Part shown: one piece after another, positions 1-64,000 of the stretch
Layout of the letters: every line of letters begins with the position of its first letter
How positions within the stretch are numbered: the first letter of the stretch is position 1
Source: the human T2T-CHM13v2.0 reference genome, Homo sapiens
NCBI RefSeq assembly: GCF_009914755.1
Contig: NC_060938.1
Length of the DNA stretch: 64,000 nucleotides
Direction: 5' to 3' (one strand)
Program-made: the position numbers and the translations under genes
The notes under the pieces: generated by a model
What the model was told of the DNA's origin: nothing
Seen by the model: only the letters and a program-made list of their open reading frames with translations
Database searches by the model: none

Positions 1-1190
1 TAGCTCACCCCAAATTTGGGCTCCCTTCTGCTCCGACTCTCTGCAGAGCCCCTTTGCTCAACACCACAGTTTTGGATTTGCTCTGTATTCAATGACTATC
101 TTCCAAGTTCCTGCCACGTCTATTCACTGTGCCAAGCCCATGAAATTAATGAGAGAAAGAGAGCTCCCTCTAGGAACTCTCGATGTGGGGAAGATGACAA
201 ATGTCAAAAACCGGGGGACTGTTCTTACCAGGGGATCATTGGAAGGCCATCTAATCCAGTCATGGAGTTGCTGAAAGGCTTCTAGAAAGCTGGTGCTCTT
301 GTGGAATGATGGCCAAGAAATAGCATATGTGAGACCTCTCTAGGGACTCTCGGAACTAATTGGGGAGAGACTGTAGGGACTGGAGGCCCACAGAGAAGCT
401 AGGGCAGGGCCAGATAAATATTGTTTTATGGTCTTTGTTATGATCCACTCCTATGAGGATAAGCAAGAAGCCCTTTCTAATACAATTATTTTATATCCAG
501 GTACTTTTGAGTTCTCTAAGAAATACAGGCCCATTTACTATCATTTTGGAAAATTCTTTTGATGGTCAATAAAGTGTCAGATTACCTTGCTGCTGTTACT
601 CTAAGTGACTAATGCTACTTTATTCTAAATACTGTACCCTCATGAAAAAATGAGAGGAAAAGGCAAATAATACCTTACTACTACTCTGAAAATAATTCTG
701 ACTTCATGGACTCCCTGAAAGAATCTCAGAGTCCTACTTGGATCACTAGGCCATATTTTGAGAACTGCTAACAGGGAATGTAACCTTAAAATAGATTTTA
801 AGAATGTGCCTGGATTAGTAGGGAAGGAATTATTTGATTGATGAATGATGCCTGCCTTGGGCACAGGAGCAAAGCATAATCTCATATTTCCTAAGTATAC
901 AGACACTCAAACTCTATCTACAGTAATACGATTGGTTTTTAAATAAGCATTCCATTATCTATACATACAAATGAAAGCTGTCCTTCATAGTAGTCATGTT
1001 TAGAATCTAGTTATTTCAACAACTATCACTGTGATTAAACTATTGGAGTTCACTGTAAATCCGAAATACAAATCAAACTCATTACTTTATAGGCAAATTT
1101 GGTTTTGACCAAAATGATACTTAGGAGTTGGATAAGTTACTTACGCTGCCAGTCTTGGCTCCAAATGACTTCCGCTTCCTGAACAAATTA

Positions 1191-1560
<370 letters not shown>

Positions 1561-1579
1561 GATTATCCCACCAATAATT

Positions 1580-2255
1580 TGAGTTTCTATAATGTATCAG
1601 GTACCCTGTTGAGTGCTAAGGATGGAAATGAAAGGCACAATCTCTGCCCTGAGGCATTTATAATATGCACGGAACAGACGAGGAAACTAGCACTTAAAAC
1701 CCAGCATAAGCAGCACTATCACTGAGGGGAGCTCAAGCTGTGTTGAAAGCAGCTAACTCCAAGGGGATGGAGAGAAGTAAGGAAAGACTTCCTGGAGCTA
1801 CCTCATCAGCTGAGTTCTGAGGACTTGAATGAGTCAGGTAGTAGTGGAATGGGGGAAGTGGCGCATCAGTGAGGACGACTTCCAGAGGGATAGCAGGTGC
1901 AAAGACATGAAGATAGAAGAACTGTAGACCACTTACACTTGCTCTGACACACAGTTGGGAATACACCTTTGAAACCATGGCATGTCTCCCTCACAAAAAG
2001 AAGAGGAGAGACGGTGAAGACAAGTCAGAAAGAACCACATCACATTCTCTGGAAAAGTCATGAAAGCATATGTCCCCTGCAGCCACATGGCCTAGTGAGA
2101 TACTCAGGCTTGGAGCTGATTAACTTGGGTTGGAGGTTTCCTATTCTCTTTGAGCCTCAAAGTTTTCATCTGTAAAATGAAGATATTCAATTTATGGTTG
2201 CATTTGCAAGGGTAAATGGGATGTTTGTAAACTGGTAGATAACAGGTGCTCAAAA
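1580..2255. mobile_element. Degraded L2 and MIR fragments
   Basis: L2-like motifs, plus a MIR core ctttgagcctca..ttttcatctgtaaaatg at about 2148-2180. Boundaries approximate. Confidence 0.5.
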
Positions 2256-3192
2256 ATGGTCAGCATTTTGTTTCTGCTCAATATTAATAAGCCCGTGGCT
2301 GGCAGATGCATAGCAAGAGCAAAACCAAACACAGCATGAAATGTCGGCATCCAAGGGGTTGTTCATTTTATACTGGAAGACCTGGCGCGATGTCTAAACT
2401 TAGTGTTTCACCAAGAAAATGTGATTTATCATGCTGGTGTAGTCCCGGCAATGTACAATCAAGATCAGGTTGAAACAGGGAAATGAAAGTAAATGTGCAG
2501 CAACAATTCTGTTTTTTTTTTTAAGGTTTCTCTTCATGGATTGCTTTGCGCTCCTCCTCCTGCAAGACAGTGAGTCTCCACAGGCCCATGAATGTCATAA
2601 GTGAGTGCAAGCTTGAAGAAGCACCTATCCTGTGCTCAGGACAAAATATCTGTGGTCCAGAGCAGAGCTCCCAACCCAGCTACTATGAACCACGCTAGGC
2701 CCCAGAAAAGAAAGGAAAACAGAAGAGACATTGGATTGGATCTTCCAGAAGGTCTTTGTTGCAATTTTTCTCCATCATTGAAAAAAAAATTACATCATCA
2801 AATAAAGACAATAGCAGCACAGCTTATTGAAATGTCACAAGCAAATTTGTTTTGTACTTTCCCTAAGAACATTATGAAATCTCCCTCCCCCCACATTATT
2901 TTCTGTAAAATGCCTTTTTTTTTAAAGCACCATGAAATCCTACGGAAAGAAAAATAAGTAAAACACCTCCACACATGGATTTATCATCATTGTCACTGGG
3001 TCCCCTGTCTGTGACTCTGGGATGGGAAGGAGGCCAGAGGCTGGCATGTGAGGTGGTTTGCATATCACTTCTAGGCACCACTGCACCTTCTCCCTTCAAG
3101 CTCAGAGCCCCGACAGCAAAAGAGAGCTTCCGCAGTTACCTTCTGCAGCGTAGGTCTGCTGAATCGACGGAGCAGGAGTCCTCTCAAAATAA

Positions 3193-3198
3193 TTTATT
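3193..3198 (-). terminator. Candidate distal polyadenylation signal AATAAA
   Basis: tttatt on the + strand; hexamer match only. Confidence 0.35.
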
Positions 3199-4017
3199 TT
3201 AATGCACAGGGAACTATTTCAGATTTTTCACCTAAGAATCAAGAACACAAAGTAGATACCAAATCTCAGGCACCTGTGAAAATGATAATCACTTTCAGTA
3301 AAATCAGAGACACCTCTCATTTCTCCTCAATGCCACTGCACTGATGTCAACTGACTTAGGGCAGGCATGAGAGAACTGAGGTTTACATGGAGTATGGATG
3401 GGTTGGTGAAGTCCAATGAAGGTATGGTGCAGAGACAGAGGACAGGGCTTTGCTTACAGCCATGTAATTAGCATGCTGTTCCAAAGTTTCCCTATGCAGA
3501 ATTAACAGCATCCACAATGCCACACTAAAGTGATCTTTGTTTCAGAGAGTTACCCTTTTTCTTTTTAAGGCCATTACTAGCCAGCTCTTACTGTTCACTC
3601 AGCCACTGTCTTTGCACACAATTGCATCCTAACAGTGAGAAAGAATAACCCCATATTAGCAAAATGCAACAAGCAGAGATGTGGAATGCAACACTGGCTG
3701 GTTTTTCCTTTCTCGTTTTACAGGGGCTCTGAATGTTTGTTTTCCTACGCCTTTCCCGTGGTTCAGAAACCCTGGTACACACTGGATGCTTCATATTCTC
3801 ACCAAATCCAGTGGGTAAAAACCAGCCCCACCCAAACTCTGGTCACCTTCTCACTAGTCCTCAGAACCCAGCATGCAAATAGACAGGCAGCATTGACGAA
3901 GCCAGGAAATGATATCATCTCAGAGGGAGGCAAGGGGGCAGGTTCTTAGCATTCAGCTCAACTAGGACTTTAAACATGGAATGGTCCTTATAGAACCCAA
4001 AGCAGCCATTTCCTCAG

Positions 4018-4045
4018 GTGTGTGTGTGTGTGTGTGTATGTGTGC

Positions 4046-4081
<36 letters not shown>
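4018..4081 (+). repeat. (TG)n(AG)n compound microsatellite in the 3'UTR
   Basis: Directly visible. Confidence 0.97.
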
Positions 4082-4661
4082 TGTCTGTCTGATCATAGTA
4101 CTTGAATTCATGATACATGAAGTACTACAATTGACTGCAAATAACAACAGCTTAAAATTCTTTAACTAGTCTTAACACCATGCAAAAAATGCCCTCACAG
4201 CATGAGCCCTCCCGGTGACAGTACACTAAAGAGCTATAAGGGAGGATAGAGAGAGCCTACACAGGGCATGATCCGAATTTGGACACCAGTCTCCCAAGTA
4301 CATCTGGTCTCCATTAATCCCCCAAAAGACAAATCCCAAAGGGCAAGAGACTAAGCTCTCACCTTAACCTAAAATGGGCAAGACAATTAATTAGTCATTA
4401 TTCACAAATCCAACTTATAATTTAATCTTAATAAATTTTGTGAACTCATGGACTAGGGAGTGTTTCATTAGAGAACTGCACAACTACAATGGCCCTTGAC
4501 AAGTATCTGTGCTCAACTCCCTCCCTTGATGTGCAGACAAGGTAACAAGAGATCTAGGCAGAGAACTGATGCACCCACAATCACAGGCTATGACTGCTGG
4601 AACACAAATAGTCCTAGTTACCTTAGTAACAGGCCAGAGATGGCCCAACACCACCCCAACC

Positions 4662-4663
<2 letters not shown>

Positions 4664-4708
<45 letters not shown>
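4664..4708 (+). repeat. (CA)22 microsatellite in the 3'UTR
   Basis: Directly visible. Confidence 0.97.
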
Positions 4709-4711
<3 letters not shown>

Positions 4712-5719
4712 ATACAGCCCTGCCCCAAAGTGATAAATATCACTGTTGGGTTAGGACTGGGTATGGAGCTGTACTCTTTCCAGGAAAAAATGCCCATTGG
4801 CTCTCTCACCAGTAAACCTCCAGATTTGTCATGCAAGAAAAATTCAGTGCCTGCTTGCCAGTGAAGCAAAAGACAGCCCCCACTGAAGATGGTGAACGTG
4901 TGCTCTTTCTTTGTGTGAAATCGAAACATTTCTCCTAGGTTTATGCTGGAATGGGAGTGCAGATTGGAAAGGGGGGGCTGTGCTGATGCATGTATAGAAT
5001 GTGTAGCAGCTTTGACCTATCACGTGTATTCTACATGCCATTTGGCCCCATCTAAAAAAGGTAACATTCAAGTAACTTCAAACCAACTGGCCTCCTCCAA
5101 AATTAGTTTATATGAAGAGGAATCCAACCTCTTATTCTCTCTCAGCATCTTTGCGAGAGTATTTCATAGGTTTCTAAACACTTTGCACACATATTTAATC
5201 GATCAATCACCATAGAGGATCTTCTTTGATTTTGTTCATCACATTCTTGGCCAAATGTCTCAGGGAATGGGTTATGTAGAAAATTTTCCCACCCCCAGCC
5301 CAAGGTTATGTTTGATCCCTCTGTGTGACTGATTTGACTCATTTGGGGAAGCATCTATGCACATACCAACACATGCACCTGTTCCATTTGGTAGAGTATG
5401 CAGCTTAGTGCTTTGAACTATTTTATTCCTGCTGTATGCAGAGTTTCTACAAAGTTAGCAAGTAAAGTGCAAAAGAGTGCTTTCAAAGGGCATTTTTTAA
5501 AGGGTGCCACATACAAAATTTCCAAAACCAAATAAATGTACAGTAGGTGTCTGCAGGGGCAACCCTTTGAGCCATGTTTACACAAAGACCTTGTGCCCTC
5601 TTGGTGGTGGAGATTCCACCATATCTGCTCCCCACATCTGTAAGCTGTGTCCATGAAGCTAGAAAGACACACATACACACAAACACACACAATCACAAGG
5701 ATGCATGACACAGACACTG

Positions 5720-5945
5720 TAGTGAAGTTGAAAGCAGACTTTGGTCAGACTTTGAATACCAGCTCTACCACTTTCTTGCTGTGTGCCATTGGATAAATAA
5801 CATAGCTTCCCTGAGCCTCTGTGTCCTTGTGTATATAATGGGTTTGCAAATACTTCCCACATAGTGTCGTGAAGTTTCAATGAGCTGACGTTCATAAAGT
5901 GCCTAATCCTGTGCCTGGCCCACAGAAGGCACTGGATAAATGAGA
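5720..5945 (+). mobile_element. MIR within the 3'UTR
   Basis: MIR motifs: ccagctctaccactt..gctgtgtg, cttccctgagcctc, gtgcctggcccacagaaggcact. Confidence 0.7.
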
Positions 5946-7330
5946 GGGAAGCCTCTGCCAGATTTGGCCGTAGGGCCTGGAATTTTAACACACTGCTACA
6001 AAGAACGTACCAGATAACACAGAGTGGAAACCAAATAAGTGAGATCCATGGACAGTTTAATTAGGAAGCTTCGACTTGTTAGAATAACAGAGGAAGTCCC
6101 AGTTATCTACCTATTCCTTAAAACACATTTTGTCAGGCTGGAATGATTCCCATAGTAAAACTCAACATCCACACCTGCATAAACATCGCCTCCCAAGTGA
6201 CTATTTATTACTGAGTCGACACAGGATGTCACCAGTGAGCCTCATCTCCAGTCCAATGGAGGAGTTGACTTAGACCTTCCTTGGACAGGAAGGGTCTCAT
6301 AAGCAATGCCAGAACTTCAACAGAGCCTAAAGGTCTGGGGACAGGGAGATGGGACTTCATGTGCTCCAGGCAGGGAAGAGCTGTGCATTTTTGAGAAATG
6401 GGCAGGGACAGGTCTTCCATGGTACCAGTGGTTGAGGATGTCGTGGGTACAACTTTCCCTGGAGGTCAGAAAGCATGAGACAGTTTCTGGAAGTCTCCGC
6501 TAGTGCTGTGATCTTTTGGTAAATCCACACTGCGGGTTAGTTACGTAAAATCCCGTGAACTCTGTAAAAGGTAGCAGTGAGCCTAGAACACCCATAACCA
6601 GCAACTGCCTGGTGTTGCCAGGTCCAAATGCTTTCACGTGTGGCCCAAAGAGCTAGCTGTGAACCAGCCAATTATGATAAAGACTGAGGCATACACAGGA
6701 GTATGTATTTTCCCCTTTCTGATACAAACCCATTTAAAATCATCATGCAACCTATGACTAGCCATTCCCCGACTTTCCTCTGCGGGATGTTCTAGCCTCA
6801 CAGACCAATCATAATTATGATGTGTTAGCTTATCGTTTGCCTGGGAACAATCAGTCTAGGGTGTTCCAGTTTTAGTGAGTAACCGATGTGAGATGTAGAA
6901 ACAAGCAAGGAGCAGTGGTGACTTTTTCAGAATAAAGGAATGCCCAAACATAAAAGTAAAATGAAATATTTTAAATATTTCTAAGTATCATTGTTAAATG
7001 GAATTAATGGCACTTACGCTGCAAGCAATAAAAACATTTCAAGCTTACTGTACAAGGGGTACATTTTCTTTTTGTTTGGAGATAGCGAGATTGGATCTTA
7101 TCACTATGTCTACCCTAAGACACCCAAGGGACAAAAAGCCCTGAGATGGAAAGATGCCATGGTCCTCCTCAGTGTGTCTCAGAAATGCAGGATGTCTACT
7201 TTTGTAAAAATGTAGGATCAGCTAGACAGAACAGCAAGCCACTGGCATCATGCAAGGCAATTGTTTTGGTATTTCTACCCCTCTTATCAAAACAAGTTAT
7301 AACCAAAGTACATGGACATTTCCAAATCAG

Positions 7331-7336
7331 TTTATT
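7331..7336 (-). terminator. Candidate proximal polyadenylation signal AATAAA
   Basis: tttatt on the + strand, about 820 nt after the stop. Followed on the minus strand by U/GU-rich TACTTTGGTTATAACTTGTTTTG. Confidence 0.55.
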
Positions 7337-8104
7337 GTCACCATTGCACCCACTGAGGAAAATGCATGATTGGCCTTTAACCACGCAGCAGTTGATGTCA
7401 TGTTTTCACCACTGCTCGCCAGTTCATGTGGACTACCTACCCCTGTGAGAAAGACCAAACTCAGCAGGCTTCTGTCATTGGTTAAGGTGATATCCACAGT
7501 GTGATGTGTTTGTGATTATTTTTTTTCTTTTGTCATGAGAAAAGCAATTGCACCTTTTCGTACGTGTGCTCTGATCTGCTTCCAACAAATTCCAGGTGCT
7601 CTCAGGTCCCCACAGACATTCATTTGGAGCATAGAAAGACTAGGTATGATGCACTGAATGGTTGGTATCAAAATTCAAGCTCAGAGCACATGCCAAAATG
7701 TCAACTCCAACGCTAGTTACACATAACCAGCTCCCACCCAATCAGGTCCCCTTCTGTGTGTGCACATATTACTACGACTCCACTAAAAAGACACACCTGT
7801 TTCTTTCAGGAGGCTGGTCTAAGGAATAGCTGCCCTTGTCTACGTGTGTGCCCAGGTAGCACTGCCCAGGGGTACAGCACTGCCACTGAAATGCCCTTAA
7901 CATGTACGGCCAGAACCGGCTACGTGCACGGACACTCTTGGTGTGTCCTGCGTTTGCTATCTGAAATGAAGTTCTTGTTCTCTGATTCCTTTTGGCAGAG
8001 CAAGCTTTCAGTTGTTTATGGCACAGTGAAATATATTCTTCAATGCTATGTAATTTTGGACTAAAAAGTCTGTTTAAGGCACATGTCTCAGTGTGAATAT
8101 TAAA

Positions 8105-8126
8105 AACACACACACACACACACACA
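8105..8126 (+). repeat. (CA)~10 microsatellite about 30 nt after the stop codon
   Basis: Directly visible. Confidence 0.95.
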
Positions 8127-8157
8127 ACGCTCAGTCCAAGACCAATGTCCTTCACAT

Positions 8158-8778
8158 TTAGTTTCTGTCTTCAAGTAATGAGTTGTTCTCCGGCTCCCGG
8201 TCTTTGGTGTCCGTGGGTATCATTCCGTTCTCCAACTCAGCGTGCTGCTGGATACAGTCCGTCAGCATGGCTGTGCTGGAGTTGTCTGAGTTACACATCT
8301 TTTCCGTCTCCTCCTCTTTCTTCTCCTCGTCCAGGGAGTAATTCCGGAAGGTCTTGTAGATTTTCTGAACGTCCTCGGGCAAGGTCTTTTTGAGGTCCTT
8401 GTTTTTCCTCTTGGTGAGTCTGGAGGTGGACCCGAACTTGTTGATGATGTTGTCCTCGGACGCACCCTGCCCATGCTTGTTCAGCTGCTCCGGCCCCTTC
8501 AGGCGCAGGTTGTTGGGCCGGTTGTTGATGCTCTCCTGGGATGAGGCCTTGAAGCGGCCGGTGTCCAGGGCAGCAAAGACAGAGCGCTTCTCGGGGGACA
8601 GCATGTCCAGTGAGTGGGCCCGCTGGTCCAGGCCCAGCCGCCGGCGCTCCATGCTGCGGATGGTGGCTGCCCGCTGCAGCTTATCGTGGATCTCCACGCT
8701 GAGCCTTCGCCGTGTCTCCCGGAACTCAGCCGTGACATTGGCCTTCCACTCTGCCGCATGGGCCTTGATTTCACCCAC
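8158..8778 (-). CDS. KCNK10: KCNK10 terminal coding exon (exon 7): cytoplasmic C-tail [29 protein letters not shown]...LLEDRN*
   Basis: Distal part of ORF 8158..8955. Acceptor ctcttggccAG at 8779-8780, stop TAA at 8158-8160. Contains the TREK-family PKA motif RRLS. CpG-rich. Confidence 0.97.
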
Positions 8779-9266
8779 CTGGCCAAGAGACAGAAGAGCA
8801 ACAATATGCTGACAAATGCCTCCCTGCCTTGGCCTCCCAGCACCCACAGCCCTCGGGTGTCCCCACGGGGAGGCCAGGAGGTGACGGAGCACATGCCCAG
8901 GGGGAGGTGCAAATGCTACCTTCTGCCCTAGTACTTCTGCCACCTGGACACCCATCCCTAATTGGCTAGTAAATAAGGTGGCTCAGGGAGACACACGTGG
9001 TGGGCAACCCCAAGAAGCCTCAGATTTGGAGATGGTGACTTAAAGAGAGGGGGACGGCATCCTGCAGGAGAGGTTAAAATGTGGAGTTGGACAGGCCTGG
9101 CTTCCAGCTCTCTCTTATCAATTGCATGGCCTCATTCCCCCAACATACACTTGAGTGACCATATATAGCTCACCTGAGACAAGGAAATGCACCTCACTCA
9201 GTCCTGGGCACAGCAGATGTTCAGCAGGCCTTCTGCCCTCCCTGCCTTTCTGGTTTTCTATCCTGG

Positions 9267-9378
9267 CAGGGTGACCAACTTGTTCCAGTTTGCCTGAGGC
9301 TGTCCCAGTTTTAAAACAGAGTCCTGTGTCCTAGGAACTCCCTCAGTCCTGGGAAAACTGGGATGGGTGGCCACCCTA
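9267..9378. mobile_element. MER81 (hAT-type MITE)
   Basis: Terminal inverted repeats AGGGTGACCA...TGGCCACCCT, about 112 bp, palindromic body matching the recalled MER81 consensus. Confidence 0.8.
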
Positions 9379-10589
9379 TCTGGGCCATGCTATGGTCATG
9401 TGCTGTGGGGCTTTCCCTGGTTTAAGAAGATGCTCCAGGGCACCTGGTAACCCACTTCCCCCAGTCAGGGTGCAGGAAGACGGCCTATTCTGCCAAAGCC
9501 CACAGAACAGGCCTCCTTAGAGTGGAGTTTTGCCTGAGGATCAGCACCAAATTTCTTGGCTCTTAATGAACAGGGCAGACAGTATAAGTCCCATGCTTCC
9601 CTCTGCAAATGAGGAACTCAAATTTGTGCATCCAGGAAAGTCAATATTCATGTTGTTCCCTTCTCTTTTGTTATAGCTGATTTTCAGCAGGTCAGTTAGC
9701 TGTCTGGGGAACCGGTCTGGAAATTGCATTGCTTACTTTCCTGGCTTACTTATATAAACCAGGAAAATTAGCATATGGGCCCAGGAAACTGATGTGGGAA
9801 ATCTCTCCATTCAGCAACTTTCTCCTGGGGCCTTTTATACAGAATGAAGCAAACAGAGGCTGGCCCTCTATTTCTTTGGTTTTTCTTATCTCCCTTCCTT
9901 TCTTTTAGCTCTTTTTTTTTCTCCTTCCTTGGCCTTCCTCCTTTCTTTTCCTCTCTTCCTAAGAGAGCTACATGAATATTTATTTTTTAATCACAAAATC
10001 TATCTTTCCTTCATATGTCTTCCTTTACTTCCCTTCATGTAAAGTTACATGCACGGCCCTTCCTCAGGGATGTATATTTGTCTCTATGGATGTGACAACC
10101 AAGAGGGGATAAGTGAAAGAGGCCCATTGGGCTCACTTCCCCGTAGCTGGTCAATGTTCGATGATTTCAGTTTCTTACTGAATCAGGAAAGATTCTTGGC
10201 GTTCAACTGCCTTTCTGCACAGACCCTGAGACCGGAAGGACAGGCTGCACACCCCCCCGACACACTCAGCCATAGTCTACCTCTCCTATTTATTTTCATT
10301 TTCATTTTTTTAAAATCAGCTGTTGTTTACTAGTTTTTCCAGGATTTATGGGCTGGTAAACGAATCACCATATTTTCTCACCTGCCAAAAAAAGAATCCA
10401 GAAATAACTGTATTCTATTCTCCTTAGCTTTGAAGGACTGATTCAACATGAGGAAGCCTATGACCCGCCCCCCGCTCCCCCTGCAAAACCGAGCCAGAAA
10501 CACTCCAGCCCACAGGACAGAGACAGGCAATTCTGGACACAAGCTCATCTGTTCTCAGGAACATTCATAGGGTTAGGAAGGGGTCCTAC

Positions 10590-10732
10590 CTCTTCTTTTG
10601 TCTTTTTGGACAGAACCCGTAGCCAATCTCCGATCATACTGAGGACAGCTGCAAAGTAGGCAAGGCCAACAAGGATCCAAAACCACACTAGGGGCTTATA
10701 CCACTCCCGATAATTGATGCCAGCGTTTCCCC
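10590..10732 (-). CDS. KCNK10: KCNK10 coding exon (exon 6): M4 and proximal C-tail, (G)[47 protein letters not shown]
   Basis: Overlaps ORF 10545..10742. Acceptor gttttcAG at 10733-10734, donor GTAGGA at 10588-10589. Length 143 nt (2 + 47 codons). Confidence 0.97.
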
Positions 10733-13587
10733 CTGAAAACAACCAAATGTTACTTTAACCATGATCTAGCATATGGTCTTTGCAGAGAACACATATTCCA
10801 TTCCATGTAGTGAAGACGTCATCCATCATTGTTTAACACTCAGCTGTTAGGTTTGCTGTGTACAAGGTGGACCGGGGTTAGAGGGCAAGGGGGGTACCCA
10901 TCCCTTACCCAAAAAAGCCTAACTTAAGGCTTTACTTCCCTCGATTCTTGACCACTAACCTTAATACCAGAAATAAAAAACGCCAGTGGCCAACTTGACC
11001 TACTAATGCTTGACCTGAGCGTTAAGGATGAATAACTCTGAACTACAGGACAACAGATCAGGCCTGGTTGTCACTGTTTTTTCTTAAACTTCTCTAAATT
11101 TATTTTAATAAAAATCAAATATAATCATATCACCCCCTATGGTTTGGAATTCTTGGAACCATTTCCATCTTAAGCACCCATACATTTACTAAGAGACAAG
11201 TGGATGTGTGAAAGTAAAATTAGCTTTAATGGCATTACTGGGATTTTGATGCAAGCAATAGTGATTTAATGCTAACTGAGGAATGGTGTTTACATAGTGC
11301 TACTCCAAAGGGTCAGTTAGGCTGAGTAATTAGAGTCACCATAAACTAGAACTAAAAGGGACCTTTGAGGCCAATCCCTTTATTTTATAAATAAGGATTA
11401 CAGTAAAAATCCATCAAACCAAATTGGCCAGTTGCCTGATTGCATTGACTGGCTGTTCCATTGAAAGGACCAGTCATTTATTCTGAATAATTAGCCTATT
11501 TATTCTAACCTTCCTACAGACACTGCTGGAGGCAGCCATGCAAAACAGGTTGCAAGCCCAACCCACCGTCCTAAAGAAGTGAGGAAGCTCCTGGAAATAA
11601 CGGACATCAGCCTCAATCTCTCTCTGGGAAACGCTATTGCCTAAGGAAGCAGGCAGTGGCCATTTCTAAGATGACAGATACTAGCAATGGATTGGTAACT
11701 ATCGTATTAGGTGATGAGTGATTACAGACTTTCCCACCAGACCAAGGTTGTAACCACATCTAGCGCCACTGAGTCTTACGGCAAAGGCAGCTGGGCAAGA
11801 AATGTGACCTGTGGCTCCTCTCGACAAGCTCAAACCCAATCAGCAACACAGCGCAGCAGACCATGAGGCTCGACAGCTGCTGCCACTTCTTAACGTTAGA
11901 ATTCCAACTTCTCTGTGCCAAGCCCCCTTCGGTTTGGTGCAGCTGCTTTTGGTTTTTCCTTTCAGACAACTCTCTCCTGCATCATTAGAGCTGTAGGATA
12001 CGATCTGAGTTCCCGCACCAGTAAGTGGTTTTTGAGGTTCATTTCGTTTCTGTGCTACGCCAGAGAAATCTGTAGCTTTCTCCTGTGGGCTATCTGGGAG
12101 TAAATATTTACCTTTGCAAGTCACTATTACCCAGCAAAGATGGTCACTAGGGTGCGCTAGTGAACAAGGAACAATGAAGCAGGCAGTCAACACCCTTCTA
12201 AGTATCCCTTTATGAGCTGCTTATCTGGATTCGGAGTTCTGTGTGTGCTCCCAGACAGAGTTGCGAAATATTGTAAGGCTGTCCTAAAGTGAGTCAGCTG
12301 CAAAATAAATCAGCAATCAATCCTGCAGGATCAATGATCTGATTACATTTCTAGTAGAGTTCATACTATGTCGAATCACAGCAACCATCAACTCTTGTTA
12401 ATGTATCGTTTTCCAATGATTGGGCAACCTTCCCTATCACTCGCAGACTGTTACCAAAAGATAGAGATAAACTTCCAGTCTTTTCAGGCATGCATTCTCC
12501 AGATTGGTCTGTGTAAGCTCGGAAAACTGGAGCTTGGAAGGGGTCTGGCCTAACTGCAGTCAGCACTGTGACTTTTAAGAGACCGTGGTCTACAGAAACC
12601 TCAGGACAAAGGAAATATGGCTCTGTAATCACTGACAAGGGCAGTAAAACTGTGGATGCCTGGGACTGTGTAGGTTGTGCCCTTACTAGGTAAGTAAAGA
12701 TAAGGTAAAGTACTAGTTTGTACTAAGTGCTCAGTCCATGGTAGATAACAAATAATAAAAGCATCACTTAAAAAATCTCACTCCCAGGCCTCTGCTATTT
12801 GTGCCTCAGATTAACAGACTGAACTGAGCCATTGGTTAGAGATCTGTGTCTGTCACAGGTATCTTATAATAGACAGTCCTCAGGACAGCCCAGTGCTATC
12901 CCAGAGAGCTCTAAATCACCACCCACTGCAGGTTATGCTTTGGATACTTAAAGATGTTTGTGAAATAGTTCAAAATTCCAGCTGCCACTACATGTGTTTG
13001 CCTTAGATTGGAAACACCACTGAGTTTTCCCATGGACCGGCTACGGATGATGCCAAGGGATTAACTGGAATACATCTATAACTGTTCCTCTTACTTTTCT
13101 CAGTTTCTCTGTACAGTCTCTCTTCGGAGCTTGAGGCCACTAACTAGACATCCATGGTTGAGCACTGTGCGTAAGGGGAAAATGGGTAGAGTCCCAGGCT
13201 ACAGGCTTTCTGTAAATGATTTTTAGTCACACTGACTAAAAATCAATTTTTAGTTAAAAGCTAAAAAAAACTAAATTTAGTCACTTTGCAATTCTTAGTC
13301 CTTAACCAATAAAAAGGAAGGGGAAAAAAAACCCTATTATTTCTACAAAGTGGAATTCAGTCTTTGTCTGCCCAATTGGAAGAGCTACAAAACCACTCTG
13401 CCAGTTATTTGTATTATAAAATTAACAGGGAGGCACGCATGCCCCTATTGATGAGCCTTCAGCAATCTCTTCCAGAATTTCCTGTTTGCCAGACTCCCAG
13501 AGACCAGAACCCATCCTCCTGATGTGCACAGTATTCCATGGAGAAATCAAGACACTGCTGGGATCACACGCCAAACAAGAACAGTCT

Positions 13588-13908
13588 GGCCAGGTGCAGT
13601 GGCTCACACCTGTAATCCCAGCACTTTGGCAGGCCGATCACATGAGCCCAACAGATCAAGACCAGCTTGGGCAACATGGCTAAATCCCATCTCTACGAAA
13701 AATACAAAAAATGAAAATAAAAAATAGCCAGGCATGGTGGCACATGTCTGTAGTCCCAGCTACTCAGGAGGCTGAGGTGGGATGATCACTTGAGCCCCAG
13801 AGGTCCGAGGCTGCAGTGAGCCATGATCACACCACTGCACTCCAGCCTGGGCAACAGAGGGAGACCCTGTTCAAAAAAAACAAAAACAAAAACAAAAACA
13901 AAAAAAAA
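13588..13908 (+). mobile_element. AluJ
   Basis: J diagnostics (gatcacttgagccc, ggctgcagtgagccatgatc), (CAAAAA)n tail, TSD AACAGTCT. Confidence 0.92.
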
Positions 13909-13961
13909 CAGTCTGCTTAGGGCTCAGGTCAGGCTGCCACTTCACCAGGAACTGGTAAAGG

Positions 13962-13963
<2 letters not shown>

Positions 13964-14001
<38 letters not shown>
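13964..14001 (+). repeat. (AC)~19 microsatellite
   Basis: Directly visible. Confidence 0.95.
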
Positions 14002-14003
<2 letters not shown>

Positions 14004-14860
14004 CATCCAGACATTTCAAACTTGTGACAGATGATAGAGTTGTTTGATCAAAGTGTTCACTTCTTGTAGTAGAAACTGATCACTTGTCTGAACATCTAGA
14101 ACTATCCTATTAGAAAAAGAGAAGGATGGCCTCTTCCTTCTATCCGTACCTTTCTACCACACTTTTGGGAAACTGGTGCACATATGAAACTAAATCTCAT
14201 TTCATTTGCAATTTCCCTGGCCCTAGATGAAATTGATGATTTTTGTTTCACTTCCTTAAACATAGCTCATCCACATTTATTTTTACAAGGAAGGCTATTG
14301 CTTGTATATACACTCCTGCATAATCCATGAGCTTATATTCCCTCTGGGCAGTTCTCAGCTCCCCATAGTCACCAAAGTCCTCAGCTTTGTATCTGGGCAT
14401 GTGCAGGACAACGTTTGCAGAGACAATGGCTCTCACCTGGGAGTCAGGAAGCTGAACCTGCAGGTCACTGCAGACCAAATTCTATGCTAATCTCATCTGA
14501 GTTTCCTATGTGCCACTTCCTAGCACAGCCTTTATCATTGGATTAGAGAGGTTTAATTCAATTCAGAAGTTCAAGATTTAATGAGAAATTCACTTTAGTC
14601 TTGCATAATTTGTGTGACGATAAGGGAAATAAGCATCCTGAGAAGGAAAGGGTTGGCTTTCTTTTCATAGCAGAAAAAAACCTATGGTATTTATATTACA
14701 TAGGACTAGGGATTTGAAATGAGCCTCTTCACAGCAGTAGTGACACTGAGTCATCTTCATTTGCTTCTCCCGCAACATCTTTTATCGATTGCGAAAAGCA
14801 CAGCCAACAGATTATTTTTCCCGCCAGAGCCCCAGTGCCTGGCCTGCCCAGGGTGCTTAC

Positions 14861-15047
14861 CTGCCACAAAATCACCAAAGCCCACCGTGGTCAGAGTGAC
14901 CACCACAAAGTAAATGGACTCCAAGGCCGTCCAGCCCTCGATGTACTTAAAGATGACAGCAGGGATCGTCACAAACACAATGCAGCCGGCCAAGATGAAC
15001 AGGATGGTTGAGATGACCCGGATCTTGGTCTGACTCACTTGCTTTTT
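14861..15047 (-). CDS. KCNK10: KCNK10 coding exon (exon 5): M3 and pore 2, [62 protein letters not shown](G)
   Basis: Overlaps ORF 14757..15038. Acceptor cttcctAG at 15048-15049, donor GTAAGC at 14859-14860. Length 187 nt. Contains the TVGFGD filter. Confidence 0.97.
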
Positions 15048-15798
15048 CTAGGAAGAGCAAAGGAGAAAGATAGGCAAGTCAGCGGCATCACCCTGGATTC
15101 AGGATATAGATGCACAGAAAACGGTACTGTGTCAGTGACTTTTAACCTTTCTCTGGTCATTGGCTGCTTGGAGGAAATTTGATGAACGCTGTGAACTCTT
15201 TCCTAGAAAAGTGCATTCAGAATTTTTCAAGTGGTCTAGGAGGTTCTCAGGCTCCCTGAAGCCTGTTCGTGGACACCAGGTCAAACAAACAAAAAAATCC
15301 TGCTTAGCCAATGCTTTGAATGTTTCTTGCATGGTTCCATGACTGCAGCCCAAATGCTGATTCTGACTTCTCACTGGTGCAAATATAATGGTTTCCCAAA
15401 AATGCTACCATTTGTCATGTAGTATTACTGATCCACCATTCGTGAGAATGAGTTTGGAGCTCTTTCCACAATGGTGGTGATGGATTTGCACCGTTTCCCT
15501 TGTGTCAAACAGAATATGCTGGAAAAAAAATTATCTGAGTCAGGCCAAAATGTTTGGATGAAACGGAAAACACAGTCATCCCCATCTTCACCTGTGACCG
15601 ACTCTAGCCAAGTATTTGTGTGTTTCTTCGCCCCCACATTTTCCCTGCTGAGGCTGTACATTTATAACACACTTTTGTTTTAAAACACACCTGTCTGAGC
15701 TGGTGCTGTGATCATCATGTGTGTTGACTGTATCACTCACAAGAGACAGGATAGGAGTTAGCATAACAGGGTCCCCGTCTAAATGGGTAGTAGGACGA

Positions 15799-17059
15799 CA
15801 ATTAGATGGACTTAATGATCTGTGGTGAAATCTCCTTTGGGGCTTTGAAATTTTTATACATCTCTGCAAACAAATCTCATCTCATGCCAGCTCCTGAAGG
15901 AGTCAGTTGTTGGGTCATTAAGAAAAAAGCATCTAGAATGGGAATTAGACTGATACTGGGGCAAAGGAATCATACCAGTGGAGTCCAGGAGCAGGACTGG
16001 TAGCATCGGTCATATTCTCTTTGGATGTGCTGAAGGCGACACTGGAATTGACTCTAAGCTGAAAAACTCTAAGCTGAAAAATCCTCGCAATTCTCAGAAT
16101 TGGTGCTGGAGACTGTCATCAGGAGGCCCTGGTATCATATACTAGCATAAATATATGAACGATGTGTTTAACACCAGAATGTATGGCCTTTCTACATTGC
16201 CTAGATGAATTTTCTGCAAACGTACACCACATTTGGGGCAATCAATATAGGAAATCCGTACCATGAGACCTGCATCCTCTTCATCGCACCAAGCACAGAG
16301 AGACCTTTGCTTTATATACTTCATTTTACACATGCAAAACTGAAGCCAAGAGGGGTTAAGGGACTTGCATAAAATGATGCCACTAATGAGCCGAGATTAG
16401 AATTCTGATGTAATTAATTCTCAGTCCAGTGCTTAACAACGGAAACAGCTTTTCAAGTAATTCAACAATTCACCAACCCAAAGAAAGTTGTCAAACAAAG
16501 TCGTCTGCATCTAACAGAAGAAATCAGACTAACTACTGCTGAAAATGGGCAGTCCTCTGTCCCTTCTGTGAAGGAAGACTGAGAATAAAAAATGGTCACC
16601 GGGTGATCTGTCCAGGAAAAGCTAAAGAAATGCCATCCTTCCTTGTAAAAAGGAGGTACTTTTCTAACTCCTAAGAAGGCATCTGGTATATAAAATGGGA
16701 ACAGGGAAAAATAATTTGATCTATGCTTTGATATAGAAACCCTCCTAATCTCCTCAGAGAAGCCATCTGAAAAAAAAATTACAATTTATTGATATTGTTG
16801 AAACTATATATGAAAATATCGACTTTTCCACACATGAAAGTGTCGTAACAAGATAAATTACCTGAAAACTGCAGGGAAAGTTTTGTCTATTTCATAAATT
16901 TCCATGTTGGATATTACAGGAGGATTTTGTGAAGGCAGGTAAGCCCCTCTGAGAATCCAGGAACTTACTTTAATTAGCCTAGTTTTGTTTGCAGAAATGT
17001 ATGAAAAGTTCAAAGCCCAAAAGGAGATTTCGCCATAGATCATTAAGTCAATCTAATTG
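15799..17059. repeat. Long inverted repeat: arms 15799-15874 and 16984-17059, 69/76 identical with no gaps, spacer about 1.1 kb
   Basis: Aligned by hand. Also shows up as near-identical peptides in opposite-strand ORFs 15806..16003(+) and 16858..17043(-). Confidence 0.95.
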
Positions 17060-17809
17060 CTGGCAATGGGAGTACCATTCCTCCTCAAATATTCCTCCTC
17101 AAATGCATAGTGAAGTTAAAGTGAATTAAATGTTTGTGAGATGCTTGTTAAGTCATAAATTAAGATGTGAATGTAATTGCAATCTAAATGAGGTTGAGGT
17201 TGGCAAAAGAGGACTGCAAGTACGTAGGAAGCTGGAGACGTTCCTGGACTTCAGGAGATGGGCAGGAGGGAAGATGGGGAAGGACAGCGGTGGATTTGTT
17301 TGACGGCAGACAAGGAGGTGTATAACAAAGGCTAGATCGTGGCATCTTAATTGCATCATCTACTGGAGACTTTATCAGCAAGGTAAACATTTCACCACTA
17401 CTCACTGCCCCGGCTAACAAGTGTGTTCCTGGGCTGCTTCTCCTAGACATCCAAGGGTCACACTCAGAGAATGTTTGGAGCATTTAATTATCAGGGTATT
17501 TTAGGGACTTAAGAAATGCGCATCTTGCATGTGTATGTGTGTGTAGGTGTATGAAAATATGTGTATACCCATACTTTGCTATAAAAAGAAGTGCTGTGGG
17601 CGTAAGGTTTTAGCAATATCTGTTATTCTAGATACCCATGTTTTTGCTGCCCTCTAGGTATTTAAAAAAAAAAAAAAGTTGCCTTAATTGAACATTTTAA
17701 ACTGCAGCTTTCACAATGGAATCACAAACCATCTCATGTGCCGTGTGGTGATCTTCAGTTTTCTTATCCCCATTAGCCCTGTAACTGTTCACTGCTGCTG
17801 AAAAACCAT

Positions 17810-18040
17810 AGTAGTGTTTAAGAGCACAGAGTCTAGGGAAAGACTGCCTGAGACACATCCCAACCCCACTGCTAAATAGCTGAGTGACCTTAGGCAAGTT
17901 TCTCAACCTCTCTGTGCATTAGTTTTTTTCCTCTATAAAATGGAGATAAGAAATCCCACCTCATCGGATTGTTTGGAAGATTAAACAAGTGTGCAAACAC
18001 TTAGCACAGTGCCTGGTTAATATTCAATGCTTGTTAACAG
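17810..18040 (+). mobile_element. MIR
   Basis: agctgagtgaccttaggcaagtttctcaacctctctgtgc...cttagcacagtgcctgg. Confidence 0.8.
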
Positions 18041-19945
18041 GCCATTTTAATGTAAATGCTCAAATTTTTCCTTAGACGTAGACAGTCCCAGGTTTAATGC
18101 TTCTCTTTGCCATTGAGGAATGTTCCCTCATATGTGGCTTAAGATAATCTCTGTTTAGCTTCAGGAGGTCGCTGCTGGTTGTCCTTTCCTGGATATATTG
18201 TATACCTCATTGTCAATGACAAAAAATGTCCTCATTCTCCTTTGGTTCCTCTTGCCAACTCTGGTTTGAGCTCTCAGACAGTCGCAGCTCACAATCTTGG
18301 AAGCTTTTTTATTTGCCTTCCAATTAATTCCATCCTACTTCCAAAACCCCAGGCTCAGCCACCTCCCCGTCCCATTTTTCATCATCCTTCCGAAACTGCC
18401 AAGAATTGCAGATAACGTTTGCGATGTCAGGAACCAGCTGCAGAGGGATTCTGAGAGGCACAAACCTCACTCTCCCTGCCTCCCTGCCACATCCCCCTGC
18501 CACTTACAGAATGGAGCTGTGTTTCCACGGTGGGGTTGCTAGGCAAAATTGCATGGCTTACTTACCAGTAAGCAGAGCCGCTAGCAGAAAGCTCTGTGAG
18601 AGCCCAGATCTAACTGAGCTAATGTGTCCTTAGGCTAACAAAACTGTTATCAGGGAAGAGATGGTCTGATATGATATTTGGGTAGAACTGATAGGATGGT
18701 CGTTGTACTTCTGTCTAAATCGTGTTTTCACACTTTGTTGATTGGTTAGACTAGAGCGCATGTTCTTCCCTTCTCTTTACACAAACAGTATTTTGCAAAA
18801 CTATCTCCCGTATCTGATTGATACAAACTATAGGAATTTTTTAAGTACTCAAAACCCATCTCCTGTAGAGTTCATTTAGTTGTTAAAATTATATGTGCAA
18901 TTGTTCCAAAGACCAAGTAAGCTTCGTAAACAGGAGGAGAGGGAGCCAGTTCTAAGAGCTCTCTTTTGAGAGAGGGATGTATGGACTGACAATTCGGGAA
19001 GTGTTTACTTGTTTCAGGCCTCAGAGGGCTAAGCCACATGTCCAATTCTCATTAAGCATAATTCTCTGTCTGTTTTTGTTTACTTCCACAATGTTATTTT
19101 GGAGAGCATGTATATTTCCATTCATTTGTGGGCTATTTTTTCATTTAATTTTTACCCCCTCTTTAATCCCCATTGTTTGCATCTTTATGTAATTTCTTAG
19201 AATTCTGAGATTAGCAATTCAGATTGTTTTGTCTGGCTGGGAAATTATTTATTCATTGTGATTTCTAGCCAGGATGTCGGGGATTTTACTCAAGAATAAA
19301 GACACTGCGGTAAAAATCCTAAGACAGAAGCTAAACATGCAGAGCTCAGTTTACGGCTTGGTTTGGTTTGTTGAAATGCAAACACATCACCATAGTAATA
19401 CATCTGAACTGAGGATAATTTCTCAAAATGGAAAGATGATGGGAACTGCCTAGTAAGAGGACTGACTTCATTTTCTTATAACATGTTTTCTTCCAAGATT
19501 TATTTTAGAAGGTTCACTTATAACTAATAATTTCATCATCACAATGAATGGCCTTGTGGCACTAGCAATTCTATAAACTATGAGTAGAGCTTTTAAACAC
19601 TCTCTGCCTAAAATCTCCATGGCAGAGATGCTGTAAGCACACATCAGTGAGAATAGTGAAGTGGAACCTTCAAGAAGCCTACTGAAAAAGTCCCACTCAA
19701 AAGCCGAATACACAAATGGATCATATATACACACACAGAAAAAAGTTTATATCCAGCTTCTGACTCTGAGTCATGTTGCAAGACACCTATGACAGACTGG
19801 CCAGTTCAGTACTTTGCTGGTTTCACTATGCAAAGTTCTTGAAAAAGATGTTGGTATATATGGGTAAATTGTTTTTATCACTAGACTACCAATATAGGTG
19901 CATCTGGGATGGAAAAAAATAAAATTCACAAATAATAAAAACTCA

Positions 19946-20273
<328 letters not shown>

Positions 20274-20441
20274 TTAATTAAAATTTTCAAAAGTTTTCTA
20301 TTCTAAAAAACTGGTTGCTGTTAACATTTGAAGATAATACGCTATTGGAACACAAGATTTGGCATTTAATTCATTCTGCACATAATTATTTAAAACCTTA
20401 AATGTCAGGGACCATTCTAGTTGCAAGGGACATGGCAGTTC

Positions 20442-20492
20442 GAGGGAAGGAGGGAGGGAAGGAAGGAAGAAACAGAAGGAAGGAAGGAGGGA

Positions 20493-20532
<40 letters not shown>

Positions 20533-20551
20533 GGAAAAAAGAAAAGAAAAA
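20442..20551 (+). repeat. GA-rich low-complexity tract with (GA)n
   Basis: Directly visible. Confidence 0.9.
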
Positions 20552-21437
20552 GTTCCTTCCTCTTGCACACAAAGTCCAGCAGGAAGATCTGAGCCTTTGT
20601 CTGAAAAGGTCTTTGTGGCACTGTCCATGGTGCCCCACCCTGGTAGATATTGAAGGCAAAGCTTAGTACCTAATGACACCTAGGTGACCAAATATATCAC
20701 CTGGGAGAGAAGAAAGGAAATAATAACATTCTTGTAGCTCTGGCATGTGGAATATAAAAGCATGCCAACTGTAATGGACGACCTTTAAATCTTTGTCAGT
20801 CAGGCATTCAGAAGGTAGGTCTCAGAGGCAGGAAAACTCATAAGCGATCACACCACATGTAGAAAACATCCAGACAAATCCTTAACTGAAGAAGGGTCCT
20901 TCTCTTTGGTTGAAGCATGAAAGAAAGCCCATGGAAAGGTAAGGAGAATGGGACACCTGCTGATGAGCCACATCAACTGAGTAACTCCTGACAATCCCAA
21001 AAGATGCCCCTCCCAGCTGCTCACCTATCCAAATTCTAAATTTATCCTACTCAAATTTCAGCAGCATGATGAACAATGCCTCCATCTCAAATGGCCTCTC
21101 CACCATCATAAACAGAAGCATACAATAATACTACAGTAACAATGCTACAGACAGCTAAAAGGTAGACTCACTCTTCTTCCACTGGCTAACAAGGTGTAAG
21201 GGCACAGTTCCCTGGCTAAGCAGTGCACAGGAGTGAAGGCACAAGACCATTCTAATAGGATAAATGCTCATTTTCCGCCCCAGTGCTTTCCTTGTATAGG
21301 GAGCTCCACCTGCTGCAATACACATGGCCACTCAACTCTTATTCTGACCCAGGAACTGTTAACCCAGCCCCTTCCTCTCCCCTTCCTTTTGGGAGTTACC
21401 CCTTGTGATCTCCTATCTAATTCTGAGGTTGTATTAG

Positions 21438-21869
<432 letters not shown>

Positions 21870-22588
21870 TAGCAGAAAGCTCAGTGATTATTCCATTATG
21901 AAGGGGGAAAGAGGTGAAATCCTCTGGTGTTCAGCAAGCTCTCCTCAAGGGAAGGTGAGTTCCCTTCTTTAGCTTGTGAATGTTCACCCGGAAGGAAGAC
22001 ATGTTGTAAAAGCAGAAAAGTAGGGTGAGATTACAGTGGGTTTCTTGCTAAGGGTGCTCTGCTAAAAGAAGAGTGGATTGGGACAGCCATTAAGGAACCC
22101 TGAGCCCTGGCTAGAGCTGTCTGGGAAGGACAAGAACCTGGAAAAGCAGCCAGGGCAAGGGGAGAGCAGTGTTAGGGTTCTCATGTAGCCATAAAACAGA
22201 CTAGGTCAGTAAAACACCCCTTGCCTCGCTGGCTCCTCTAGGAACACTTTACTCTTTCTTGTCCTTCCCACCCATCTCTTAGCTATGCAGCTGTTCCCTG
22301 GAACCAGTATCCAAGAGTACCCAGAACACGTAAAAGAGAAGAAAGTTGTCATATGATCCCTATCCCCACTCCCATGAGTAGCCCAGAGGCTACTAGACAG
22401 AAGAACTATCTATAGGCCCAGGAATAAAGGTAAATGACAAACAGGTATGCATTTTCTGTGACCTTATTTATCTTGCCTGTTAGAAGATTTGAAGACAGCC
22501 TTCAAGGTCAGATAGATTTAGGTCAACACCTATACAAATACCTGGGTATTGCTGGATAAGCAGTAAACAACGCCCTTCCCAATAGACA

Positions 22589-22812
22589 GTTTCTTTCTTT
22601 CTTTCTCTTTCTTTCTTTCTTTTTCTTTCTTTCTCTTCTTTCCTTCTTTCTCTTCTTTCCTTCTTTCTTTCTCTCTTTCTTTCTTCTTCTTTTCTTTCTT
22701 TCTTCTTCCTTTCTTTCTTCCTTTCTTCCTTTTTTTCTCTTTCTTTCCATATTTATCTCTCTTTCTTTCTTTCCTTCCTTTCTTCTTTCCTTCCTTCCTT
22801 CCTTCTTTTTTT
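22589..22812 (+). repeat. About 220-bp polypyrimidine (CTTT/CCTT) tract
   Basis: Directly visible; source of the K/E/R-rich false ORFs. Confidence 0.95.
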
Positions 22813-24009
22813 AGACAAATACTTTTAATGTAAGCATCTAGGGATGCTTGTCCACATAAAACTATAAATATTAATAAAATAAGCATTAAGAAATCTTACA
22901 GAGAAAGGTGTGTGAACTAGAAGAGAAAAAGGCAACAAGAAGCAAACAAAATTAGAAAATCTTTCAGAAGGATAATTTAAGAGCATAATTGAGAAAAAAA
23001 TTGGGGTATAGAAAGAAGAGATAGAACAATAGTTTGAGGGATCTAGAATTTTTCTGGAGGCATACAAGAAGGCTTCCCAGCTACGTGTGTACCTAATTGT
23101 TTCAGAGATAAAAAGAAAATGGAGAGAAGGGAGAAAGGGATATGCATGAACTTTCTAGTTAGACTAGGAACGAGAAGTTAGATAAGAAGGAAATACAGCT
23201 TTATAGAAAGTCATGCAGAAATAAACCCTACACTGGGAAGGCCTGCACTAAGGGAACTGGACAGGAACACCTACAAATGAGAAAATTCCTTTAGCATATT
23301 TTTCAAGCTATGAATATAGCTGAACTCTATAACTTTTCTATTCCTTTTTTCAATGAGTATTTATCATGTACCTACTCTCTGTCAGATATTGAGCTAACTT
23401 CACCGGTGAGTAAAACAAAATGGCCCCCAGTCTCACAGAGCTAGTAGGAGTTGAGACAAGCATTAAACAGTCATGCAAGGAAATAATTAATCACAGCTTG
23501 TGATAAATCAGACGTGTTGTGAAGGGGAAAGAATCCACAGAGTGAGAGAGTGTAAAAGGGACCTCATGACACTGTGGAACTGTTTGCCTACCACAGTCTC
23601 CATATTTACTGCTCATACCTCAAGATTCCCTCTTCGTAGTAAAGGGAGTTGTTGCAAATGATCCAAAACAGGGGATTAGTGATGGAGAGAAACAACCCTG
23701 CAAGGAGGCTAGGGAGGTGCCAATGAACTTGGACTTCACATACATTGGCTGTTTTCTACTCCTGACAAAGTTTCCATTGGAGGCCTCATGGCAGAATCAG
23801 GGCAAGTACCTTGACATCCTAGGGGACGTGATCTCATCTAAGTTTTATACAAATGCCTCCAGGAAATGCCAGCTCCAATTGTGTGTTGTGGACAAATAAA
23901 TGCATACATGATTCATTTCCTTATTCATCTATCACTTATTTATGATTATTAAAGAGGAGCACTGTTCCTTCATTTGATTAGAATGGATTTGCTTAGAAGG
24001 ACTACACTG

Positions 24010-24454
<445 letters not shown>

Positions 24455-24959
24455 CTATTACCTTTCATGAAGAGACTGGGCTGTTTAGCTATGCAAATGA
24501 AAGCAGATGTAGGCATCCCAAGGCTGTGACTCCAGGGACACATGCTCCATAAGATAAAGTAGTCAACAGTGCCCCACCCTTTGGTAGGGTTGCATCTCTG
24601 TAGATACTATTTCCTTTACAAGAGTATTCTCTTTAAAATGCAGTTCTAGATTCCATTGCTCCTGCAAAGTGTTTAGTAGAGATATGCATGAACAGTTTGA
24701 ACAGTTCTTCTCAGAGGACCAGAAACTGAGAATCTAAAAGCAACAAAAGAAGATCTCCAGGCCTCCTGATGTTCACCCCATGTTAGGAGAAAGATTAGAA
24801 AATGGAATTGGATCAACCCTGGTGACGCTCAGCCTGTGGTGTATGGTAAATGATTATCAATGATACTGCCATAGGTCGCCCAAGCCACTCCACTATCATG
24901 CTGTGACCAAACAGAGCTAATGTGATCACAGGGCATGTCCACGTCAGAGGATCCTTGTC

Positions 24960-26040
24960 ATTCTTTTTGCCCACCAATAATTTGAACATCCTTCTTTAGT
25001 TTGGTGAAAGACAGAGACCTCCTCCCAGTACAGAAGCTGCAATGTACCACCTACTGACTTTCCCAGCCTCTCCTGCTATGAGGAGACAAGCATGTGACCC
25101 AGGCTTTCCCAGCCATAAAGACATAATTCAGACTTTGAACCACACCCATGCAGATGTAACAGGGTTAAACCTTGAAGTAGTCATCTAAGAGTCCTCTGTC
25201 CTCCGTCCTCCTCTTTCGTCTCACTGGCACCCGCCACTCCCCAGACCATTCTGAAAAGAGGTGTGGAGATTCTCAGAGGCAGACTTACAGAACCACTTTC
25301 TCCTCTTCCAGACAGTAGGCAAGACCGGGTTAGGAACACAGACAGAGAGAAGGCGGAATGGCCACTCAGCCTGGAGCAAAAGTACAGTGGGAGGGACGAG
25401 ATCTTCCTAGAGTCTTCCGGTTGCGGGGGGTGGGTGGTGGGAAGCAAAACGTCCAGTCTGGAGGCCAAGAGGAAGAGACTAGATGCAGAGCTTTCTGCTG
25501 GTGATTCACCACCTGTGCACAGCCCAGCTCTCAAGAGTCCTGGATCCTCCTAGGTCCTCCGACAGAGGGTGAGGGACTGGAACCCTGAGTGGGGTGGGCA
25601 TGGAAGGTAAACCTTGCCCTTGATCAAGATGGAAGTGAAAGCATCAGCGGGGAGCTTCCATGGGAGGTGGGGTGGCAGGCAGGAGCAGACATATCTTGGA
25701 TGTTATATAAAGAAACAGGGACCCTGTGGAAGCCATTCCAGGGATGGTGGTACCAATGTTGGTATGCCCCACTCCAGGAGCAGTCACAAGGATGGTTCTT
25801 GCAGCAGCATCCAGGGGCCACCGCCCTGTATATGCCCAGGCAGACACAGCAGTGGCTTCCTCCGGGACCAGTTCCATGGTGTGATTTGGTCATTGTTTTT
25901 AACAAGGTACCTTCCCAGTTTGGGTTTCCAACCATCCCAAGGATTTGGTAGCTATCCAATATCCTTTTTAAAATTATTTTCATTTTTGTTTAAATTAGCC
26001 ATAGTTTCTCTCATTTTGAGCTAAGCTGCCTGCCTGCAAC
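24960..26040 (+). mobile_element. Old ERVL/MaLR-type LTR (LTR33/MLT-like) interrupted by a GC-rich segment
   Basis: ctttcccagcctc..gcatgtgacccagg at the 5' side; agctatccaatatcc..ttaaattagcca..tgcaac at the 3' side. Confidence 0.5.
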
Positions 26041-27364
26041 AGCTACTCCTGGAGGTCAGGGCAAGCTGGCTTCAGCTGCCTCGAGGCAGGTCAAGGACAC
26101 AGCTCAATTGGACACCCTGGAACAGGCCTGGAATTCTGGGCTCCAAGAACAGCCAGACTGTAAGCAGATGTGATGTAACTGCTGTGGGTAATATCTCTCT
26201 GACATTCCTAAATCTTAAAAGTCTTGTTACAATGTACAGCTGGTGTCAGCTGCAGTTTGGAAGGTGTTGTATCTATTCCTGAGAATCTAGTGTTACCGGG
26301 GAGAGTGGTGTCCGTCTCCCTCAGCTCTAGGACAGCAGGACAGTAGCACTCCCCCTTCTGAGGCAGAAGGATCTGTCACCTGCAGAAGGTGGGTAGCAAA
26401 ATTGTCATGAACGATCAGTGGTTAGAGCAGAGGTCAGCAATCCAGAAGGAGCTGATGGAGTAACACAGGGAAGGCACAGGCTGTGGCCAGGACACGGTGA
26501 CAACCCCTGCCAGTACCCGAGGGCAGGGAAACTTGGACAGGGTAGGTAGCAGGTGGGAGGGGTACTGTGGGGCCAGTGGAGCACCAGGCATTGGGGCCAA
26601 ATGTAGATGCAGAGAAAAGATTCAGAAGTACGATTATCAACGTGTTAGTGGTGGATTTCTTTGGACAAAGGATATTTACAGGATTTTACTTTCTTCTTTG
26701 CACTCCCCTGCATTTTCCAAGGCCTCTACAGTGACCATGTATACTCTTTGTAGTCTTTGTGATGAAAGAAAAAGGAAAAGGGGGAGAGGTAGGAGAGAGC
26801 GAGAGGGAGAGGGCTAAGAAGAGAAGGGAAGGAGAAAACGAGCAACATGCTCAAGAACATGGCAGAGGTTCCCTCGAGAAATAACAGCACTGTGCCCTTG
26901 AAAATCATTCACTTGGTCCTTCTTCCTTTTGGAAAAGGAGTGACAACCCTTCCTTGGAGGGAAAACTAAAAGAGAAAAGGAGGAAGAGATAATCCCCATG
27001 GTAACATAAGAGGGATGGGCCTTGTCTGAGCCTTCAGGATCCCAGGAATGTTTGCCAAAGGTGGCAGTGGGAGAGCTGTAAGGACCTGGCCATGATCCAG
27101 TTCAAGAAATGCATCCTGCCTGCTGCCTCATGCTGCCTCCTCCTCCTCCTCCTCCAGAATACGTCAACCCACTTCTGAGGAAACTGTCAGGGACCCCACC
27201 CCCCGCCATTTCCCCCAACTCCCCCCTACCCCCGCTGCAGGCAGGTAGTTGCTGACCCCTCTCTCTTGCTGTAGTAGCAGTTAGTTTGCAGTTCTGGAGA
27301 GACTGGATGGTTTATTGGTGCCCCAATACTGCTCCATTTTATACTTCAGTGCCTTTTTCAAGAT

Positions 27365-28475
<1,111 letters not shown>

Positions 28476-28867
28476 CGTAGTGCATTTTTCTACAGCTGCC
28501 TCCTCTATTTTAGCACCTCAAGAAAATATGAGAGTACTGTTTAAAGCAAATATTCTATAAAAACAATAAAACCATTCATCTAGCAAGAGATAAACTGACA
28601 GGATTTTATAATTTGGAATTCTAGTAAAGGTACATAACATAGAAAGGTATAGTCAGATGGATGTACACACACATATGCATATAATAAATATTTGTGGAAT
28701 AGAACTGAATATTAATAGCATGGGAAATACATCAAGGGAAGAGGCTTAACTATTGGAACATGGCCATTTTCACGAGAATAGAAATTAAATATGTAAATTC
28801 TTGAAAGTTACATGGGAGCCCCCTGGAAGCTCTGTTTATAACCCTGTTTAGATTACAACACCCTAGG

Positions 28868-29551
28868 AGGTGGTCTCTAAACTTGTTAGGGTGTTTGCGG
28901 TTGTCACAACTGGAGGGGCACGTTTGGCATGTACTGGGAGGAGGTCAAAGACGTTCAGATGTCCTGCAATACAACAATCAGTGCCACAAATCACAGAACC
29001 ATCCCACATTTAGCATGAGCTTTGAATGTCCCACTGAGAAAAACTCATGTCTACAATTATCTGAGCCAAGAACCTAACTCCCTTTTACATGTGAAGACAC
29101 ACACACAAATTGTTTGCATCTTTTCAAAGTTGACCAAATTTTTTAAGAATCTGACTCTAATGTAAATAGATTAGCTGGAACCTTGCTGAGAGTTGTTCTC
29201 TATTTTGGAAAACCACACCACTGGAGAAAAAGTCCTTTGTGACATCTTAGTCATCAACACAACATACCTGAACCAATCTGCATTTGGAGATATTGCATTC
29301 TACGTATAGATGCCAAGACTCACTGCTTCAGCAGGTCTCCTAGGGTTTCATAACAGAGCACCTATTATTGAAACATTACTTTCCATTTATTTCTCCTTTA
29401 TATTATAGCTAGAAAATTTGCATTGAATTTTTCAGAATTATCTGTATTGGCAAAGTGCACTGTCTCTGAAATTCATTTCAATGTAGTAAAGGAGTATTCA
29501 TAAATATATGCTATAAAAGAATATTGGATATTACAGGGTTCAGAACCACTG
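28868..29551. mobile_element. hAT-Charlie DNA transposon remnant (MER20B-like)
   Basis: MER20-like 5' part (ggttgtcacaactggaggggc) and terminal agaaccactg. Confidence 0.5.
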
Positions 29552-29737
29552 GGTGAAGGTAAATTGTATACTGTATTTAAGAAGATTGACTTGATAAGTC
29601 TGTAGAATTACACTTCTAAGTATAGCCTGATGAGGTAAAAGTGTCTGCATATGAATACCATTGGCAATAAGCATTAGCAGGGAGCAGCTCCCTACAGACC
29701 CATCTTTTATTCAAAATAATTGTACTTCAAAGCCTAA

Positions 29738-30108
<371 letters not shown>

Positions 30109-30299
30109 CAAGGTCACTCTGTTTATCTTTTTTTAGAGGGGGATTGTGCAGGATTAGGAGAGTAGGAGGGATAGGGGATGTCTCACTATGCTGCCCAAGC
30201 TGGCCTGATCCTCCAGCCTCAGCCTCTCAAGTAACTGGGACCTAGTCCAGCTTCAAGGTCATTTTCTATATCAAGATGTATAAGGTTATGTCTAGCAAT

Positions 30300-30570
30300 G
30301 TTCATTCATTGATTCATCAAGTATGGATTAAGTGCTCTCTGGGTTCCAGGCCATGTGCTAGCACCTGAAGATGCAGTGGTGAACAGGCAGATGGGACCCG
30401 ACCTCACACAACTCATAGGCTGATGGGGATGCCCACCATCAATACAGTGAGATGAATGTTATTCTTGGGGTCTACAAGATGTTATTTGGGGGGGGTGTTG
30501 ACCTCATTTAGAAGTCAGGAAAAGCTCCCCAAGGAACTGACATTTGAGCTGAGACCAGGAGGAGGGTACA
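30300..30570. mobile_element. L2 fragment
   Basis: ttcattcattgattcatcaag..ccaggccatgtgctag, gacatttgagctgagacc. Confidence 0.65.
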
Positions 30571-32459
30571 GACATTGTTTGAAACACCATAAATATCACA
30601 CGCAAAAGTCTGGAGATGAAAGAATGTGGCACATTCAGTGCAAACGCAGAGATCCACTGACATTCCCATGGTGAAGCAGAGATTTCTCCCCAAACACGAT
30701 CACCAAGGCTCTTACTTTAGGAAATATTAACTATGACAAACTTTTAACATTTTGACCCATATAATCTTTTCAGAAAATTTGGTTGGTGGGTTCCTTTTTT
30801 ATTTCCCTAAAAATAGAAAATAATTTGAATTCAAGACATTTCTAGAAACATCATTAAAGGCACATGATCATTTTTTAAAAATAGAAAGGAGAAGAGAAGC
30901 AAATGTGTGCTCATCTTCTAGACAGGGGACAATACCATCAACTCTTAAACTCTTCCAATAGTGGCTCACGGAAGCAGGTGTCACATATTTATACAGCCAT
31001 CTGTACAGGTCCTCTTCTTCCTCTTCCTTGGGGAAAAGGTTGATAAGCCTCCAAAGGGTAGATAAAAGAGAGAGACACCTAATATAAATACAGAATTAAA
31101 GGGCTCAGGACAATTGAGGCTTTCTGAAGAGCAGCAGAGTCAAGAAGCATACAGCAATGTCAGGAAAAGGATGCCAGAAAGAAAGTGGTAATAACATTGC
31201 AAGAATACCATATGGCATTTACATGTCATGTACTGCATTTTAAATGTTGATACTTGCTTTTTTTTTGTTAGCTCTGGTGCCAACTCTGTTATAGTACACA
31301 GCAAAATTTATTTTTTAAAAAAAATCACATGGAAGTTCTCTGTAATCTATTTTCAAATTGTAGATAAATTCCCTTTTATTTTAACCACATGATATCTATT
31401 CCTGATTCTAATTGCTCAAGCTAATCTGCAAAATAGTTTAGAATGAGAAGGGACAGTCCTGACAACTGAGACGAGATGCCCGATACACCCATTTGTGACT
31501 ACTCGGGAGTGAGAGGGGACCTGGGGGTGGGGAGTGGATAGGTAGACAAACAAATATTAATAATAATAATTTAGTATCAGTTCTTTCAAGCATTCCCCAG
31601 GCTCGTATAGAAAGACTGCAGATGTTGTTCATGGTGAAATTCACTTCTGCCAAGGAACGGAAAAAATAATGGAGGAAACATCACTCAATCTGAGAGGGGA
31701 AATGATGTAATAATACAGTATCTAAACAGAAGAGACAGTGTTTGAGCTCAGTAAAACCCATCTTCCGAGGATCCCTTGTTGGTATTTGAAGGGCCAGGCT
31801 TCTTTTCGGAGGAAACTTTAGTCTTCCTTTAGGATCTTTTAGTAACACTTTGATGCATTTTTATAAAAATACAAACTGGCCCTTGTTTTCAAGATCTGGT
31901 AAGAGCACGGGCAAGCTGAGAGGCAGTCAGCATGTAGCTAAAATAAATTCTTACTCATTCTTGGATTTTTTCTTCTTTTTTTACTAGAATCTGCGTATGT
32001 GGTAAGATCACATGAGCACATCTGCGTGAACACTTGCAGCCAGTGAAGTGTGGCCGACGACGAAGAAGACAACCTGCCTCCTTCACGCAGACCGAATGGC
32101 AACGGCATCCCCTGGGGGAGCCCCAGAGGAGCCGACGAACCTGCCGTCTGCACTCTTGCTTGTGCTGTTTGCCTTTCGAAAGGGCTCGCTGCATCGCGGC
32201 CAGTGCATCTTCTCCTCCCAAGGCCATGCTTGATGGCTGAGGTCCTGTCCCAGATACAGACCCTGTTGCCCATGGGTTTCTTTCTCTCTGTCGCTACCCT
32301 TTCTGGGGCCCCCTCCACTTCTCCAGCCCCACCCACCTCCATGCCCATTTCCAGGAAGGGTAGGACAGAGGGCAGCATCAGCAAGCATCTCTTCATTTGT
32401 GAAGCTTACACATCCTGGGTGCTTGGAAAAAGACCTGGTTCGTGTCTCTCTCCTCTCTA

Positions 32460-32890
32460 ATCAATTCACAATCAATAAATATTTACTGAACACCTCCAAA
32501 GCACTTAGCACTGAGCAGGTCCTACAGGGATACAGGCCAATAAAGGCACAGTAACATTTAGCTTTAAGCCCCTATGCTTTACTTGAGCAGAACAATCCAT
32601 TGGCAAGACAAGGCAGGTGCTTGTGTGATGTGAAATATACAAGCTAGACTTAACAAGTCCCTCTCTGGGCTCCCATAGCTAACAGTGTTCTACAATAATA
32701 GTGAATAGCATTGATTGAGGCTATGTGGCAGACACTGCTCTCAAGTGTCAACTAAGTGCCAAAACAGACAGGAACCATTATTATCCTCATTTTTTCAAAT
32801 AAGAAAACTGAGGCACAGCCTGAGGTCACATAGCTGATAAGAAGTAGACATAGCATGGATCATTCACCCAAGGTGGTGTGACTTCAGAGC
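32460..32890. mobile_element. L2 and MIR fragments
   Basis: caataaatatttactgaacacct (L2 tail) and attattatcctcattttt..gaaaactgaggcacag (MIR). Confidence 0.6.
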
Positions 32891-33479
32891 CTGCCTGCCC
32901 TAGCCCTGGTATCATTCTGCACAATATTATGGACACTGGTCTTGATGCATGGCTGTTTTCTCCTTAAGAGAAAGGACTATCCCTTGTTTATTGCCACATA
33001 TCCCTATAGTGTTGAGAACACACACAAAAAAGTGTTATTCGATAATTGTTTATCAAGTTGACCTAGCGAGGAGCATGAAGGAACAGCCACAGTGAAGAAC
33101 AGAAAAGTGAACCATGATTGGGTGAATAAAAGGATTTCAGAGTAGAAAAAAGGTCTGGTGGAAACTGGATGTCATCCGTATGCAGAGGCCCTAGTCGGCC
33201 TGGCACTGAGCCACCCGTCCTCCCACCAGCTCTGCGCACAGGGCCCAAGCTGACGAGTAGGAAGGAAAGACTCACAGGGACACAGCTGTAGGTTAGGGCA
33301 GGGAGGGAGACAGGGAAGGTGCAAGAGGGAAGCAAGGCTAACGGCACAGCCTCTCCACTTAGTCCCCAGAGTGATAGAACAGCAGCTATGGGAGCAGCCA
33401 GGACTTAGAGGCAGTCAGACAGCAATTTACCAAACGCTGTCATTTGGGCCTATAAAAGTTAAAGGAAAAAAAAAAAAAA

Positions 33480-34175
33480 AACAGAAAAAAGCAAGTGTTG
33501 GTGAGGAAGTGGAAAGACAGAATCCCTGGGCATTGTTGGTGGGAATGTGAAATGGTGCAGCCACTGTAGAAAACAGTGTCACGGTTCCTCAGAAAAATTA
33601 AATCTGTAATTATATGTGACTCAGCAATTCCACTGCTGGGTATATGTCCAAAATAATTAAAAACAGGGACTTGAATAGATGTTTATACACCCATGTTCAT
33701 AGCAGCATTATTCATAACAACCAAAAAGTGGAAACAGCCCAAAAGTCCATCAACAGATAAACAAATAAGCAAAATGTGGTATATACAGACAGGGGGATAT
33801 TACTCAGCCTTGAAAGGAAGGAAATTCTGACACATGTGCAATATTCATGAAGCCTTAAAGACACTGTGCTAAGTGAAATAGGCCAGACACAAAAGGACAA
33901 ACACTATATGACTCCATTGACATGAGGTTCCCGGAGTGGTGAAATTCATAGACACAGAAAGTAGAATGGTGGTCACCAGGAGCTGGGGGAGAGGAAATGA
34001 GCAGTTATTATTGAACAGACTCAGAGTTGTCATTTGGGAAGATGGAAAAGTTCTGGAGATGATGGTAGTGATGGTTGCACAACAATGTGAATGTACTTAA
34101 TGCCACTGAACTGTACACTTAAAAACAGGATGGTAAATTTTATGTTGTGCACACTTTAACACAATAAAAAAAGGC
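33480..34175 (+). mobile_element. L1 3' end (L1MB-type)
   Basis: aagtgttggtgagga..ggtgggaatgtgaaatggtgcagccact..gtgaatgtacttaatgccactgaactgtacactt..caataaaaaaa. Confidence 0.88.
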
Positions 34176-34251
34176 ATAAAGAAAATCTTGAAGCAGGCTC
34201 TAAAGTATCCTACCAACTCCTGGGAGTAACTTAGAGGAAAAGAAAACTTCT

Positions 34252-34560
<309 letters not shown>

Positions 34561-34563
34561 CTA

Positions 34564-35188
<625 letters not shown>

Positions 35189-36532
35189 TTAAGGAGACAT
35201 ATTGTTTATTCTGTCCACTGGCAATGCTTGAAACACAAAAGGATTCACTGATCCTTTAAAACGACACCTCAGGCTCCTAGGGGTCCACCACCTATAGGAT
35301 GAGAACTACAGCTATCTATGAGCAGGAGCCTAAAACTCAGCAGTAAACTTCCAAGACATAGTGCAAAACCATTAGGTCAAAACTTATGATGCACAAATGC
35401 AGCTCCTCTCAGAAAATACAAAGCAATGCATTCTCCCCCAGAAATACAAAGTGCACTTCTAACAGGAATGCACATTTCCTGGGCTGGATTCAGTTCAGGA
35501 GAGTGCAGTTTGTTGGCAGCCCTTCACTATGCAAAGCCATCAGAGCCTGCTCAGCATGGGGCTGCACATGCTTGTCACACTGTCACCTCCCAGGGGAGCT
35601 GGCTCTTTGGGGTGTGATGGTTCAGAACACTGGCACACCTTTCAATAATGATGTGTATTCTAAACATTTTCCCTTCCCTAAGGCAAAAAGTCATAAAGCT
35701 ATCTAGAAAGTATCAATGACTACTGACATGCCAGTCATCTAAAACTTATCCTACAGTGAACACATAGATCACACACCCAGCTCCGTGATGAGCACACTCA
35801 ATTCAATAAGGGCACCTCTCAATTTTCAGGAACCTAATTTGTTAGAAGCTACACCAAAGTAGGTCATTGCTTGCTTGGCTCACAGAAGTAACATGAGGCT
35901 AAATGTAAAAAGAAAAAAAAAATTACGATAATTTTTTAAAAAGTTCTCTATAAGAAGAGAGCAAAGAATTAATATTTTATTAAATCAGTGCATTCCAGAG
36001 GAACCAAACTAACCTGTGAAAATTGGTGATAAAGCATGAACATAGGAAATCATTCACCTATTATGCTGATTTTATAATACTAGTAAAAATGTGATTGCTA
36101 ATAGAATTCTTGCATTAAATTCATAACTCAAAAGCACCTGGAATCTTTAAATACAGTTTACCATGTTGTAGACCTAAAGCATCACTAGACTTTCACTAGC
36201 CCCAAAATGCAAAAATATAAAACCTTTTATTAATACTTAATGAAACCCCTGGGATTCTAAGAAGTGATTATCTCTTCAATGAGAAAGACCTCACTGATAA
36301 TGAATACCCATAAAATTTTCTAGATAGTTTCCTCTATCAGAGATGTTTTAAGAGTTTCAGAAGCCTTAGGGAAAACCAGCCAAATCTGAAAGATATGAGG
36401 AAAGAGCTAAAATGGCTCTTAAAAGGAAGAGATATTTAATACTACTTGACATAGCAGACCTTGAGTTTAGGACTGAGTTAAATCCCCAGTGGGAATTAAA
36501 ATCTTGGTGGTGATGGTCTCAAACTCTATGCT

Positions 36533-36912
<380 letters not shown>

Positions 36913-37154
36913 TGAGGCATTCTGATGAGCCCAGAAAAAGAAGAATGCTTTGGAGGACAAGGCCAGCTATCTCAGGGCACCAAGAGGCTTGGCTTTGAGC
37001 TGTGCATTTCCTCCTGTTTTTAACATTAAGCAGGTTGTACAAAGTAGAGCAGTGGATGGAAGAAGAGAGTGGGGACTATCTTTGCCTGGCAACTGCTCTC
37101 GCAGAGGTGGGTCAAAACAAGTCAGCTATTGGTACAGTATAGGCCCCTCTTTTA

Positions 37155-37201
37155 TTAGGTTGGTACAAAAGTAATTGTGGTTTTTGACATTACTTTTAAT
37201 G
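37155..37201. mobile_element. Half MADE1 (mariner-derived MITE)
   Basis: TTAGGTTGGTACAAAAGTAATTGTGGTTTTTGACATTACTTTTAATG matches one arm of the MADE1 palindrome. Confidence 0.85.
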
Positions 37202-37827
37202 TCCTATAGTGATACCAGAATATAAACCCATCTTTGTATTAGTCACATAGCAGCAGACATGAGCAAGGGGACACCTAAATCTTAGATTAACCTCCAAGAA
37301 AAGAGAACACAAAGAAAGAGATATTAACTAATAATGAGCTGGTATTAGGGAACTAAAGCAGATACATAAAGAACCAGAGGCTATGATGCAATTCAACACA
37401 CTGAGAGAGAGCATGAAGTCAGAAAACTAAAATCCTTTTAAAGCAGATGAAGACAGGCCCAATATCTTTCTCTCAACTAGCCATTTTTATCTGTCCCCAG
37501 GTCTTACTAAACCTTTTGTGAAGGCTCCTCTGAGCCATCAGATGCTATGCCTACATTGCAAGAGAAAGAAGAAAGGGCATATAGTGGAATGACTAAGTCT
37601 ATTCATGCACTCTGGGGCAGGGAGACCAAGTTTGGAAGTCTAGTTCTGTCATTTATGGGCTGTGTGACCTTGGACAAGTCACAGAACCAGTCTAAGCATT
37701 CCAAACTCATATAATTAAGAAACAATAATGATCTCTTTGGCAGGGTAACTTACTGTACAGCTTACTCTAGGTAAAGCCCAGATAGCCCAGTATCTGGCAT
37801 AATAAACCCTCAAAACAGATTAGCGAC

Positions 37828-38186
37828 TCTATTAGTCCATTCTCACACTGCTATGAAGAAATACTCGAGACTGGGTAATTTATAAAGAAAAGGGGTTTAA
37901 TTGACTCACAGTTCCGCATGGCCGAGGAAGCCTCAGGAAACTTACAATCATGGTGGAAGGCACCTATTCACAGGATGGCAGGAGAGAGAACGAGTGTCAA
38001 GCAAAGGGGTTAAAGCCCCTTATAAAACCATCAGGTCTCATGAGAACTCACTATCACAAGAGCAGCATGGGAATAATCTCCCCCATGATTCAATTACCTC
38101 CCACTGGGTCCCTCCCACAACACATGAGGATTATGGGAACTACAGTTCAGATGAGATTTGTGTGGGGACACAGCCAAACCATATCA
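37828..38186 (-). mobile_element. THE1 (C/D-like) solo LTR, sense to KCNK10
   Basis: The minus strand begins TGATATGGTTTGGCTGTGTCCCC. 5-bp TSD GCGAC/GTGAC. ATTAAA retained at 37896-37901. Confidence 0.9.
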
Positions 38187-38989
38187 GTGACTTATATCTA
38201 GGCTTTGGTATCACAGTGCCATAATACTCAGTATTATCTCAACAAAATCCTCTCAGACAAATGACCGATCCAAGGCTCCCTACAAAGGTTCTGGCATGCA
38301 GATGTTCATGAATAACTTCCCACCCCAAAGTAACAATCAGATTCCCAGAAGTTACCTGTGATCAAAGCTTGCCGGGGGGAAAAGAGAGAGAGAGAGACAG
38401 AGAGACAGAGAGAGACTCTGTTAAAGCTACCTGGAAAATGTTTAAATGATAAACGCTATCCAGGCAGTATTTTAAGTAGTTCTATTTTAGGCAATGTTTG
38501 ATATCTTTACTGTGCATAGAAAAGAGTGAAGATGCACTTTAAAGGCCATTAAAACGTTCTATAATGACCTCAGAAGACAACAGGAAACACCAAAGGGATA
38601 CTGGCCAGTTATGAAAGGTAAGCCAAGAAAGAAGAACCATACATTAGATAAGTCCCTATGGGTCAGTTAAAGTTAGTGCTGAGATGGTTTGCCTAGTGAA
38701 GAATAATAGCAGAACAATTTGTCATTATGTGTACTCATCAGAGTCAAGTCTCCAGGCATTTTTGCTTTCTTGGTGAGAAATGATCTCATTCCCGGAGTAT
38801 AAAATCTGCAAAGCCCTCTTTAAGGACCCATCTGAAGGAGGAGAGTTCTGAGTCGGAATGGCGCTAGCACTGAAAAACTGATTAGGATCATTGGTGGAGG
38901 CACCAGAGCTCGTGTGGAAGATTTGGACAGGGGACCAGGGCATGCACCTGGTAGTCTTTGGGGCAATTGTCCCCTTATATCCCAGTATA

Positions 38990-39210
38990 GCTATGGTCAA
39001 ATTAACTAGGGCGATTTTGCCCCTGAGGACACATTTAGTAATGTCTGGAGACATTTTGGCTGTCATAACTGCGGGCAGTGATGATGCTGGCATCAAGCGA
39101 GTAGAGGCCCAGGGATGCTGCTACACATCTCACAATTCACAGGACAACTCCTATGACAAAGAATTATCCAGACCAAAATGTCAATAGTATCGAGGCTGAG
39201 CAATCCTATG
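38990..39210 (+). mobile_element. MER20
   Basis: gggcgattttgcccc..aatgtctggagacatttt..aaagaattatccag..aaaatgtcaatagt. Confidence 0.88.
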
Positions 39211-39514
39211 TTAAATGAAGGGAGGAAAGAAGGAGCCGTCCATGGAAAAACTGTCATGGACTGTCATTAAGAAATGTTGTGTAGTCTGTTTTGTGGATGT
39301 CATATATGTAGGTCACCCCAAATGTACATTCTGGCCCTATCATTAAAGCTACAGAAAATCCTTAAACTAATTTGGAACAGACTTGATTGATAAAGCTTTA
39401 AAATTATTTGCATTTTCAAATAATTACTTCCTACCTTCTTGCCGCCTAGGAAAAGGAAGAAAGCAATTGTTTACATTAAAACCAGGGCCTTCTCTCTGAT
39501 AAAAATAAACTCAC

Positions 39515-39814
39515 GGCAGGGCGTGGTGGCTCATGCCTGTAATCCCGGCAGTTTGGGAGGCCAAGGTGGGCAGATCACGAGGTAAGGAGTTCGAGACCAG
39601 CCTGGCCAATATGGTGAAACCTCGTCTCTACTAAAAATATACAAAAATTAGCCAGGCATGGTGGCACGCGCCTGTAGCCGCAGCTACTCAGGAGGCTGAG
39701 GCAGGAGAGTCGCTTGAACCCAAGAGGCGGAGGTTGCAGTGAGGCGAGATCATGCTACTGCCCTCCAGCCTGGGCAACAGAGTGAGACTCCGTCTCAATA
39801 AATAAATAAATAAA
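39515..39814 (+). mobile_element. AluSg-like
   Basis: Full Alu, (TAAA)n tail, TSD AAATAAACTCAC. Confidence 0.92.
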
Positions 39815-40177
39815 CTCACATTATTATGTAACATTAATCCTACTGAGTTAGTTGTTAGGAACTTATAATATGGTATGTACTAGGGCAGGCATGACATAGA
39901 AGCAGATACTCCAGAGACATATGGGCACTGGTAAACTGAAGTTCACTGATATTGTGTCTTTTCTACACTACTGAAAGGCAGCCATTTCTTAAACTAAAGC
40001 CACAGCCTACCACTCTGCCCTCCTCCCCTGCCTCTTTGGGTGCAATGCTGATGTGCACAGCCAAGACCCTTGAACATTTTCATTACCAATAGGTATTGGA
40101 AACTGTAGCTGAACCTACAATGCTGAAAATAATACCCAGTTTCCAAAACAGGGATTTTGATCTGTTTGAAATAATAA

Positions 40178-40797
<620 letters not shown>

Positions 40798-42775
40798 TCT
40801 TGAAATAGTAATTATTTTAAGTTAACCCTTTTGCTGCTGAATGCTAGCTCAAAGATGCCTTGGGAGAAACAGAAGCTTCCTGCCAATTGTGTTCTTAAAA
40901 GCCTCTCCTTGATCCATGCCAGGCACATGGCAGAGGCCTGCAGGAGTCTTTGGCTTCCGCCACATGCCCCTTCCTGGAATCTAAAGTGGTTGATCAGTCC
41001 ACTAATTTAACCGTATTAGCACTTTGAGATTGTCATCACTTCCATCTTAAACATGTGGCCTGTTCTAAATTTTCCAAGTAATTTTGGCACTCGTAAGTCT
41101 AGGGTAATGTTTTATTATTTGTCAGTGACACCCAGAATCATTTGGATCCATAAGCAAATAAACATTTCTGCCATATCCTTGGGGCGGGGGGAAAGCCAAA
41201 AAAAGAAAAAGAAAAAAAAAAAAAGGTGTCCCTTGGTTTTACAGGAAATACCAGAAAGCCTGCTGATCCGAGCCGGAAAAAAAGAAGCAGGTACTTCCTA
41301 CCAGAGGCCAAAGTCCAGCTTGGAGCCAAGAAAATGAGAATCAGTCCAGAATTTGACTGGTTTTCCTACAGTATCCTATCAAGTGATAATCAGCCTGGCC
41401 CAGCAAGACAGCTACCCCACAGCAGGGGAGAAAGAGGCCGCCTGCTTCCAAAACCTGCTTCAGAATCCAATGTCAGCCCTCCTTCATCCCAAATAAGCAG
41501 ATATTTGGGATGCTAACTGCCCAGATATTTCCCTGGGAACTCAGGAAGAATTATTTTTACTTTAATTAGTATGGTATACTAAAATATTCTAAACTCCACA
41601 TTGGTTTCATGGTGTAGATTAATCTGACATTAATATTTTCAGCCCATCTGGAAGAGGTTAAGGCAGGATTAGTGGTTCTAATCCAGGTCCTACCACCAAT
41701 TCACTGTGTGGATCCAGGCAAGTCACCTCACAGGCTCCATTTTCTCAGGTGTGAAATCTATGAGTCTCACAATAGTAGTATTCCCCCCGAAGAGTGATGC
41801 ACAAACGACCTGGAACTAAATTCCTGAAAGGCTGGTCACCCTAGAGTGGGACCCAGGAGTGCATCTTAGAGCATATGAACATGACTATACCAGTGCGCAA
41901 CAATTTTACCATCCACTACTATTCTTGGAGATAAAAGAATGCATTCCAAACCCCCTTTGCAGCTACGAATGGGACCTGGTAACTAGCTCGGGCCAATGGG
42001 CTCTACCTGAGGGACAACGCTCTGAAGAGCCAGCAAGCAGCGCTCAGCTGTTTCCCCCACCCTATCTAGCCCCTGAGCCTGAGAAGCTGCCTGGGTTGCA
42101 GCAGATCTGGCAGGAGTGGGAGTAGGCTGTTTGTGATAGGCTAGCTTATCTTGATTGATTCAAGGATCCCAACAGCCACCTAATTTATGACAAGGAAGAG
42201 TGAAGACATCTTCTCTATGAGTGATCTCAGTGGCTAGCAGTTAATTGACATCTATGTGAGACGTTATCATTTGCTTACTCCAACTTCTTCGCTAACAGAA
42301 TTCTAATTTTGTTCATCACAGCAATGTGTTCAGCCCCAAGAGATGAAACATGATTCCTCTGCTCCTTAAGCATTGGAATCACTTGGACAGCTTGGTAAAC
42401 ACAGATTGCTGAGCTCCAGCCCCACCGCCCCCACCACGACCACAAATAATTTTCATTTCTAACAAGTTTCCAGTGGATGCCGATGCCGATGGTCCAAGGG
42501 ATACTGATGCCTAAGGTTGAGGGACCAAACTTTGAGAATCACTGGTCCATTATGGCAATACTATCGTCCTTTGTCCGATACTTCCTTTCCTATCCTCCCT
42601 TGCAGATGCTAATGTGATCTCATTCTGGTCAATGAGACAGAAGGGGAAATCTACAGGGTAACTTCTGGGAAAGATTTTTCTTCCATAAAAGGAGCTGATG
42701 TCAACACAATATTGAAAAAGAAGAAAAAAATTGGAGGACTGACACTAACTGGCTTTAAGAATTACTATAGAGCGT

Positions 42776-43208
<433 letters not shown>

Positions 43209-43546
43209 TTACCTTTGACAAAGGAGCAAAGGCGACAACATGGAGAAAAAAAAAAAAGGTCTTTTCAACAAATGGCACAGGAACAACTGAACATACACAT
43301 GCAAAAAATATGGCTGCAGACACAAAGCTCACACCCTTCACAAAAATCAACTTAAAAGTGATCACATACCTACATGTAAAATGCAAAAGTATAAAACTCC
43401 TAGAAGGTAACATAGGAAGAAATCTACATGACCTTGAGTATGCCAATTACTTTTTAGATACAACAAACACATGCTCCATGAAAGAAATAGTTGATAAGCT
43501 GGACTTCATTAAAATTAAAACCTCTGCTCTGTTAAAGACACTATCA

Positions 43547-43993
<447 letters not shown>

Positions 43994-44631
43994 TTAAATC
44001 TCAACAATAAAGAAACAAATAGCTCAATTAAAAAATAGGCCAAAGACTTTAACAGACACTTCACCAAAGAAGATATACAGATGGCAAGTAAGCATCTGAA
44101 AAGATGCTCCACATTATACATCATCAGAGAAATGCAAATTAAAGCAAGATACCACTACACACTTAGAATTGAGAAAATTCAGAACACCGACAACAGCAAA
44201 TGCTGATGAGGATGCGGAGCAACAGGAACTGTCATTCATTGCTGGTGGAAGTACAAAATTGTATAGCCACTTTGGAAGACAGTGTGGCAATTTCTTATAC
44301 ACCTAAGCATATTCTTACCATCCAATCCAGTCATCACACATCTTTGTATTTAACTAAAGGAGTTGAAAACTAATGTTCAACCAAAAAACCTGTGCACAGA
44401 GGTTTATATCAGCTTTATTCGTAATTACCAAAACTTAGAAGCAAACAAGATGTCCTTCAGTAGGTGAATGGATACATAAACTATGGTACACCCAGAAAAT
44501 GGAATATTATTCACCACCCAGCAGAAATGGACTACAAGCCATGAAAAGACATAGAGGAAACTTTTATCCATATTTAAGTGAAATAAGCCAGTCTGAAAAG
44601 GCTACATACAGTATGATTCCAACTACACAAC

Positions 44632-44981
44632 TGTATAAGTCCGTTTTCACGCTGCTGATAAAGACATATCTGAAACTGGGAACAAAAAGAGGCTTAATTG
44701 GACTTACAGTTCCACATGGCTGGGGAGGCCTCAGAGTCATGGTGGGAGGTGAAAGGTATTTCTTACATGGTGGCAGCAAGAGAAAAATGAGGAAGAAGCA
44801 AAAGCAGAAACCCCTGATAAGCCTATCAAATCTCGTGAGGCTTATTCACTATCATGAGAATAGCACAGGAAAGACTGGCCCCCATGATTCAACTACCTCC
44901 CCCTGGGTCCCTCCCACAACACATGGGAATTCTGGGAGATATAAGTTGAGATTTGGGTGGGGACACAGCCAAACCATATTA
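44632..44981 (-). mobile_element. THE1 (A-like) solo LTR inside the L1
   Basis: tgtataagtccgttttcacgctgctgataaagacata...ggacacagccaaaccatat. Confidence 0.88.
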
Positions 44982-45633
44982 ATGACATTCTGGAAAAGAC
45001 AAAACTAATAAAAACATGAGTCATTGTCAAAGGTTAGGAGAACGGGATTGATGAACAAGCAGGGTACAGAGGATTTTTAGGAGAGTGAAATACTATGTAT
45101 GATACTATAATGGTAGACGCATGTCATTATAAATTTGTCCAAATTCATAGACTCTACAACACCAAGAGTGAACCCTAATGTAAACTATGGACTCTAGGTG
45201 ATAATGATGCATCAATGTAGGTTCATAAATTGTAACAAATGTACCAGTCTGGTGCGGGATGTTGATAATGAGGGAGACTGCACATGTGTGTAGGGGCAAG
45301 GGGATATGGGATATCTCTGTATCTTCCCCTCCATTTTGCTGTGAATATGCAACTGCTCTAAAAAAAGATAAATTTTAAGGGAGTTCCTTTTGTATTTCCT
45401 GATATGAGGTTGGGTGAAAACGTGCTATTTGGTCATGAAGCAGCCATCTTGCAATGTGAGTGACAAGTCTGAGGATGAAGAGCTACCATGCCAAGGAAAA
45501 CAGAGCAGAAAGAGGTAACAAATCTGGATACACCTGACATTGTGGAGCTGATAGCACAAGCCTGAGTCAACGTACCTCCAGGCTTCTTGCTATGTGAGAT
45601 AAGGGTTCAAATTCTTAACCCATTGTTAATGAG

Positions 45634-46830
<1,197 letters not shown>

Positions 46831-47243
46831 CCATTTAAAAGTGTTGTTTTAAGCTTCTATGATTGTAGTCATATGTTACACAGCAATAGAAAAACTAATG
46901 CAGCAGCAAGGTCCTAATTCAGGGTAAAGTGACTGTAAGCCCTTTCGGAAACAAAGCTAAAGCTATATTCTCTGATCAGCTTATAAGCAATAAAGCTGGC
47001 AATTTGATCTCCATCTGACTCCTCCATTTCACAGTTAGTTCTGAACTCCAGAGGAGAAGAATTCTTATTTATTCATGTCATAAAAACTCCAATAGTCAGG
47101 CATTTTATTATTCTGCAACCAAAAGCATTTCTAAGTAATCCAATATCCCTCAGCAATTCTTTAAAATGAGGATCAGACCTGGGATGTGGTGGAAGGACCC
47201 AAAACAGGGTCACCTCAGGATTCAGGCATCTTGAAGACCAACT

Positions 47244-47657
<414 letters not shown>

Positions 47658-50022
47658 TGAGCAGAAGAAATACATAAACCTTCCCCCATGAGAACTAAAA
47701 ATTCACAACCCCAAGCTTTGTTAGCTTATACAATTTTCATTTCTCAAATAACCACCTAAACGTAATTGGACTTTTAAATGTAGTTTAAATCAATGGCAGA
47801 AAACTGAGATTTTCTACCAAAACTTTCCATGCAGCAAGCAAACTGCTGCAGGATCAGTTGTTCGTATATTTAGGAAGTGTGCTTACATTCCCCCTGGAAT
47901 TCGGTCACCCTTTCCAATAGCACCCTCCAATACTCAGCAAATGCATTCATTGTGCACTGCCAATTCAATAATATGCAACTGTCTCGCCTTCCTAAAAGAA
48001 TCTTGATCTTTGATGGTGCTGCAAGGAGCTGAGTGGACAATCAGCATAAAGATGAAATGTGAGGTTTCTAAGGCTCTGTATCAGAATCTGTTGATGGTCC
48101 ATTTGAGACGCAGCTTCAAGGGGAAGGAGAACCATATACTCTATTTGTAGTCGGAAATTCATTAGGGGAGACTAAGTCCCTAAATTTAGTAGCAGATGTC
48201 CAGATGATTGCAACCTCTTCCATCACTTCAAATATAGTAACTAGAATTTTTTCTGCTAAGGAGGATTTCAAAAACTTTTAGTCCAATCCTTTCTTCTACA
48301 AATAAGGAAACTGAGCTCTAAAGAAGCTACATAAAAATAAAAATGCCAGATCAGTCATTTCCCCAATTGAATCCTGTTCTGAGTGTTCAAACTACCAGAT
48401 TCTTTTTTCTCTAAGTCAGAGGGCCATGAGGCAGCAGCTAAAAGGGTGCTTCCAAGAAGTTCAAAAGAGTTCTTGGAGACAGGGCTGCTATGTCTGGTTT
48501 AGGAAGAACTAAACATCTGAAAAGCAGGGAAGCTGAGCACTGATGGTTTCCATGGAGACTACTGGGGAGCCCAGGTGCACGGTCTAATGAGGCCACCGGC
48601 CAGCCAGCATGAAGGAGCAAAGGCTGTGGGACATTCCAGTAAAACTCACACACCACAGAGCTCCTCAGATGAAACCCGGATGAGTGGCTAGCCTGCCCAT
48701 GAGGGCTTCTCTTGGAGAGAAACACAGAAGCCCTGGGCTCTATATGTCTGCCCTATATGACAAGCTCTTTTCCACACATCATTTCATTTAATCATCACCA
48801 AAACCTGACAAAGTAGATTCAAATTCTATCCCCTTTTGTGGATGAGTAAACTGAGGCAGCTGACCCAGGATCAGTGAGATTATAAAATGGCTCACCCAGC
48901 TATGGTGCCTCGTTCCTCCCATTCTACTCTTTTTAAAAAGCCTCTGAAACTGCTCATCTGAAAGCTCCCTTGCATTCTTCTAAAGAGAAGTATGAGCCAT
49001 TATTGCAGAGACAGCCTTGAACTCAAAGTTTAAGAGTTCTTAGAGGGGGAAAAAAGCACAGCTTTAGAGCTTCCAGCTGATCTGCCTTTGGCCACCATTC
49101 CTAGATCCTGGAAAAGACCTCAGAATGTCATTTGTAAATATTAAGTCATCATAAGAAAGCATTCCCTGAGGAAGGTTTGAAAGACTTGAGAATTAGGTCA
49201 GCGGTGAGTAAGAGGGCAGAAGTGACCTTACATCTGAGCAAAACAGGTGTTCTGTGAAAGCATACAAATGAGTGCGAGTTAAAGGGCATTGGGAACCCCG
49301 GTTTAATCACTCAGCCACTCATGCCTGCAACTAATGCCAGGAATAATTTATTAATTAATTTTAATTTTAGTAAATAAATTCCTTGAGTTGAGATAGTTGT
49401 CTCTTGTTTAAAGATAAATATTCCAGAAAGGAAAAAACCCACTAAGGCAATAGCAATCATCAACAGTTCAGTAGGAAGTAGTACATCAGGATGCCATTTC
49501 TGAGGGAGCACTCAGCAGTGAGAGATGGGAGAGAGAGAGACCATTAGGAGACAGGTGCAAAGCACAGAGCAGTGTCTGGAGAAGTCAGGCTTCTGGAAGA
49601 AGCAGGATTAGCCTAAAGACACTGTGCTTGAAAATAAAACGGAGTAAGGGAGTTCCAACAACAAAATGGATGGATTTACAGTTTTCTACATCATTACAAA
49701 CACAATGAGGAACCCCATCTTCCATCTTGAAGGAGAAACTGAACTTGTCTCACCTCTTCAAAAAATCTGTGTTGGCAAATCCATACTTAACCCTCTTGTG
49801 TTGTGATTGCAGAAATATCACTCTAAAATAGGAAGCTACTCAAAGAAGGGAGTTTAGGTGCAAGATGTTTGACTTCCATTGGCCAAAACAGAAAATACAA
49901 TCATAACATTAAAATTATTCCATTAAAAGCAGACAATGCCCCTGATACTGCCTCCTGGATCCTGTCAGGCTAAAGCCAACTGGATCACAGTGGTTAGAAT
50001 TTAAATATGACACAGTACTCAC

Positions 50023-50183
50023 TCGAAAGACCTTCTCCACTCTTGCAATGCTTTTCCCAAAGATGGTTCCAAGTTGGTCTCCAATTCCAGCCAATAAGAA
50101 ACCAAAGAGTGGAATTCCAAAGATGGCATATAAAATACAAAAGATTTTGCCTCCTTCAGTGCTCGGAGCAATATTCCCATACC
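50023..50183 (-). CDS. KCNK10: KCNK10 coding exon (exon 4): rest of filter 1 and M2, (G)[53 protein letters not shown]
   Basis: Manual translation. Acceptor caccAG at 50184-50185, donor GTGAGT at 50021-50022. Length 161 nt (2 + 53 codons), completing TIG|YG across a phase-1 intron. Confidence 0.97.
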
Positions 50184-53100
50184 CTGGTGAGAAATATGAA
50201 AAAGAGGGAGAGTGGCAGAGAAATTAGCATACTGACCAAAGAACTCACAGACTTTTTTAAAAGTTTGTACATTCCCCCACCTTATGAGCTTTAGGGAGTA
50301 GAACTTCATTTCAAAGGCCCTCTACAATTCGCAACATTGTTCCATTGCTTCTCTTCCTTCTCCCCTTATAAACGGTTTTAAGGTTTCTTGGATATTAACA
50401 CATTTTAGGAAATTCATGGTCACTCAGAACTTTCATTTTCATTTCTGACAAAAAGTGATACCACCTTTTTCTGAAACACCAAGCATCATGGGCATGTCTA
50501 GTTTAGCGAGACCTGAATGCGTGGGAAGGAATCACCACTGCACTTATTAGATTTGACAAGAGCTTCTTTTTCACAGTCTTACCCATGGGCTCCACCTGGA
50601 CCGACTGTGGCTGTCTTGAAGGGTAATGGGTACCCCATATTAAAGAGGAAATGTGGTCTAGTACAAGGTTAGAAAGGACTCATGAATTGTACAGCCTTAC
50701 CCTGGGAAGTCTAAAAACAGGAAAGAATAGGGAAGGGAAGGCTTTGTGCTGTCTCTCCCCACCGCCAGTGAAGTTTCGCCCCATCTGGTTTTTTTCTCTT
50801 TACTGGGAACTCCACATCATCTCTGAGTCCTACCTCTCCGCCCAACTACCTCTTGCATTGAGGGTAATAAGATGCTAAAAGTTTATTGATGGATGTTTGA
50901 ATACAAGAGAATCTTTTTATAGTCAGGTCTACTAATATGTATTTCAAATAGTGCTTTGAAAATACCCGCAGCAATCTTAAGAGTACTGCCATTACATAAG
51001 TAACTTATGTACAATGAGTACTGGGCTTACCCTATATGGATGAGGCTAAAGAAAGTATTGCTGGAAGAAAAAGTCCTATAGCATTAGCACACTTTATATG
51101 GAGATGAAAGTCTAAATTAATTAATATTCATTTTTGTGCCAATTGATATTACAATCTTATGTTAAAAAGTATCTAGACAGTAATCTAACCATTCTCCCAA
51201 ATCTGGGTAAATCATGTGGGGCCTGTTTCTGAATCCATTCAATGAGTGAGTTATTGGGTCCATGGTTATTGACAGGTTGGGAATGCAACATGATAAAAAA
51301 ACGTTGATGGTTAGTCCATCATTCAGCCACCCACAGGCCTGCAGAACTCACGGTTGCCTTCTGCCTTCGGGAATGAGTCACCTGGATACTTTCTTTTGCA
51401 ATCTTCTGTTCTGAATCATTCAAACCTCTTATAATAATCTAAATTACAGCTTCCATTTCTAAAATGAGTGTTCAGGCTAGGCTTCCTCATCTTGTATTTC
51501 CTTTACTCACCAGGATTTTGATTTAAATATGCAAAAAAGCTCTCAGAACTTTTTTCAGGTACTTTCAGGAACTTGGACAAAATCATTTTTCCAAGAATAC
51601 CCCTCTAGAATGGTCAAGCTGACATTAAGCTAGCCCTATTGAAAAAGAAATAAATGAGCCTCTACAGTTTCACTTTATGCAGGTTTATGGTGACTCTTGG
51701 AAACATTCAAGTAACTTGTGAAAACACTGAAGACCCCAGCTTGACTGTCTCACAATAGCCTAACTTTGGGGAATATAGGTTGTCCAAGTGTCTCAGAAAG
51801 AAATATATTGCAGACATAGGCAAACAAGTGGAGGCTTGGAACTGGATGAACAGGCATCTCATTAATCCTGACAAGTGCTACACCCCCTTCCTCCAGCTTT
51901 CAGAGATGACCACCCCCACCCACCTCCTGGGTAAGGCACTGTGGCTTACCACGGAGCATCAGGGAGAAGTGAGGAGATGAAAGATCTGGATCAAATTCCA
52001 CCTCACACTACCTGGTTCTCCTTAGACCCACTTAACATCTGCAAATCCTAGTGTCAGAGGTACTCAAGGAAAATGCAGGGAGAAAAAAATCAATGGACTG
52101 TAAAGTACTGTACCAATGCAAAGTATTATTATTATTATTATTATTATCACAATTGGTTCCTTATTTGTTCAGTGTTTTGTTGACTAGAACACAAAAATAA
52201 TATTAAAGCTAAGTTCTTGGGTAAGAGCATGAGTGATGCAATACTCAAACAAGCCTTTAAATATATTCACAGCCATCTTTCTTTGGTGACACACTGCCCA
52301 GTGGACAGAAAGTCATCATTCTTGAGTGATGCTGTATCTCATGCATGGGCGTGTGTGTGAGTGTATTTGTGCTCCATGCCTTTGGTGAACTATAAGGAGA
52401 GACTGTTTGACCCTCAACACTGTCACTCTGGGAAAATTCCAGCACTTACACTTTGGAGCTTTGCTCTGAGGCAATGGGAAGACCACATTTCTGGATTTGG
52501 GGATCTAGTTACACCCCGCCTCTCTGACTGCCCTGCTCATCCTTCTAGAATGCTTGGGTAGAACTTTGAAGTAAGGTGTGACAGTTGTCTGTAGGCTCTA
52601 GAACTAGAGACTACACAGATTTCTGTTCTGATTCTTCTATTTACCAACTCTCAGGTCATAGGCACATTCTTAATCTCTCTCCCTCACTTTCTTCATCAAA
52701 AGACAAGGCTATTAAAGTGCCTACCCATAGCTATTAAAGATTAAATGAGTTACATGCAAAGCAAGAGTTACATGTGAAGATTAAATACCTGTGAAATATG
52801 ATGCAAACTAAGCACCCCGTTTGCCTTGTGCTTTACTGTGGGAAGGAATTGTTTCTGAGCAATATGTCTCCAGGAAAACTCAGTCCCAGGAGAAAACAGG
52901 CGGTTGATTCCTATCTTCCCTCCAGAAACTTCACTGTTCTCCCATAGCACCCACAGCATCAGGTGGTGACTTTCAGCAGAAGACAACCAACTCCACAAGG
53001 GCAAACAGCCAAGGGGAGGCTGTAATGAACGCACAGCACCAGGATGAGCTCAGATCTGTTCACCTCTGGCTAGAAAAGAGTTCCCCGTTTTTCAGGAAGA

Positions 53101-53267
53101 GAAAGCTGGCATTTAAAGAGGACTTGTGCCTGAGGAGTGCACACAAAGGCTTCCACTTGCTGTTTACGTGCCAAAGTCAAATCTTGGCCCAACTGTGTGT
53201 TGTGCAGCCCTACTTGTTTAGTTGAGAGTGTGCTTTCTTATTATGGTCACCAGTCTGTCTGCGCAGG

Positions 53268-53403
53268 CAGGGCTGCTTTATGGATGTGCACCCTGTGCAG
53301 TCCCACAGGGCCCACGCTTAGATGGGTCCTGTGCTTGGTTTAATGCTCTAAGGGACCCCACTTCAATTTGTACTGGGTGCCACAAATTATGTAGCTGGTC
53401 CTG
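53268..53403. mobile_element. MER91-like hAT element (internally deleted), followed by a MIR to about 53600
   Basis: CAGGGCTG...ctgtgcagtcccacagggccc...cacaaattatgtagctggtCCTG. Confidence 0.7.
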
Positions 53404-53652
53404 GTGAATCTAGCTGGACTCCACTGCTTACTAACTATGAAATACCGGGCAAGTTATTTAACTTCTCTGGGCCTCAGTCTTCTCATAGATAAAATGAGGC
53501 TAATAACAGTACCCACCTCATGTGGTTATGCAGGATTAAATGAGATAATGTATGTGGAGCACAATGCACGTTAACTAGTAAGAACTCAGTAAATGTTAGC
53601 CATGGTGATTGCTCTTTTCAAAGGCACAGGTTAAACATCCCATCTAAATCAA

Positions 53653-53958
53653 GTGGGGCTCACACTCATAATCTCAGCACTTTGGGAGGCCAAGGTGGGA
53701 GGATCACTTGAGGCCAGGAATTTGAGACCAGCCTGAACAATATTGTGAGCCCTTGTCTCTACAAAAAAAAAATTTTTTTAATTAGCCCGGCATGGTGGTG
53801 CACAACTATAGTTCCAGCTACTTGGTTGGCTGAGGCGCGAGGACCATTTGAGCTAGGAGTTTGAGGTTACAGTAAGCTATGATCACACCACTGCACTCCA
53901 GCCCAGGCAACAAAGCAATACCCCTTCTCTGAAAAATAAAAATAAAAATAAAAAATAA
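53653..53958 (+). mobile_element. AluJ
   Basis: J diagnostics and (TAAAAA)n tail. Confidence 0.88.
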
Positions 53959-55429
53959 ACATCCAATCCAGTGCTGGGTAAGTACCAACAGGTGCCTCGA
54001 TAGTTTGATAGGGACAACCCTTAAATGAGGCTGCCAGGCTAGTGACGCAGTGACTGGCTACCACCTGGTCCTGACCAGAGGCTCTCTCTCTGATGTGGGC
54101 AGAGTCAGGTGGCTCAATCTGAAAATGCCTCACAGACTAAAATCTAATCGCATTTCACAGATATTGGTAAGAACCTGATCGCTCGCTGTCCTTCTACAAA
54201 TGACAGCTTGTGAAAAAGCATCTGCACATAGAAGTGAGCATCATTCATCCAGCTTAGAAAAGCTAGTTACGGGGGACCCACCAGCTGAGCCAATAATCAA
54301 AGGCAGGTGGGACTTTCTCACGTTGAATTAGTTACTGAGAAAGGGACTAGGGTGCAGTGCAGCCCTGTCATTGACAGAGCAGAGTCTGCTCTTCCTTCTG
54401 GCGTGGCTACTGGTCTGGAGAAGTGCCTGAAGGTATTCCGTTTGCTATACACTTGTAAATCTTTCCATATATCTCAGCACAAGAAAAACCTTCTTCAAAA
54501 AGAAGTGCTTTGATATCCTCAGATAAAAGGGATCTCTGATACTAAGGAGTAGCGCTGCTTTTCAGAAAAGATTCTATTATTCACAAAGTGTGTCTATACA
54601 CATTCTACCTAATAAACACATTTTTTATGTCTGAAAAGTACATAACCTTAAGCTGCTCATGAGAGCCTTTCTGGAAAGAAATTTGGCAAGCCTTTCATTT
54701 CCTTTGACAGAGCAAACCCTTGGTAACCTTTCCAAGGCAACAACCAGAGATGAAGACCACACTTCACAACGTTAACACCATGGTGTTACACTATTACTAA
54801 AATAGAAACAGCTTAAGTTCCCAGGAATATGTGATTATAGTGTGAATAGTGGATCCAATAGAAACCATCAAAGAATACACTTTTCAAAGAACTTTAGTAA
54901 TATGCAAAAATGTCTGCAATATTACGTTGCAAATTTTATGATCGCAAGGGAACAGGCCAATATTTGTGTATTTCACAATTAATGAAATACACAGCTCCTC
55001 AGCTCTCACGGTTCCTCTTTCCTGACTCCTAACTAGTGGAAAATTGCTCAGGAAGAACTGGAAGAATTGCTGGGCTCTGAGTTTTCTTATAAACCTTGCG
55101 ACCACATGCAACAAATGAATTTACCACTAAGTAACTGGAAAAACAATTATTTCTGCACCTCATTATTCTTACTTACATTGTATTAAGGGCTTCTTTGGAA
55201 TTCTCTAACTGTATGACTCTATAAAGATCCTCCACTCTGGAGTTAAAATTTAGCCAGCTAAATGGTGCTCAACTTACAATACATTATTTTTCAATTAAAA
55301 GAAAGAAAGAGTGAGAGAGAAAATTGTGTTTTCTAAATTAAATAGAACAAGGACCCTATCTCTAGTGTTAACACTGTACAATGATACTGAAGTGGACTTT
55401 GCATTTTACTTTTGGTTTTGATGCACATT

Positions 55430-56150
55430 TGTTTTGCAGTAGTTTCCTGTTCAGCATCCACCTTCCTTCTGATTTTTGGGAAAGCCCCCCTTCCTGTGCA
55501 TAATTGGTATGACACAGTGTCCTGCCTCCCACCACAGAGGAAACAGCTCCTAGGCAGCCAGGATGTGTGCACATGAACAAATAGGATGGCTCTGCCTAAG
55601 ACTTTAAATCAAGAGTCAGTGGCTCAAAGATGATGACAGATGGCAGCTGCAGCAGCCAGCAGGCTCAGTCACTAGCTGTGGAGGTCAGAGGATATTCACT
55701 GGCCCTGCATGAGCTCTGACCCAAAGCATGTATTGGGATGTTCTCACTTGCAGGTAATAGAAAGCTCAACGCACACTCGCTTAAACAACGAAAGAAAATA
55801 TATTGACCCCAGTAAATAGAAGGGGGTTTAACATTTATTTCTTAACACTTCCTGGGTAGCACCATCCAGAGCTCAAATGATGTAAACAAGACCCCATTCA
55901 CCACTCCTTTTCTTCACTCTGCTTCTTTAGTGTTTGATGAATTCTAGGCAGAACAACCCAAGGGGAAAAAAATGACTGGCAGTGCCTTAGGCCTGTCTCT
56001 TTCCAGACTTACCTTTAGTAAGAAAGAGAGGTCATTTCCTCCAAAGCTCCGGCAAAAGCCCCTAATCCAGATCATATGTCCATCTTTGAACTAATAATTG
56101 TGGCCAAGCACTGGATTTCTTAGTCTAGACAAGGTGATTGTTCACCTGAG
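55430..56150. mobile_element. Old ERVL/MaLR LTR fragments
   Basis: cttgcaggtaatagaaagctcaac..gcttaaacaa and gtccatctttgaactaataattgtggccaag motifs. Confidence 0.45.
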
Positions 56151-57499
56151 GCCTGGGGACAAAGCATGGGGAAGGGAACCACTGGGGATATGACAATGAG
56201 GACATGGGTGAGTAAGTGAATGGAATCCAGGCAACAGAATCCAAGGGCTAAGAGCCATTTGCTCAAACTCAAAGATTCCGGTGTAAGCACACACACAAAA
56301 AAGGGCAAAAACCATCGCATATCAAACGTTCTTCATTAGGCAGATGGAGCCACCATTCCTCAGTCACATAATATTATGTGGATCAATAAACATAGTTGTT
56401 CAATAAACCAAGTTCCTGGATTCCTAACAAGCTAACACAATAAATACCATTAATGCACCTTCCAATGTAGCCATAGTGTTTTTCAATGCAGCAGACAGAT
56501 CATTCATTTAGCCATGTCATGAAACAAGAAAATTAGGAGTTTCCTTCAATATACACACTAATGTCTCATGAATCCAATACCGGGTATCAGAGAGCATTTT
56601 CCAAAATGTACTTCTTGAAGTGGCCCAGACTTTCTCAATTTTAATTGGTGTACAATAGATCCTCCTACAATGCGTGACACTTTTTCCCAGGTTAACAATC
56701 TGCTGAACACAATGAAACCTGACATTGGTCTTCTTGGATCCACTACAGCAACGCCCTCTGGTGTTGTTCAGGTTGCTAACACTTTTTGCCCGTATACTAA
56801 ATGGTGTCAGGCCACCCAGCTTCCTTTGTTGGACGCTGTGAGTCTGTGGATTAAGCTGACCTAACCTGGCCTAGAGTGCCAGAAAAGGCTTCTAAGCCCC
56901 AGACCCACTGGTGTCATGGGCATCTTGAATACTTTTAATAGCTAACACCAATATATTTGCAGATTTGCAAGTGTAAACCTAGCATGTCATATAATTAGAT
57001 TAAGAGTGTTTCTAAATAACAATGGCAATTTTCCTTCATCCAAAATGTTCTTGTTGCATATGACTTTCTGGATTTCACCTAGAAACAACATAGGTCCTGA
57101 AGGCTAGATCTTAAAACAAAAGCAAAAACCTGTGCCGCTAAACCAATCGTTAGCCTCTGAAATTTGCGCCTATAGGAAGTTGATTGTCAAAACTGTGCCT
57201 CAGAGGAAAGAACCTCTCAAAAGGCATAGCTGGGCTTCAGAGAGCAATAAGGCAGGGAGTTCCTCCTAGAGAGTATAAACAAGTTTGAATGAAGGAATTT
57301 CCCCCACCAGGAGGGCGGGGGAGCCTCTCAATGCCTGTCCCTCATTGCTGTGGACCAGTGACTGCTGGGTGTCTCTCCTGCTTCTGAATGAAGATTTTTG
57401 TTGCAGTGCTACTTCACAATTGTATGTGGGCAGAAAATCCTCAAACTCATTTTCAGCAGAGCTGGAAGAAGGATATAATCCAGAGATTCCAGCATATGT

Positions 57500-59270
<1,771 letters not shown>

Positions 59271-59271
59271 A

Positions 59272-61924
<2,653 letters not shown>

Positions 61925-62227
61925 TATAGAATGACACCATGAATAAGAGTGGATAGTGGAAGAGGGAAAGGAAATTGAGATGCTAAGTTCACTGACTGCC
62001 TTATATGTAATAGCTGAGTGCCAAGAGTTATCATTTAAAGCTGGCAAATCATATAAGAGAAACATAAGCAAATTTAATCATTTAAAAGATGATGTCCACC
62101 AAAACTTTGTGTTGGAAAAAGAGAGAAAAGAGATATCATCACCCGTTATAGGGATCGAATACATGCTGGTTAACGAATAGAACACTAAAATTATTATATG
62201 CCATTATACTTATAAAGTTAACCCCTA

Positions 62228-62557
<330 letters not shown>

Positions 62558-63343
62558 GTTAACCCCTAAGACAAAAATACAAAACTCACCAAGTGTCAGA
62601 AAAAAAAGACACACATACAAAAAATAAGACAAAGACTGATACAGGAAAGAGGTCATCGCTGTTCACTCTATGATCAGCTGCAGAAAGCATTTATCTAGTC
62701 AAAATCATGCAGATGTTTCACTTCTATCTAATTAAATATTGGGAAGACAGGAGGACAGGAAAAGAGCCCTTCTGTGATGAGGCAGGCAGGAAGTAGGAAC
62801 TAACTCCTCATCTTCCACAATGGAAAGTCAAAAAAAATCCCCAAAACTGAAAATTCCAGAAGTAGCACAAGCATGATATTTAAAGACATGGGGATGAGTG
62901 TTAAAATCAACAATCAAAACAGATGAAAGCAACAGTCTCTGGGAAGGTAAGAAAAGGTGAGACGGTCAGAATGTTACTGTTTTTTATAAAAAATTTTGTA
63001 GAATATTTTGGTTCCTTACTATATAACTTTAATAAGAAGTACAATTTTTAAAATGGAAGTTGAGCTCAAATGAGTAACCCGAGTTCAACCGACCAACTCA
63101 TATTTTCCATTCTAACCTTTTCATTAGGTTTGCTAGCCTTTCATTCTGGAAAAAGAGATACTTCATTATGCTTTGGCTTTTGTTGAAAGCCACCACAATG
63201 ACTGCATTAATTTAAATGACAGTGTTTCGTAAGCCTCCTCTGAACCTCAAACTATAGTGTATGCTATGAGGACAAAACACTGACTAAGCGCCCTTACTCA
63301 AGATGACCTGCAGAGGAAGAGATATTAGCAAACAAACGGGTAC

Positions 63344-63461
63344 CTATGGTCGTAATGACAGTTCCAGCAAAGAAAAAGGCACTGCCGAGGTCCCAGTGGC
63401 TGCTGTTGTTGGAAGAGTTTCCTATTGGACTGACTCCCGCATTGTCAGCATCAAGAGCATG
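63344..63461 (-). CDS. KCNK10: KCNK10/TREK-2 coding exon (exon 3): end of extracellular cap and pore helix 1, [39 protein letters not shown](G)
   Basis: Manual translation of the minus strand; not in the ORF track. Acceptor tttgcAG at 63462-63463, donor GTACCC at 63342-63343. Length 118 nt (39 codons +1), so the phase matches the next exon. K2P motif [13 protein letters not shown]. Confidence 0.96.
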
Positions 63462-63889
63462 CTGCAAAGAAAGGGAAAAAGCATAAGACTCAGTTTAAAA
63501 GTTGTTTATTTTTTTTTCTTCAAAAAAAAAAAAGGTTCCAATACATTATTCCCCTACTCAAGAACCTGCAGTGATCTAGAGAGAACTGGTTAAGTGGATG
63601 ATGGTAGCATCCCAAAGCAAAATACTATGCACCCAGTTGTGAAAATCAGAAAATTAGTGTTAAATAGGGGGGAAACGCTAGGATATAGAATATGGTGACA
63701 TTTATAGAAAGCTTGCAGGCATGGGGTGGCCCAGATTATGCAAAATGTTACAAGTTGCTGTGCATATACACACACAAAAAATGTCTAGAAGAATGTTCAC
63801 CCAAAGTGGGCATTTCCGCAAGGCAGGATTTTGGTTGCTTTTTCACTCTTTTCTGTCTTGTAAGAATGTTTTACGTTGAGCTTGTTTCC

Positions 63890-64000
63890 ACAGGGCAGGA
63901 GTTAAGAGCCATCCTGGCTGTGGCCGTTATTAACTTCAGAACCTTGGGCAAGTTGTTTGAACCTCTCTGAGCCTAGTTTCCTCATTTGCAAACTAGAGAT
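63890..64000 (+). mobile_element. MIR (truncated by the window end)
   Basis: accttgggcaagttgtttgaacctctctgagcctagtttcctcatttgcaaa. Confidence 0.8.

What the first reader, a model, noticed from the sequence alone, without database searches (positions are those of the whole stretch)
15799..17059. Non-Alu 76-bp inverted repeat able to form a long duplex in KCNK10 pre-mRNA
Seen: arm A (15799-15874) and the reverse complement of arm B (16984-17059) align without gaps at 69/76. The arms do not look like Alu, L1 or any TIR I recognise, and there is no flanking TSD. At most there is a faint likeness to a MIR3-type tail, which would be far too old to give 91% identity by chance. In the sense (minus) transcript the 7 differences give 3 A-C mismatches, 3 U-C mismatches and 1 G-U pair. 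Known: A-C mismatches in long duplexes are preferred ADAR sites. Inference: a maintained RNA stem about 750 nt upstream of the exon 5 acceptor, at the end of a 35-kb intron. Caveat: a plus-strand transcript would pair slightly better (3 G-U).
Basis: partly seen in the sequence, partly recalled or inferred. Interest (0 to 1): 0.75.

Follow-up and report, generated by a model that had tools for sequence, protein, structure and literature searches.

The report
Single-copy inverted duplication in KCNK10 intron
Two 79-base stretches in an intron of the potassium-channel gene KCNK10 are reverse-complement copies of each other and occur nowhere else in the genome; this looks like an old, probably harmless scar of DNA repair that could fold the pre-mRNA into a double-stranded stem, and nothing shows that the stem is maintained or used.

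Summary
The spacer is 1103 nt and the edges are sharp. A whole-genome search and an exhaustive 30-mer scan of T2T-CHM13 find only these two arms. That rules out Alu, L1 or any young multi-copy repeat. No target-site duplication abuts the arms, no transposase remnant is seen and no Rfam family matches.

In the sense (minus-strand) RNA the arms pair in both the minimum-energy and centroid folds. The duplex energy is -98 kcal/mol, and 70 of 79 pairs have probability above 0.5.

Nothing shows that the stem is "maintained". The 10% arm divergence fits a neutral duplication roughly 25-55 Myr old (range 10-110). Seven of the 8 differences break pairs in the sense RNA. Pairing is better on the untranscribed-sense strand.

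Best reading: a one-off local inverted duplication made by break repair or template switching, possibly an inversion scar. It is one of roughly half a million non-repetitive predicted dsRNAs in the human genome, of which under 1% are edited on both arms (PMC11838218). Conservation and RNA editing could not be tested here. Interest is low to moderate.

The parts
15799..15877 (-). Arm A. It forms the 3' half of the stem in the KCNK10 sense (minus-strand) transcript.
   Evidence: 79 nt, 71/79 identical to the reverse complement of arm B. T2T chr14:82413799-82413877.
16981..17059 (-). Arm B. It forms the 5' half of the stem in the sense transcript.
   Evidence: It is the only other place in the genome that matches arm A. 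It retains a CpG where arm A has TpG (position 28).
15878..16980 (.). Unique 1103-nt spacer, the loop of the RNA structure.
   Evidence: No second copy in the genome (a 1901-nt query that found only itself). No Pfam match above cut-off in 8 stop-to-stop ORFs. No Rfam hit.
16309..16411 (.). Old SINE-like (MIR-like) stretch inside the spacer.
   Evidence: Weak nhmmer match to 17855-17955 on the opposite strand (E = 0.0055) and to L010 (64.6% over 82 nt). The name MIR is my recollection of the consensus and was not tested.
15782..15792 (+). Left copy of a possible short direct repeat, 6 nt outside arm A.
   Evidence: Matches 17065-17074 at 10 of 11 with one gap. Empirical p = 0.012 among random flank pairs, uncorrected for 12 comparisons.
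17065..17074 (+). Right copy of the possible direct repeat, 5 nt outside arm B.
   Evidence: The 5-6 nt between each copy and its arm do not match each other as an inverted repeat (2 of 6 by eye).
14861..15047 (-). KCNK10 exon 5 (context). Its acceptor lies 751 nt downstream of arm A in transcript sense.
   Evidence: Hub annotation. Splice-site sequence checked. No exon-to-intron complementarity beyond 11 nt (E = 0.38).

Best explanation
This is a one-off local inverted duplication of a 79-bp piece of ordinary intronic DNA. It was most likely made in a single mutational event during break repair or replication. The two candidate events are a template switch that copied nearby sequence in reverse complement, and a 1.2-kb inversion with a staggered break that duplicated one breakpoint. 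The arms have decayed neutrally since then to 90% identity. As a by-product, the KCNK10 pre-mRNA can fold so that the two arms form a 79-bp imperfect duplex closing a 1.1-kb loop, 751 nt upstream of the exon 5 acceptor. Such a duplex is a plausible low-level ADAR substrate in the nucleus. The three adenosines opposite C (plus-strand T at 17036, 15826 and 15855) are the likeliest sites. No maintained function is needed to explain the sequence. Shown: the repeat, its uniqueness, its sharp edges and its predicted folding. Inferred: the mutational mechanism, the age, the neutrality and the editing.
For: The two arms are the only copies in 3.1 Gb. The BLAST-type search scored 2 of 2 candidates, both of them the arms. 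The 1901-nt query found only itself. The exhaustive 30-mer scan with up to 3 mismatches gave 1 forward and 1 reverse hit, with 0 and 0 for the reversed control. Similarity ends abruptly at all four edges and nothing else in 12000-21000 is related. No abutting target-site duplication was found. No transposase-like ORF was found: 0 of 8 ORFs reached a Pfam cut-off. There are 8 of 79 differences and no indel. The JC distance is 0.109, which gives 25-54 Myr at 1.0-2.2e-9 per site per year and 10-110 Myr from the binomial interval (the rates are general knowledge). The differences are 4 transitions and 4 transversions, one at a CpG. Seven of 8 break pairing in the sense RNA. Folding: the stem is present in the MFE and centroid structures of a 1341-nt sense RNA. 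The duplex energy is -98.0 kcal/mol, against -7 to -8 for each arm alone. 64 of 79 pairs have probability above 0.9 and 70 of 79 above 0.5. Precedents read as passages: staggered-break inversions leave inverted duplications of non-repetitive DNA of 46 bp to 1.9 kb, often at only one breakpoint (PMC1885836). Template switching creates reverse-complement copies and hairpins in one step (PMC8794818; PMC8755829). dsRNAscan predicts 497,429 non-repetitive dsRNAs in the human genome, of which 4,597 are edited on both arms (PMC11838218 Table 1).
Against: No outgroup genome could be consulted, so neither the age nor the ancestral state (one arm missing, or spacer inverted) is shown. The identity is also what purifying selection on both arms would give. 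No microhomology is visible at any of the four junctions by eye, which does not favour a microhomology-primed template switch. The second, interleaved inverted duplication expected from two staggered breaks is only a 6-nt match (p = 0.12). The strand-skew test for an inverted spacer had no power (z = -0.44, sd 0.13). The 1.1-kb distance is larger than the short-range template switches described in the papers I read. An offset 10-of-11 direct repeat (p = 0.012 uncorrected) hints at an insertion event instead.
Confidence: 0.6

Rival explanations
1. Selected RNA structure. Both arms are kept by purifying selection because the intronic stem has a function, for example as an ADAR-binding or editing platform or as a regulator of exon 5 splicing or pre-mRNA processing in neurons.
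For: A strong predicted duplex forms in the sense transcript. At 91% paired and -98 kcal/mol it is better than the median unedited non-repetitive dsRNA (75.2% paired, -44.6 kcal/mol; PMC11838218 Table 1). There are three A-C mismatches, a context ADARs favour (general knowledge). A conserved intronic inverted pair carrying five edited sites exists in GRIA4 (PMC4053846). The dsRNAscan preprint reports conserved dsRNAs enriched in neuronal genes.
Against: Seven of 8 differences disrupt sense-strand pairing, and the plus strand pairs better (-106.6 against -98.0 kcal/mol). The longest uninterrupted Watson-Crick run is 13 bp (19 with one G-U), close to the unedited median of 14 and far from the edited median of 30. 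Both arms lie in one intron and neither pairs with an exon. KCNK10 is not among the rows I saw of the 59 conserved mammalian editing sites. Five papers hold both KCNK10 and A-to-I; by title and abstract start none concerns this intron (listing only). No Rfam family matches.
Confidence: 0.12
2. Terminal inverted repeats of a very low-copy or extinct cut-and-paste DNA transposon about 1.27 kb long, possibly Mutator-like with long TIRs and a target duplication of about 10 bp.
For: The architecture is long terminal inverted repeats around a non-coding interior. A 10-of-11 direct repeat flanks the whole unit at 15782-15792 and 17065-17074 (p = 0.012 uncorrected). Its identity is similar to that of the arms.
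Against: There is no other copy in the genome. A family active recently enough to leave 90%-identical TIRs should have left relatives at similar identity. The direct repeat does not abut the arms, and the 5-6 intervening bases are not inverted repeats of each other (and sequence by eye). After correction for 12 comparisons the p-value is about 0.14. No transposase remnant was found. The interior holds an old SINE-like fragment and has no donor copy elsewhere. Transposon activity in the human lineage is reported to have stopped around 37 Myr ago and to have involved only multi-copy families (recalled, Pace and Feschotte 2007, not read here).
Confidence: 0.12
3. An old inverted repeat kept similar by intrachromosomal gene conversion between the arms, or two copies of a conserved DNA regulatory element (duplicated enhancer module) each under selection at the DNA level.
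For: High identity with sharp edges. The arms contain AT-rich homeodomain-like motifs (by eye, not tested). RefSeq enhancer and silencer elements lie within a few kb (hub table).
Against: 79 bp is below the homology length usually needed for efficient conversion or recombination. The figure of 50-250 bp is quoted in PMC8755829. None of the listed RefSeq functional elements overlaps the arms (hub table). There is no supporting data.
Confidence: 0.06

Closest known systems
Non-repetitive predicted intramolecular dsRNAs of the human genome (dsRNAscan catalogue, Andrews and Bass 2025 preprint, PMC11838218)
   Same: An intronic inverted repeat outside multi-copy repeats with a kb-scale loop. Length (79 bp against a median of 75) and contiguity (13-19 against 14) are typical of the unedited class. 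By their published scoring (+3 per pair including G-U, -4 per mismatch, threshold 75) I compute 188, so it should be in their catalogue.
   Different: It is better paired (91% against 75%) and more stable (-98 against -44.6 kcal/mol) than the median unedited member. I could not check the catalogue itself, because only one small supplementary file is held and it has no KCNK10 entry.
Inverted Alu pairs, the main ADAR substrates in human introns (PMC4365171, passages)
   Same: Two inverted copies about 1 kb apart in one intron that fold into dsRNA. Hyper-edited Alus have their nearest inverted partner 814 bp away on average.
   Different: Here the arms are 79 bp rather than about 300 bp, they are single-copy rather than a million-copy family, and they arose by one local duplication rather than two insertions.
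Conserved intronic inverted pair in GRIA4 with five edited sites (PMC4053846, passages)
   Same: Non-Alu, intron-only dsRNA in a neuronal ion-channel gene.
   Different: The GRIA4 pair is extremely conserved across mammals and demonstrably edited. Neither property is shown here.
Inverted duplications at inversion breakpoints from staggered breaks (Ranz et al. 2007, PMC1885836, passages)
   Same: Non-repetitive sequence duplicated in inverted orientation at the two ends of a unique segment, with no TSD, often at one breakpoint only, and within the reported size range of 46 bp to 1.9 kb.
   Different: Those cases are megabase inversions in Drosophila proven with outgroups. Here the segment is 1.1 kb and its inversion is untested.
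Template-switch mutations that create hairpins (PMC8794818, PMC8755829, PMC7954356; the last seen in the search listing only)
   Same: A one-step creation of a reverse-complement copy of nearby sequence, giving an instant stem.
   Different: The described events are mostly tens of bases long with source and target close together. Here 79 nt was copied 1.1 kb away.

Membership tests
Alu / L1 / other multi-copy interspersed repeat pair | Many related copies elsewhere in the genome | tested here: not met
   Only the two arms match in 3.1 Gb. Each arm has 2 hits in 264 kb. The one other inverted pair found there has 75 hits.
Cut-and-paste DNA transposon / MITE | Terminal inverted repeats | tested here: met
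   79-nt inverted repeat, 90%.
Cut-and-paste DNA transposon / MITE | Target-site duplication directly abutting the TIRs | tested here: not met
   No abutting repeat. The only candidate is offset by 6 and 5 nt: 10 of 11, p = 0.012 uncorrected, about 0.14 after correction for 12 comparisons.
Cut-and-paste DNA transposon / MITE | Family of related copies, or a match to a curated consensus (Dfam/Repbase) | tested here: not met
   No other copy at 90% or more in an exhaustive scan, and none found by the BLAST-type search. Comparison with Dfam or Repbase consensus sequences was not possible with these tools. Searches for diverged relatives in 264 kb found none but had little power.
Cut-and-paste DNA transposon / MITE | Transposase coding remnant (autonomous copies only) | tested here: not met
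   0 of 8 stop-to-stop ORFs of 60 aa or more reach a Pfam cut-off. The best were E = 0.014 and 0.04, to unrelated families.
ADAR-edited intronic dsRNA (editing-enriched region) | Intramolecular duplex of about 30 bp or more within a transcribed region | tested here: met
   Prediction only. The stem is in the MFE and centroid folds, 70 of 79 pairs have probability above 0.5, and the duplex energy is -98 kcal/mol. It lies inside KCNK10 intron 4 (hub table).
ADAR-edited intronic dsRNA (editing-enriched region) | A-to-G differences between RNA and DNA on the arms | not testable with these tools
   No RNA-seq or REDIportal access. Supplement searches found nothing for KCNK10 in the few files held.
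Evolutionarily maintained structured RNA | Both arms conserved across species, with compensatory changes | not testable with these tools
   Only one genome is available. Within it, 7 of 8 arm differences break sense-strand pairs.
Evolutionarily maintained structured RNA | Match to a curated RNA family | tested here: not met
   Rfam scan of 14500-18500 gave two sub-threshold hits (23.8 against 90 bits, 15.6 against 65 bits), both outside the repeat.
Inversion with staggered-break inverted duplication | Non-repetitive inverted duplication bounding a unique segment, without TSD | tested here: met
Inversion with staggered-break inverted duplication | Segment inverted relative to the ancestral order | not testable with these tools
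   No outgroup is available. The strand-skew proxy was uninformative (z = -0.44).
Inversion with staggered-break inverted duplication | Second, interleaved inverted duplication from the other breakpoint (optional) | tested here: inconclusive
   A 6-nt match between the inner-left and outer-right flanks, p = 0.12.

The most novel reading that the evidence does not exclude
A primate-lineage, non-repeat inverted duplication created in one step a stable dsRNA stem in the pre-mRNA of the neuronal K2P channel gene KCNK10, and the stem has since been co-opted. ADAR would bind it and edit the three adenosines that face cytosines, which would tighten the helix. The stem with its 1.1-kb loop, just upstream of exon 5, would tune splicing kinetics or nuclear processing of the 35-kb intron in brain. 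It would be a rare dated example of a functional RNA structure born from a single structural mutation.
Probability: 0.08. Interest if true: 0.55.

Novelty: new member of a known kind. Interest (0 to 1): 0.22.

Why it matters
As it stands this is a clean example of a single-copy inverted duplication inside a gene. It is useful mainly as a reminder that high arm identity in a non-Alu inverted repeat can reflect a recent origin and need not reflect selection. If both arms proved conserved beyond primates, or clearly edited in brain RNA, it would add a non-repeat, intron-only dsRNA element to a clinically relevant potassium-channel gene. It would also give a datable case of a stem created by one mutational step. 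Without such data it is one of hundreds of thousands of predicted non-repetitive dsRNAs and has no known consequence.

Tried and rejected
1. Old-repeat membership. I searched 15401-17500 with nhmmer and with blastn at +1/-1 scoring against 264 kb, made of the window with the query region masked plus 200 kb of adjacent chr14. Nothing hit the arms or the junction flanks. Only the SINE-like stretch gave one or two weak hits. About 50 old SINEs should lie in that sample by general expectation, so the method has very little power and says little.

2. Split old repeats. I had planned to look for old repeats split across the four candidate ancestral junctions. I abandoned this for the same reason.

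3. Strand-composition test for an inverted spacer. The spacer's TA skew is -0.117 against an intron mean of -0.059 with sd 0.132 over 29 windows. This has no power.

4. Unbiased background rate of single-copy inverted repeats. The only census is the contiguous 264 kb that contains the finding itself. It holds 2 inverted pairs of at least 50 nt, at least 85% identity and spacer up to 5 kb: this one and a 75-copy repeat.

5. Earlier-findings notebook.

6. Coding or exon-derived origin of the arms. Both arms are open in one shared frame. By eye, the 8 differences give 6 amino-acid changes and 2 silent ones, and Pfam finds nothing. Rejected.

7. Editing-complementary-sequence role. No complementarity between exons 4-6 and 9000-22000 beyond 11 nt. 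Rejected.

8. Literature. The search for KCNK10 with A-to-I returned 5 papers, none relevant by listing. Supplement searches for KCNK10 in PMC4365171 (3 files held) and PMC11838218 (1 file held) found nothing. The large tables of those papers are not held, so this is not evidence of absence.

9. Cytoplasmic sensor (MDA5 or PKR) ligand. Considered and set aside. The duplex is intronic, 79 bp long and interrupted every 3-19 bp.

Full report
**1. The observation**

The window holds an inverted repeat with arms at 15799-15877 and 16981-17059, 79 nt long, 90% complementary and 1103 nt apart.
- My own ungapped comparison gives 71/79.
- Sixty bases beyond either end of each arm show only scattered identities.
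- A sensitive self-comparison of 12000-21000 finds nothing else related, apart from two Alu-like direct copies (13572-13908 and 19929-20246, 76%) and chance-level hits.
- The match is far beyond chance: E = 1.6e-26 in the window and 1.5e-21 against the whole 3.1-Gb assembly.
The sense (minus-strand) RNA has 3 A-C, 3 U-C and 1 G-U, plus an A-A at position 77 of the 79-nt arm. A plus-strand RNA would have 3 G-U.
- The position relative to the gene is also correct. The exon 5 acceptor is 751 nt from arm A, and the intron is 34,975 nt (hub table; splice sites read).

**2. It is not a known kind of repeat pair**

- A BLAST-type search of the window's own genome with arm A scored 2 of 2 candidates: arm A itself and arm B.
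- A 1901-nt query covering the whole unit found only itself and the two arm cross-matches.
- That search skips very common words, so I added an exhaustive scan with an unchanged 30-mer of arm A and up to 3 mismatches. It gave one forward and one reverse hit, the two arms, and 0/0 for the reversed control.
- A repeat family young enough to have two copies 90% alike would have left other copies of similar identity. None exists.
- The spacer also has no donor copy elsewhere.
- Eight stop-to-stop ORFs of 60 aa or more give no Pfam match above cut-off.
- Rfam gives two sub-threshold hits, both outside the repeat.
- Membership of an ancient, highly diverged family could not be tested, because no repeat library is available. 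My substitute searches against 264 kb of genome had almost no power.
- An ancient origin would in any case not explain 90% identity.

**3. The flanks**

I compared the four 25-nt flanks in all 12 pairings and orientations against about 4000 random pseudo-elements drawn from the same intron.
- Nothing abuts the arms.
- The best signal is a direct repeat at 15782-15792 and 17065-17074, matching 10 of 11 with one gap. Its p-value is 0.012 uncorrected and about 0.14 after correction. It lies 6 and 5 nt outside the arms.
- The bases between the direct repeat and the arms are not inverted repeats of each other (2 of 6 by eye).
- This keeps a transposon-like insertion alive as a minor rival but does not establish it.
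- A second, interleaved inverted duplication would mark an inversion with two staggered breaks. It is represented only by a 6-nt match (p = 0.12).
- By eye there is no microhomology at the junctions.

**4. Age and selection**

- Eight differences in 79 sites and no indel give a Jukes-Cantor distance of 0.109.
- At 1.0-2.2e-9 substitutions per site per year (general knowledge), the duplication would date to about 25-54 Myr. The binomial interval widens this to 10-110 Myr.
- An event in the primate lineage followed by neutral decay therefore accounts for the identity.
- The pattern of differences gives no hint of selection for pairing. There are 4 transitions and 4 transversions, and one difference is CpG against TpG. 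Seven of 8 disrupt the sense-strand helix.
- Only 1 of the 4 transitions leaves a G-U in the sense RNA, against 3 of 4 in the antisense. The numbers are too small for a test, but they point away from a maintained sense-strand stem.
- True compensatory evidence cannot come from one genome.

**5. What the RNA would do**

- Folding 1341 nt of the sense transcript puts the two arms together in both the minimum-energy and the centroid structures.
- In that fold, 64 of 79 pairs have probability above 0.9 and 70 of 79 above 0.5.
- The isolated duplex is worth -98.0 kcal/mol in the sense RNA and -106.6 kcal/mol in the plus RNA. Each arm alone is worth -7 to -8 kcal/mol.
- The helix is interrupted. The uninterrupted runs are 9, 13, 3, 12, 10, 4, 19 (including one G-U) and 2.
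- The duplex should therefore form if the intron persists long enough. It is a plausible nuclear ADAR substrate.
- The adenosines opposite C correspond to plus-strand T at 17036, 15826 and 15855.
- No exon sequence is complementary to the region, so this is not an editing-complementary sequence for a coding site.
- Being intronic, short and mismatched, it is an unlikely ligand for cytoplasmic sensors. This last point is inference.

**6. Comparison with what is known**

- The dsRNAscan preprint (PMC11838218; abstract, passages and Methods section read) predicts 5.13 million intramolecular dsRNAs in the human genome. Of these, 497,429 are non-repetitive, and only 4,597 of them are edited on both arms.
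- Unedited non-repetitive members have medians of 75 bp, 14 contiguous pairs, 75% paired, -44.6 kcal/mol and a 1407-nt loop. Edited ones have 144 bp, 30 contiguous pairs, 87.5% paired and -184.8 kcal/mol.
- The KCNK10 pair has 79 bp, 13-19 contiguous pairs, 91% paired, -98 kcal/mol and a 1103-nt loop. It sits between the two classes and closer to the unedited one in length and contiguity.
- By their scoring I compute 188 against a threshold of 75, so it is probably already in that catalogue. I could not check, because the tables are not held.
- Over 99% of their predictions are not conserved, and 1,502 are.
- A functional analogue exists in GRIA4, where two intronic inverted segments are extremely conserved and carry five edited sites (PMC4053846). 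No KCNK10 site appears among the rows of that paper's 59-site table that I saw.
- For the mutational origin there are two precedents. One is the inverted duplication of non-repetitive DNA left at inversion breakpoints by staggered breaks, 46 bp to 1.9 kb long and often at one breakpoint only (PMC1885836). The other is template switching that writes a reverse-complement copy of nearby sequence (PMC8794818; PMC8755829).

**7. Verdict**

The feature is real, single-copy and able to form dsRNA. The most economical account is a one-off inverted duplication that has drifted neutrally (confidence about 0.6).
- A selected RNA stem: about 0.12.
- The ends of an otherwise extinct transposon: about 0.12.
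- Conversion-maintained or regulatory DNA duplicates: about 0.06.

The decisive data are multi-species alignments, a Dfam scan, brain RNA editing calls and duplex-capture reads. None of these was reachable here. I rate it a new member of a known kind, of low to moderate interest.

Noticed in passing
window 16309-16411 and 17855-17955: Two weakly similar stretches in opposite orientation (nhmmer E = 0.0055). They look like old MIR-type SINE fragments (name recalled, not tested). One lies inside the spacer of the inverted repeat.
   Followed up: partly
window 13572-13908 and 19929-20246: Two Alu-like copies in direct orientation, 76% identical over 339 columns. They coincide with stretches the hub lists as masked repeats.
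   Followed up: no
window 13214-13248: A 35-nt self-complementary palindrome at 85.7% (E = 2.4e-4 in a 9-kb self-comparison). It lies just beyond the RefSeq enhancer at 12939-13108.
   Followed up: no
window about 16054-16084: A short tandem duplication of a unit of about 15 nt inside the spacer. Seen by eye and not analysed.
   Followed up: no
L013 (C14:82562001-82572000), about 2621-2727 and 5148-5255: The only other inverted pair in the 264-kb census: 108 nt, 87%, 2420-nt spacer. It is made of a multi-copy repeat with 75 hits in 264 kb, presumably Alu.
   Followed up: no
PMC11838218 text against its Table 1: The preprint's text says non-repetitive dsRNAs average about 2 per megabase. Its Table 1 counts about 497,000 of them, or roughly 160 per megabase. 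I used the table.
   Followed up: no
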